Assembly: GCA_029721355.1 (NCBI GenBank)
Contig: CM056607.1
Coordinates: 8,339,309-8,403,308 of the forward strand
DNA from: Tegillarca granosa
Taxonomy: Eukaryota
DNA: 64,000 nucleotides
Reading direction: 5' to 3'
A program made the translations under genes and the position numbers. The notes beneath the pieces are model-generated. The model was not told where the DNA came from. It did not search any database and was given only the letters and a program-made list of their open reading frames with translations. Shown piece after piece: positions 1 through 64,000 of the stretch (its first letter is position 1; each line of letters begins with the position of its first letter).

Positions 1-1631
1 TGCTGCATTGGATGGTTGACCTCTTTCTTGGGCACATGCTTCACAATGCTCGTTGCTGACTCTGTGAGGACAGTTAAGCTGACCATTTTGAATTTTAGCC
101 TTTAAAGTCCTACAATAAAATATTAAGTTTTTATAGACACAGAATTCTTTCTTCTCCTTTTGAGAGATAGACCAAGAGACAATAAGGAATTTTGGCACAG
201 TTGCAATAAAGAATATTAACTGCATTGTACTTCCATAATGTTTAAAATCTTTTTGATATAAAAAAGCAGCTTTTACAACTTCAATTTTATGTTACATGTA
301 CCATAATTCTCTTACACTCCCCATCAAAAAAAAAATTAAAAAAATAATAAAGCAAAATAATCTTCGATTACAACAGATAAATGAAAGTCATTATTCTATT
401 CTAACCGATTTTCTTAACATTCTTCTAGTATGTATAAACAACTTTTACAACACAATTTTTTTAAAGCTGAATTCTCTTGTCAACTGGAAATAATGTATAG
501 ATTTGATTTTGAAATTATTATTATTTAATAAGATTGGTCATTTAATATTTTGTGTAAATTGCATTACTGCACAGATGCATATTACTGCATAGAGTAAAAG
601 TTTCACACCAGACTTTCTCAAGAATTTGAAGGTCATATTTTTCTATATATAACAACACCATCCTTTAACCTAGAAAATTCTAACACCTAAAGTCACAAGC
701 TAAATTATGTGCACTTTCATTTTCAAAGTTATAATAAATGCAGGTTTTTCAGATTAAAACACCAATTCCTTATCCTGATTTCATTTTAATCAGATTAAAC
801 TCAGAGAAAGAAATGAGGTTTTAGTTCAAAAAATGATTCTATATATTAATAAATCTATAGATATGTCCTGATTAATAAAATAACTAAGAAACAAGACTGG
901 GAATTTAACATTGGTTTTCATCACCTTAATGCACTTATCACTCATATCTCCTGTCTTGGTCATCAGGAGTGGCTTCTTCAAAGTACAAACATATATTTGT
1001 TTACTAAAAGAAAATTCATCAGAATTCAAAATAAGATAATAAAGACATTTTATCAAATAAGGACATAAACAGGATTTACATGGGGCTAAAAATAGGTCAG
1101 ATATATATACATGTAATGCCAAGTATGTTGTAAATATGTCCTTATTTATACAGGAAAATGAATATCTTAACAGGAAGTGAGGTCTCCATGTCATAGTCTA
1201 ATATATACATGTACAATTAAAGGGGGCCTATAATTGCCAACTTTTCAAAATTACAGTGGGTACAAATCATTTAAACTTCATTTCTAAATACTTGTATTGA
1301 AACTTAAGTTTTTTATAGGTAATACAGAAGATGCTATTTAAATCATTAAATGTGGTAGTAACTTATGCAACAGGATGTCAGTCTACAAGCTTATATTGAG
1401 ATTGGAATGTTGTTTTTGTCATGGTCAAAGATTATTTCACCTAGGGTATATTTTCTAAATTAGTGTACATGTAATAATATACGACTTTAGCAAGTGTACA
1501 GGACATAATGCATGCAGTATGCTTGCTAAAATCATGCCATGTAAATAGAGTTACCTGCATATATAACTACTGTGGAATGTTTTAGTAATTTTCTTAGTAT
1601 ATATTTAAAATATAAAATTAGATGTAATAGA

Positions 1632-1966
1632 TGGTTTTTTACATCCCAGTCAAGATTCTTTCCCTTAAATGGAGGCAGTAAGTTCAGAAAAGGTGAATGA
1701 AAATGGAGTGCCCCCCCCCCCCCCAAAAAAAAAAAAAAAAAAAAAAAGTTGGACCAACTTCAAGCAAACTGTCAATCTTATTCACACCTGGATCTGCCTG
1801 AGTGGTAGACCTGAAATACATGGCTCCAATCAGTTTTTTATTATACTGATGTTGCCGTTAAATGAAAAAGCTGTTCTGTCCACCTGAGTGGGATTCAAAC
1901 CTTGGTGGTGTGAGGCACTTTGATTTATAAGCACATGCTTTACACTGCTTGGCCACCGAGGTCCCT
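1632..1966 (-). mobile_element. tRNA-derived SINE, family A, copy A1, with an internal C14-A23 homopolymer block
   Basis: Matches copies at 17.1 kb and 57.1 kb. The head on the minus strand is GGGACCTCGGTGGCCAAGCAGTGTAAAGCATGTGCTTATAAATCAAAGTGCCTCACACCACCAAGGTTTGAATCCCACTCAGG with a T-loop-like GGTTTGAATCC. Confidence 0.6.
1711..1747. repeat. C14 followed by A23 homopolymers inside SINE copy A1
   Basis: Direct reading. Confidence 0.95.
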
Positions 1967-2563
1967 TTTAGAATATAAGAGGTCTTACACTGAAACAAGT
2001 ACTTGTGAGTATTTCCCATATATAAATCCAACAGCCAATCAAAAGCATTTCGAGAAGTGGTAACATGCATGGAAATACTAATTCTACTTGAACTTTAATG
2101 TCAACAAAATGTCCTGTCTAAGAATCACATGTTTGGCAATTTGCCATGTTTTTTAACATGAGATTTAAAAAACTATTTTGTACTGGTCAGTAAGGACAAT
2201 ATATATACCGGTACATATATATCTATATATACTACATACCAATACATGTACACCAGTATTAATGACACTACATGTTACATGAATGCTGGTCCAGCAGGGA
2301 CAAATGAAAATACATGTACTGAGTTATAAATTACCAAGAAATAGATTTTTAGTTCTTATACTAGTAGATTTTTGTACCAGTACTAATACTTCAACTCATT
2401 CAACAAACCTTACTGCAATGGTCTAAAAAAAATGGTAAAAATAAGGAAAGTCCTCCAATTGTACCCTTAACTAATTTAAATTTAATTTCAATTAAAAAAA
2501 GTTAATATACCATAATAAAATAGTAATTACTGTAAGAGAATAATTATGACAAGTATAACTTAC

Positions 2564-2729
2564 AAATGTCCATTCTCTCTATCCCATGGTATCAATTGAA
2601 TGTAACGGTTTCCACAAGACCAGGCAAAATATGATCCATCAGGGGCCCAAGCACAAGACCGCGTTTCCAAGCCAGTCCTCTGACTCTGATAATATGGTGA
2701 AATTAAAACATCAGCCTGCTTTAATTTTT
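2564..2729 (-). CDS. WSB1/WSB2-like exon 2 (first WD repeat)
   Basis: Minus strand: ttttcag|AAAAATTAAAG.. ..GGACATTT|gtaagt. EKLKQADVLISPYYQSQRTGLETRSCAWAPDGSYFAWSCGNRYIQLIPWDRENGH ~ human WSB1 RENWTVAFAPDGSYFAWSQGHRTVKLVPWSQ. Downstream exons (lower coordinates) were not resolved. Confidence 0.7.
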
Positions 2730-3179
2730 CTGAAAATTCAAAATAAAATATTTTAGATCATTATATAATGATATTAGATGTTAATGGCTGTTATGTAATG
2801 GATAATTAGGGTTGTAAGTGTATTATACAGGGAATATATATATTTGAAACATAACTGAGTTAATGACTTCAACTAATGTCTAAAGAAATATCAGAAAGAT
2901 ACCAAAACCATTAGGGAAAATTCAAAATCTTCTATAAAATTCATATAAAACTTGGATCATATATTTTCATATGGATCATATGGAAAATAACTTGCATTTT
3001 TAAAATCTTTTTTTCCTAGAAAACCAGCTTAAATTAAGCAGAAATATTTAAAATTTCAAACTACAATACAGCCATACTTGACAGAGCTGATAATTATTAA
3101 TAATTTACAGTATTTTCAACATATATATTTTTTACTTAAATTCAAATTGTAAAAATTTCAATAAAATTCATTTAGTAAG

Positions 3180-3182
<3 letters not shown>

Positions 3183-3249
<67 letters not shown>

Positions 3250-3270
3250 TAGATAGATAGATATATATAT
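3183..3270. repeat. (AT)~32 followed by (ATAG)4 microsatellite
   Basis: Direct reading. Confidence 0.95.
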
Positions 3271-3677
3271 TAAATCTTACTCCGACTGACTTTAATTCTG
3301 GACTTACAAGTAAGAAATTTTACAAATTTGATAAAAATATAAACTTTCAAATGTTCTGTTTTAGAAAGATTGTTAAAGAATGATTAATCAATTAATAATG
3401 TCATTGTAAAAAAAATCACAAAATTATTGTTTTAATTTCAATTTTATTTAAAAACTTTCGGTAATGAAAACAAAGACAATTCAAAGAAAGAAACAAAAGA
3501 CATTTATGGGAAAATGGTTTAAATTTACCCTACATAGTTGTACAGGTGAGCTAAGACCTCTCGTGAAACTTGATAGCCAGTGTAGAGTAATGGCCAATTG
3601 ACCTCAATTACTAAAAGAAACAAGTGTGTGTGCCAAAAAGTCACAAAATAAACTGCCCAGATCAAATAGGAACTTAC

Positions 3678-3735
3678 CAATATCATCAGGGCCACTGTGT
3701 TCAAAACTACTACAAACTGGTTCGTTGTTCCTCAT
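3678..3735 (-). CDS. WSB1/WSB2-like (WD repeat and SOCS box) gene, first coding exon with ATG
   Basis: Minus strand: ATGAGGAACAACGAACCAGTTTGTAGTAGTTTTGAACACAGTGGCCCTGATGATATTG|gtaagt (MRNNEPVCSSFEHSGPDDI). Phase 1 joins the next exon in frame. Confidence 0.55.
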
Positions 3736-4857
3736 TGATTATAAAGGTCTATCTGTTGAAAAATAACTGGAATGTTTTTGCGTTGATGATGTTGATAATA
3801 AAAGGAAAATCAATATATGTAATATTTCACTGCCAACAAGCTTTGAACGATTTTTCAGACGATATTATTTCCTGATTTGAGAAGCGATAATATCCTCTAT
3901 TCCAGCAATTCTTACGTTAATCAAAATACAGAAGTTAATGTGAAACAGAATTGTATTCTTTTGACGACCTATTGAGGCAGCCGATAGCTTTATGCGTCAA
4001 GCAAATACGTTTCAAATGGCATGAAATTGGTTTATTTATAAACATACTTGACCTTCGTATTGCAGAATACGGTCCTTAGAACATTGCGGAAAACTTTAGC
4101 ACATCCAAATAAAGTTGGTATAAGTGGCGAATCGTTTTACAAATCTAGATAAAAAACTTATTAATTTAATTTCTGAGAGAATAACATAAATTAACAATAA
4201 AAAAGTTAATGTCAAAAGAGAAAAAAGTGTTGATAAAAAGTATAGTCTATTTCAAATTTCTTTTACTAGACCCGAGCCTTTCAGTCTTAACAGTTATCAC
4301 GCCTTCATAAATACGAATACAAAACAGGGGAGATAATTATCTGTCATTTACTGTTTACTTTCGTTTCTGCCTGTCATGTTTATTTTTGGGCTCGAGAAAA
4401 CGTATGACATAATTATGACATGTTAGAAAGGTAAGATTATTATGTATTCTGGACATGTCACTGGAGCATTCAGTCAATGTAACTATTTTTGCAAAAGTTA
4501 GGGGGAATGAAATCAGAGAAATTAATAAAGCAGAAAACGGGTGCTGGAAAATGGAAAATAATTGTCGGAAACACTCTCACTCTGCTCATGACAGTGATTC
4601 TTATATTAAGACAAGTTACAGAAATATCTAAAAATCCAATAAAGCTAGCTTTTTGTGCCACAAATTCACCTGAATCTATATCAAGCCCGTTTGCCTTGAT
4701 CTTATTTGAAAACAGATTTGGTTAGGATAATTTCACTAACTACAGTTACAGATTGAAAAATAGATTTGTCTTGTTCAATCTTCCAGACTTTGCCTTCAAC
4801 TTGTTTAACCTAGTGCCATTTTCTTTTTCTATTTCAGTTGATGTTTAAGACATCAAG
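3736..4857. promoter_or_regulatory. Putative bidirectional promoter/intergenic region between the WSB-like (-) and PARP4-like (+) start codons; locally CpG-retaining
   Basis: Start codons diverge at 3735 (-) and 4858 (+). CG dinucleotides (gcgttg, gacgat, gccgat, gcgtca, cggtcc, gcggaa, gcgaatcgtt, cccgag, ctcgag) are far denser here than in the surrounding CpG-depleted sequence. A TATA-like cataaata sits near 4307. Confidence 0.35.
4330..4430 (+). other. PARP4: Candidate non-coding 5' UTR exon of the PARP4-like gene (donor gaaag|gtaagatt at 4431; acceptor ..atttcag at 4835-4837 before the ATG)
   Basis: Strong donor GTAAGA at 4431 and an acceptor 21 nt upstream of the start codon. The first in-frame ATG after a stop is at 4858. 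Confidence 0.3.
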
Positions 4858-4983
4858 ATGATCTTCCAAGATTGTGTTTTTGTGTTAGAGTTTGACTCTT
4901 TTATGCCATTTAAAGAAAAGACAAAATGGAAAAAGAAGATTACAGACAATGGAGGGATTATTTCCTATATTGTAGGAAAAAAG
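4858..4983 (+). CDS. PARP4: PARP4-like coding exon 1 (start codon; BRCT N-part)
   Basis: ATG at 4858 is the first in-frame ATG after a stop; donor AAG|gttggt. MIFQDCVFVLEFDSFMPFKEKTKWKKKITDNGGIISYIVGKK ~ human MVMGIFANCIFCLKVKYLPQQQKKKLQTDIKENGGKFSFSLNPQ. Confidence 0.75.
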
Positions 4984-5493
4984 GTTGGTTATTTTACTCT
5001 GGTTGTAACATATTATAGTTCAGATGATTTTCCCTTCTAAGGGTTGATTCTCTACAAGCTTTAAAATGGGTATTTAAGCTTTCTTTTTTTTGGACCAAAC
5101 TTAACATACAAACGGAAAAAGTCATTTGGTCTTTCCAGTAAGATTTCAATAACCAAACTCCGAAGTCTCACATAGGACATAAAGGAAGATAACCCTTACT
5201 AGTCATTAGCATAAGAAAGTGTATTACGGTACATATGCTTATGGTTAGGCCTTATTCCAGTAGTACCATTATAATTACACTACATTTAACGTAGTGCCTA
5301 TTCAAAATTCAAATCAGTGGTTTGATTATGTTTTTTACTTTTCTTGTCTTGATTGGCTTTCTTAACTTATGACTAAATCCCACGGTAACTTGTATTGTTT
5401 CATGTTCTTGTTTGTGTTAGTGCTGCCAAGTACATATTTTTCAGTCTTCTTTTTTTGATATAGTCAGTAAGGGAGACAATCCTGATTACTGGA

Positions 5494-5830
5494 ATGTACT
5501 GTACCATACAACATTATTGTACTATACTGTATTGTACTGTACTATGCTACTGCACCTTTCTATACTGTTTTAACTATATATGTACTATACTACACTGCTG
5601 TACTGTACTGTACTATACATGTACTATACTTCATGGCTGTACTGTACTGTACTGTTCTATACTATACTATACTATACTATACTGTACTGTACTGTACTGT
5701 ACTGTACTGTACTTTGCTTTTGCACTTTTCTGTTTACATACTTTACATGTACTATACTTCATGGCTGTATTGTACTATACTGTACTATACTATACTGTAC
5801 TGTGCTGTAGAATTCTGTATCAAATATGAT
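5494..5830 (+). repeat. Pentanucleotide microsatellite (TACTG/TATAC)n ~330 bp, immediately upstream of the Tc1 insertion
   Basis: Direct reading; the ORFs at 5494-5839 are artefacts. Confidence 0.9.
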
Positions 5831-5951
5831 ATAACATAATTTATTCTTTAAAACCAGTCAGTATTAACATATAATAGTTTTATATATCATAATTATTAAA
5901 TAATTTGATAAATACCTAAAACTAAATTTTTTAACTTTTATCAGTCGTTTA

Positions 5952-7422
5952 TATACTAGCGGAAAAAAGTAACTGTTCATCAATAAAATTTATAATTTCG
6001 CTATTATTACTGAATGTATAAATCTTAAAATTTGCACCAATGGTAAGTGTATATACCTCTATCATATCATCAATTGCCCGTGATTTTTACGCTTCATGTG
6101 CACGGGTCGGTTTTCACGCAATTGTCGCCCAGCATTTCAGTGTGACAATATTTTAGGAATAATTTACTGTTGTTTGTTTGTTTGGACACCAGAAAACCAG
6201 AAAAGCAAGTTTATTCGGTTGAAAGCTTCCATAGTCTAATGCCTAGGCTAAATGAAAATGATCGCCTCTGCACAATTGGTATGCTTGAGGCTGGTATGAC
6301 CCAAAGCTTTGTCACTAGACATTTTGGTGTCCACAGAAACACTGTTTATGCTTTATGGAGACGATACCAACAGTTTGGCACCACTAGAGACCGCCCTCGT
6401 TCAGGACGTCCACACGTAACGACACGTCAGCAAGACAACCATATCCGGCTTGTGCACCCCCGGAATCGTTTCCAAACTGCCAGTACTACTGCCTGGAGCA
6501 TTCCTGGACTACGCCCAATCAGCCCCAGAACAGTAAGGAATCATTTACGGGAAAGACATATTGGCCCACGACATCCGGCAATCCGTCCAATTCTACAACG
6601 ACGTGATCGCACAGCTCGCCTTGCATGGTGCAGAACACATTTACGCTTCAATCTACGAGATTGGACACAAATTATGTTCACCGATGAGTCTAGATTTCAC
6701 TTGGACAGCAGTGACGGACGCTCCAGAGTGTATCAGCCCATTGGAGAACGTTTTCATGACGCGTGTGTGGTGGAACGACGTTGGTTCGACGGGGGCAGTG
6801 TAATGGTTTGGGGTGGCATCACAGCGAATGACAGAACTCCTCTGGTAGTCATCGTCAGGAATTTTACCAGTGTACGGTACCCTGATGAAATCCTACATAC
6901 CCATGTCATCCGATTCATTCAAGGACAGCAACGTAATGTCACTTTTCAGCATGATAATGCAAGACCACTCGTCACACGAGTTGCAATGGATTTTCTGGCA
7001 CAGCATAACGTCAATGTGTTACCATGGCCAGCCGTTTCACCAGACTTTTCTCCAATTGAACACGTATGGGATGAAATGGAACGTCGATTACATCATCTGC
7101 CTAATCAGCCTGTTACATTGCAAGGGTTGGCCCAAGCGTTAGACCAGATATGGAACAACATCCCTCAAGCATTCTTTAGGCATTTAATCAACTCTATGAG
7201 GCATCTCTGTCTCATGATACTGATCTTGTGAACTGACTTTTACTATCTGCTATGTTTCTAGTCCCCTGGGTATGAAATAACAATATCTAACCTTTTCAAT
7301 GACATGAATTTGTAAAGAAATATCTAATAAACAAATACGAAATTATTCATTGCTTTGCATTTTCAAATTATTTTATAATCACACATTTCAGTCATGCACA
7401 GTTACTTTTTTCCGCTAGTATA
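5952..7422 (+). mobile_element. Tc1-family (DD34E) DNA transposon, apparently intact, in PARP4 intron 1 about 85 bp upstream of exon 2
   Basis: Perfect 25-bp terminal inverted repeats TATACTAGCGGAAAAAAGTAACTGT (5952-5976) and ACAGTTACTTTTTTCCGCTAGTATA (7398-7422). TA dinucleotides at both ends are consistent with a TA target-site duplication. A single uninterrupted transposase ORF lies inside. Confidence 0.85.
6239..7231 (+). CDS. Tc1-like transposase (paired-like HTH + DDE catalytic domain, DD34E)
   Basis: MPRLNENDRLCTIGMLEAGMTQSFVTRHFGVHRNTVYALWRRYQQFGTTRDRPRSGRPH.. Catalytic motifs FTDESRF, QHDNARPLV and SPDFSPIEHVWDEM with 34 residues between the second D and E. The ORF track begins 23 codons earlier at 6170 via a non-ATG start. 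Confidence 0.85.
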   Translation: MPRLNENDRLCTIGMLEAGMTQSFVTRHFGVHRNTVYALWRRYQQFGTTRDRPRSGRPHVTTRQQDNHIRLVHPRNRFQTASTTAWSIPGLRPISPRTVRNHLRERHIGPRHPAIRPILQRRDRTARLAWCRTHLRFNLRDWTQIMFTDESRFHLDSSDGRSRVYQPIGERFHDACVVERRWFDGGSVMVWGGITANDRTPLVVIVRNFTSVRYPDEILHTHVIRFIQGQQRNVTFQHDNARPLVTRVAMDFLAQHNVNVLPWPAVSPDFSPIEHVWDEMERRLHHLPNQPVTLQGLAQALDQIWNNIPQAFFRHLINSMRHLCLMILIL

Positions 7423-7506
7423 CATGTATAATCTTCTATTGTGATTTTTCTTCGTTAGCTCTTATATCTGGACTATCCGTAATTATAGATGGGTTTACAT
7501 TTTTAG

Positions 7507-7705
7507 GTTTCCTATGTGGTATTGTTCAACAAAATGAAGGAGAAAACCACATTTAAAGTTAAACAAGCTCGGCGTTACAATATACCAGTTCTTAAGTCTG
7601 AATACATTGATGACTGTATGCTTCAGCAGGCACTCCTCGATAAGGATCAATACTTCATTGGTGAGCCAGCTGAAAAGAAGAATTTCAAATCCGGAAAAAT
7701 AACTG
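7507..7705 (+). CDS. PARP4: PARP4-like exon 2 (BRCT C-part)
   Basis: ttttag|GTT.. ..ACTG|gtatgt. VSYVVLFNKMKEKTTFKVKQARRYNIPVLKSEYIDDCMLQQALLDKDQYFIGEPAEKKNFKSGKIT, a BRCT end motif. Confidence 0.75.
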
Positions 7706-7963
7706 GTATGTGAATACATGTTATAAATAAGTTAGATTTTTTTATAGCTCTTCTATAGTAAGAATAACATAAATATAAACTGCAACCAAATTTTTAAATA
7801 ATAATGCTTACAATTTTATTGGGAATATTTATCTGTATTTGGAATCTTTATTATATAGTATGCATAGTGTATGTAGTAGTTTTCATTGCATATAGATTAG
7901 TACATAGCCTTTTCTATGTTACATCGTATATTGACCCAAGGCAATCATATCAGCCTGCAAGTT

Positions 7964-7994
<31 letters not shown>

Positions 7995-8527
7995 CTATTC
8001 TATTTTTTATAAAAATGTAGCAAATATCAATAAATAAAATCCCTAGAGAGTGTTAATGATTGATATAACATCTAAGTATATTCTTTGACCATAACCTTGC
8101 TGTGTGCCTATTTCTTCTATTGACCTCAAAACCTGTGAATGTAATTTATCAGTTTTTGATTCAGTCAAACCAGTTTAGCTGCATAGGCTCTGTGATTTAA
8201 AATTCAAAGAAACTGATCAACTTATATATGACAACTTGCCTATCAAAAAAGTAACCATCGGCTTCTAGTGTTAAATAAAAAGGAATATCTTAAACTAATG
8301 TTGTACTGATGGAGAATAATTTTGTACTTAAAAAATTATTTAATTCTAAAACAGCATGTTTTCTACAAAATTGGAAAATTAAAATTACACAAAATCTGCA
8401 AAATGGTGAGAATAGGTACACTGCAAGAATGGCTACAGTTCCAGTATGATTCAGATGTCCACAAAATGACAGGGTAGTACACAATGATAAAGGTTGGAAT
8501 TATAGTCTGTTTCGTTTTTATATTTAG

Positions 8528-8664
8528 CACAAAAAACAGCCAAGAAGAAACATAAACGATGTCAAGTAAACCTTAATTCTATCAAGTCATGGTTAGTAGA
8601 AGATGATGATGATGATTTGTTTAAAGATGATGTGTATGAGTTAGCCAAATGGTCTGTGTTAAAG
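8528..8664 (+). CDS. PARP4: PARP4-like exon 3
   Basis: tatttag|CA.. ..TTAAAG|gtaatg; phase-consistent. AQKTAKKKHKRCQVNLNSIKSWLVEDDDDDLFKDDVYELAKWSVLK ~ human ..DFEVAKYNTLEK. Confidence 0.7.
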
Positions 8665-8924
8665 GTAATGATTATTTTAAAACAAAAGTATGTATAAAGT
8701 GGCTGATGATTTTGCTTATTATAAAGTAAGCCATACATTGTTTTACCAGATTAACATGAGAAAAACACAATATTTTATGTAACCAGTGTAAATTGAAACA
8801 TACAGTTTCACTCATGTTCATACTGATAGATAATATACTGATATTCATACATAGATGTTCTTGGTGACATATTATACCATGGCTTGTACAAAAAGGCCCA
8901 TGATTAACCTGATTTTTTTTACAT

Positions 8925-9075
8925 GTAAAATTGGATTCGAGTCCTGGTTTGGCCGCTGCATTTTTTCCCTTTCCTGTTACTTTTGGAGCTTGTCTGACCC
9001 TTGAAAGTGGCTGACCAACAGGTTGGTCCCTGGGTGGAACCTGGTGGTTTTGATTCAGAGTGGTTGAATCAAAAA
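8925..9075 (+). mobile_element. SINE family B, 3' part (body + A13 tail)
   Basis: ggtttggccgctgcattttttccctttcctgttacttttggagcttgtctgaccc..ggttttgattcagagtggttgaatcaaaaaaaaaaaaa. Confidence 0.45.
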
Positions 9076-9117
9076 AAAAAAAAGGAAGGGAGGAATGTAG
9101 CGGGCCAGGCTTGATAG

Positions 9118-9262
9118 GTGGCTGGGTAGCTCAGTTGATAGAGCGTCCCGCTAGTATTGGGAAGGACCCGGGTTTAAGTCCCGGTTTGGCCACTGCATTT
9201 TTTCCCTTTCCTGTTACACTCTCTGCAGAGATATTGTATGGTAAATTTTTCCTGTTATTTCT
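9118..9262 (+). mobile_element. SINE family B, tRNA-like head + body start; abuts the exon-4 acceptor
   Basis: GGCTGGGTAGCTCAGTTGATAGAGCGTCCCGCTAGTATTGGGAAGGACCCGGGTTTAAGTCCCGGTTTGGCCACTGCATTTTTTCCCTTTCCTGTTAC. tRNA-like A and B boxes, but no paired acceptor stem, so not a functional tRNA. Confidence 0.5.
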
Positions 9263-9267
9263 TACAG

Positions 9268-9363
9268 TCAGATACTAATGTTCAAGTTTTAGAAGTTCAT
9301 ACCATTAAAGGAGCACTAAAATACAGATTATATAGCCAGAGTGGGAAACTAGACAAAGAGAAG
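9268..9363 (+). CDS. PARP4: PARP4-like exon 4
   Basis: cttacag|TCA.. ..GAGAAG|gtaata. SDTNVQVLEVHTIKGALKYRLYSQSGKLDKEK. Confidence 0.65.
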
Positions 9364-9607
9364 GTAATATTCAATAACATTTGTATTTTAACACTTTTGA
9401 TATAACAGACAGTCTAAATGTAACCTATAATATGTGTATTGTAAATTTATAATCTCCACTTTACAAAAGTTTTGTCACTTGCTTTGTTGCATTTTGTTAA
9501 ACTCTACAACAGCGGTTTATCAAGTGTCATTGATAAAAAAAAAGTTTTTTATTTATCTTTCAAGGATTAATTTGTACCCAAATCCCTTTTAGTATGTGGA
9601 TTGTTTT

Positions 9608-9610
<3 letters not shown>

Positions 9611-9670
<60 letters not shown>
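9611..9670. repeat. T60 homopolymer (PARP4 intron 4)
   Basis: Direct reading. Confidence 0.95.
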
Positions 9671-9674
<4 letters not shown>

Positions 9675-9920
9675 ATGTTGACTTTAAAGTGCTAGCACAC
9701 TGGGGCACAATATTGCGGATAAAGATGTTTGTACCATTTTCAATTTAACTGGTTTTAGGGAAAACCAGTAGAGTCTAATAATTGGTAAATCTTTTCACCA
9801 CATTCATTTAGTCAAAGGCAAGGAGGCATCATGGGATTGAAGACCAATCATTGGCCATGGGGTCTCTTGTTAATCACTTGAATAGGCATTAGGTTTCATT
9901 TCTTCTTGAATCTTTGTTTT

Positions 9921-9922
<2 letters not shown>

Positions 9923-9980
<58 letters not shown>

Positions 9981-10002
9981 ACACACACACACACACACAC
10001 AC
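9923..10002. repeat. (CT)~29 then (CA)~10 compound microsatellite, 45 bp upstream of the exon-5 acceptor
   Basis: Direct reading. Confidence 0.95.
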
Positions 10003-10045
10003 CTGATTAAATATTAATTAGTTTTGAAATTTTTTTATTTTGTAG

Positions 10046-10216
10046 AATCTTCTATCTACTGATGTTGCTGTTGTTTGGTATTTCAATACAACAGATGAAG
10101 TTTTAAGTGCCTATGAGCAACTTTATAAGCAATACTCATCATTTCCATATACACTGTTACCATGGTTACATCCAGTGTTCACTAGCAACAACATTGGTTC
10201 AAATAAGTTGAAAATG
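10046..10216 (+). CDS. PARP4: PARP4-like exon 5
   Basis: ttttgtag|AAT.. ..AAAATG|gtaagt. NLLSTDVAVVWYFNTTDEVLSAYEQLYKQYSSFPYTLLPWLHPVFTSNNIGSNKLKM. Confidence 0.65.
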
Positions 10217-10305
10217 GTAAGTTTAAATATGATTAAAAATTGCAGTTGTATAGTTTTTGTGTGATATATAAGTTAGAAAAATCATGTCATGTGACAAAAG
10301 AAACA

Positions 10306-10354
<49 letters not shown>

Positions 10355-10849
10355 CTTAAAAATTAAAAAAAAATCAGTGTACCATAGTAACTGATATTTA
10401 TGCAGAACTATGAAAAGAATTCTTCTGATAGTTAAATTTTCAGTTACTTAATTTATGGGATAACATTGTGGTTCCAAAACAGGTAGAAAAGATCTGTGTA
10501 ATCTCAAGAGTTATCACATTGTTTAACCTCACTTAGACATTAGGTAATATAGTGTCGAATTTTTGCAAATTCAGTTACAGTAAGAGAAATGATATACCAC
10601 CAGCTGCATTCATTTTCTAATAAAGATTGTATCCAACATGACTTTTATTCTTCAGAGCTACAGAGGAAACAAACAATTCTAAGTATAATGTGGGTAAAGA
10701 AAATGCAAATAATAGAAACAATATTTTAAAATAAGATGGGCACATAATTTTCTTCTATGTACATAAAGTTTAGATTATCAATCTAATGAAGTCTTTTAAT
10801 TTACATTTTTGCTTCTAAAAGTAAATTTTGGTAAATTAAATATATAAAA

Positions 10850-11460
10850 ACCATCATAAATTATCTTAAAACTTACTAGATATTGACACATGGTATCTTA
10901 AAACTTACTAGATATTGACACATGGTATCTTCAAACTTACTAGATATTGACACATGGTATCTTTAAACCAACTAGATATTGACACATGGTATCTTCAAAC
11001 TTACTAGATATTGACACATGGTATCTTTAAACCTACTAGATATTGACACATGGTATCTTAAAACTTTCTAGATATTGACACATTGTATCTTCAAACTTAC
11101 TAGATATTGACACATGGTATCTTCAAACTTACTAGATATTGACACATGGTATCTTCAAACTTACTAGATATTGACACATGGTATCTTAAAACTTACTAGA
11201 TATTGACACATGGTATCTTTAAACCTACTAGATATTGACACATGCTATCTTAAAACTTACTGGATATTGACACATGGTATCTTAAAACTTACTAGATATT
11301 GACACATGCTATCTTCAAACTTACTAGATATTGACACATGGTATCTGAACAGTAATTAGTTATTGACACATACATGTAGTATTTTTAAACTTACTAGATA
11401 TTGACACATGAGATCTGAAAAGTAACTAGATATTGACAAATTGAAAAACCAATTAGATTT
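10850..11460 (+). repeat. 32-bp minisatellite x ~19 (TATTGACACATGGTATCTTMAAACTTACTAGA) in PARP4 intron 5
   Basis: Direct reading. Confidence 0.9.
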
Positions 11461-11630
11461 CAAGAATTCACACAGAAGCATAATAGTTATTTAGTAGTGG
11501 CTGTGTTGTAAAAACCTTTGATATCATACATTTTATGTTAGATTTACAAATTTTAAATACCCTATCCACTGAGTAGTGATCAGTAAGACATTTATTTTTC
11601 ATTAATTTTTGTTCTATATTAATGTTACAG

Positions 11631-11768
11631 TTACTTGGTGAATTGTGTATTTTGACAAGTGAAATAATGCCAGAGATTGGTAGACTTGTTGAGATTGTTT
11701 GGAGGGAAGCTACGTATGAAGCTGAATCAAATTTGTCAATATCGACACAACACATAAAACCATCACAA
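11631..11768 (+). CDS. PARP4: PARP4-like exon 6 (PARP regulatory/helical region)
   Basis: tgttacag|TTA.. ..TCACAA|gtaagt. LLGELCILTSEIMPEIGRLVEIVWREATYEAESNLSISTQHIKPSQ ~ human SQEVSDLVEMIWAEALGHLE. Confidence 0.7.
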
Positions 11769-12407
11769 GTAAGTTTTTATTTTTAATATTCTTAAAATTA
11801 ATCATTGAGAGTCAGTTTTTCACACCCCCACCCCTAATGGCCATTCCTAACATATTAGTTAAAAAAAACCAGTTATTTTGATATTGTGATGGATTGTTGT
11901 TAGTAACCATGACAATATAAATTGCAGAATGATGAATTATAACTTGATGTTTGCAATGTCAGTGTATGTTTTCTGACGTTTAATTTAAATAGTCATATGC
12001 AGGGACAAAATTAATTATTTTGAATGAGATTTTTTATACTCTATATTGGTAGATTTCTCTTTACTACATTTCCATTATTTTAATATTAATAATCTATTAT
12101 ATGGTTTTCCAAACATTTCCATATAACATATTTCTATATTTCCCATTGATTTCCATTAGAAAATTCCTAAGGAGATTCTCATGTTGATAAGAACATCCCA
12201 TTTTTAACTGTCAACCTTAAGATAAGTTAAAAATTATCATGGTACATATCAAGCTGCCATTTTCAAGTTTCTAAACCAATGATTTCAATAATGCTTCACA
12301 GTTACCGATAGAGAGATATATTGGTCCTTGGATTGTACATGTATTTATTTAATATTTCAGCATTCTTTTACCACACCCTAATTAAATATACAAAATTTTA
12401 TCTGCAG

Positions 12408-12575
12408 GTTGAAGATGCAGAAGTAGCTTTAATGCAGCTGAAGAATTCTGTGTGTTCTGGAAATGATAAAAATAAACAACAACAATATACAGAGGAGTTT
12501 TATCAAGCCATTCCACATAAAATTAAATCCAGTTTAAATCTTAGACAAATCACAGCAAAACAAGATCTGTGTCAG
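12408..12575 (+). CDS. PARP4: PARP4-like exon 7; its 3' end is the founder of the 59-bp minisatellite
   Basis: tctgcag|GTT.. ..TGTCAG|gtatgt. VEDAEVALMQLKNSVCSGNDKNKQQQYTEEFYQAIPHKIKSSLNLRQITAKQDLCQ ~ human TAEQLQKMMTEFYRLIPHKGTMPKEVNLGLLAKKADLCQ. Confidence 0.85.
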
Positions 12576-15500
12576 GTATGTGATGAAGATATACCTTAGA
12601 CAAATTACAGCAAAACAAGCTCTGTGTCAGGTATGTGATGAAGATAAATAACCTTAGACAAATCACAGCAAAACAAGATATGTGTCAGGTATGTGATGAA
12701 GATAAATAACCTTAGACAAATCACAACAAAACAAGATCTGTGTCAGGTATGTGATAAAGATAAATAACCTTAGACAAATCACAGCAAAACAAGATCTGTG
12801 TCAGGTATGTGATGAAGATAAATAACCTTAGACAAATCACAGCAAAACAAGATCTGTGTCAGGTATGTGATGAAGATAAATAACCTTAGACAAATCACAA
12901 CAAAACAAGATATGTGTCAGGTATGTGATGAAGATAAATAACCTTAGACAAATCACAACAAAACAAGATCTGTGTCAGGTATGTGATTAAGATAAATAAC
13001 CTTAGACAAATCACAGCAAAACAAGATCTGTGTCAGGTATGTGATGAAGATAAATAACCTTAGACAAATCACAGCAAAACAAGATCTGTGTCAGGTATGT
13101 GATGAAGATAAATAACCTTAGACAAATCACAACAAAACAAGATCTGTGTCAGGTATGTGATGAAGATAAATAACCTTAGACAAATCACAACAAAACAAGA
13201 TCTGTGTCAGGTATGTGATGAAGATAAATAACCTTAGACAAATCACAACAAAACAAGATCTGTGTCAGGTATGTGATGAAGATAAATAACCTTAGACAAA
13301 TCACAGCAAAACAAGATCTGTGTCAGGTATGTGATGAAGATAAATAACCTTAGACAAATCACAGCAAGACAAGATCTGTGTCAGGTATGTGATGAAGATA
13401 ATACCTTAGACAAATTACAGCAAGACAAGATCTGTGTCAGGTATGTGATGAAGATAAATAACCTTAGACAAATCACAGCAAAACAAGATCTGTGTCAGGT
13501 ATGTGATGAAGATAAATAACCTTAGACAAATCACAGCAAGACAAGATCTGTGTCAGGTATGTGATGAAGATAAATAACCTTAGACAAATCAGAGCAAAAC
13601 AAGATCTGTATCAGGTATGTGATGAAGATAAATAACCTTAGACAAATCACAGCAAGACAAGATCTGTGTCAGGTATGTGATTAAGATAAATAACCTTAGA
13701 CAAATCACAGCAAAACAAGATCTGTGTCAGGTAGTGTGATTAAGATAAATAACCTTAGACAAATCACAGCAAGACAAGATCTGTGTCAGGTATGTGATTA
13801 AGATAAATAACCTTAGACAAATCACAGCAAAACAAGATCTGTGTCAGGTATGTGATTAAGATAAATAACCTTAGACAAATCACAGCAAAACAAGATCTGT
13901 GTCAGGTATGTGATGAAGATAAATAACCTTAGACAAATCACAGCAAAACAAGATCTGTGTCAGGTAGTGTGATTAAGATAAATAACCTTAGACAAATCAC
14001 AGCAAACAAGATCTGTGTCAGGTTGTGATGAAGATAAATAACCTTAGACAAATCACAGCAAAACAAGATCTGTGTCAGGTATGTGATTAAGATAAATAAC
14101 CTTAGACAAATCACAGCAAAACAAGATCTGTGTCAGGTATGTGATTAAGATAAATAACCTTAGACAAATCACAGCAAAACAAGATCTGTGTCAGGTATGT
14201 GATGAAGATAAATAACCTTAGACAAATCACAGCAAAACAAGATCTGTGTCAGGTATGTGATTAAGATAAATAACCTTAGACAAATCACAGCAAAACAAGA
14301 TCTGTGTCAGGTATGTGATGAAGATAAATAACCTTAGACAAATCACAGCAAAACAAGATCTGTGTCAGGTATGTGATTAAGATAAATAACCTTAGACAAA
14401 TCACAGCAAGACAAGATCTGTGTCAGGTATGTGATTAAGATAAATAACCTTAGACAAATCACAGCAAAACAAGATCTGTGTCAGGTTTGTGATGAAGATA
14501 AATAACCTTAGACAAATCACAGCAAAACAAGATCTGTGTCAGGTATGTGATTAAGATAAATAACCTTAGACAAATCACAGCAAGACAAGATCTGTGTCAG
14601 GTATGTGATTAAGATAAATAACCTTAGACAAATCACAGCAAAACAAGATCTGTGTCAGGTATGTGATTAAGATAAATAACCTTAGACAAATCACAGCAAA
14701 ACAAGATCTGTGTCAGGTATGTGATTAAGATAAATAACCTTAGACAAATCACAGCAAAACAAGATCTGTGTCAGGTATGTGATTAAGATAAATAACCTTA
14801 GACAAATCACAGCAAAACAAGATCTGTGTCAGGTATGTGATTAAGATAAATAACCTTAGACAAATCACAGCAAAACAAGATCTGTGTCAGGTATGTGATT
14901 AAGATAAATAACCTTAGACAAATCACAGCAAAACAAGATCTGTGTCAGGTATGTGATGAAGATAAATAACCTTAGACAAATCACAGCAAAACAAGATCTG
15001 TGTCAGGTATGTGATTAAGATAAATAACCTTAGACAAATCACAGCAAAACAAGATCTGTGTCAGGTATGTGATTAAGATAAATAACCTTAGACAAATCAC
15101 AGCAAAACAAGATCTGTGTCAGGTATGTGATTAAGATAAATAACCTTAGACAAATCACAGCAAAACAAGATCTGTGTCAGGTATGTGATGAAGATAAATA
15201 ACCTTAGACAAATCACAACAAAACAAGATCTGTGTCAGGTATGTGATGAAGATAAATAACCGTAGACAAATCACAGCAAAACAAGATCTGTGTCAGGTAT
15301 GTGATTAAGATAAATAACCTTAGACAAATCACAGCAAAACAAGATCTGTGTCAGGTATGTGATGAAGATAATAACCTTAGACAAATCACAGCAAAACAAG
15401 ATCTGTGTCAGGTATGTGATGAAGATAAATAACCTTAGACAAATCACAGCAAAACAAGATCTGTGTCAGGTATGTGATTAAGATAAATAACCTTAGACAA

Positions 15501-16530
15501 ATCACAGCAAACAAGATCTGTGTCAGGTATGTGATTAAGATAAATAACCTTAGACAAATCACAGCAAAACAAGATCTGTGTCAGGTATGTGATGAAGATA
15601 AATAACCTTAGACAAATCACAGCAAAACAAGATCCGTGTCAGGTATGTGATTAAGATAAATAACCTTAGACAAATCACAGCAAAACAAGATCTGTGTCAG
15701 GTATGTGATTAAGATAAATAACCTTAGACAAATTACAGCAAGACAAGATCTGTGTCAGGTATGTGATTAAGATAAATAACCTTAGACAAATTACAGCAAG
15801 ACAAGATCCGTGTCAGGTGTGTGATTAAGATAAATAACCTTAGACAAATCAGAGCAAAACAAGATCTGTGTCAGGTATGTGATTAAGATAAATAACCTTA
15901 GACAAATCACAGCAAACAAGATCTGTGTCAGGTATGTGATTAAGATAAATAACCTTAGACAAATCAGAGCAAAACAAGATCTGTGTCAGGTGTGTGATTA
16001 AGATAAATAACCTTAGACAAATCACAGCAAAACAAGATCTGTGTCAGGTATGTGATTAAGATAAATAACCTTAGACAAATCACAGCAAAACAAGATCTGT
16101 GTCAGGTATGTGATTAAGATAAATAACCTTAGACAAATTACAGCAAGACAAGATCCGTGTCAGGTGTGTGATGAAGATAAATAACCTTAGACAAATCAGA
16201 GCAAAACAAGATCCGTGTCAGGTATGTGATGAAGATAAATAACCTTAGACAAATCACAGCAAAACAAGATCCGTGTCAGGTATGTGATTAAGATAAATAA
16301 CCTTAGACAAATCACAGCAAACAAGATCTGTGTCAGGTATGTGATGAAGATAAATAACCGTAGACAAATCACAGCAAAACAAGATCTGTGTCAGGTATGT
16401 GATGAAGATAAATAACCGTAGACAAATCACAGCAAAACAAGATCTGTGTCAGGTATGTGATTAAGATAAATAACCTTAGACAAATCACAACAAAACAAGA
16501 TCTGTGTCAGATATGTGATTAAGATAAATC
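12537..16530 (+). repeat. 59-bp minisatellite x ~67 (TTAGACAAATCACAGCAAAACAAGATCTGTGTCAGGTATGTGATGAAGATAAATAACC); the first unit is the last 39 nt of PARP4 exon 7 plus the first 20 nt of intron 7
   Basis: Direct reading. Near-identical units with point variants (gaag/taag, caaa/caag, ctt/cgt). Every unit retains TGTCAG|GTATGT. Confidence 0.95.
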
Positions 16531-17099
16531 TACAAGTCAGTGCTTAGTTAGTAGCATAACCATTTCTTTATATTGCTTTACAGTTTGAGTAGAAAAATCT
16601 CTGTTTGAAATGATTAAAAATAAAAATATTTATTGACCCCTTGAAAAAAAAATAGAAAAACAAAAGTCTGGATCAGATTGGATTACATTAACCTGTGTTT
16701 TACCAAAAGTCAAGATTCTTTAAGTTTTACTGAGGCAGTCAATTCTTGGATGGTAGAGTGTCCACTGACCTTCATCAAGTGAACTGACAAAGTTAAACGA
16801 TAGAGACAACTGAAAAGATATTTTGACATCAACTTTATCCTCAATGAACAAATGCTTGAATGTTACCAACATACTGTGCAAAAAAATTGATGTTAAAAAA
16901 TTTGGCAAATTAAAATCAGTGGGTGTATGAATACGAAAGTGAATTTAGAAGTGAAATTCTGGAAACACAATTTGTGCTTGAATGAGTAAGTGATTTCTGT
17001 ATCTTATTTGTCAATTGAAATCTTTTACATTACTTCTTCAGCACCATTGATCAAATAACACAACTTTAAGTCAGCATATATGGTCCTATAAAGAACCAA

Positions 17100-17292
17100 A
17101 TATTCAAATTTAACATGTACAGAAAAGGAGTGGAGTGGAGTAATGGTGTTTTATGCTTCAGTCAAGATTCTGACAAACTTCCTCACACTAGGATCTGTAC
17201 CAAGTGGGATTCAAACTTAGGTGATGAAAGGCACTATGATCTGTAAGCACACGCTTTAGACTATTCAGCTGTGGAGGCCCCCTGGATTGGAT
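17100..17292 (-). mobile_element. tRNA-derived SINE family A copy A2 (PARP4 intron 7, just upstream of exon 8)
   Basis: ggagtggagtaatggtgtttta..cagtcaagattctgacaaacttcctcacactaggatctg..gggattcaaacttaggtgatgaaaggcactatgatctgtaagcacacgctt.. Confidence 0.6.
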
Positions 17293-17371
17293 TAATATCT
17301 GAGTCTAATATTAATCTGAGAAAAACATTTACATGTACAACAAGTGAAAATTTTTATATTTTCTGTTCTAG

Positions 17372-17532
17372 TTGATACATGATATACATGGTGCAAGTGA
17401 AGCTACAGATTGGTCTGAAGATGCCACAACATATGCAAAGTTCAGGGCATTAAGATGTCATGTGACCTATCTTGACCAACCAGATCAAGGATATCATGAT
17501 GTCAAAAACATGGTTGAAAGCACTTCTCCAGG
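17372..17532 (+). CDS. PARP4: PARP4-like exon 8 (catalytic domain start)
   Basis: tgttctag|TTG.. ..CCAGG|gtatgt. LIHDIHGASEATDWSEDATTYAKFRALRCHVTYLDQPDQGYHDVKNMVESTSP ~ human LIRDMVNVCETNLSKPNPPSLAKYRALRCKIEHV. Confidence 0.85.
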
Positions 17533-18301
17533 GTATGTGTATGTTTTACTTAGTATTGCACTTAAGAAATTATTTAAAAGTTTTGAGTTTCATTAAGGAA
17601 TAATGTGTAAATGGTATGTTGCAGAAAATTTCTTAAAATGTCATAGTTATTTCCTATTGACTGATTAATAATATATTAAAGATTATTTGAAACATGAAAA
17701 TTGATAATTGCAATCAAAATGAGGTTTTTACAAAACAAAGAAAGAAAAATATGATGTACTACATGACATTATAAATAACCCATCACTACATATTTTTCTT
17801 TCATTGTCAGGTGATTTTTATGATAAAAGTTTAAGTTAAAGGTAAAACATTTGATTGACTATCTGTTGTCTTGTTTATAATTACATTTACGGTATATCTG
17901 TACAGATATACATGTACTACATTCATCTGATTTTTTAAGACACTAACAAATAACTTCATTTAATAATTTCACCAAACAGAAAATTATATTTTCATCCTTA
18001 CTTCAATTGTGAGACAAGTAAGTGAATTTACAGGTCATTCCTTCAATTATCAAGGGTCTCAGTGACTAATCTTACTATGGAATGCAATACCTATGATCAT
18101 GACCACCTTAGTTAAAATCTAGATCTTAATGCTAAAAAGATTGTCAGTGTTCTTGGTGAAACATCGGTGGTTTCCTCAGGGCACTGTAGTTTGCCACCAT
18201 CTTTGAACTGTGCATCTTGATGTAGTAAAAAAGAATAATGACTTGTGTCTGTGGCACCATTAATCGACTTCTGTAGTTATCAATCATATTATTTATTGTA
18301 G

Positions 18302-18433
18302 TGTAAAGATTTTGAATATATACAAAGTAGGAAGAACGGCAGAAGATATACAGTTTAACACAAATGGAACTAGAAATGTACATCTGCTCATGCACTCCTC
18401 TGCTGCTTATAACTTTCTAGGTATTCTCTCAAG
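18302..18433 (+). CDS. PARP4: PARP4-like exon 9 (catalytic His)
   Basis: ttattgtag|TGT.. ..TCAAG|gtatgt. VKILNIYKVGRTAEDIQFNTNGTRNVHLLMHSSAAYNFLGILS ~ human VDVLQIFRVGRVNETTEFLSKLGNVRPLLHGSPVQNIVGILCRG. Confidence 0.85.
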
Positions 18434-18999
18434 GTATGTATGGTATGTTAGTCACAAAATTAATTCTGCCACCCTCTCATTTAGAAATAATAAACCATTT
18501 GGCTAGTTCCGTTATTCAATTTGTATTTTACAATTACAACTGTCAACTTATGTACTTCCAACAAAAAAGAGTTTCACTTGATAAGTGTGTTTTTTTTTAC
18601 GTATTGAATGGCCTTTTATAAACTGTCAACTGAACAACCAGCTGTTCCCAAAGTTTGTCCAGTCTGCAACTTTTGTAAAAATAATGTGTCCAGTTTAACT
18701 TCTTAGGAAATGGATAATTTACAATTCTTTATTGAATGAATTCAAACATAAGTATACAGAGTTAGAACCCAAAAATTGCTTTTATCATTCAAAAACAAAA
18801 GAATTGCAATATGTCATTCATATATGACCATGTAATTACCCCAATGGCTGCATCACTTCATGAAATATTCGTTGACATGTGAAAGCCAGTTTGTGTTATT
18901 CGATGATAAAGCACAGGTAGATACTTATTTTTTTTTTTTATTGAAAACCTCAAATTCCAAATTCACTCAGTTCTAAATTACACATTTATTTTTTTTCAG

Positions 19000-19098
19000 A
19001 GGGTTATTACTACCAAATATAGCTGTAGACCAGTATGGAGTAAGTCAGACTGATGCTGGTATGTTAGGTGCTGGGATATATTTCTCTAATTCACTTAA
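19000..19098 (+). CDS. PARP4: PARP4-like exon 10 (catalytic Tyr, GIYFS)
   Basis: ttttttcag|AGG.. ..CTTAA|gtaagt. RGLLLPNIAVDQYGVSQTDAGMLGAGIYFSNSL ~ human RGLLLPKVVEDRGVQRTDVGNLGSGIYFSDSL. Confidence 0.85.
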
Positions 19099-19309
19099 GT
19101 AAGTATGATTTTTATCTCATCTGCAAAAAGGGCAAAAAAAGTTATTTCCTCTCATATCACACTTTTAAAAATTGATTTTGTCTGTGACAAGCCTTTGGGT
19201 TTACTGTATTTTCTGAACCAACAAAATAGCCATGATTTCATCCACACATGTGAAAGAGTCTTTTAGCCTTACACCTGGTATTTGTGATAGCATAAGTGTC
19301 CAATGCTAA

Positions 19310-19795
19310 AGAACAACCTCAATAAAATGATCCATCCATACAGTTAAGTTTTCTGATCCATCCATACAGGTAAGCTTTTTGATCCATACATACATATAAG
19401 CTTCTTGATGCATCCATTCAGGTAAGCTTTCTGATGCACCCATACAGGTAAGTTTTCTGATGCACCCATACAGGTAAGCTTTCTGATGCATCCATACAGA
19501 TAAGCTTTCTGATGCATCCTTACAGGTAAGTTTTCTGATGCACCCATTCAGGTAAGCTTTCTGATGCATCCATACAGTTAAGCTTTCTGATGCACCCATA
19601 CAGGTAAACTTTCTGATGCACCCATACAGGTAAGCTTTCTGGTGCATCTAAACAGGTAAGTTTTCTGATGCATCCATACAGGTAAACTTTCTGATGCACC
19701 CATACAGGTTAGCTTTCTGATGCATCTATACAGGTAAGTTTTCTGATGCATCCATACAGATAAGCTTTCTGATGCATCCATACAGGTAATTATCT
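19310..19795 (+). repeat. 26-bp minisatellite x ~18 (CATACAGGTAAGYTTTCTGATGCAYC), each unit containing the consensus 5' splice site CAGGTAAG; PARP4 intron 10
   Basis: Direct reading; period 26 measured between successive catacaggta. Confidence 0.9.
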
Positions 19796-20505
19796 AAACA
19801 TGCTAGACTGTTAAGACATTTCATTATTAATTGGCAATATCTCTTTAAATGTTTCCTGTTAACGAGCCCAGTGCAATTAGGAACTTCCAGAAGTAGAAAA
19901 TTCATGTGTCTGAAATGAATTCCACCTTTTCCAATCAAGTGACCCAGATAAACTCTTCAAATGGGAAGGGAAAAAAATGTAAAAAATGGCAACTTCCATT
20001 ATGGAATTTTAGCATTTTGATGAACATTTAAATAGTTTTTAAGAAGATTTTATACTCCAATTGGTGAAAATGAAAACCTGCTTATTTTATTGCTTTTAAA
20101 TAGGCAAGTATTTTATGTATAGTTAACAGTTGTATTCGCTGAGTCCTCCATATTTTAAGCATGTGACATGCATATCTTCTGAAATTATGCCCGATTTTTA
20201 AAAGAGTCAGAAATGCTTCTGGAAAAGGAAGTTGCCCAGTCAAAAATTCAGAAGGCATTTTACGTGAGTAACTCGTGTTTTCTACTTCTGGAAGTTCCCA
20301 ATCGCATCAGGGTCTAGTAATAAGGCATCACTTGTTACAGTGATGAATACCATTGACCATCAGTTTTAGACCAATATTAAAGATAATACACTGCTGTATT
20401 GTAAATTCATTGGCAAAAAAGTTTAATGATTGTTTGTAAAAATATTGCATAAAATATGGTGTCAAATTATTTCAGAATTTTAATGATTTTCTATTTTCAT
20501 TTCAG

Positions 20506-20683
20506 TATAAGTAATCTTTACTCAAAACCAAGTGTTCATACTGGTTCAAGATTTGTACTTCTCTGTGAGGTTGCTCTTGGAAAATCTTGTAAATTTTCAA
20601 AGCCTGATCCAAAATTGAAAGCACCACCTGTAGGTTATGACAGTGTTTGTAGAGTTTTAAGTGAAGAAAATCACAGTATTGAG
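20506..20683 (+). CDS. PARP4: PARP4-like exon 11
   Basis: catttcag|TAT.. ..ATTGAG|gtaaga. NISNLYSKPSVHTGSRFVLLCEVALGKSCKFSKPDPKLKAPPVGYDSVCRVLSEENHSIE ~ human YSHPGETDGTRLLLICDVALGKCMDLHEKDFSLTEAPPGYDSVHGV. Confidence 0.85.
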
Positions 20684-21312
20684 GTAAGAATGTTTTTATT
20701 GCATAACATGTCCCTTCTATTTGTGTCACTGTAATTTTGTCAATGAATTATTTAGAATTTTCATAGAAATTTCAATGAACTATAATTCAGCATCTTTTAC
20801 TCGCTTAAGTCTAGTCATAACTGAAAATCAGGTATCCGCAATTACCATAGAAGAATACACACAGTAAAAATATGTCTCTTTGGGGGTTTTACTTGTTAAA
20901 AAACAAGGCAAATGGTAAATTCTTTTGCACATTTAATGTAATGCAACACTAAAACATCACTTTCAGTGTAAAAACCACCATTTTCAACATATAGAATCCC
21001 CATAGCAGCAATGTTTTACTTTCTACAGAAATAATTTATGACATTTGCAGATGCCCATAGCGATTTCCAGTTACGACCAATTAATTGTAGCAAGACCATA
21101 TAATAAAAAACATAATACACAGATGAAGTATCGCTGTCATTTCCATGGTAACTGTGTAGTTTTAAATGAAGAAAATAGCAATATTGAGGCACGAATTTTT
21201 CGTTATGCATATCCTGTCCCTAAATCCATATAGCAAAATCCTAAACATATTTGTGAACAAATGTTTTGACTAATGACTCTTTAATTATCATCAGCTGTAT
21301 ATTTTATTTTAG

Positions 21313-21466
21313 GAATTGGAGTATGTCATTTATAATCCCAGTCAACATAGAATGAAATATTTAGTAGAATATGCACTCCCAACAGATGAAATCTCACAGA
21401 TTGAAAACTTCACTGTTACCATGGAAACTGATGAAGAAGTTTTACAGAAAAATTTATCAAAAATTG
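21313..21466 (+). CDS. PARP4: PARP4-like exon 12 (catalytic Glu region)
   Basis: attttag|GAA.. ..AAATTG|gtatgt. ELEYVIYNPSQHRMKYLVEYALPTDEISQIENFTVTMETDEEVLQKNLSKI ~ human DEFVVYKTNQVKMKYIIKFSMPGDQ. Confidence 0.8.
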
Positions 21467-22150
21467 GTATGTTATTGCAAATTCAGCAACTTTAATCCCA
21501 ATAGCTTAATTATATGACATTCAATAGTTAGTTTATACAGTTTTAAGTATACTAATGTATAAGGAAATACAGTGCAGCCTGTTCAACTGAACACATGTAG
21601 ACCAAAGATTTGGTTTGGTTTAGGAAGGAATATGGTTTACACAGGTTATTTTAACAAATGATTTTAAAAATCAATGAAAATTGATCAGGTAATACCTTTT
21701 TTTGGTTAAGTTGACCAGTTGCACTATAGGCTGATAAATAATGGTTTAAATAAACACTTTATAAGAACATGATTTCAGGTTGTTTTATTGTTATAGATAC
21801 ATGCTTATTGTTAAAATTCATACAAAATTAAAGTTTGTCAACATATGATAAATTCTTGGTTTGGATACTTTTCAAGTACCAGTACATTGTATTTCAATAT
21901 TTTCTAGTTTGATGAGGGTTTTTCTTAATCTAAACCCAGGTGAAACAATTAACTAACAGAATAATTTTTTTTGTGTCATCTGAATAAAATGAGGCAAATT
22001 TATCAAAAATTGCTAGGTAAAAATTGAATAACCAGGTAAAAATTGCTAACCAGGTAACTTATGTCAAAGATTATGGTAATCTTGAGCTTGTGCATTGATA
22101 AATTGTATGTTAAAACTTAAAATTTTACAGGAATATTATTTTTGCTTTAG

Positions 22151-22281
22151 ATATAAATGATGTTAAAGACATTCCTGATCCATTAGCTAAAGTGGAGGCA
22201 GGTTTAATTGGAGGAAAGAAAAATTCTGTACCTCTGAAAAGTGTTCATATCAGAGCTAAATTACTGGATCTTGTAGGACAG
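22151..22281 (+). CDS. PARP4: PARP4-like exon 13
   Basis: tttgctttag|AT.. ..GGACAG|gtaaat. DINDVKDIPDPLAKVEAGLIGGKKNSVPLKSVHIRAKLLDLVGQ ~ human NLVPLEDVHIKGRIIDTVAQ. Confidence 0.75.
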
Positions 22282-22360
22282 GTAAATATATGGAATTTTA
22301 ATTCAGTATCTTACTGGATCTTGTAGGACAGGTAAATATATGGAAGTCTAATTCAGTATC
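22261..22360 (+). repeat. 50-bp tandem duplication of the exon-13 3' end + donor (TTACTGGATCTTGTAGGACAG|GTAAATATATGGAA.T.TAATTCAGTATC x2)
   Basis: Direct reading; the second copy carries an intact GACAG|GTAAAT. Confidence 0.9.
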
Positions 22361-22700
22361 TCCTACAGACATGTGAGATCATTATTCAACAAATAGAACT
22401 AAAGGAAAATATATGGTGTTTTGTGCCCCATTCGAGATCATTTTTCTCACTTATATCAAGGTGGTGTAGGACAACAGAGTACTTGGTTAAAAACCACTGA
22501 CACTCCATAAGTAAACTGACAAACTTTAGAGGTAATCGGGCAAAACTCTTTGAAAAAATATGATAATATGTATTTGAAATATCTGTTATCAAATATAAAT
22601 GTTATAAAAAGATAGAATTTACAAAGTTTAATTTTTTCACTTTTATCATCATCATCATCATCATCAAGTGTCACTCTATCAAATCAAAATTTTATTTTAG

Positions 22701-22827
22701 GTAGTAGTTTTACAGTCTTACAGAAATGACAATAGTGTAAACATAGAAGCTAAGTATGTATTCCCCCTGGATGATACGGCAGCTGTTTGTGGATTTGAAG
22801 CTTTTATAAATGGAAAACACATTATTG
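22701..22827 (+). CDS. PARP4: PARP4-like exon 14 (VIT domain)
   Basis: tttattttag|GTA.. ..ATTATTG|gtcagt. VVVLQSYRNDNSVNIEAKYVFPLDDTAAVCGFEAFINGKHII ~ human VIVFQTYTNKSHVPIEAKYIFPLDDKAAVCGFEAFINGKHIVG. Confidence 0.9.
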
Positions 22828-23248
22828 GTCAGTATTTAAGAATTGTGCTATAAAGTTGTGTTTTTATTTCTTCTACAATCTTTGTTCTCAAAAGCTCACT
22901 TATGATTTCAAAAACTTTCTTTTTCTAATTGTTCTAGATAAGAGTTTGACACCCTGACAAAAGTTGATGTCTTCCTCCTGGTAAAAATATAGATACATGT
23001 ATAGTGTCTACTTGGTGAAACTTGTGTATTTAGTTCTGAATGATATCATGTGATAACTGATAAACAAATGTCACCTTTGGTCTTTAAGCTTTACATTTGG
23101 TGAACCTCCCTTTTTAGATTGAATAATCTGTATAGACATAGAATATGTAAAACACAAATCTTGTTCATTGTTGTATTTTGATATTAGACTGAAAGAGGAA
23201 TTTAACTTCAATAACCATTTAAGTTAACAGTATACATATTTTTTACAG

Positions 23249-23340
23249 GGGAGGTTAAAGAGAAAGCCAAAGCTCATAAGGAGTACAAAGAGGCTGTTAG
23301 TAAAGGTCATGGTGCTTATCTGATGGATGAAGAAGAACCA
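23249..23340 (+). CDS. PARP4: PARP4-like exon 15 (VIT)
   Basis: ttttacag|GG.. ..GAACCA|gtaagt. GEVKEKAKAHKEYKEAVSKGHGAYLMDEEEP ~ human GEIKEKEEAQQEYLEAVTQGHGAYLMSQDAP. Confidence 0.85.
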
Positions 23341-23845
23341 GTAAGTAACATGTGTGTACACATACAATATAGTGCACTTACTCATACATGCATATGTATA
23401 CATATAAAATAATGAAAAATGAGACAAAAACAGAAATACTGTCAATCAGATTTTGTACATTTTGACAGAGTAAATGGTGAACATTTAAAAAATCTCAAAA
23501 GAGAGGGAAAGAGAGAAAAATGTAGCCAAAAGGTCCCATGAAAAATTAAAAATTCTTCTTTTGCTTGGCCTACTGGACCCCCAGTAGGGCTCAGTGCCTT
23601 TAGTGGCCCAACGACCATTTACCACTTTGTGCTTGTGCTTTTGAGGCTTGCAATATTTCATTAAAAAATCTCACCCCCCCCCTCATAAAAATAATGGTTT
23701 CGCCCCATTGTAGTGCTTAAAATGCATGCTGGTTTACATTGATAAAATACAGATCAAGATCAAGTTTGAATTTTAGTTTTTTATATGAACCAATTTTAAA
23801 AATTTGTCATTATCAGTGATGCCTCTTATTTTGATTGAATTTTAG

Positions 23846-24010
23846 GATGTTTTTACAGTGAGTGTTGGAAATCTTCCACCAAAGGCAGATGTACTTATCA
23901 AGATTACCTATATAACTGAACTACAGGTAGAGGGCGAAAATATCAGTTTTACAGTGCCATCTAGTGTTGCACCTTGGGTTAAAGATATGGCCTTAGCACA
24001 ACAAACTCAG
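23846..24010 (+). CDS. PARP4: PARP4-like exon 16 (VIT)
   Basis: aattttag|GAT.. ..ACTCAG|gtatgt. DVFTVSVGNLPPKADVLIKITYITELQVEGENISFTVPSSVAPWVKDMALAQQTQ ~ human DVFTVSVGNLPPKAKVLIKITYITELSILG..ATVAPW. Confidence 0.9.
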
Positions 24011-24580
24011 GTATGTTGTGTTCATTTGTTTTTGTTGTTGTAGTGTTTATTTTTATAATTAAATTTAAGGGTCAAGTCCATGCAGGGCCTTAAGCTCATC
24101 TGGTCTGTACTGCTTATCTTTTTATATTTATTGCATGAATTCATTGAGAGAAAAATGCTGTCTTTTTACTGGGGTGACACTCAGTCAAAAGGACTCAAAA
24201 TAACCAACATCAATTCTGCTTATACATTCATTTATCAGCAGGGACAAGTGAAGTTTATGTCTTTATGGACATTTTTCAATTTGGCATAGAGAGTAACATG
24301 ATAATGTAACAGATGTCATGGCTGATTTTCGTATTTGTAACACAAAACAGTTCATTTTGTTGATAAGAGCTGATAATTCAAAATGGAGGTTACTAGAGAT
24401 AGCAATAAGATTAAACAAAAGTCTTTTTATTTTCTATTTGTATGAGATATGTGTTGTACACTTTGTTTCCCAACTTTTGATTACTGCTAATGGCATCATT
24501 GCCAAAAAATATCTTTTTCATACTAAATAAATTTCTTATCGCTACATGCATATATTTTATAATTTTTGTCCTTTTTTAAG

Positions 24581-24703
24581 GATAATTTACAAACTTTGAA
24601 AATACATAACAGTAGCAGATGTGAAGTGTCGTTACATGTTTCTGTGGAAATGCCGTTTGATATTAGACGTTTATACTCACCTACACATGTCATCAAATAT
24701 AAG
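24581..24703 (+). CDS. PARP4: PARP4-like exon 17
   Basis: ctttttttaag|GAT.. ..TATAAG|gtaact. DNLQTLKIHNSSRCEVSLHVSVEMPFDIRRLYSPTHVIKYK ~ human KQSFSLTMSIEMPYVIEFIFSDTHELKQK. Confidence 0.75.
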
Positions 24704-25743
24704 GTAACTATGAGATGATGATAAACATTAATATATCTGAAATCATAAAATTCCAAGGTGTCCCAAGTCGAATTTACGTTAGGTCATTACATGTATTTAT
24801 CCATTTTGTACACACTGTTGTCAATGAATTCTCGTGTACATGTACATGTACCAATATTTCTTAAAGTCTATAGGTCCATGAATCTATTGTTTATCTCGGC
24901 CTCATTGACACAAAGTCCTAAAAGTAATTACTAGAACTTCTGTCAAAGTTTAGAGTTGTACCCACCATTACAATTAAAATTTTGACTGAAGAAGCCTCAA
25001 CATCATGGAATCATTTAAACATTTCTTTAATAATCATTTGTCACATATAGAATTAAGTGATTAGGGATATTAAAGGAAGTTGTATCTTCACCAAAAGTTT
25101 AAATCTCAGCATTCCTACCATTCCTTCCTTCGACTGGGTGTTCTGGGACAATCAATCTGGCTTAACCAACTATCTATTAATCCTGCAGTGGTTACTTCTT
25201 AGCAAAAGAAACGGTATTGTGTAGTTGTTTATTTTTGTGGAGTGCAAATTTTGGCATATTTTGGCAAAAGTATTAAAATCGCAAAATTCAAATTGTAAAA
25301 ATATTTTTATACCAGTCGATCAGTAGTAAGTCATTTTAGATCAGGAGAATAAATACGCTAAAATTGTCAATCAATCTTTTCTTGTCAAAATTGCCAAAAA
25401 TTTAGCCCTGCTATTTTTTAGCCTTATTTTTTGTATGCTAGTTTTCTAATTAGACTTAAATTTACCCATATAAAAATGACAGTTTTCATCAATTAGAATA
25501 AACAACTTTAAATAAACTTATATATAATGCATGCACTATAAAGCCAAATACTGTGTTTGAAATTTTTAAGGGTTTGAAGTACTTAACTGTTCTGCCTAAA
25601 GAAACTTTCATGATATACTGTTTTGCTACAAAAAACATTAAAAATAAACCTTTTTTGGCATATACATATGGTTTATTTTTTTTGTGGTAAATATGCTGAT
25701 TTTGTTTTACGATAAAGTTGTAATAATTATCTATCTATTCCAG

Positions 25744-25878
25744 AAAACTGCAACCAAAGCTGTACTACAATTACCAAAGAATGCACAACTAGATGAAGGT
25801 TTTCAGCTACTGATTATGTTGTCAGAAATACATGTACCCAGAATGTGGGTAGAAAGACATCCAGACAAAGATAGTCAG
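25744..25878 (+). CDS. PARP4: PARP4-like exon 18
   Basis: ctattccag|AAA.. ..AGTCAG|gtatca. KTATKAVLQLPKNAQLDEGFQLLIMLSEIHVPRMWVERHPDKDSQ ~ human ..SAAYLPRMWVEKHPEKESE. Confidence 0.8.
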
Positions 25879-26100
25879 GTATCACATCTGTTTGTGTCGG
25901 GGAGGGGACAAAAAGTTTTGGGTGTTAGGGGAATAAAATGGTAGAAAGACACCCAGACAAAGCTAGTCAGGTATGGCATCTGTTTATGTGTTGGGGGATG
26001 AAAAGTTATGGGTGTTAGAGGAATTAAATGGCAAAAGGACATCCAGACAAAGATTGTCACATATTACATCTGTTTGTTTGTTTGGGGGGGGAGGGTTGAA
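25850..26100 (+). repeat. ~85-bp unit x 3 comprising the exon-18 3' end + donor (GTAGAAAGACAYCCAGACAAAGMTAGTCAGGTATSRCATCTGTTT..GGGG..GTTAGGGGAATAAAATGG)
   Basis: Copy 1 is the real exon end (25850-25935). Copy 2 (25940-26025) retains GTCAG|GTATGG. Copy 3 (26028-26105) has GTCACATATT, so its donor is lost. Confidence 0.8.
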
Positions 26101-26329
26101 AGGTTGTGGGTGTTAGGGGAATTAAATGGTACAAAGAGGAGGGGGGTAGGACATGGCAGAAACAGGGATGGTGGTGTAGCTTCATTGGAATGAATATGGG
26201 TAGAGGCCACTTAGGTAGATAGCTATGACATTTGTTTGTGTGTGCGTGTGTGTGTGTGTGTGGGGGGGGGGGGTTTACATAAGAATTACAATTCATACAA
26301 ATTCAGACAAATAGTAAGAATTAATCCCC

Positions 26330-26910
26330 CATGGACATTTATGATTTTCTAGTATTTCATAGTTGTATTTTTTCCAGTATTTCATAGTTGTATTTTCCCT
26401 GTATTTCATAGTTGTATTTTCCCTGTATTTCATAGTTGTATTTTTCCCAGTATTTCATAGTTGTATTTTCCCTGTATTTCATAGTTGTATTTTCCCTGTA
26501 TTTCATAGTTGTATTTTTTTCCAGTTTTCCAGTAATTCATAGTTGTATTTTTCCCAGTATTTCATAGTTGTATTTTTTCCAGTATTTCATAGTTGTATTT
26601 TCCCTGTATTTCATAGTTGTATTTTCCCTGTATTTCATATTTGTTATTTCCCAGTATTTCATAGTTGTATTTTCCCTGTATTTCATAGTTGTATTTTCCC
26701 TGTATTTCATAGTTGTATTTTTTTCCAGTTTTCCAGTATTTCATAGTTGTATTTTTCCCAGTATTTCATAGTTGTATTTTCCCTGTATTTCATAGTTGTA
26801 TTTTTCCCTGTATTTTATAGTTGTATTTTTTTCCAGTATTTCATAGTTGTATTTTCCCTGTATTTCATAGTTGTATTTTTTACAGTATTTCGTAGTTGTA
26901 TTTTTAGGAC
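26330..26910 (+). repeat. 24-27-bp minisatellite x ~22 (GTATTTCATAGTTGTATTTTCCCT) in PARP4 intron 18, ending 25 bp before the exon-19 acceptor
   Basis: Direct reading; ORFs 26543-26959 (both strands) are artefacts of it. Confidence 0.9.
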
Positions 26911-26933
26911 ATTATTATTTAACTATTTTACAG

Positions 26934-27053
26934 GCCTGTATGGTGTCTTTTTATCCTGAGTTTGAAGCAGATACAGATGAAGAAGCAGAAGTTATATTTC
27001 TATTAGATATGTCTAATTCTATGTCAGGCCAGGCTGTTTTAGATGCCAAAAAG
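26934..27053 (+). CDS. PARP4: PARP4-like exon 19 (VWA domain start, D-x-S-x-S MIDAS)
   Basis: attttacag|GCC.. ..AAAAAG|gtaaaa. ACMVSFYPEFEADTDEEAEVIFLLDMSNSMSGQAVLDAKK ~ human ACMLVFQPDLD..EVIICLDCSSSMEGVTFLQAKQ. Confidence 0.85.
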
Positions 27054-27647
27054 GTAAAATATATTACCTCACATGAAGTAATTATTATACAGTGTAACCC
27101 CTTTTTCGGTTTGAGTGATTAAGTCACTGTGTATTATTGTTTAAAGCTGCCTCAGCATTATTTCTGCTATTCAAGGCTATCTGGTTTGAAGTCTCCTTTA
27201 TTCACCCGTTTTCATTTGATGATTTATATCAGTCTAGTAGTTCTGTAGATATATGAATTATTTCAGAGTTTTATTTATGTTATCATTATCCAGATGTATG
27301 TCAATGATAGTTTTGAATTTTCTATGCTAGATATCATAATATTACTTTAAGCCTTATCCAAGGTACAAGATGTAGATCCTGTTTTGCTGTACATGTATCT
27401 CAAAAATATAATTTTTGGGTTATTTACGACTTGAACCAGGCTTTAGTTCAGATTTCAAGTGAGATTTTTGTTAATTATTAACATATCAGTGTGACTGAAC
27501 CACAAATTCAAAATGTTGTGAACCAATTCTTACAAAAAGTGCCACAAAAATAACAAATAGATAGGCCTATTGTAAGAATTCATCTTCTAGATTTTTAATT
27601 TCATTATTATTATTATTACTTTTATTATTATTGTTATTATTATATAG

Positions 27648-27788
27648 GTTTTGTTGCTGGCACTAGAACAATTGTCAGAGAAAGCTGTATTTAACATTGT
27701 GATGTTTGGAACATCTTTTAAAGAATTGTTTCCAGCTCCACAGAAAAAATCAAAATTAACAGAAGAAAAAGCCGACAAATTTATACAG
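27648..27788 (+). CDS. PARP4: PARP4-like exon 20 (VWA)
   Basis: tatatag|GTT.. ..ATACAG|gtatgt. VLLLALEQLSEKAVFNIVMFGTSFKELFPAPQKKSKLTEEKADKFIQ ~ human IALHALSLVGEKQKVNIIQFGTGYKELFSYPK. Confidence 0.8.
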
Positions 27789-28254
27789 GTATGTGATGTT
27801 TTGTGTATTTGATCTTGATCAGTTTAAAATTTTTGCCCAGCTTTTAGAGTTGTAAAGTGGTTATCCAGGTTTAAGTAATGTAAATAACCACCCCAACACC
27901 CTACTCCCTGGGTTATACCCAGGATATTTGCTGCTCTTTTACATGGAAACTTGGTGAACTTGACCAGCAAAAAGCTACTTGCCTTGATGGAAGTCATATT
28001 ATATAGCCAAGCTGGTGTTGAACTCATAACTCTTGAATCATGTGTCCTTGGCCTTAATCAATTATCCTCATTATAGTAGTAAAAATATTCTTTAGATTTT
28101 TAAAATATTTATTTATTTATTTATTTATTTTATTTAATTTATTTATTTATTTATTTCATTTCATTGTTTTGTCTTGTTTCGTTTTGTTTTATTTTATTTT
28201 TATTTTTTTTTTTTTTCATGTTTAATATTGTTTGTTATCTAAATGTATTTATAG

Positions 28255-28442
28255 ACAGCCAGTCCTAACATGGGTTGTAGTAATGCCTGGTCTCCATTAC
28301 ACTCCTTGTTTTTATTGTCACCACTAGAGGGCAGTAGAAGTATATTCCTAATATCAGATGGATTTTTAAACAACAAGGATATATTGATCACATCCAGCAG
28401 GAAATTTACAAGCAAAAACAGATTATTTGTTCTTGGAGTAGG
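28255..28442 (+). CDS. PARP4: PARP4-like exon 21 (VWA)
   Basis: gtatttatag|ACA.. ..GAGTAGG|gtaagt. TASPNMGCSNAWSPLHSLFLLSPLEGSRSIFLISDGFLNNKDILITSSRKFTSKNRLFVLGV ~ human TPTMGNTDFWKTLRYLSLLYPARGSRNILLVSDGHLQDESLTLQLVKRSRPHTRLFACGI. Confidence 0.8.
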
Positions 28443-28857
28443 GTAAGTGGTTAGTCATTTATATGGTAATATTCATTTGGCATATGCTTATTCTGGTTTC
28501 AGTAAATTGAAGCAACTGAAAATTCTAGACTCTCTCTTTCTTTCTGAACTTTGTAACTGTAATATTGTTTGTTGTATATAAATATAAATTTTGAAGCATA
28601 ATTTTATTTATTTTATCCAAAATCATGATCTAGATAAATTATTCTCTCCGTCTTAAGAATCAAATGTTACCATGGCAACATTAAGAGTTGCTTTACCTTT
28701 GTTGTTACTAGAAATAAGTTACAGAGAGCTTGTTTGAATTATTTTTTTTCATATTTAGGATATGAGCATGTAATAAGCTTTTAATTTTCATATTTAATAT
28801 TCTTATGTCCATAAGGATTTATGTATGAGCAGATTTTACATTAATTGGCTAAATTTT

Positions 28858-29045
28858 GGGATACAGACCTCATTGCCTTTCGCTGTTTGGGTTCAAATCC
28901 AACTAAGGCAGATTCTAGTATGAGAGAGTTTGTCAGTTTGTTTGTTGAAGGGTGGTATTTTTTCTGGGCATTCCTGTTTTCTCCACCATTCTAGAACTGA
29001 CTTTTAAAGTAAAAAGAATCTTGACCAAGGTGTTAAACACTCTAT
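28858..29045 (+). mobile_element. tRNA-derived SINE family A copy A7 (plus orientation)
   Basis: ..gggttcaaatccaactaaggcagattctagtatgagagagtttgtcag..ccaccattctagaactgac..aagaatcttgaccaaggtgttaaacac. Confidence 0.5.
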
Positions 29046-29336
29046 TGTTAAAGGAAATCTTAATATAATGTGATCAGGTTACTGCTTACAATGTCTGTAA
29101 CAAAATGTTATCCTGGGACATTTTTAATTTTCCTTTTCTTAAGAGTATTTTTGATTTATTTGGTAGGCATAACAGAATTTTATGCCCAAGGGTAGATTAT
29201 TTAATTTATATTGAGATGGTCAGTTTTAGAATGGTACAGGAAACTGGAATAAACACAACTATCTTTCAGCAAGATCTCTAACTTACCCAATGGGATTCAA
29301 CCTTTGACAGAGGTACCATCATTTGTAACATGATTT

Positions 29337-30510
29337 TAGACCAAAAGGTCATATGAGCTTATGGCATGGCGTGGCATGTGTATGTGCATGCATGTGTGCA
29401 TTGTTAACACCTATTTTCAACTTCTCCTCCAAAACTGCTGGACAGATTTCAATGATACTTAGTCAGAAGCATATATGGGCCGGTGCAATTCAGATTTGTT
29501 CAAAACTAGGTCAAGGTGACCTAGGGGCCAAAAATCTTAAAAAAAAACTTCTTCTCCCAAACCGATGATGGGAGAAAAAATTTGATGTGATATTTGGCTT
29601 CTCTAGGGTCTTAAGCCTATAGTTTGTTTATTTCTTGAAATTAGGTCGAAAATCGGGTTACGGTACACGTTTTTGCATTTAATTTTAAAAATGGCTTCAA
29701 ATTGTTATAACTTGACTATTTGAACAGATAATGACATGAGGTTTTCAGTTTTGACTTTTTCTTGAAATGACCTTTAAATTAGGGCCAAGGTCACAAATCA
29801 AGGTCATGACCTAATTTATGATTTATGCAGTTTTAGGCAATTTTATTGCAAATATTAAGAGATATATGATTTCAAAACATTGTTAAAATGTTCAGCATGA
29901 CAAAATTTAAAAAGGTACAAAGTTTCATAACTATATGATAATCCATGTAGGAGTTGTTGCCCCTGAAATGTTACTTTTGGCTTATAAATACTAAAATTGT
30001 GCATTAGCTTGAAAACTTTAATTTTTTTTGTATAGGCATGTATATTAGAATATTGTAGGTATTGTAACAACGATCATTTTGATATATAGTTCAAGGTCTT
30101 ATGGTCAAAGGTCAAGATAACAGCTGCAAAAAAAGACTTAAATTGCTAATTATCTTGAATACTGTTAACTTTTTGTACAAGCATGTATATTAGAATATTG
30201 TAAGTATTGACATGAAGATCTTATATAGTTCAAGATCATATGTGTTCAAAGGTCAGGGACATAGCTGCATAAGTATACTGAAATTTGTTAATGATTTGGA
30301 AATTATTCATTGCACTACAGTTACTTCATGCATATTATATAAGATACGTATAAATGAAATGTGACTGGATATATTTCTGATTAAGTTTTGTGGGAGTTCT
30401 TAACTTGAGAAAACTTGTAAAGTTTCTGTACTTAATATATTGTCTATTGCATTTTGCAAACAATTTTTTACATATCCTCAGGTGAGCGTTAAGGCTCATG
30501 AGCCTCTTGT
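29337..30510 (+). mobile_element. Helentron-like non-autonomous element copy T1 (5'-variant), carrying internal ~140-150-bp satellite monomers; PARP4 intron 21
   Basis: Shares the body (..ggtcatatgagcttatggcatggcg.., GT-rich tract, ..ttctcctccaaaactg..cagatttcaatgatactt..) and the 3' end CCTCAGGTGAGCGTTAAGGCTCATGAGCCTCTTGT with T2-T5. Confidence 0.5.
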
Positions 30511-30676
30511 TTCATAAATTTCTGGAAAAAACATTGTTGTGAACTGATTTTACTTAGACTGGTTACTGATATGCAACTTTATTGTTATTGATAAAATACA
30601 GGTCAAGTTTGAGTTTTAGTTTTGATTGTTTAGTGATACTGTTGCTCTGAAGTTAATACAATTTAATGATTTCCAG

Positions 30677-30776
30677 GTCTACAGTCAATCAACATTTATT
30701 ACGCAAGATGGCATCATGTGGAGGAGGTACCTATGAGTACTATAATTACAAAACTAGATCTAACTGGGAACAGAAG
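30677..30776 (+). CDS. PARP4: PARP4-like exon 22
   Basis: tgatttccag|GTC.. ..CAGAAG|gtaata. GSTVNQHLLRKMASCGGGTYEYYNYKTRSNWEQK ~ human GSTANRHVLRILSQCGAGVFEYFNAKSKHSWRKQ. Confidence 0.85.
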
Positions 30777-31075
30777 GTAATATAAATCAGTTACATCTAC
30801 CTAAATCTTTAATACAGTATGATGTAATATAAATGTTCCATATTCATATATATACATAAGAATGAAAAAATTTCCCAGATTATAACATATTTTTATGTAA
30901 ACCATCAAATTAATTAACTTTATACAATGTGTTAACTTTACAAAATCAGCCCAACAATTAATGATATTTTACAATAAACTAAGATAGTCTGACAATCATC
31001 TAGTGTTACTAATGGTTACCTGCCATACATAATGTATGAAATAGCAAAATGCTCATATCAAGTTTGCTGGGAAAC

Positions 31076-31150
31076 TTCATTCATTCATTCATTCATTCAT
31101 TCATTCATTCATTCATTCATTCATTATTTATTTATTTATTTATTTTTGTG
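31076..31150. repeat. (CATT)13(ATTT)4 microsatellite, 15 bp upstream of exon 23
   Basis: Direct reading. Confidence 0.95.
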
Positions 31151-31164
31151 ATCTTTATATATAG

Positions 31165-31335
31165 GTGAAATCACAGGTAGAGAAAGCTTGTCAGCCAGGT
31201 ATATCTGGTGTTAATGTACAATGGCAGCAGTATACAGACAGTGTGGCTAGGCCAATACAAGCACCTGCTTACATACCAAGCTTGTTTAATGGTTGTAGAC
31301 AAATTGTTTATGGATTTGTACCCAACTGTACACAG
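31165..31335 (+). CDS. PARP4: PARP4-like exon 23
   Basis: tatatatag|GTG.. ..ACACAG|gtaaat. VKSQVEKACQPGISGVNVQWQQYTDSVARPIQAPAYIPSLFNGCRQIVYGFVPNCTQ ~ human IEDQMTRLCSPSCHSVSVKWQQ..QAPAQVPSLFLNDRLLVYGFIPHCTQ. Confidence 0.85.
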
Positions 31336-32193
31336 GTAAATAATTACATCACAGGTAAAATGTCAGTAGTAAATAAGGAGTTTCAGGTTAGGATGAGTTT
31401 AGTTGAGTAGAAGAATACTGATGTTTTGTTGCCAAGTCAGAATTCTTTAACTTATATTGAGAAAGTCAGTTCTGAGATGGTGGAGGAATCTGAAGTGCCT
31501 GGAAAATACATGTATAACAAATGAATGAACAAACTTTCTCAAACTAGGATCTGCTAAAGTTGGATTTGAATTTAAGCTGTAAGAGGCACTTTGATCAGTA
31601 ATTGTGTTCTATAAATTACTCAGCTATTGGTGTCCCAGATTTATATAAAAATGTGTGCAAAGATCGTTACCGTTTTGATTTGTGGATATATTTAGGTTTC
31701 TCTCAATCGTAAATATGTTAATGTTAAATGACTTTCAATTAAAGTTTGTATGCAAATTTCTTTTTAAGACTTTTAGTCAGCAAACTGATGTTAAAATAAA
31801 TTGCAAAATGTTTCTTTGTTATTTTGTTTTTATTTCAAATCTGAATTAAAAAATTGCCAAATTATTATTTGAAGCACATATTTTTTTTTTCATCTTTTCA
31901 AATATGATAAATACATGTAGTACTCTTTAAAGTCAAAGTCAGTATTGCTTTCATTTAAGTCTCAAAACTATAGCTTTGAATTCTTAGCTTTTATTTCTTT
32001 TCTAAGATATTGAATGACTGCTAATACCTTCACTTTTTCAAGAAAGTTTAATTTGATCCAAAGGGGTCAAATGAAGTTTAGAAGGGGTCAAATGGGGTAT
32101 AGGTCAAAATCAAAGTCATTACACATTAAGTTATCACTTTTCTAAAGTTTTGTTTTACATACCTATCATAGCTTTGTCTTTTTTCATATGTAG

Positions 32194-32274
32194 GCCGAGC
32201 TAAAAGCAATGGTAGATGGTCAAGAATTCAGTACAACTGTATCTACAGCAGAATTAAACATTACAAGTGGAAAG
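32194..32274 (+). CDS. PARP4: PARP4-like exon 24
   Basis: tcatatgtag|GCC.. ..GGAAAG|gtaaac. AELKAMVDGQEFSTTVSTAELNITSGK ~ human ATLCALIQEKEFRTMVSTTELQKTTGT. Confidence 0.8.
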
Positions 32275-32318
32275 GTAAACTTTTATTTTAATAAAATCAT
32301 TCTAAATAAAAGTGTTAT

Positions 32319-33250
32319 TAGTCCCCTACCAGCGAAAACCGAAGGGGACTTTAAGTTTGCGCTCCGTCCATCCCTCCATCCATCCCTTCGTCCATCTGTC
32401 ACACCTCAGTTTTCCACACTTATTTTCTAAAATCTTTTAGATAATGAACTGATTTTTAATATGTGAGTCTACCATGATAAGTTGCAGATCAAGTTAGCAT
32501 TTCATTCTGGTCCGCAAATTTTTACACGAGTTATGGCCCTTTGAACTTTGAAAATTCACTGAAATTTCAGTTTTCCGCTCTTTTTTTCTAAATGCTTTTA
32601 GATAATGAACTGAATTTTGGTATATGAGTCTACCATGATGAGTTACAGATCAAGTTTACGTTTCGTTTCCATCTGCTAATTTTTACCGGAGTTATGGCTC
32701 TTTGATCTTTAAAAATTCACAGAAATTTTAGTTTTCTGCACTTTTTTCTACACGCTTGCAGAAATGGAACTAATGTTTGGTATGTGACTACCATGATGAG
32801 TTACAGATCAAGTTTATGTTTCGTTTCCATCTGCTAATTTTAACGGGAGTTATGGCCCTTTGAACTTTGAAAATTCAATGAAATTTAAGTTTTTTGCACT
32901 TTTTTCTACATGCTTGCAGATAATGAATTGTTTTTTTTTGGTATATGAGTCTACCATGATGAGTTACAGATCAAGTTTACGTTTTCATTTTTGTCCGCTA
33001 ATTAGGGCCCCCTCAACAGGCGATGGCTCTATAGTAATCAGTCTGTCCATGCGTCCATCTGTCCATAGCAGAATCAGTTTTCCGCAAGTATATGAGTCAG
33101 GTATGATGACTTACAATTCAAGTTTACGTTTCATTCCGCTCCGCCAATTTTTGACCAAGTTATGACCCTTGGACTTTGAAAATTTCCTGTTGACTGTACA
33201 TTTTACCTAAAACTTTGGGATTAGTGAAATATGCGACCCGTAGGGGACTA
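32319..33250. mobile_element. TIR-bounded MITE-like element (11-bp TIR TAGTCCCCTAC / GTAGGGGACTA, TA-flanked) carrying a ~140-bp x 5 internal tandem array; starts 45 bp after the exon-24 donor
   Basis: Left end ttaTAGTCCCCTACcagcgaaaaccgaaGGGGACT (itself a hairpin) and right end gcgacccGTAGGGGACTAtg. Internal repeats ..ctaaatgcttttagataatgaactga..tatgagtctaccatgatgagttacagatcaagtttacgtttc.. Confidence 0.5.
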
Positions 33251-33886
33251 TGTATTGTTTTGCAATACTCTCAGAATGCTTGTTCATTGTTAATATACAA
33301 TAAAACCTTGTTTTAAATGCCCCTAGGTAAGTTAGCTTGCTTGCTTTTTGCCACATTAAAGTCCAAAATAACTATTGTTCTATGTTTTTCTTAATAAGCC
33401 TTACTCAATTTTTTCCCAAATACCTTTATGATGTCAAAATTTGACTGAACAAATGTTGGCAATAAGTCAAGGTTTTACATATTTATGGTAATACAGGTGT
33501 TTTTAAATAGGTTGGGCACATCATGTATGTAGGTGTATTTATCTTTGTTAAAAGAATTTCTCAACAGGAATTTTTATATAAATAAACATTTTTTAAAACT
33601 ACAAAGTAATAATCACATCAATTTAGATAACTTGAATTAACCTAAAACTTGTTTGAATGTAGTTTTTTAAAAAAGGCAAAATTTAAATTCCTGATTTATT
33701 CATGGAAATTCTTTTAAATTGGAGAATCTGGAAAATAAAAGAAATCAACCCCATAGTTGAGATTTCTATTTCTCCACTAAAAAAGTACATGGTAGGTTCT
33801 GTTTGCATTTTTAAAGGTGTTTCAGTGATTTTATTTTATGATTAAATTTTTATCGGCTTTTGTTAAAATTTCCAACTTTTTTATAG

Positions 33887-33967
33887 ATGTTACATCAATT
33901 GACAGCCAGAGCCGTTATCAGAGATTATGAGAATGGAATTCTTGATGACGACAACATACAGCAACAG
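33887..33967 (+). CDS. PARP4: PARP4-like exon 25
   Basis: ttttttatag|ATG.. ..CAACAG|gttaga. MLHQLTARAVIRDYENGILDDDNIQQQ ~ human MIHKLAARALIRDYEDGILHENE. Confidence 0.8.
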
Positions 33968-34416
33968 GTTAGAGTAGAGTTTTATTATGTTCTCTAAATT
34001 TTTAAGTAATTTGTAGGTATCAAAATGGTAATGCAATAAAGTGTATTGTAGTTTTTACAGTGACTGACTGGATAAATGAACCAGAGATGATAAGCTATTT
34101 TGTTTACATTTTAAGGCATGGTTCTTGTCTATCCAAAAAATTTTCAGAACTCTCTCTATAAATTTATTAAAAATCTCAAGCTTGTGTAAAAATTAACTGA
34201 TTGATTTAAAAATAGATGAATGAATTTATTTTATATACATGTACCTCTAAGGATTCTATAACATATTGATGTATTTTCCATGTGAGCTAGCTGTATGTGA
34301 AGTTGAATAAAAATATTTTTGAAAATTAAAAGATTCCTCTACTTATTGTTCAACATTAAATAATTGGGTATACCTACATGCATGATATATAATCTTTTAT
34401 TTATCTTTTTTTCTAG

Positions 34417-34518
34417 ATTTTAAAAATAAAGAGAAAACAGTACATTATTAATTTGAGTACCCAGTATTCCATTGTGACACCATATACAAGTTTCGTAGCT
34501 ATCGAAGAAAGGTCAAAG
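34417..34518 (+). CDS. PARP4: PARP4-like exon 26
   Basis: tttttctag|ATT.. ..TCAAAG|gtcagt (donor chosen so the next exon stays in frame). ILKIKRKQYIINLSTQYSIVTPYTSFVAIEERSK ~ human TLKSLIIKLSKENSLITQFTSFVAVEKR. Confidence 0.75.
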
Positions 34519-35588
34519 GTCAGTACAACTTCCTATGAAAACATAAGAATTTATTTTTGTAAGTGTTCAAAAGTGATTCAATAAATATGCATACACTATA
34601 AACCATTGTAAATTGGCTTTTGGTTTGAAAAACCAGTGGCTAGGTGATTAAGACTGCAAATTCATACCATAATTAAAAAAGACTTGAGGTTGTATGATGT
34701 TACTTTTAGCAAGACTTTTAATCTCAAATTGCTCCAATTCATTTAACTATTAATGGGTGTCAACTTTATTTCTTGTAATTAATATTAAGATAGAATGACC
34801 TCTCATCCAAGATGGAGTCTTGTAATCTTATTTTCTTCCATCACTGAAACCATGAGTAAGCACTGAGGCCCGTTCAAGATACACTATGTATGCTTGCGAG
34901 TGCAAGTGAGTGACTGTTATCAATATTTGAAGGTTTTTCGCCTTAGATTCAAGATGGCGTCTCTCGGACAAAGTTTGTAAGAAATAGCTTAAATAAATTC
35001 TGAAACCAGCATGCATTTCAATTTATATTCAGTCCAAGGGTATGGTTTCTTTCTAGAAGGGATTTGAATGATAGGATTAGTTAAAACTTATGTACAGATG
35101 TCCGATTTAATTTATATATTGACATTTTCTCTCCCGTTGAGTGTCGGTGTCTAAATCTAGATGATTATGATTAGTCAGTACTCACCTCCATTCAATAGAC
35201 ATAAAAAATGTATTCGCAAATGCATTGGAAAGCAACCAGTAACTTGAACACACCTTTGATTGGCGAACAAGCTTATAGGCACTGGACAGACTTAATTTTA
35301 ACTGTAAATACTGTAAAACCTTTGTATTATGCTCACAATCTCTTCATATCACTAAAACTAAGGCTAAGTACTTGACTGATGAACAAGCCTATAAGCCTTA
35401 GACAGACATTATCTTTTTGTTTAACTGTGAAATTATGTAAAACCTATGTTTCGTACTCAGTCTCTCCACATACTTAACCAGAAAATACACCTGTATATTG
35501 AGCCTATAGCTGAGATGCTGACCAAAGGAAGCTTAAACTATGGGAAATTTTGAAATATAAAGAGTTGGCAAAATTGAGCTTTGTTTTT

Positions 35589-38047
35589 AGCTCACCTGAC
35601 CGAAAGGTCATGTGAGCTTATGGCATGGCGAGGCGTGTATGTGCGTGCGTGTGTGTGTGCGTGCGTGTGTGCGTACGTCGTTAACACCTATTTTCGACTT
35701 CTCCTCCAAAACTGTTGGGCAGATTTCAATGATACTTGGTCAGAAGCATATATGGGCCGGTGCAATTCAGATTTGTTCATGGCATTGCCATGGCTACCAA
35801 AACTAGATGAAGGTGACCTAGGGGTCCAAAAATCTTAAAAAATCTTCTTCTCTAAAACCGATGATGAGAGAAAAAATCTGATGTGATATTTGGCTTCTCT
35901 AGGGTCTTAAGCTTATAGTTTGTTCATTTCGTGAAATTTGGTCGAAAAATGGGTTACACGTTTTTGCGTTTAATTTTAAAAATTTCGTAAAATGGCTTCA
36001 AATTGTTATAACTTGACTATTTGAACAGATATTGACATGGGGTTTTCAGTTTTGACTTTGTCTTGAAATGACCTTTAAAATAGGGTCAAGGTCACAAATC
36101 AAGGTCATGACCTAACTTGTGATTTGTGCAGTTTTAGGCAGTTTACTTGAAAAATATTAAGAGATATATGGAATCAAAACATTGTTAAAATGTTCAGCAT
36201 GACAAAATTTAGCAAGGTACCAAGTTTTGTAACTATATGATAATTCATGTAGGAGTTGTTGCCCCTGAAATGTTATTTTTTGCTTACAAATACTAAAATT
36301 GTGCATTAGCTTGAAAGCTATAAACTTTTTGTATTAGTGTGTATATTAGAATATTGTAGGTATTGATATGATGATCATTTTGATATATGGTTCAAGGTCA
36401 TAACTGCAGAAGAAGACTGAAATTGTTAATCATCTTGAAAACTATGAACTTTTTGTATAGGCATGTATATTAAAATATTGCAAATATTTATATAACAATC
36501 ATTTTGATATATGGTTCAAGGTCATATGTTCAAAGGTCAAGGACATAGCTGTAGAAGAAGGCTGAAATTGTGAATTATCTTGAAAACTATTTGTATAGGC
36601 ATGTATATTAGAATACTGTAAATCAGGAAATTAATGCGTCATGAAATTTATGCGAATTGCCGATTTTGAAGTAAAATGCCTATCTATATTAATGTGAATT
36701 TGTTAAATTCCATTTTTTTAAAGCAGACGCTAACAGCGTCAGCTTTATTGCGATCAGGAAGGTTGACGGAAGTGTTGGATTGAGACCTCTATCGGCCAGA
36801 TTTGACTGTTTTAGCGGGACATTCAAATGTTTGATAAGGCATTTTCCACAAACACCAATATATATCTACGAGACTCTTGACAGAAATTACATAAATAAAG
36901 AGAACAGTAATAATTAAATGTATAATAATTAACAACTCAACTGGATACGTGAATAAAATTGTCGGATTTTCCACCCTCCGTTTTTTTTTTTTACATTTTC
37001 CCCACAACGATTCCCCCCTTACCTTGTGCCGTCGAACTTTTGGTACAAAGTTTCATAACTATATGATAATCCATGTAGGAGTTGTTGCCCCTGAAATGTT
37101 ACTTTTGGCTTATAAATACTAAAATTGTGCATTAGCTTGAAAACTTTAATTTTTTTTGTATAGGCATGTATATTAAAATATTGTAGGTATTGACATGATG
37201 ATCATTTTGATATATGGTACAAGGTCATATGTTGAAAGGTCAAGGTCACAGCTGCAAAAGAAGACTTAAATTGCTAATACTTTTGAAAACTAATAACTTT
37301 TTGTATAGGCATGTATATTAGAATATTGTAGGTATTGCAACAATGATCATTTTAATATATGGTACAAGGTCATATGTTGAAAGGTCAAGGTCACAGCTGC
37401 AAAAAAAGAGTTAAATTGCTAATTATCTTGAAAACTATTTATTTTTTGTATAGGTATGTATATTAGAATATTGTAGGTATTGCGACAATGATCATTTTGA
37501 TATATGGTACAAGGTCATATGTTGAAAGGTCAAGGTCACAGCTGCAAAAGAAGAGTTAAATTGCTAATTATCTTGAAAACTATTAACTTTTTGTATAGAA
37601 ATATATATTAGAATATTGTAGGTATTCGACAACAATCATTTTGATATATGGTACAAGGTCATATGCTGAAAGGTCAAGGTCACCGTTGCAAAAGAAGACT
37701 TAAATTGCTAATTATCCTGAAAACTATAAACATTTTGTACAAGCATGTTTATTAGAATATTGTACGTATTGATATTAAGACCATTTTGATATAAGGTTCA
37801 AGTTCACATGTTCAAAGGTCAAAATCATGGCTGCATAACCATATGGTTAATGATTTGGAAATTATCTATTGTACTATAGTTAAATGGTGCATATGAGCTA
37901 TTATAAATGAAATGTGACTAGAGATTTCTGATTAATTATTGCAGGATTTTCCAAAACTGAGGAATTTTGTGAACTTTTTGTATTTAAGTTCTTTGTAAGT
38001 TTTTGGATATGTCCTCAGGTGAGCGTTAAGGCCCATGGGCCTCTTGT
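35589..38047 (+). mobile_element. Helentron-like non-autonomous element copy T2 with an internal satellite array (~139-bp unit x ~6) and a nested unrelated ~430-bp insertion (36610-37040); PARP4 intron 26
   Basis: 5' end tttttAGCTCACCTGACCGAAAGG; 3' end CCTCAGGTGAGCGTTAAGGCCCATGGGCCTCTTGT|t. The subterminal AGCTCACCTG / CAGGTGAGCG are inverted repeats. A palindromic GGCCCATGGGCC hairpin sits 8 nt from the 3' end, flanked by T...T, as in Helitron2/Helentron insertions. Confidence 0.5.
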
Positions 38048-38335
38048 TAAAACATTATGATCAGTAAAAAGTTGGTCAAAGGGATTTTTGTACTGAAACA
38101 CATTTGATGAATAAAAAGCTGTTCAAATGGAGCTTTTTAATTAAATGCATTTTGATTATAAAATCTTGACCAAAATGAGTTTTTTCACTAAAACATTATA
38201 ACAAATAAAAAGTAGGCCAAAGTGAGGCTTGGATTGACCTTATTCAATCATTGCTTTTCTACTTTTAGATAAATCACTTAGATTCAAAGCAAATATGTTC
38301 TGAAATGCATTTTGCTAAATTATGTATATTTTTAG

Positions 38336-38443
38336 GATGAAGAAAAACAGGATGGACCTTCAATAGATGAATTGGTTGCCATGGAATCAGTAGATATATT
38401 ACAATACATGGGATGGGAAAATGCTGATTTATTTGCAGAAAAG
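38336..38443 (+). CDS. PARP4: PARP4-like exon 27
   Basis: tatttttag|GAT.. ..GAAAAG|gtaaat. DEEKQDGPSIDELVAMESVDILQYMGWENADLFAEK ~ human DENESPFPDIPKVSELIAKEDVDFLPYMSWQGE. Confidence 0.75.
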
Positions 38444-38815
38444 GTAAATATTTTGCATTGGCTGGTTGCAGTTTTAAGTTGAAAAAAGTTAGTTAAGAAG
38501 CAAAGAGTTTGAAACTAAATCAATCAAGTAAAAATAATATATTTTTGAGAAATAAATATACATGTAAAGACTAACTAAATAATTTGCTGTTTCATAGAAG
38601 CAATACTAAAACAATTTTTCAGTGTTAGGCCAAAATATCATGGAAGCAAAACTAGCCATTTTATCAGGAATGCATTTGTTTGACAGAGAATTTGCATTAT
38701 AAATAGTGACAAGTATGATTAGTTGTTTGTCAAAATTTTAAATAAAAGGTTGTTTGTTTAAATTTTTTCACTGCATGGTATTTGAAATCAAATGGTGTTT
38801 TTCGCTTGTTTTCAG

Positions 38816-38962
38816 GAACCATCAGAACTGGTAGAGGAACTTCTAAGAAAAGGGGCCATTGCTGAAAGCTTTTCCCAGATGGAAGCTGAAAGATGCTATG
38901 CCTCCATTTTAGATTACTTTGAAGAATTGAAAAAAGAGGAAAACAAAGATCTTAAAGATAAG
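38816..38962 (+). CDS. PARP4: PARP4-like exon 28
   Basis: ttgttttcag|GAA.. ..GATAAG|gtaaac; in frame. EPSELVEELLRKGAIAESFSQMEAERCYASILDYFEELKKEENKDLKDK. Confidence 0.6.
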
Positions 38963-39249
38963 GTAAACAACTTAGATTTATTTCCCCTGAAATTAAAGGC
39001 CAAGACAAAGCAGTTATTTGGTCATCAAAGTTGGTGTACTTGATCTTGGTTTAAGTTTTTAAAGTTAAATGCCATGTGATCCACTTATCTGTTTTCTTAT
39101 ACATTTCCTAGTCTCATATAGTTTAGGAATACATGTATTTGTATTTAACAAATGTACATGTATTTGAAAACAAAGTTTAAAAATGAGGGGATGGCTTTTA
39201 CTTGAACCTAGTTGTAACAGAAAATGACTCTCTTGGGGAAAAAAGGGAT

Positions 39250-39445
39250 CAATGGCTGAGTTGCCTAAAATACATGCTTATGGATCATTGCCTATCACTG
39301 CCTTGAGGCAAATCCCACTTAAAAAGATCCTAGTCTGAGAAAGTTTGCCAGTTCATGAAGGTTGATGGTTTTGTCCACCACCTCTGAACTGACCACCTTG
39401 ATATAAGAGAAGAAACCTTGACTAGAGGTAAAACACCATTAATCC
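39250..39445 (+). mobile_element. tRNA-derived SINE family A copy A6 (plus orientation; PARP4 intron 28)
   Basis: ggctgagttgcctaaaatacatgcttatggatcattgcc..ggcaaatcccactt..gatcctagtctgagaaagtttgccagtt..ccaccacctctgaactgac..cttgactagaggtaaaacaccatta. Confidence 0.5.
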
Positions 39446-39621
39446 TATCATATCTACCGGTATCTTAGAACAGAAAATAACATGCCTACTGTCACTGTGC
39501 TAGTTTTAATATGGTGAAACATAAAAATGCAAAGTGATGTTGTTGTTTACATATGATTCATCACCAAGACCTTTACTTCTCTTGTTTTCTGTAAGTTTAC
39601 AAATAAAAATGTTTTCTATAG

Positions 39622-39709
39622 GTATGTGATGTAGTTGAACGATTTTGTCAACAAAGTGAAACTGAAAGAAGCAAGGAACTTTGGCAGTATTTTAAAAACA
39701 CATTCCCAG
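39622..39709 (+). CDS. PARP4: PARP4-like exon 29
   Basis: ttttctatag|GTA.. ..CCCAG|gtaagt. VCDVVERFCQQSETERSKELWQYFKNTFP. Confidence 0.6.
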
Positions 39710-40275
39710 GTAAGTTAAATTTTTAGCTTCCATGAACCATATGTTATCTATAGATACAGAATATACTGTTACATGAAGTTTTGTTAGGAGATTTTGGATA
39801 TTTGTTTATCATAGTCAGTAAACCAGTATAGTCTTTAAGGAAATTTAAACATTTCAAATGTCTTTAGAATTCATAGAAGGCTCTAAAATTTTCAACTCAA
39901 AATTAAATTAAACATGTCAGTACTTAAGCTTGCATGAAAAAAAGCCTGCCGTTGTAGACTGAAGTAATTATGGTAATGCCTCAGTCATAATTTTCTCAAT
40001 TATATTGAGGCTCTCAGGTCTGATAGAGGAAGAGGAAACCAGAGTTCCTAGAGAAAATCACTTACCTTCAGCAATTAAGCTGGCAAAGTTTCTTACAAGA
40101 GGACATGTGATTGTGTGATTTTCACCTAGGAATTGGATTTCTTGTGATCTGTAAGCTAAATCCTCTTGGCCACCATGGACTCTTAAAGTATTAGAGGAAC
40201 AACAAAATAATGCAATCTATTTGATTTGAATTGTTATTTATTATAATTTATTATGTAAATCTCTTTTTATTACAG

Positions 40276-40452
40276 AACCAATAACACTGTGTGTAAAAAC
40301 ACTGTCTGGTAAAACTCTAGGTGTTGGTGCAATGAGGAACCAGACAATCCGAGATCTAAAGGACCTGATATTTGACAGGGAAGGGATACCCCCAGAAACC
40401 CAGAGACTTGTCATGGGGGGAAAACAAAGAACAGATGATGAATTAATCCAAG
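40276..40452 (+). CDS. PARP4: PARP4-like exon 30: N-terminal half of a ubiquitin-like domain
   Basis: tattacag|AA.. ..TCCAAG|gtacta. EPITLCVKTLSGKTLGVGAMRNQTIRDLKDLIFDREGIPPETQRLVMGGKQRTDDELIQ ~ ubiquitin [32 protein letters not shown]. Confidence 0.75.
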
Positions 40453-40486
40453 GTACTATATCATTTAAAAAAAGACTACTCAATTG

Positions 40487-40517
40487 TAATTTTTTTTTTT
40501 TTTTTTTTTTTTTTTTT
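40487..40517. repeat. T30 homopolymer, 35 bp after the exon-30 donor
   Basis: Direct reading. Confidence 0.95.
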
Positions 40518-40599
40518 GGTTATAAATCTTTGTCTTTGTAATCAGTAAATAAAATATCAAGAATTTCAAATTTTTGTACAGAAAAAATTATAAACTGTT

Positions 40600-43500
40600 C
40601 AATTTTTATTTAGCCACCCCCTTATCACTACAAAATACACATATCATGTGAAATACAGTTACAGCTGCTCTACAGTTAAACATGTCTAAAAGCCATACCT
40701 GTTTTAGCCATCCCCTAATCACTAAAAGATACACATATTATATGAAATACAGTTACACCTGCTCTACAGTAAAACCTGTCTAAAAGCCATACCTGTTTTA
40801 GCCATCCCCTAATCACTATAAGATACACATATTATATGAAATACAGTTACACCTGCCCTACATTAAACCTGTCTAAAAGCCATACCTGTTTTAGCCATCC
40901 CCTAATCACTATAAGATACACATATTATATGAAATACAGTTACACCTGCTCTACAGTAAAACCTGTCTAAAAGCCATACCTGTTTTAGCCATCCCCTAAT
41001 CACTATAAGATACACATATTATATGAAATACAGTTACACCTGCCCTACATTAAACCTGTCTAAAAGCCATACCTGTTTTAGCTGTCCCCTAATCACTATA
41101 AGATACACATATTATATGAAATACAGTTACACCTGCCCTACAGTAAAACCTGTCTAAAAGCCATACCTGTTTTAGCTGTCCCCTAATCACTATAAGATAC
41201 ACATATTATATGAAATACAGTTACACCTGCTCTACAGTAAAACCTGTCTAAAAGCCATACCTGTTTTAGCTGTCCCCTAATCACTATAAGATACACATAT
41301 TATATGAAATACAGTTACACCTGCTCTACAGTAAAACCTGTCTAAAAGCCATACCTGTTTTAGCCATCCCCTAATCACTATAAGATACACATATTATATG
41401 AAATACAGTTACACCTGCTCTACAGTAAAACCTGTCTAAAAGCCATACCTGTTTTAGCTGTCCCCTAATCACTATAAGATACACATATTATATGAAATAC
41501 AGTTACACCTGCCCTACAGTAAAACCTGTCTAAAAGCCATACCTGTTTTAGCCATCCCCTAATCACTAAAAGATACACATATTATATGAAATACAGTTAC
41601 ACCTGCCCTACATTAAACCTGTCTTAAAGCCATACCTGTTTTAGCCATCCCCTAATCACTATAAGATACACATATTATATGAAATACAGTTACACCTGCC
41701 CTACATTAAACCTGTCTAAAAGCCATACCTGTTTTAGCTGTCCCCTAATCACTATAAGATACACATATTATATGAAATACAGTTACACCTGCCCTACAGT
41801 AAAACCTGTCTAAAAGCCATACCTGTTTTAGCCATCCCCTAATCACTAAAAGATACACATATTATATGAAATACAGTTACACCTGCCCTACATTAAACCT
41901 GTCTAAAAGCCATACCTGTTTTAGCTATCCCCTAATCACTAAAAGATACACATATTATATGAAATACAGTTACACCTGCTCTACAGTAAAACCTGTCTAA
42001 AAGCCATACCTGTTTTAGCCATCCCCTAATCACTATAAGATACACATATTATATGAAATACAGTTACACCTGCTCTACAGTAAAACCTGTCTAAAAGCCA
42101 TACCTGTTTTAGCCATCCCCTAATCACTAAAAGATACACATATTATATGAAATACAGTTACACCTGCTCTACAGTAAAACCTGTCTAAAAGCCATACCTG
42201 TTTTAGCCATCCCCTAATCACTAAAAGATACACATATTATATGAAATACAGTTACACCTGCTCTACAGTAAAACCTGTCAAAAAGCCATACCTGTTTTAG
42301 CCATCCCCTAATCACTAAAAGATACACATATTATATGAAATACAGTTACACCTGCTCTACAGTAAAACCTGTCTAAAAGCCATACCTGTTTTAGCCATCC
42401 CCTAATCACTATAAGATACACATATTATATGAAATACAGTTACACCTGCTCTACAGTAAAACCTGTCTAAAAGCCATACCTGTTTTAGCTGTCCCCTAAT
42501 CACTATAAGATACACATATTATATGAAATACAGTTACACCTGCTCTACAGTTAAACATGTCTAAAAGCCATACCTGTTTTAGCTGTCCCCTAATCACTAA
42601 AAGATACACATATTATATGAAATACAGTTACACCTGCTCTACAGTAAAACCTGTCTAAAAGCCATACCTGTTTTAGCCATCCCCTAATCACTATAAGATA
42701 CACATATTATATGAAATACAGTTACACCTGCTCTACAGTAAAACCTGTCTAAAAGCCATACCTGTTTTAGCTGTCCCCTAATTACTAAAAGATACACATA
42801 TTATATGAAATACAGTTACACCTGCTCTACAGTAAAACCTGTCTAAAAGCCATACCTGTTTTAGCTGTCCCCTAATCACTAAAAGATACACATATTATAT
42901 GAAATACAGTTACACCTGCTGTACAGTAAAACCTGTCTAAAAGTCATACCTGTTTTAGCTGTCCCCTAATCACTAAAAGATACACATATTATATGAAATA
43001 CAGTTACACCTGCTCTACAGTAAAACCTGTCTAAAAGCCATACCTGTTTTAGCTGTCCCCTAATCACTATAAGATACACATATTATATGAAATACAGTTA
43101 CACCTGCCCTACATGAAACCTGTCTAAAAGCCATACCTGTTTTAGCCATCCCCTAATCACTATAAGATACACATATTATATGAAATACAGTTACACCTGC
43201 CCTACATTAAACCTGTCTAAAAGCCATACCTGTTTTAGCTGTCCCCTAATCACTATAAGATACACATATTATATGAAATACAGTTACACCTGCTCTACAG
43301 TAAAACCTGTCTAAAAGCCATACCTGTTTTAGCTGTCCCCTAATCACTATAAGATACACATATTATATGAAATACAGTTACACCTGCCCTACATTAAACC
43401 TGTCTAAAAGCCATACCTGTTTTAGCCATCCCCTAATCACTATAAGATACACATATTATATGAAATACAGTTACACCTGCCCTACATTAAACCTGTCTAA

Positions 43501-43975
43501 AAGCCATACCTGTTTTAGCCATCCCCTAATCACTATAAGATACACATATTATATGAAATACAGTTACACCTGCCCTACATTAAACCTGTCTAAAAGCCAT
43601 ACCTGTTTTAGCTGTCCCCTAATCACTAAAAGATACACATATTATATGAAATACAGTTACACCTGCTCTACAGTAAAACCTGTCTAAAAGCCATACCTGT
43701 TTTAGCTGTCCCCTAATCACTAAAAGATACACATATTATATGAAATACAGTTACACCTGCTCTACAGTAAAACCTGTCTAAAAGCCATACCTGTTTTAGC
43801 TGTCCCCTAATCACTAAAAGATACACATATTATATGAAATACAGTTACACCTGCTCTACAGTAAAACCTGTCTAAAAGCCATACCTGTTTTAGCTGTCCC
43901 CTAATCACTATAAGATACACATATTATATGAAATACAGTTACACCTGCCCTGTAAAACCTGTCATACAGTTGAAA
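40600..43975 (+). repeat. 93/94-bp satellite x ~36 in PARP4 intron 30 (CCATACCTGTTTTAGCYRTCCCCTAATCACTAWAAGATACACATATTATATGAAATACAGTTACACCTGCYCTACAKTAAAACCTGTCTAAAAG)
   Basis: Direct reading. Two unit subtypes (acagtaaaacc / acattaaacc) alternate. ORF 43367..43687 is a translation of it. Confidence 0.95.
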
Positions 43976-44003
43976 CTGTCTAACATCCACCCTTATATGA
44001 TAA

Positions 44004-44393
44004 ATGGGAAATTTTGAAAATAATGGAGTCAGGCTGATATACCAACAAGGAACTCTTTATGATCTAGCTTACGCACTTGATGGAAAAGTGACACCAAGTC
44101 TGGAGGATTCTGAAATAAAGACAACTATCAAAAGTCACAAGAAGAAAAGAAAGCCTAAGAGGGAACAAGAAAAATATCAGACACAATTAGCTGAATCTAG
44201 TAAGGAACAAACACCACCAAGTTCAAGGTCGCCAAGTATGCAACCAGTAAAATACCATTTATGTATCAGTGAGGAACCATTGATGGGAGACTTGGAACAA
44301 GGATTACAGGATGTTGAAATGGGAATATCAAAGACCAAGCAAACAAGCATCCAAATTCAGTCTGAAATTAAATCTCAAGGTACACATTATTTA
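44004..44393 (+). CDS. Candidate upstream exon or ORF of the HSP70-fragment gene; non-HSP70, low-complexity, K/R-rich
   Basis: Open 130 codons ending ..SQ G|gtacac, a phase-1 donor compatible with the phase-1 acceptor of exon A. Starts 30 bp after the 93-bp satellite. No recognisable homology. Confidence 0.25.
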
Positions 44394-44689
44394 TATTTAT
44401 AGTTTATATCACCTGTAACTATGGTAGCTCACCTGGAGACATCTCTGACAACAGTGAAAAAAGTACCATATACATGTATATGTAGGTGAGCTACACATTG
44501 TTATGACAGGTCTTATTTAGATGACTGTTATATATATAAGATAGCATTAAATGGAAAAGTTTTAAAATACTGTCGAAATCCAATATTTATATATGAATCT
44601 TATACTTGGCTGTATCTTTTATTTACCACCCTTTTTTGAAGTAACAAAAATATTTTATTGCCTCAGTTGAAGTAAAGTGAAGTAAAGCC

Positions 44690-44925
44690 ACATATTGTGT
44701 TTAACACCCAAATTAAGGTTTTTTCACTGATATCAAGGAGGTCAGTTCTAAAATGGTGGAGGAAACAGGAGGGTCAAAGTCTTCATCAAATGAACTGACA
44801 ACCTTTTTCACATAAGGATCTGTCTTATCAGAAGTGGACCCAGTTATTAGAGGTTCTGTGATTTATGGGCTGGTGCTTTAGACCTCTTGGCTACAAAGGT
44901 CCTGCCCCAGCCTGAGCCATGATGA
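44690..44925 (-). mobile_element. tRNA-derived SINE family A copy A4
   Basis: gtttaacacccaaattaagg..aaaatggtggaggaaacaggag..gaactgacaacctttttcacataaggatctg..ggctggtgctttagacctcttggctacaaaggtcctgcccc. Confidence 0.5.
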
Positions 44926-45318
44926 ACATCATTGTTATTGCTAGGTTTCAATGTTAGTTTTTTCAACTAAACCAAAGGCTCAGATAATTTATTGTGATGG
45001 TTTACTATCTGCAATGTTATTTATTTTATGCTATAGTTATTTATTGATGTACAAGAGATCTAGGCAATGTATTAGTATGCTGTACTTCTGATTTATCCTT
45101 TTTTTTTTTTTTTTTTTGTTACTATAGTGTTCTTCTAATCCTTATATAGAAAATCATGTTTAAAGTTACATAAAAAAAAATTAATAAATAATAAAAATAA
45201 AACAATAAAAGAAATTTGTTCAAGAAGCAAAAAGCCTAATTAAATGACCTTAAGATACAGATATTGGTTAGTTTTGACTAGTAAAACTAATTTTTATTAT
45301 CTCCTATATATGTTTCAG

Positions 45319-45750
45319 ACTTAGAAGAAGAGGACAATTTAACCAATGATGATTTTAATGCAGAGTTAAGATGGTCCGAAGCAGATCAAATTCATTGTCT
45401 TCTCTTGCTTGATGTTACACCATTATCGTTGGGTATCGAAACAGCGGGTGGCCTTATGGATGTAATAATAAAACGAAACTGTACCATACCAACCAGAAAA
45501 TCTAAAAAATATTCCACATATTGTGATTATCAGACAAAAATAGTGATAAAAATATTTGAAGGTGAACGAGCATTAACCAAAGACAATAACTATTTAGGAG
45601 AATTTGAAATCCATAATATAATGCCTGCTCCCTATGGTGAGCCCCAGATTGAAGTCACTATGGATATTGATGCAAATGGTATTCTTACTGTGTCAGCAGT
45701 CGATAAATCTACAGGAAATGGCAACAAATTGTGTATTACTAATGACAAAG
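45319..45750 (+). CDS. HSP70-family fragment, exon A: substrate-binding domain (SBD-beta); no nucleotide-binding domain found nearby
   Basis: tgtttcag|AC.. ..GACAAAG|gtaaaa. (D)[143 protein letters not shown] ~ HSPA8 [118 protein letters not shown]. Confidence 0.75.
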
Positions 45751-46133
45751 GTAAAATAAAATCTTCACTCATCAAAACTGTGTCGATTTCTGATGTATCT
45801 AATTTTATCTAATTGCCAAAAGTAGTCTAAAATTTTTTTTTTTTAAATTTCACTAGAGTTAATTAGTTCAGCTTTCCCTTTTTCAAAAGCATTTTTAAAC
45901 AGAGATTGTTTGCTATTGTTTCAACATGTTTGAAAACTCTTAAAAATGTTTCTTTTAAACTACTAATATTTATAAAGTACTGTGAATGTCATGTGAGATG
46001 GCATGCAGAGGAATACATGTTTAATTAACATTAAAGCAAAGATTTTTCTTCTGAAAACTTTTAAACTTTTCTGAACTTTGTAGCTGATGCATAATTAGTT
46101 AATTTTTTTCCAAATTCATAAGTTCTGGCATTT

Positions 46134-46138
<5 letters not shown>

Positions 46139-46204
<66 letters not shown>
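46139..46204. repeat. (CT)33 microsatellite, 30 bp upstream of HSP70-fragment exon B
   Basis: Direct reading. Confidence 0.95.
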
Positions 46205-46208
<4 letters not shown>

Positions 46209-46233
46209 GACTACTTACACTTTCTGTTTTAAG

Positions 46234-46601
46234 GTCGCCTTACCAAAGATGAGATTGAGAAAATGATTAATGATTCTGAGAAATTTTGCAAGAAAGATAA
46301 AATTTGGCAACATTGTATCAGAGAGAGACTTATATCTGCAAACAGGAAGTACACAAAAGAATCATATTTTACAGAACAAACAATGATAAATGATATAGAC
46401 ATTTTTGACACTGATGATAAAGTCGCCAAATGGTTGGAGTCAGAAAAAACAAATTTATTTACCTCTGTGGAGCCAGTATTAGATCAACATAGTGATGGTC
46501 AAAAATGCAAAACTTTATCTGACCTTTCTTTGGACAGGTCAAATGAAAAATCACTGTCTAAAGGATACAAAAATGAAACAAAGATTGAGGAAGTTGACTA
46601 A
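46234..46601 (+). CDS. HSP70-family fragment, exon B: helical lid and C-terminal tail ending in EEVD, stop TAA
   Basis: gttttaag|GT.. A phase-1 acceptor matches the exon A donor. GRLTKDEIEKMINDSEKFCKKDKIWQHCIRERLISANRKYTKESYFTEQ..KGYKNETKIEEVD* ~ HSPA8 [48 protein letters not shown]. Confidence 0.7.
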
Positions 46602-46842
46602 TTTTTCTTAAACGTTTACCTGAGAATTGACATTTTTGTAATTTTTATTCATGAAAGTATAAGAATAACAATGCTGCCAGTTCAAATTACATAAATTGTA
46701 AAGCTGAAAAAAAAATTAAAAAAAAACAACAAATCTTGTTGATTGATCACCATCATTAGCTCAAATCTAAACATTATTAATGGTGATTAATTAAGATAGA
46801 ATTACTGTAAAATCACAAATATTTGCAGGGGATTAAATTTTT

Positions 46843-48577
46843 AGCTCACCTGAGCTGAAAGCACAGATGAGCTATTGCTATCCATCTTCGTCGATCGTGT
46901 GTCGTGCGTAAACTTTTCATTTTAATCTTCTCCTCCAAAACCACTGGGCCAAATTTAATGAAACTTGGTAACCATCATGCCTGGGTGAAGCCCTTTCAGA
47001 TTTGCACAAATAAAGGAGTAATGTCCCCTTGGGGCCCCATAAGGGGGGAAAGAGTGAAAAAATTTGAAATCTTCTCCTCTGAATCTACAAGAGATATACC
47101 TTAGTTATTTCATTTATAACATCCTTATGTCATCTATTTTCAGATTTGCACAAATGGTAGCCGTGGGGCTCAAAATGGGGAAATTGTAAGGCACTGAGTG
47201 GGGAAATTACTAAAAATTATATATTTGTCACTATATCTTGAAAACTATCAACTTTTTGTATAGGCATGTATATTAGAATATTGTAGGTATTGACATGCCA
47301 ATGATTTTGATATATATTGTTCAGGGTCATACATTCAAAGGTCAAGGTCACAGCTGCAAAAGAAGACATAATTTGCTAATTATCTTGAAAACTATTAACT
47401 TTTTACAGGCATGTATATTAGAATATTGTAGGTATTGCAACAACGATCAATTTGATATATGGTTCAAAGTCATATGTTGAAAGGTCAAGGTCACAGCTGC
47501 AAAAGAAGACTTAAATTGCTATTTATCTTGAAAACTTAAACTTTTTGTATAGGCATGTATATTAGAATATTGTAGCTATTGACATGCCAATCATTTTGAT
47601 ATATGATTCAAGGTCATACGTTCAAAGGTCAAGGTCACAGCTGCAAAAGAAGACTTAAATTGCTAATTATCTTGAAAACTAATAACTTTTTGTATAGGCA
47701 TGTATATTAGAATATTGTAGCTATTGACATGCCAATCATTTTGATATATGATTCAAGGTCATACGTTCAAAGGTCAAGGTCACAGCTGCAAAAGAAGACT
47801 TAAATTGCTAATTATCTTGAAAACTAATAACTTTTTGTATAGGCATGTATATTAGAATATTGTAGGTATTGTGACAAGGATCATTTTGATATATGGTTCA
47901 AGGTCATATGTTGAAAGGGCAAAGCAGCAAAAGAAGACATAAATTGCTAATTATCTTGAAAACTATTAACTTTTTGTATAGGCATTGCCACAACGATCAT
48001 TTTGATAAATGATACAAGGTCATATGTGGAAAGGTCAAGGTCACAGCTGCAAAAGAAGACTTAAATTGCTAATTATCTTGAAAACTATTAACTTTTTGTA
48101 TAAGCATATATATTAGAATATTTTAGGTATTGACATGACAATAATTTTGATACATGGGTCAAGGTCATATGTGGAAAGGTCAAGGTCATATCAACATAGG
48201 AATACTAAAAATACTAATTATCTTGAAAGCCTTTAATTTCATGCATAGGCATGTATATTAGAATAATGTAGGTATTGACATGACAATCATATATGGTTCG
48301 AGGTCATATATGTTCAAAGGTCAAGGACATAGCTGCATAAGTATACTGAAATTGATTTATGATTTGGAAATTATTCATTGCGATACAGTAACTTCATGCA
48401 TATTATATAAGCTACTTATAAATGAAATTTGAGTGGATATATTTCTGATTAAATTTGTGGAAGTTCTTAATTTGAGAAAAATTTTCAAGTTTCTGTACTT
48501 AATACATTGTCTATTGCACTTTGCATACAATATTGGACATATCTTCAGGTGAGCGTTAAGGCCCATGGGCCTCTTGT
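46843..48577 (+). mobile_element. Helentron-like non-autonomous element copy T3 with internal satellite monomers; PARP4 intron 30
   Basis: The 5' AGCTCACCTGAGC.. and 3' ..CTTCAGGTGAGCGTTAAGGCCCATGGGCCTCTTGT termini match T2. Internal ..tgtataggcatgtatattagaatattgtaggtattgacatg..caaggtcatatgttcaaaggtcaaggtcacagctgcaaaagaagac.. monomers. Confidence 0.5.
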
Positions 48578-48894
48578 ATTATTTTTGTGGGTAAGTAAAA
48601 ACCATGAAATTAAATGTCAATGAATTTTTTTAATTACCAAGACTCCCAGTGGGATGTTTTATCATAAACCCCAAATTTTCTCCCAACAAAACTTTTTAAT
48701 TGCATAACCATAAAAACTTAAATTGGAAGAATATGAATGATTCTAAAGTTTAAAATACAAACATAGAAGCCATGGATTTTTGGGTTTCAAAATACCATGG
48801 TGACAAGAGTTATTAATAAGCTTGCAAACAAATTATTACTTTATGTCATAAATAGTAATTGTGTTAATAGTTGATTATTGTTAAATCATTTTTA

Positions 48895-51083
48895 GCTCAC
48901 CTGGCTTTAGCCAGCGTGAGCTTATGGTATGATGCGGCGTGTGTATGTGCGTGCGTGCGTGCGTGCGTCCGTAAACTTTACATTTTAATCTTCTTCTCCA
49001 AAACCACTGGGCCAAATTTGATGAAACTTGGTTACCATTATGCCTGGGTGAAGCCCTTTCAGATTTGCAAAAATGAAAGAGTTATGTCCCCTTGGGGCCC
49101 CATAAGGGGGGAAATAGTGAAAAACTTTAAAAATCTTCTCCTCTGAATGTACAAGAGATATACCTTAGTTATTTCATTTATACCATCCCTAGGTCATCTA
49201 GTTTCAGATTTGCACAAATGGTAGCCATGGGGCTCAAAATGGGGAAATTATAAGGTACTAAGTGGGAAAATTGCTTAAAATTATATATTTGTCACTATAT
49301 CTTGAAAACAATTGACTTTTTGTATAGGCATGTATATTAGAATATTGTAGGTATTGACATGACAATCATTTTAATATATGGTTCAAGGTCATATGTTGAA
49401 AGGTCAAGGTCACAGCTGCAAAAAAAAAACTTAAATTGCTTATTATCTTGAAAACAATTGACTTTTTGTATAGGCATGTAAATTAGAATATTGTAGGTAT
49501 TGTGACAAAGATCATTTTGATATATGATACAAGGTCATATGTTCAAAGGTCAAGGTCACAGCTGCAAAAGAAGACATAAATTGCTAATTATCTTGAAAAC
49601 TATGAACTTTTTGTATAGGCATGTATATTAGAATATTGTAGGTATTGACATGACAATCATTTTGATATATGGATCAAGGTCATATGTTTAAAGGTCAAGG
49701 TCACAGCTGCAAAAGAAAACTTAAATTGCTAATTATCTTGAAAACTATAAACTTTTTGTATAGGCATGTATATTAAAATATTGTAGGTATTGACATGACA
49801 ATCATTTTGATATATGGTTCAAGGTTATATGTTGAAAGGTCAAGGTCACAGCTTCAAAAAAGACTTAAAATGCTAATTATTTTGTAAACTATGAACTTTT
49901 TGTATGGGCATGTATATTAGAATATTGTAGGTATTGACATGACGATCATTTTGATATATGGTTCAAGATCATATGTTCAAAGGTCAAGGTCACAGCTTCA
50001 AAAAAGACTTAAAAGGCTAATTATCTTGTAAACTATGAACTTTTTGTATAGGCATGTATATTAGAATATTGTAGGTATTGACATGACGATCATTTTGATA
50101 TATGGATCAGGGTCATATGTTGAAAGGTCAAGGTCATAGCTGCAAAAGAAGACTTAAATTGCTAATTATCTTGAAAACTATAAACTTTTTGTATGGGCAT
50201 GTATATTAGAATATTGTAGGTATTGACATGACAATCATTTTCATGTATGGTTCAAGGTTATATGTTGAAAGGTCAAGGTCACAGCTGCAAAAAAAAAGAC
50301 TTAAATTGCTTATTATCTTGAAAACAATATTGAGTGCGGAAGGTCCTTAGGTGGTATAGATTCAAAATTGTATCCAACATGTCTGTCAGAAATCCAAGAT
50401 GGCTGCCGTTACTCTAAATAACAAAAATAAAAAAATGGCCATTTTGGGTTTATTTTTGTACTGATTTTGTTGAAATTTGAAACATAGAAAATAGATGTCG
50501 AGGGATAAAACATATATAACGGGTTTTTCCTTACGATTTTTCATTTGTGTAATAATTACGTAATATGCAAATAAGGTTTATTTTTAGCCATAATCTTTGA
50601 AAATCTTCTCTTAAAGTACGTGGCCAATTGAAAGGATATGGAAGTGTGGAAGGTCCTTGGGTGGTATAGATTCAAAATTGTATCCGACATGTCTGTCGGA
50701 AATCCAAGATGGCCGCCATAGCAAAAATCGAAAAATGGCCATTATGGGTTTATTTACATGTATATACTGATTTTGTTGAAATTTATAACATAGAAACTAG
50801 ATGTTGGGGATAAAACATATGTAATGGGTTTTTCTGTACAATTTTCCTTTTTTGCAATAATTATGTAACATGCAAATAAGGTTTATTTCAGCCTAAATCT
50901 TCTGAAAGTACATGGCCAATTGAAAGAAATTTTATGATTCATAGCGCTTGAAATAATAGAAAATAAGGATATTGCTAGTGAGTTTGTTTTATATTTTATT
51001 GATTGAATATATTTAAAAAGAAAAAGCAAAGAACAAATAAGGATGTGCCAGGTGAGCGATACAGGCCCTATTGGGCCTCTTGT
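48895..51083 (+). mobile_element. Helentron-like non-autonomous element copy T4: same termini and satellite, plus a different cargo (a ~310-bp direct duplication at 50330-50940) and a variant 3' hairpin; PARP4 intron 30
   Basis: 5' tttttAGCTCACCTGGC..; 3' ..GCCAGGTGAGCGATACAGGCCCTATTGGGCCTCTTGT|t (hairpin AGGCCCTATTGGGCCT). Confidence 0.45.
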
Positions 51084-51689
51084 TTCAAACTGTTTAAAGA
51101 ACTTGTATACATGTATTAATAAATTCTTTTTATTGAATTGGTGTGTAAAGTTATGTGTTTTTTAAGAGGGGGAAGAACAGGCCTTCACAAACACCGATTT
51201 TTGGCAAAAAATTCCGATTCAAACTTAAAAAAACTGATTGAAAAATAGCCAAATCGGCTTTTTTCTCCATAATAGTAAGACAAAATCTGATTAAAAATTC
51301 TTTAATGCCGGCTTGTTAACAATTAAAATTACTCAGGACATTGTCACGATTCACTGAACTTCCCTATTCACAGGTTTTTAAGGTCTCATTCCAAGATCCC
51401 TGTGCCTCTGAAAATATGAGCGTAAAAGAAAAGATACGGCTGATTTCTTATGTTCTGCTCCATATTTGGTCTTATTGTATTATCATGACACTTAAAAAGG
51501 CCACTGTTTAAGCTATATAACAAACGTGATGTCTTAACTTGGAGCAGTATACTTGCTTCTCCAGCTTAAAATGTGTTGGTTCCACAGTTAATATGGTATG
51601 ATAGAGCTTGTTCCAGGAATTAATATAAATTAATTCATAAATACAACAAAGCAAGCTGCTTACAAATAAATTGACTCAGGGATATTGCA

Positions 51690-51835
51690 AGCCTAGGTTT
51701 ATCAAGGCCCTTAAAAGTTATATGGCTGCCATTATTCCTTCCTGTCAGATAGTCCTGGACTGGGATCAAATCTGGAACCTCCCATGTTACTGATAAGTGC
51801 TCTACTGAATGAGCTACCCAGACCATTACACAATG
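51690..51835 (-). mobile_element. SINE family B copy (minus), 160 bp upstream of exon 31
   Basis: Reverse complement reads AATGGTCTGGGTAGCTCATTCAGTAGAGCACTTATCAGTAACATGGGAGGTTCCAGATTTGATCCCAGTCCAGGACTATCTGACAGG, matching the 9118 head. Confidence 0.5.
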
Positions 51836-51992
51836 ACTTCAATACATTGAACACTAGGATGACAAACAAACTTTGATCTGTTGATATATAACTTGATCTT
51901 TTTACAAAACCCTGATCAATATTTTTATATATCTGATGGTTTGTTTAGAGCTTTAAGAGAAATACTGTTTATTTTTCTTCTTTACTTTGTAG

Positions 51993-52054
51993 ATTTACCA
52001 GAAGATGCCACTGTTTATTTAGTGTTACGTTTACGAGGAGGACCTGGTCCCTCA
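51993..52054 (+). CDS. PARP4: PARP4-like exon 31: C-terminal half of the ubiquitin-like domain (LVLRLRGG)
   Basis: tactttgtag|AT.. ..CCCTCA|gtaagt. A phase-1 acceptor matches the phase-1 donor at 40452. DLPEDATVYLVLRLRGGPGPS ~ ubiquitin ..STLHLVLRLRGG. Confidence 0.75.
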
Positions 52055-52792
52055 GTAAGTACTGTACAAGTTGGCTTTTCTGTGTATCACTTGATTTACT
52101 GTAACATTTGTGAATCTTTTTTTCTTGCTGGTTATGGAATTGCTTTTTCCTGGAATAACATACATTTTATAGAAAATATTAAACTGCCATCACTTTTACA
52201 CTTATGATGACACTTCTGTACTTAGTTAAAGTAGGTCCTTCACTTTTATGCTGGCAAATATCATTTTACATTATACTAAATGTATTTGTTTATAAAAAAG
52301 CCCTTTGTTTCTTTTATATAAGCATGCATGCATCCATCAGTCCATACATAAACTTTAATCTTCTCCTCTGAAACTACAGGGCCAAACAGAACCATATTCA
52401 GGTTGGAAGGTCCTTAGTGGAGTAGTTTAAAATTTGTACCAGATTCCACTGTAGCTTGGTTTAGATAGGTCGTTAATTTGGTTTAGCTTTGTCAGGTTCC
52501 ACTGCAGTTTAATATAGACAGGTTTTAACCATGGTTTAGTTTTCCCAGGTTCCTTTGCATATCAGTATAGACAGGTTCAATTTTGATACAGCTTTTACAG
52601 GTACTACTTTTCTTTGAACTGTGACAGCTGGATCTAAATTATGCTTTTAAATCAACTTTAGGAAGAAAGTTCACTTTAAGGCTACATCGGGAATTAACAT
52701 GAAAATATGTTCTAACAAGTTAATTTTAGACTAAATAAAATGCAGGTTTAATGTTGTTCTTCAAAATCTACTGGTTTTTTCTTCATTAACAG

Positions 52793-55218
52793 GACAATTT
52801 GAGTATCAGATCAGATATGTCCAGTGAGTTACCAGATCAAGTTCCTGTCCAAAAGGCTAACTTAATTGGTAAAAAAATAATTGCTACAAAAGGTGCAAGA
52901 AAATCTAGTTTTGAAGAAAGTGTCCCCACCTCAAAAGATCAAGTTGTTGACCAAGATGATGTTGATATTCCTAGTGACAGTTTAGATGAAAGTGATTACT
53001 CAGAGGAAGCTGAGTGTCCCATACAACAACCTATTCCTAAAAAAGAACTCCCTAAATATGCTGCCAGAAAGTCTGCACCAATAGCCAATATTATTACTGT
53101 TGACTATTCAGATGAGGCCGAGGATGATGAAGGTGAGAGCATTATGGGAACAGAAGATTCTCCGCCAGCTTCAGAAGACTTTTCTTATGCTTTCCAGTAT
53201 GCAGATAGAAAGGATAGCTTGCTGGATGAAGGTTCTTTTTCACCAGGGTTACAAAGTTATGACAAAAAAATCGATGCAATTGACATTGAAAAAGGGAGTT
53301 TGAAAACAGGTTCAGCCAATAAGAAGGCAAAAAAATCCAAAATGTCTGATATAAATGTTTCAGCTGATATGTCACCAACAAATGGTCCTTTTGAGGATAG
53401 TTCACTACCATCACATTTATTTGGTCTTGGATCATCTTCACTGTTGGAAACAACAAATGCATTGGATATTGAGGGTGAAATAGATTTGTCAGACTTCCTG
53501 AATGGAACTGTTGCTACACCATTGTTCCAAAGTCAAGATAGTACTACTTTTAATGATGCTCTCATGAATGAATCAGAACCCCCTGCAGATGTTCCAACAC
53601 AATCATTTCAAGCATTTGAGCTAGCATCACCTATGTACCAGCAAGTATCACCATGTTATAACCCCACATCTCCATCCTATAGTCCCACATCTCCATCTTA
53701 CAGCCCCACATCACCAGCATATAACCCTGCAACTCCAGCATACAGTCTAACATCTCCAGCATACAAACCCTCTTCATCGTCCTTTGACAAGACAGGTCAT
53801 AGTGACATGCATACTCTTACAGTTCAGTCTGCTGGATTTGAACCAGAAAAAGATGAAAGACATGTATCTGATATGTATTTTGCTCCAGACTTTGATCCTG
53901 TTTTGTTACCAGCAAAGTTACCATCAAAACCAAGCAAGCATACTGCCTTTGGTTTGAGTGGATATGGGTCACTGGACCAGTCAGGGTTTGATTCTAGTGA
54001 ACTGAGTCGTCTTCATTTCCCTGGTTTCAGTTCTGAAGGATATAGCTCCCAGAGCCAGTCAAGATTTGATTCCAGTGGAACAAAAAAACCACATGCATTT
54101 GGTTTTGGGGGAAATCTTGAACTTCAAAATCAAATCCAACAATGTATACAACCACCACCACCACCACCAGTCAGAAAGAGAACAATAAGACAGACATTTA
54201 TTGATAAAGAATTGATGCAAGAAGTGGATCCTCATACTGAAGAAAATATTAACCACACATTTCAACCTCAGGTACAGCCTTCTTTACAAGACATACCTTT
54301 GCCACCAGAATCACCTCTGTGGAAATCATCAGATGAATCATACTTACATGCTCTTGACAAAAATTCAGCACATTATGATCCAAAAACCAGATTGATGATT
54401 ACTGCTGAGAGTAGATTAGTGGATACAGACAGTAGGGTCAAAGGTTTTCAGGACAGAGATCTTTCCCATAAATTTGTAATAAACAAGAGAGGTAGAGGAA
54501 GGGGAGGTAAAGTAATCAGAATGTCAGTATCAAGTGAGCAAAATGTACAAGAAAAAAGGAAGAGAGAGGGCAAACATAGGAGCCCTGATTCAGAAAGTAG
54601 ATCAAGAAATAGAAATGTGAGGCAATGGCAAGGTAGTAGAAGCTGGTCTATAAGTAGGTCTAGAAGCAGAAGTCATGGACATAGGGTAGAAAGAAGAAGG
54701 TCAAGAAGCAGAAGTCGTGAACCTAGGGTAGACAGGAGAAGTAGGTCAAGAAGCAGAAGTCATGAACCTAGGGTAGACAGGAGAAGTAGGTCTAGAAGCA
54801 GAAGTGATGGACATAGTGTAGACATGAGAACTAGGTCAAGAAGCAGAAGTCCAGAGCACAGGGATAGATGGTCAAGAAGACGGTCTAGTAGCAGAAGTCA
54901 TGAACATAGTGTAGACATGAGAACTGGGTCAAGAAGTGGAGGTTTTGGTTACCAAAGTGACAGAGGAATAGGGTTTAGAAATAGATCAAGAAGCAGAAGT
55001 TATGATCACTCTGCCACTAAAAAGAGGGGAAAAAGTAGGTCTAGAGAAAGGGGACAAAAAGATGAAGGAACCAGAAAATCAAGGAGTAGAGACAAGGATA
55101 GACAAAGACATAAAGATAGACAGTTAGCTGTTAGTCCAGAGAGACATGTTTCTTTTCTAGATGCTGCTACATCAAGAGAAAGCATGGGCAGAGATGCTAG
55201 GAAAGATGAAAATAAACA
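52793..55218 (+). CDS. PARP4: PARP4-like exon 32: 2.4-kb exon encoding an acidic/S-P-rich low-complexity region, 6 RNA-Pol-II-CTD-like YSPTSPS heptads, a PPPPPP tract and an Arg/Ser (RS) domain
   Basis: cattaacag|GAC.. Open for 808 codons. The TAA at 55220 overlaps a consensus donor ca|GTAAGT at 55219, which must be used to reach the conserved C-terminal exons. Contains [41 protein letters not shown] and [36 protein letters not shown]. Confidence 0.75.
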
Positions 55219-56287
55219 GTAAGTATTTTATATGATTTATCTTTAAAATATTTGTAAAATCATTTGTTAAGGTTACAAGCCAAAAAATGGTTTTATCTCC
55301 AATCATTACCAAAATATATTAATATAATGAAAATACAAGAGCCCCAATTTGATTTAAGTCTTTAGAAAGGATCCTGCTTATTGAGGCTTTTGGGGGCCCA
55401 TCTTCCAGATAACTTTTTTATCTTAAAATATTTATGGATAATTATACCAGCACTACCATATGCAATATCACACACCCTAAATATGACATGGGTCTTTACA
55501 TAATTGATTTTTTGCATTGTACATCAGCAGACCAACTTGATGATTCAGCTGTTGATGTACAGGGCTAATATCACCATATACCTTAATCATTTGCTAGAAA
55601 ATTCTGTTACTGCCTGATCCCTTGTTGAGATTAATTCTATTTCTGCCCTTAACTAAACTTCCTGATTTTCAATCACTACGTGATTGTCTATTACTTTGAA
55701 CATCTCAGACAATTACTTAAATCAGTTTTGACAATAGAATAGGAGTTGTATTCTTGTCTGTGACATATTTGCTTGGCAAGCTAGCCACTCAACAAAGAGT
55801 CAACCTGAGTGTATGCTTGTATAAAGCAGACAATAACACACACCTGCACATACATGTAATCCTTAGGATTAATAAAACTTGCTCTTTTCACAAATAGCTG
55901 AAAAATTGCTGAGGTTTAACAATGTAAAAGTCAATCCATGTTCCAAGGGTGTGACATGACCTTGAATCATGTCATGTGTAAGGTCAAGGTCATGGAGTGC
56001 CTGTCTGCAGGGGTATTAGAAAGTACTGGGGGTATTACTGGAGAAAATTCTAATTAATCTTGGTAAGAAAACATCATCATTAATATCTTTTAAAATTCAA
56101 TTTTCCTTAAATATTTTTTACCACAAAATGTTTTGACTTGTATTTTTAGATTGCTATTTTTTTACAACTAGAGCAATGAAATTGGCATTGTATTTATATC
56201 AAAAGATTTTCATGCCAGTGTAGACTATGTATTGAGTCTATTGACAGTCAGTACTCTTTTTTATTGAATTTACTTATGTAATTCCAG

Positions 56288-56372
56288 ATACATTGAGAAC
56301 AGTTTATGGAAGAACATAAAAATTGGCAATGAGGACAAAAACTTTAATCAGAAATTACCTGCTTTAACAGAG
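56288..56372 (+). CDS. PARP4: PARP4-like exon 33 (candidate)
   Basis: taattccag|A.. ..ACAGAG|gtatgt. Phase 2->0 links exon 32 to exon 34. QYIENSLWKNIKIGNEDKNFNQKLPALTE; similarity is weak. Confidence 0.5.
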
Positions 56373-56849
56373 GTATGTTTCCCCATCAGTTTTGTCATTG
56401 TACTTTTAGCAGTTAAACTTTATAGTTTTTGAAGCTGGACGCATTGTCTGCCCAACTTGTTAATCTTTCAAATTTTTCAACTAAAATAAAGTTTATACAT
56501 ATTCATGAACTTCTATGCAACTAAGGAGATTTTTTCTCATCAAAATTTTATAATCTGGCAGGCAACTGGGGTTAGAGCCTAATTGGGTCTTAAATACTAG
56601 TACATTACTACTGTAAACTTACTGTGTACTAAGAGGTGTTTTAGCTATGCCTCTGCCTTTGCCCCTTTTAAACACAGTAGTCTTGAAGAAATTTTGTGAA
56701 TTTTTACTGCAAATTATAAATTGTATCAAGTTTTGAATAGCAATCTTGACATGAACACAGGTCTTTCAAAACACTAACAGATCGATTATTCTTTGCAATT
56801 TTATTGTAAGCAATATATATATATATATTTTTTTTTTCACATTTTTCAG

Positions 56850-56949
56850 AACAAATATTGGGAATTGACCCCCGACCTTTGTAAGGTTTTAGGTGTGTCA
56901 TGTGATTCGATAAAGAAAATTTTACGACAACAAGGATTATACTCTTTAG
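56850..56949 (+). CDS. PARP4: PARP4-like exon 34 (MVP-binding-like C-terminal region)
   Basis: catttttcag|AAC.. ..CTTTAG|gtaagt. NKYWELTPDLCKVLGVSCDSIKKILRQQGLYSL ~ human DGFWKLTPELGLILNLNTNGLHSFLKQKGIQSLG. Confidence 0.8.
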
Positions 56950-57049
56950 GTAAGTTTAATTTTAGATGCAAGATTTCTGTAATTTTATCGAACTTTCTGA
57001 CAGCATTCTATAATGGTGGATACTTTAAATTGTTCACAAATGATCTAGT

Positions 57050-57312
57050 AGATGCCAGAAGTGAAGTTGAGTGGAGTAATGGTGTTTAACACCCCAGTCA
57101 AGATTCTTTCACTTATACCAAGGCAGTCAGTTCTGTAATGATGAAGAATCTTGAGTGCCTGAAGAAAATATCTGACCTTTGACAAGCAAACTGACAAACT
57201 ATCTCACACTAGGATCTGCCCAAATGGGTTTGAAGCTAGGCAGTGCAAGGCATTGTGATCCGTAAGTGCACACTTTAAACCTTATGTCCACCAAGTCCCT
57301 GGTAGAGGCAGG
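57050..57312 (-). mobile_element. tRNA-derived SINE family A copy A3 (PARP4 intron 34)
   Basis: gagtggagtaatggtgtttaacaccccagtcaagattctttcac..caaactgacaaactatctcacactaggatctgcccaaatgggtttgaagctaggcagtgcaaggcattgtgatccgtaagtgcacactttaaacc.. Confidence 0.6.
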
Positions 57313-57919
57313 AGGTTATATTACATTGTTTTACATTTTTCATTTCAGGTGGCTCGTTCGATAAATAGTCTGACATAAAAATATCATTTCAAGCTAATGT
57401 AATAACCTTTGATGTGTGCAACTTTTTGTCAATAAAATCTATTTAATCTTTATGCTACTAGTAAATTCAACTCTTCACTGTGTTGATATTCAAAACCAAA
57501 CCACCAATTAACTTTTATGGTTTAACAACAGCGAGTCAGTCCTCAAGAATGTTAAATTCAAGGCCAAAGAAGCCCTGCTGGAAATGACCCAAGTGGTTTA
57601 GAGATCTGCATTATGGATTACAGTGCTTCTCAATGCCTAAAATTTGAATCCAACTTGGGCATATCCCAGTGTTTAAAACCTCGTCAGTTGGCTTGCCCAA
57701 GGATCTATTATTCTGGGTATTCCAATTTCCTCCACCATTCCAGAATTGACCACCTCCATACCCATGCATAAAATTAGCACTACTCCTATTAATATCATTG
57801 GTTATTTTTTTTATTGTCACTTTGGCCAGATTACTTATTATATTTTTGTTAGTTTATTTTTTATACTTGATCTTGACCCCTTTTAGATTGTTGATATGCA
57901 TTTTATTTATTGGCCTTGA

Positions 57920-58240
57920 TCTCTTTGAACATTATTATTTTCAATTTTGTTTCTTAACCTTGACCTCTTATACTCGTACATTGTTTGATTACATTTGTGT
58001 GTTGAGCTTAACTTCTTTTTGTTGGTTTGAATTTTATTTGACCTTGACCTCTTGTACTTGCACATTGTTTGTTTGTATTTTTTGTGTTGACTTAACCTTA
58101 ACCTCTTGTTGTTGGTTTGAATTTCATTTGACCTTGACCTTTTGTACTCGTACATTGTTGCTTTACATTTTTTGTGTTGATCTTAACCATCTTGTTGTTG
58201 GTTTAAATTTTATTTGACCTTGACCTCTTTCATATTTTTG
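57920..58240 (+). repeat. ~60-bp tandem repeat x ~5 (..TTGACCTTGACCTCTTGTACTYGYACATTGTTKG..TTTTTGTGTTGA..) ending 20 bp before the exon-35 acceptor
   Basis: Direct reading; ORFs 57798-58217 (+) and 57907-58155 (-) are artefacts. Confidence 0.8.
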
Positions 58241-58262
58241 ATTTACATTTTGTTTGTTTTAG

Positions 58263-58582
58263 CTGCCTCAGTGTCATTAATGGGAGAGAGACTTCTCGCC
58301 ACACTACTGGTTATAATACACCGAATAAAACAACATAAACATTTTCAAGAATGGATAAAAGATGGAAACTTATATGAAATATATGTTGAAATAGACAAAA
58401 ATGTTCTTAGATTTGATAGAGGAAAACATGGATCAATTTCACTGATTTTAGAAAAAAGCATGGAACAACCTTTAATCTGGTTAAAGGAGACTCATAAAAA
58501 AATTCCAAGTTTGTGTGTTGACCTTGAACTTGGAAAGAGTATAAAAGATTTTCTGTGGAAATTATATTTGTCTGTTTCATGA
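58263..58582 (+). CDS. PARP4: PARP4-like terminal coding exon 35 (stop TGA 58580-58582)
   Basis: tgttttag|CT.. AASVSLMGERLLATLLVIIHRIKQHKHFQEWIKDGNLYEIYVEIDKNVLRFDRGKHGSISLILEKSMEQPLIWLKETHKK..LSVS* ~ human VKGRECLLDLIATMLVLQFIRTRLEKEGIVFKSLMK. Confidence 0.8.
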
Positions 58583-60029
58583 TACAGTGCAATCTTTATA
58601 TTATAAAACCAACTTTAAATAGCATATTATTAACTTTCACATACTTTTGAGAGATTTCATTTATGAAAGCATTTGATCATAGAATTTATTATTGCATATA
58701 TCTTTATATATCTATATATATATATATATTTATTCTGTTTTTGAAGATATATATATATATATTGTTTTTGCAGATTTGCTTGTGAAAGTTTTGTAGTCGA
58801 GATGTATTTTTATTAAGATACCTCAAGAGGCAATAGCTACTATGAAAGTTGGTTTATTTATACATGTATATGTAAATTAACAAATCCAAAGTAAACCAGA
58901 AGATTCCCATAATTGAACAATTTTTGGAAAACATGCCATTAAAATTATTAAATTTATAAATTATGTAAACTAAAAACTTGCCTAATCAGTCCAGCAAATG
59001 TTATGCTTTACATGTAATTAGGTACATTGTACTTTATACATTTATTTGTTTTATGAATGAGATTATTGTCACTAAAAACGAAATTAAATGTAAATATAAT
59101 GCAGTAGTGATTTATTTTGTGTATGTTGTTGCATTAAGGCTGTGATGATTGTTGAAGAGTATACATGTAAGGGACTATATTTGGCCTAAATTTCAAACGA
59201 AATGCATTTTGATACAGTTATTACAAAAACCATATATGACATAGACTTGACATGAACACAAATTTCTCTTGTAAATACATGATATCGTTGATGTTTTAGT
59301 ACTGATTTTAAGAGATTTTCCAGGAAAATTTGGAAGCGAGTCTTTTGCAAGCTTCTTGTCATTGAGCTTTTCTCGTACAATCCAAGGAAAAACTTTTTCC
59401 TTTCAAATGTAGAATTCGATCCCAATGGGCTGGGTGTGATGTTGAATCTTCCAGTGTTGATCAGACAATAGCTTGCTATATTAAGCATGCATTCAATATT
59501 TCAAGAAATATTTATCATAAAATTTCTTTCAATTGGCCATGTACTCTCAGAGAATTACTTCTCTACGGCATTTTGGACAGACACGTCAGAAATAATTTTC
59601 AATCTACAACTAAGGACTTTCCATATCAAATTTAATTTGATTCTGGCAATTAGTTTCAGAGGAGGAGGTTAAAGTTTACAGTTGCACTTACACTTTATTA
59701 TGCCTTAAGCTCACCCTGGTTTTGCTAGGTGAGCTAAAAACTACCTGCTTATATGGCTGTATGGGTATCTATAAACAATGAAATACATTTACCATTTCAT
59801 AAGATATGAAACATGAAATGCACAAGCAAGAATATTTTACTTGTACCCATCAATCTTAAATGGTGAGGGTTGAAAACTGGTCAAGCAGCTTAATAAATTC
59901 ATCAAAACAGCAACCCTTACCAAGATGACAAGAAAGGAGCAATAGAGTTTAATCTACCAGTCACAATCTTTCACTTAAAATCAAGTCAAGTTAGGGGTGG
60001 TGGAGAAAACCTGTGCCCAGAGAGAGAGA

Positions 60030-60195
60030 GAGGATATTATCAACCTTGAGCATCCAAAATGACAATTATCAACCTTGGGCATCCAAACTGACAAACTTTC
60101 TCACAAAGGAATTGTTCCAAGTTTGATTCAAACCTAACAATGAGGCACTGTGTTTTGTAAGCATGGGATGCACCACTCTAACAGAGGTCATTAAA
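60030..60195 (-). mobile_element. tRNA-derived SINE family A partial copy A5 (PARP4-Piwi intergenic/3'UTR region)
   Basis: ..catccaaactgacaaactttctcacaaaggaattgttccaagtttgattcaaacctaacaatgaggcactgtgttttgtaagcatgggatgcaccactctaacagagg. Confidence 0.45.
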
Positions 60196-61572
60196 ACATT
60201 CCACGCCTGGTGAATATATATAATATATGATCTTAAAGTTCTATATTTTGTATCAAGAAAGAAAACAAAAAACTTTTTATACCAATATAAAATGCTAGAT
60301 TTATTAACAATATAAAATGACATTATGAAGATGTATTTACATACATACATTTTTTATGACAACTTTCATTAGGCACTTGCAAATTGCATACAATCAATGA
60401 TTTGTGATCGATATGAAACACTTCCAAACTTTCTTGCAAAAGATGAATATTGTTTAAATTAAAAACCAAAAAAAACTTTTATTTAACCTGCATAAACTTC
60501 ATACAAAGTTTCTTTCAACAATGCTAATTAAGAAAAGGTTGAAATTTCAAGAATACTTAACTGTATTTCCTTTTATAACAGAGAAATCTAAACTTTTTAA
60601 CATACCTATTATGAACAAGGTAAGATGAAAACAGTTCAATATTCAATTTTTAACAGGCAAATCCACGATATACCAGTATTTATATTTTTCTTTAAACTAC
60701 CCTTCCACAGACATAAATCTCTTTATAACAAAAACATTTTCAACAAAGAAAGAAAACAATAACAGTGATATTAACCTAATCTACATTACTAGAAACTACA
60801 CTACAATCTTGTTAGTACTACTAAGTGAATAAACAAAGATTATAATTGCTAATGCCTCAACATGAAATAATAAAGAATAAGAGTAACTTTTCTCCAAATC
60901 TTTTAATATCTATTTCTTTGTTTGTTTCTTTCCAACAACCTCTTCAAACAGTGAAATGTCCAAGATTCAATCATTAATCTTGAGAACAGTTTATTGTCAT
61001 TTTATGAAGCAGACTTTTTCATAGTTTATATATATAAAAAGTTTATTTTGTATTGAAATACTGATTATAAAAATATTTTCATAAAAGATTTTTTTTCCAT
61101 AAAGTCTACACTATCTGTGTTTCACAGAAATGAAAACAAAAATGAACACATGTTCAATGAAAATGAAAATAAATGGACTTAACTTTCATCCAATTTTGAT
61201 GAATATCAATGGAATGTGATAACTCAAAATCAAATCTTAAACAATGACCGTTAAAAAAAAAAAGAAATGCTGTTTGATTTTTGATTATGCTATAATGTTT
61301 TGAACTTATTGCACTTTTTCAGAGATTTTTTTTTCTCAAAATTTATTTGTTAGCATAAATTGCCTTAGGAATCTGTAATCTGTTTTGATTTAAGGCTGTA
61401 CGTCCATCATACAACATAACTCTCGGTAACAATACATCTCCAACATTATCAAAATCTTTCGAGAAAAACCTTGAAGCTATAATCTGATTGAAACAGCACC
61501 AATTCCAACACTTTCAGTAACTAACTTCAGCAGTTTGAATTTTTTTTACCCATGAAATTTCTTTATTAATCT

Positions 61573-61734
<162 letters not shown>

Positions 61735-62198
61735 TCAGTGTGTGTGCATGCATGCGCAAGTGTGTCAACCTGACAACATTTGAAAGTAGCTTTAAGATAA
61801 AGATTTGTGTTACAAACACAATTTCTTTTATTTTGACATTTCCAATAAGTTGTTTAAAGTATAAGCCCTTGTACCATTAAAAGAATGATTCTTATTTTGA
61901 ACACCATGTTTTAACAGCTTATTTTATTGCAGGCTTTACTTATCTAATGTAAATACAGCTGTTATGTGATGAATTAAAAATTATAAATTTATATTGGTGG
62001 TAATTCATAAATAAATTCAAACCCATGCCAGGCTGCATGAAACAGACTAAGCAAGATGGGTCCATCTGTAAAATGGGAGATACCAAAACATGCTACAAAT
62101 GAAGAAAAGTAAACAGTTAATAGGGGTAATTTTTCTGCTGCTTCAATATGATGGAAAATGGGATAGGTACAGTTTAAATGTGTTGGACAGTTACTTAC

Positions 62199-62346
62199 CG
62201 GCCAATTGTAATAAAGATGAGTCAGCTTGTAAGTCAATCTCTGCATATGATCTGGTTTTAATCCAGTTGTATCCCACACAACATTGTAGTGAGTTGGTGT
62301 AACTGTACCCTGTCTAACTGATTGAGACACCAAGAAGAAATCATAC
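62199..62346 (-). CDS. Piwi-like gene, penultimate exon (PIWI domain)
   Basis: Minus strand: ttttag|GTATGATTTC.. ..TGGCCG|gtaagt. [49 protein letters not shown] ~ human [51 protein letters not shown]. Confidence 0.85.
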
Positions 62347-62879
62347 CTAAAACATCAAATATAATTAAACAATGAATATTATTCTATTGCTCTGGATTGT
62401 CCATTCTACTTTAGATTAATTAACTTATGATCAACTCCAGGTCACATAAATGACACCCACTAAACACAATGCAACTGAGTAGAGGGATTAATCTAGGTTT
62501 TAGGGAAAACTACAATTTTGTTAATGGTGAAAAATCTGGAGTGGTCACTAACAGTTGATGCAGAGGATAAACAAGTTGTGGATGGGGGTGAAGTTCCCTC
62601 CTAGCACAAAACTAATTTTATCATTTTATTATCTTAAAAAGAAGACATAGAGTACCCTCCAAAACAAGGTGAAAAAGGACATAAGGGAATGCAAATTTTA
62701 TTGATGACTTAAAAAAAATATTACCAAATGAAAACATTAATTTCCAACCTCATCTTCAACTGACAGATCTACTGCGAACTTACAACACAAAACTATCATA
62801 ATCAAAATGTAATGCATGCATGACAGGATGTCTCAAATTTTTTTTATGTCACTTATCTTATTTCCATCATTTCCAGAAA

Positions 62880-63300
62880 AAGGTTAGTTCTCCCAAAACC
62901 TGATTAATCCCTGCAGCCATGGCAAATGAAGCTCCCCAAAACCAAGATATATCCCTGTAGCCATGGCAAATGAAGTTCCTCCAAAATCCAGATTAATCCC
63001 TGCAGCCATGGTAAATGAAGTTCCCCCAAAACAAAGATATATCCCTGTAGCCATGGCAAATGAAGTTCCCCCAAAACAAAGGCCATGGTAAATGAAGTTC
63101 CCCCAAAACCAAGATATATCCCTGTAGCCATGGCAAATGAAGTTCCCCGAAAATCCAGATTTATCCCTGCAGCCATGGTAAATGAAGTTCCCCCAAAACA
63201 AAGATATATCCCTGTAGCCATGGCAAATGAAGTTCCCCAAAAATCCAGGATTAATCCCTGCAGCCATGGCAAATGAGAAAACAATAATTTCCCTGGTGTA
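62880..63300 (+). repeat. ~60-bp tandem repeat x ~7 (CCCTGYAGCCATGGYAAATGAAGTTCCYCMAAAYCMAGRTWTAT) inside the Piwi-like intron
   Basis: Direct reading; ORFs 62884-63417 / 62904-63335 (-) and 63085-63276 (+) are its translations. Confidence 0.85.
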
Positions 63301-63313
63301 TATATAAACATAC

Positions 63314-63439
63314 CACTCTGGTCTGGTAACATCACTATCTATAACTGTTCCTGGAGGTGGATTGGTCAGGGAAGGTCCAGTCCTAGCAAAAAATCTTGTA
63401 TTAATCCTCTTCTTCACAACAACTACTCCAACCTTGGGA
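63314..63439 (-). CDS. Piwi-like gene, antepenultimate exon (PIWI domain)
   Basis: Minus strand: ttttcag|TCCCAAGG.. ..GAGTG|gtatgt. PKVGVVVVKKRINTRFFARTGPSLTNPPPGTVIDSDVTRPEW ~ human [41 protein letters not shown]. The next exon begins with G, completing the W codon. Confidence 0.8.
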
Positions 63440-63470
63440 CTGAAAAAAAAGATAAAGAATCAGATATTAA

Positions 63471-64000
63471 ACAAGAGGCCCATGGGCCTTAACGCTCACC
63501 TGAGGACATGGCCAACCTGAGGATATATCCAAAATCATTTGCAAAAATACATAAAATATTCTAATATACATTCCTACAAAAAAGTTAATAGTTTTCAAGA
63601 TAATTAACAATTTGAGTCTTTTTATGCATCTTTGACCTTGACCTTTAAACGTAAGACCTTGAATCTTATATCAGAATAATCACCATATCAATTCGTACAA
63701 TATTCTAATATACATGCCATACAAAAAGTTAACAGTTTCCAAGATAATAAACAATTTCAGTCTTTTTATGCACCTATGACCTTGACCTTTGAATGTATGA
63801 CCTTGAGCCACATACCAAAATGATTGTCATATCAATACCTACAAAATTCTAATATATATACCTTTGCAAAAAGTTAATAGTTTTCAAGATAATTAACAAT
63901 TTTGAGTCTTCTTATGCATCTATGACCTTGACATTCAAACGTAAAACCTTGAATTTTATATCAGAATGATCACCGAATCAATTCCTACAATAATCTAATA
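63471..64000 (-). mobile_element. Helentron-like element copy T5 (minus orientation; 3' end at 63471, runs off the window) with satellite monomers
   Basis: The + strand reads ACAAGAGGCCCATGGGCCTTAACGCTCACCTGAGG, the reverse complement of the T2/T3 3' end. It is followed by ..atattctaatatacat..gaccttgacctttaaac.. monomers in reverse. Confidence 0.5.

What the first reader, a model, noticed from the sequence alone, without database searches (positions are those of the whole stretch)
52793..55218. PARP4 giant exon encodes RNA-Pol-II-CTD-like YSPTSPS heptads plus an RS domain
The 808-codon exon contains [41 protein letters not shown] (six heptads matching the Pol II CTD consensus YSPTSPS), a P6 tract, and ~200 aa of RS/RSRSRS repeats typical of SR splicing factors (..[36 protein letters not shown]..). 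Human PARP4 only has a vaguer S/P-rich linker here. CTD-mimic and RS modules are substrates or docking sites for CTD kinases and phosphatases and for SR-protein kinases, implying nuclear or speckle functions for this vault PARP. The exon's TAA stop overlaps a consensus donor (CA|GTAAGT at 55219), which must be used to reach the conserved MVP-binding-like exons, so the same site could yield a short or a long isoform.
Basis: partly seen in the sequence, partly recalled or inferred. Interest (0 to 1): 0.6.

Follow-up and report, generated by a model that had tools for sequence, protein, structure and literature searches.

The report
Clam PARP4 linker exon mimicking nuclear tails
A single 2.4-kb exon of the blood clam's vault-type PARP4 gene encodes a long floppy linker that carries copies of the RNA polymerase II tail repeat, an SR-splicing-factor-like RS domain and histone-H3-tail-like motifs. 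The same layout is kept in scallop and mussels, which hints that this poorly understood enzyme is tied to nuclear RNA processing.

Summary
Window 52793-55218 (+) is one open 808-codon internal exon with five good and one degenerate YSPTSPS-type heptads, a P6 tract, an RGG box and an RS domain of about 185 aa.

New here:
- The exon also holds two histone-H3(16-30)-like ARKS motifs.
- The series UBL, H3-like, acidic, heptads, RGG, RS, MVP-ID recurs in an unidentified relative, Pecten and Mytilus.
- The heptads are the most constrained segment (dN/dS about 0.27, against 0.59 overall).

The in-frame stop inside the donor follows from any phase-2 GTRAGT donor. No evidence supports a short isoform. 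The junction to the upstream UBL exon rests on gene models and reading phase, not on transcripts.

A docking or modification platform for nuclear and speckle factors is plausible but untested. I file it as a new variant of a known kind, with moderate to high interest.

The parts
40276..40452 (+). Ubiquitin-like (UBL) domain, first exon of the PARP4 orthologue. It ends after 1 nt of a codon.
   Evidence: Pfam PF00240 E 1.8e-10 on model residues 1291-1360. tblastn gives 100% identity. Splice sites read.
51993..52054 (+). UBL second exon (..DLPEDATVYLVLRLRGGPGPS). It ends in phase 0 at S|GTAAGT, which is phase-compatible with 52793.
   Evidence: Joined to the giant exon in GenBank model P0132. 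No transcript evidence found for 52054^52793.
52793..55218 (+). Giant internal coding exon (808 codons + 2 nt) encoding a disordered linker between the UBL and the MVP-interaction domain.
   Evidence: All segments fall on the disordered side of the charge-hydropathy boundary. Homologous exon with the same boundaries in L002.
52868..52909 (+). Histone H3(17-29)-like motif 1: [14 protein letters not shown].
   Evidence: blastp against H3: 61.5% identity over 13 residues, E 0.5-0.7, weak on its own. 11 of 13 residues are conserved in L002 (GKKLIATKAARKS). The homologous motifs in Pecten and Mytilus are more H3-like.
53036..53092 (+). Histone H3(16-30)-like motif 2: [19 protein letters not shown], containing the AARKSAP core of the H3K27 region.
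   Evidence: 66.7% identity over 15 residues, E 0.03-0.04. Conserved as KYGARKSAPVAE in L002 and RYGPRKSAPIVED in Mytilus.
53099..53137 (+). Acidic Ser/Asp/Glu tract ([13 protein letters not shown]), conserved in L002.
53657..53782 (+). Pol II CTD-like heptad array: 5 good heptads and 1 degenerate one.
   Evidence: dN/dS 0.27 against L002. About 11 heptads in L002, about 10 in Pecten, and 2 + 2.5 in Mytilus.
53876..53917 (+). Conserved short linear motif [14 protein letters not shown].
   Evidence: Identical core in L002 and in Mytilus (KYYAPDFDP).
54152..54169 (+). P6 tract (P8 in the L001 allele).
54485..54511 (+). RGG box KRGRGRGGK.
   Evidence: Conserved in L002. Expanded RGG repeats in Mytilus and Pecten. 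Similarity to the H4 N-terminus is weak (E 0.8) and is not claimed.
54572..55123 (+). RS (Arg/Ser dipeptide) domain.
   Evidence: RS domains stand in the same position in L002, Mytilus (P0137/P0143) and Pecten (P0138).
54652..54936 (+). 45-nt (15-aa) tandem array of 6.3 copies that builds the core of the RS domain. A 132-nt in-frame length difference separates it from L001.
55219..55224 (+). Donor GTAAGT. The in-frame TAA (55220-55222) would be read only if the intron were retained.
   Evidence: Donor use is shown by L001. L002 has GTGAGT with TGA at the same place.
56288..56372 (+). Coding exon (..Q YIENSLWKNIKIGNEDKNFNQKLPALTE), the start of the MVP-ID region.
   Evidence: L001 matches at 100%. 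Splice sites read.
56850..56949 (+). Coding exon (NKYWELTPDLCKVLGVSCDSIKKILRQQGLYSL), the conserved core of the MVP-ID.
58263..58582 (+). Terminal coding exon of the transcript form (..CVDLELGKSIKDFLWKLYLSVS*), stop at 58580-58582. The 3' UTR reaches at least 58732.
   Evidence: The GenBank model instead splices from about 58543 to 59062-59142.

Best explanation
**Shown.** Window 52793-55218 is an internal coding exon of the Tegillarca granosa PARP4 orthologue (KUTeg_009755). It encodes an intrinsically disordered linker of about 808 aa between a ubiquitin-like domain and the C-terminal MVP-interaction domain.

The linker is a string of short modules that copy well-known modification and docking hubs of nuclear proteins:
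- two histone-H3(16-30)-like ARKS motifs;
- an acidic tract;
- five to six Pol II CTD-type heptads;
- a conserved YFAPDFDP motif and an FG/SQ-rich stretch;
- a P6 tract;
- an RGG box;
- an RS domain of about 185 aa, built partly from a 15-aa tandem repeat.

The exon is spliced at 55218 to three downstream exons that encode the MVP-ID. The module set is conserved in at least three other pteriomorph bivalves.

**Inferred mechanism.** The linker acts as a multivalent docking and modification platform.
- The RS and RGG parts would be phosphorylated and methylated like those of SR-related proteins, and would bind RS-domain proteins or RNA. This would direct a non-vault fraction of the enzyme to nuclear speckles and splicing machinery.
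- The Ser-Pro heptads and ARKS motifs would add CTD-type and H3-tail-type contacts for kinases, prolyl isomerase and readers.
- Together they would bring the ADP-ribosyltransferase next to RNA-processing and chromatin factors.

This would be a built-in version of the link that human PARP4 makes through the same VWA-to-MVP-ID linker with hnRNPM.
For: **Identity**
- P0132 (KAJ8312382.1, T. granosa) contains the exon at 100% identity and maps to 29 window segments.
- Its Pfam domains are BRCT, PARP, VIT, VWA and ubiquitin.

**Splicing**
- L001 joins the exon to the three downstream exons.
- The phase fits the UBL exon.

**MVP-ID**
- phmmer to human PARP4 residues 1576-1695 gives E 1.6e-5.

**Modules**.

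**Conservation**
- L002 has the same exon boundaries, both ARKS motifs, about 11 heptads, an RGG box and an RS domain.
- Pecten maximus L003 has a giant ORF with H3-like and H4-like motifs, about 10 heptads, RGG repeats and RS, followed by MVP-ID exons.
- Mytilus P0143 and P0137 run from the UBL end through H3-like segments (E down to 2e-11), heptads, RGG and RS to the MVP-ID.

**Constraint**
- dN/dS is 0.27 for the heptads, 0.46 for RGG+RS and 0.59 overall.
- All three allelic indels against L001 are in frame (+6, +6, -132 nt).

**Human parallel**
- A nuclear PARP4 fraction exists. The hnRNPM interaction maps to the intervening sequences, including 1055-1569. PARP4 loss perturbs splicing (PMC11265163).
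- The human linker is disordered and positively selected in primates (PMC10450202).
Against: - There is no experimental or localisation evidence for any module.
- Much of the linker evolves almost neutrally: middle part dN/dS 0.79, N-terminal part 0.66.
- Heptad number and module order vary between species. For example, YFAPDFDP lies after the heptads in the clam and before them in Mytilus.
- Two of the five good heptads have Asn instead of Ser2.
- The H3-like motifs of T. granosa are statistically weak on their own (E 0.03-0.7).
- The join to the upstream PARP4/UBL exons is not shown by transcripts. RefSeq splits the orthologous loci of Pecten and Mytilus into two genes.
- The human MVP-contact residues K1618 and R1689 correspond to S and D in the clam. 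MVP residues that bind PARP4 are reported as conserved only in vertebrates (PMC12280208). Vault anchoring is therefore unproven.
Confidence: 0.55

Rival explanations
1. The exon is a passive spacer. It is only a flexible tether between the enzyme and its anchor domain. The heptads, RS repeats, P6 tract and histone-like bits are by-products of replication slippage and of captured, decaying gene fragments in a permissive disordered linker, with no CTD-, SR- or histone-type function.
For: - dN/dS is 0.59 overall and 0.79 in the middle part.
- Repeat number is unstable: 5-6 heptads here against about 11 in L002, and a 132-nt RS-array length difference between alleles.
- Lineage-specific insertions occur in the same linker: Q-rich tracts in Mytilus and Pecten, and a clathrin-propeller-like segment in Mytilus.
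- Annotated vertebrate isoforms skip the linker altogether.
Against: - The same set of modules persists in Arcida, Pectinida and Mytilida.
- The heptads and the [12 protein letters not shown] and RGG islands are far better conserved than their surroundings.
- Synonymous differences between heptad units, with the amino acids kept, argue for maintenance at the protein level.
Confidence: 0.25
2. The giant exon and the MVP-ID exons form, entirely or additionally, a separate transcription unit with an internal promoter. Its product would be a stand-alone heptad/RS/MVP-ID protein not attached to the PARP catalytic part.
For: - RefSeq annotates two adjacent same-strand genes in Pecten (a 2351-aa product plus a 536-aa 'SRSF4-like' protein) and in Mytilus galloprovincialis (a 1998-aa PARP-VIT-VWA-UBL product plus 1391-aa LOC143077023).
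- The only T. granosa transcript contig, L001, starts inside the exon. Its first 212 nt do not match the window.
Against: - The Pecten split falls exactly at a frameshift inside the RGG repeats, where two overlapping reading frames of one giant ORF meet. It looks like an assembly or annotation artefact.
- In T. granosa and in L002 the ORF opens exactly at a conserved acceptor, in phase with the UBL exon. The first Met is not conserved in position.
- The M. edulis and T. granosa models, and M. coruscus P0121, join the PARP4/UBL sequence to the homologous linker.
- The L001 break at 53092 has no AG acceptor. It may be a chimera, an insertion allele or the flank of a retrocopy.
Confidence: 0.12
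3. Retention of the intron after 55218, or polyadenylation just downstream, yields a substantial short isoform that ends ...DENKQ* and lacks the MVP-ID.
For: - An in-frame TAA lies at 55220-55222, and an AATAAA hexamer at 55211-55216.
- L002 is an unspliced contig of the homologous exon. Whether it is RNA or genomic DNA is unknown.
Against: - A stop directly after a phase-2 GTRAGT donor is automatic.
- The AATAAA is made of the codons AAT AAA and is not conserved in L002 (GAA TAT AAG).
- The only transcript evidence is spliced.
Confidence: 0.07

Closest known systems
Vertebrate PARP4 / vault PARP (human Q9UKK3; PDB 9bw6)
   Same: - Same domain order: BRCT, PARP catalytic, VIT, VWA, a long disordered linker, then the C-terminal MVP-interaction (MINT) domain.
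- The H-Y-E catalytic residues can be read in the clam sequence: LMHSS, GIYFS, LEYVIY (direct reading against PARP1 motifs recalled from memory).
- The human linker is also disordered. It is implicated in hnRNPM binding and in nuclear, splicing-related roles.
   Different: - The clam protein has a UBL domain, H3-like motifs, CTD heptads, an RGG box and an RS domain in the linker.
- None of the PARP4 entries retrieved from vertebrates or non-mollusc invertebrates shows a tandem heptad array, an RS-rich window or a UBL. Those entries are all about 1455 aa or less and mostly lack the linker.
- The human MVP-contact residues K1618 and R1689 are S and D here.
RS-domain enzymes and SR-related proteins (CDK12/13, CLK kinases, PPIG/SR-cyclophilin, SRRM1/2, SCAF4/8). 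Comparison made from general knowledge.
   Same: An enzyme or scaffold without the classical SR-protein layout carries a long RS domain. In those proteins the RS domain targets them to speckles and to the spliceosome/Pol II interface. Here the best 50-aa window has 58% of its residues in RS/SR dipeptides.
   Different: There is no RRM, no kinase or cyclophilin domain and no CTD-interaction domain. The catalytic module is an ADP-ribosyltransferase. The RS domain sits next to CTD-like heptads rather than next to a CTD-binding domain.
RNA polymerase II RPB1 C-terminal domain
   Same: Tandem Y-S/N-P-T/A-S/T-P-S/A heptads. The Pfam PF05001 score is above the gathering threshold.
   Different: - Only 5-6 repeats, against 26-52 in RPB1 (copy numbers from general knowledge).
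- No RPB1 core domains.
- Ser2 is Asn in two repeats.
- Other non-RPB1 carriers exist in bivalves, for example Mytilus LOC143080694, which has a MATH domain and a long run of CTD-type heptads (PF05001 E 1.8e-12).
Histone-tail mimics (ARKS-type: G9a/EHMT2 automethylation site, influenza NS1, SARS-CoV-2 ORF8, NOP16)
   Same: Short A-R-K-S cores sit in H3K27-like context ([17 protein letters not shown]) inside a non-histone protein.
   Different: - The motifs are endogenous, present in two copies, and flanked by a UBL and CTD-like repeats.
- In Mytilus the similarity runs into the structured H3 34-58 segment (88% identity, E 2e-11). This suggests descent from a captured H3 gene fragment rather than convergence.
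- No methylation or reader binding has been shown.

Membership tests
PARP4 (vault PARP) orthologue | N-terminal BRCT, then a PARP catalytic domain, then VIT and VWA (the ITIH-like region) | tested here: met
   Pfam on P0132: BRCT 8.6e-10, PARP 1.9e-24, VIT 9.9e-38, VWA_3 6.7e-24. All map to window exons at 95-100% identity. The best homologues are annotated PARP4 or PARP4-like proteins from molluscs, a hemichordate, amphioxus, echinoderms and vertebrates.
PARP4 (vault PARP) orthologue | C-terminal MVP-interaction (MINT/MVP-ID) domain | tested here: met
   - phmmer to human PARP4 1576-1695, E 1.6e-5.
- The precomputed annotation lists PF26156 for P0001.
- Foldseek against the PDB did not list it among its 50 best matches, and the local Pfam copy gave no hit.
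PARP4 (vault PARP) orthologue | Binding to the major vault protein and residence in vaults | not testable with these tools
   Human contact residue S1614 is conserved, but K1618 is S, R1689 is D and Q1682 is K in the clam. PMC12280208 reports that MVP residues for PARP4 binding are conserved only in vertebrates.
Classical SR splicing factors (SRSF family) | One or two N-terminal RRMs | tested here: not met
   No RRM in the Pfam scans of the exon or of the whole model. The RefSeq name 'SRSF4-like' given to the Pecten fragment rests on the RS composition only.
Classical SR splicing factors (SRSF family) | RS domain of at least 50 aa with more than 40% RS content and consecutive RS/SR dipeptides (definition recalled from memory) | tested here: met
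   In the best 50-aa window, 58% of residues lie in RS/SR dipeptides; in the best 100-aa window, 49%. There are 55 RS/SR dipeptides in the last 233 aa.
Pol II CTD-type heptad array | Tandem in-register heptads matching YSPTSPS | tested here: met
   PF05001 scores 21.2 bits against a 20.3 cut-off. There are 5 in-register heptads and 1 degenerate one. No shuffle exceeded 3 matches to YxPxxPx, against 4 observed.
Pol II CTD-type heptad array | Phosphorylation by CTD kinases and binding by CTD readers | not testable with these tools
   Only sequence features are available. Ser5-Pro6 (or Thr-Pro) is present in all 5 good heptads. Ser2 is present in 3 of the 5.
Histone H3 tail mimic | H3-like sequence around an A-R-K-S core | tested here: inconclusive
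   - T. granosa: 66.7% over 15 residues (E about 0.03) and 61.5% over 13 residues (E about 0.5).
- Both motifs are conserved in L002.
- The orthologous linkers are clearly H3-like in Mytilus (E 2e-11 to 5e-6), Pecten (E 0.002, plus an H4-like KSGKGLGKGGAKR, E 2e-4) and Littorina (E 1.4e-4).
Ubiquitin-like domain | Ubiquitin fold and sequence with a C-terminal LRLRGG | tested here: met
   PF00240 E 1.8e-10. The sequence ...LVLRLRGGPGPS is read. A UBL at this position also occurs in PARP4-like proteins of Littorina, Bulinus, Batillaria and Mytilus.

The most novel reading that the evidence does not exclude
Mollusc PARP4 carries a conserved array of decoy tails: ubiquitin-like, histone H3 (and H4)-like, Pol II CTD-like, RGG and RS. 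These would work together as bait or as cis-substrates.

One version is that the array captures nuclear writers and readers, or viral factors that target these hubs. Examples would be polymerases that dock on phospho-CTD, or histone-tail-binding effectors. Captured factors would then be ADP-ribosylated or sequestered in vaults. This would fit the host-virus conflict signature seen in the primate PARP4 linker.

The other version is that the KS-containing H3-like motifs are built-in serine-ADP-ribosylation sites that regulate the enzyme.

On either version, the modules would descend from captured fragments of highly expressed genes (ubiquitin, H3, possibly RPB1).
Probability: 0.12. Interest if true: 0.85.

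Novelty: new variant of a known kind. Interest (0 to 1): 0.6.

Why it matters
The functions of PARP4 and the vault particle have been unclear for decades. Recent human work points to a vault-independent nuclear role in splicing, mediated by the poorly characterised linker between the VWA domain and the MVP-ID.

In bivalves that same linker has explicit, conserved modules with well-understood biochemistry: an RS domain, an RGG box, CTD heptads and H3-like ARKS motifs. This gives concrete, testable handles on which pathways PARP4 touches, such as kinase assays, reader pull-downs and localisation.

It also documents a rare case of Pol II CTD-type and histone-tail-type sequences embedded in an enzyme. 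Finally, it flags annotation errors: the orthologous locus is split in Pecten and Mytilus RefSeq, and one fragment is named 'SRSF4-like'.

Tried and rejected
- **Homologue searches.** All three homologous-protein searches returned only entries of about 1455 aa or less. Full-length PARP4s, including human, were not retrievable.
- **Exact look-up of P0132.** No gene with this product is on record.
- **Transcript evidence for 52054^52793.** The search with UBL plus the exon start found no T. granosa fragment spanning it.
- **L001 nt 1-212.** They match nothing in the window and remain unexplained.
- **SRA accessions.** Not found in the literature, so it is unknown whether L001 and L002 come from RNA or DNA. 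A spliced contig still implies a spliced mRNA, even if it is a retrocopy.
- **H2A and H2B tail similarity.** Compositional only (K/R/S-rich); rejected.
- **H4-like reading of the clam RGG box.** E 0.8; not claimed.
- **Pfam PF05001 on the Pecten giant ORF.** No hit despite three perfect heptads. I did not establish why.
- **Opposite strand of the exon.** Only two short ORFs (106 and 68 aa) with no support.
- **Short-isoform idea.** Rejected as unsupported.
Full report
**1. The observation**

Window 52793-55218 (+) is open for 808 codons plus two bases.
- It begins right after a polypyrimidine/AG acceptor (ttcattaacag|GAC), with an in-frame TAA three codons' worth upstream.
- It ends at CA|GTAAGT.

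The heptad block is at exon aa 289-330 (nt 53657-53782). It reads [35 protein letters not shown] and YKPSSSS, which is five good heptads and one degenerate one.
- Pfam's Rpb1 C-terminal repeat model scores 21.2 bits against a gathering score of 20.3, E 3.2e-4.
- TRF sees a 21-nt period of about 5 copies.
- The strict pattern YxPxxPx occurs 4 times; no residue shuffle out of 20,000 gave more than 3.
- The units differ at synonymous positions, so they are not a recent slippage product.

Other features:
- The P6 tract is at 54152-54169.
- The RS region has R 26% and S 21% over 233 aa, with 55 RS/SR dipeptides.
- Its best 50-aa window has 58% of residues in RS/SR dipeptides.
- Its core is a 45-nt tandem array of 6.3 copies, encoding RSRSRS-x-E/G-H/P-R/S-V-D-R/M-R units.

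**2. Which gene, which organism**

A protein search with the exon found P0001, an 819-aa ORF on a 2874-nt Logan contig, at 87% identity. Its 90% cluster contains KAJ8312382.1, "hypothetical protein KUTeg_009755 [Tegillarca granosa]", 2383 aa. That model matches 29 window segments at 95-100% identity, from about 7507 to 59142. The giant exon is residues 1367-2174.

Pfam finds BRCT, PARP_reg (below its cut-off), PARP, VIT, VWA and a ubiquitin domain at residues 1291-1360. The window is therefore the blood-clam PARP4 orthologue. The exon is already part of a deposited but uncharacterised gene model.

**3. Splicing**

Contig L001 is 99.4% identical to the window over the exon. It is spliced relative to the window:
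- 55218^56288, where CA + A gives Gln, followed by YIEN...;
- 56372^56850;
- 56949^58263;
- stop at 58580-58582, with UTR to at least 58732.

All junctions are GT-AG.

The GenBank model differs only at the very end. It splices from about 58543 to 59062-59142.

The stop in the donor has no special meaning. An exon that ends after two bases of a codon and is followed by GTAAGT or GTGAGT always reads G-TAA or G-TGA. The related exon L002 has TGA at the same place. The only poly(A) hexamer nearby (55211) is the codon pair AAT AAA. It is not conserved in L002.

Upstream, the UBL is split over 40276-40452 and 51993-52054. The phases fit: G|AT gives Asp, and the second UBL exon ends in phase 0 before the phase-0 giant exon. 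I found no transcript that spans 52054^52793.

L001 itself starts inside the exon. Its first 212 nt match nothing in the window and join at 53092 without an AG. This could be a chimera, an insertion allele or the flank of a 5'-truncated retrocopy. It is unexplained.

**4. The C-terminal domain**

The 167 aa encoded by the three downstream exons hit human PARP4 residues 1576-1695 in the PDB sequence set, E 1.6e-5.

The domain is therefore a true MVP-ID/MINT homologue. However:
- of the human contact residues, only S1614 is conserved;
- K1618 is S, R1689 is D and Q1682 is K in the clam (PMC12280208);
- that paper states that the MVP residues binding PARP4 are conserved only in vertebrates.

Vault anchoring in the clam is plausible but not shown.

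**5. What else is in the exon**

Aligning the exon with its homologue in L002 (38% identity, unidentified species) shows conserved islands in a divergent background:
- GKK-IATK-ARKS
- QPIP-K-L-KY-ARKSAP
- VDYSD..DDEGE-IMG
- [20 protein letters not shown]
- the heptads
- YFAPDFDP
- [12 protein letters not shown]
- KHRSPDS
- several RS blocks

The first two islands resemble histone H3 residues 16-30, the K27 region (AARKSAP):
- 66.7% identity over 15 residues (E about 0.03);
- 61.5% over 13 residues (E about 0.5).

These are weak on their own. The orthologous linkers are unmistakably histone-like:
- M. edulis P0143 has four H3-like segments, including [23 protein letters not shown] (H3 34-58, 88% identity, E 2e-11).
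- Pecten has PRKQIATKAARRSS (E 0.002) and an H4-like KSGKGLGKGGAKR (E 2e-4).
- The Littorina PARP4-like protein ends, after its UBL, with RTNQTARMSTGGKAPARMQ (E 1.4e-4).

**6. Conservation of the architecture**

- *Pecten maximus (L003).* UBL exons are followed by a giant ORF with a Q-rich part, H3-like and H4-like motifs, an acidic tract, about 10 heptads, FG-like repeats, RGG repeats and RS, and then by MVP-ID exons. RefSeq splits this into a 2351-aa product and a 536-aa "SRSF4-like" protein. The split falls exactly where two overlapping frames meet inside the RGG repeats, which is a frameshift and probably an assembly or annotation artefact.
- *Mytilus galloprovincialis (L004).* A 1998-aa PARP-VIT-VWA-UBL product is followed about 1.6 kb downstream, on the same strand, by LOC143077023. 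That gene carries H3-like, heptad, RGG, RS and clathrin-propeller-like segments and an MVP-ID.
- *M. edulis and M. coruscus.* The M. edulis model runs from the UBL end to the MVP-ID in one protein. M. coruscus P0121 joins the post-VWA region, the UBL and the start of the linker.
- *Gastropods.* A UBL at this position also occurs in Littorina, Bulinus and Batillaria PARP4-like proteins.

No tandem heptad array, RS-rich window or UBL was seen in the retrieved PARP4 entries from vertebrates or non-mollusc invertebrates. Those entries are all about 1455 aa or less, and the vertebrate ones are isoforms that lack the linker. So the human comparison was not possible.

**7. Constraint**

Nei-Gojobori estimates against L002:

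| Segment | dN/dS |
|---|---|
| All | 0.59 |
| N-terminal part | 0.66 |
| Heptads | 0.27 |
| Middle | 0.79 |
| RGG+RS | 0.46 |

Alignment in low-complexity sequence is uncertain, and the heptad sample is small (45 codons).

L001 differs from the window by 13 substitutions and three indels (+6, +6, -132 nt). All three indels are in frame. The 132-nt one removes about three RS repeat units. This could be an allele or a collapsed assembly.

Charge-hydropathy places every segment on the disordered side.

**8. Interpretation**

*Shown:* a conserved, disordered, modular linker exon of a PARP4 orthologue, spliced to the MVP-ID.

*Inferred:* the modules act as a docking and modification platform.
- RS and RGG parts would behave as in SR-related proteins: SRPK/CLK phosphorylation, RS-RS and RNA contacts, and speckle targeting.
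- Ser-Pro heptads would be CTD-type sites.
- ARKS motifs would be H3-tail-type sites.

Enzymes that carry RS domains for speckle targeting are known (CDK12/13, CLKs, PPIG; from general knowledge).

Human PARP4 has a nuclear fraction. It binds hnRNPM through regions that include the 1055-1569 linker, and it affects splicing (PMC11265163). The human linker is disordered and positively selected in primates (PMC10450202).

The main rival is a passive spacer that accumulates repeats and captured gene fragments. This locus does hold such material:
- a clathrin-like segment in Mytilus;
- an HSP70 fragment in the clam's UBL intron.

Conservation of the module set across three bivalve orders, and the lower dN/dS of the heptads, speak against a purely neutral reading. 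They do not prove CTD-like or SR-like function.

**9. Verdict**

- The finding is real, and the gene assignment is correct.
- The splice prediction is confirmed.
- The isoform speculation is unsupported.
- The functional claim is plausible but untested.

It is a new variant of a known kind, a PARP4 with an SR-like, CTD-like and histone-like linker. The underlying gene model is already public but undescribed.

Noticed in passing
window 52868-52909 and 53036-53092: There are two histone-H3(16-30)-like ARKS motifs in the N-terminal part of the giant exon, conserved in L002. The orthologous linkers of Mytilus, Pecten and Littorina carry clearer H3 tail copies, and Pecten also has an H4 tail copy.
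   Followed up: partly
window 40276-40452 and 51993-52054: A ubiquitin-like domain ending in LRLRGG is inserted in PARP4 just before the giant exon and is split by an 11.5-kb intron. The same UBL occurs in gastropod and mussel PARP4-like proteins. None of the non-mollusc PARP4 entries retrieved (all about 1455 aa or less) has an LRLRGG-type motif.
   Followed up: partly
window 45291-45809 and 46233-46598 (+): An HSP70 substrate-binding-domain fragment (PF00012 positions 381-504, E 2e-42) and a lid-like ORF ending in KIEEVD lie on the same strand inside the UBL intron. No ATPase domain was noticed nearby. It could be a pseudogene, a captured fragment or an unannotated alternative exon.
   Followed up: partly
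window 40609-43963: A 94-bp satellite of 35.8 copies at 96% identity fills part of the UBL intron.
   Followed up: partly
L001 1-212 (joins window at 53092): The first 212 nt of the spliced T. granosa contig match nothing in the window and join mid-exon without a splice acceptor. This could be a chimera, an insertion allele or the flank of a 5'-truncated retrocopy.
   Followed up: partly
window 53493, 54150, 54686-54817: There are in-frame length differences between the window and L001: +6 nt (a Gly-Phe that L002 also has), +6 nt (P6 becomes P8), and -132 nt (about three RS repeat units).
   Followed up: yes
window 58543-59142: The GenBank model splices out of the last exon at about 58543 to 59062-59142. 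This gives a different C-terminal tail from transcript L001, which reads through to the stop at 58582 and keeps the conserved LELGKSIKDFL end of the domain.
   Followed up: partly
L003 9353-9981 (Pecten maximus LR736845.1): Two overlapping reading frames meet inside the RGG repeats of the orthologous giant exon. RefSeq therefore splits the locus into a 2351-aa protein and a 536-aa 'serine/arginine-rich splicing factor 4-like' protein that is really RS domain plus MVP-ID.
   Followed up: partly
L004 24077-27531; P0143 residues about 1490-1800: Mytilus has a clathrin-heavy-chain propeller-like segment (PF01394, E 7.6e-8) between the RS domain and the MVP-ID. The clam lacks it.
   Followed up: no
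window 58263-58582 (MVP-ID): The human PARP4 residues that contact MVP are not conserved: K1618 is S and R1689 is D in the clam. In Mytilus, Pecten and Haliotis an Arg sits one position earlier.
   Followed up: partly
window 6170-7231 (+): A Tc1/mariner-type transposase ORF (DDE_3 and HTH_Tnp_Tc3_2) lies in an early PARP4 intron.
   Followed up: partly
window 61989-62333 (-): A Piwi-domain exon (PF02171, E 3.4e-14) on the opposite strand belongs to the next gene downstream of PARP4.
   Followed up: partly
P0102 (Mytilus galloprovincialis LOC143080694): Another bivalve non-RPB1 protein combines a MATH domain with a long run of CTD-type heptads (PF05001 E 1.8e-12). CTD-like arrays have therefore been co-opted more than once in bivalves.
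   Followed up: partly
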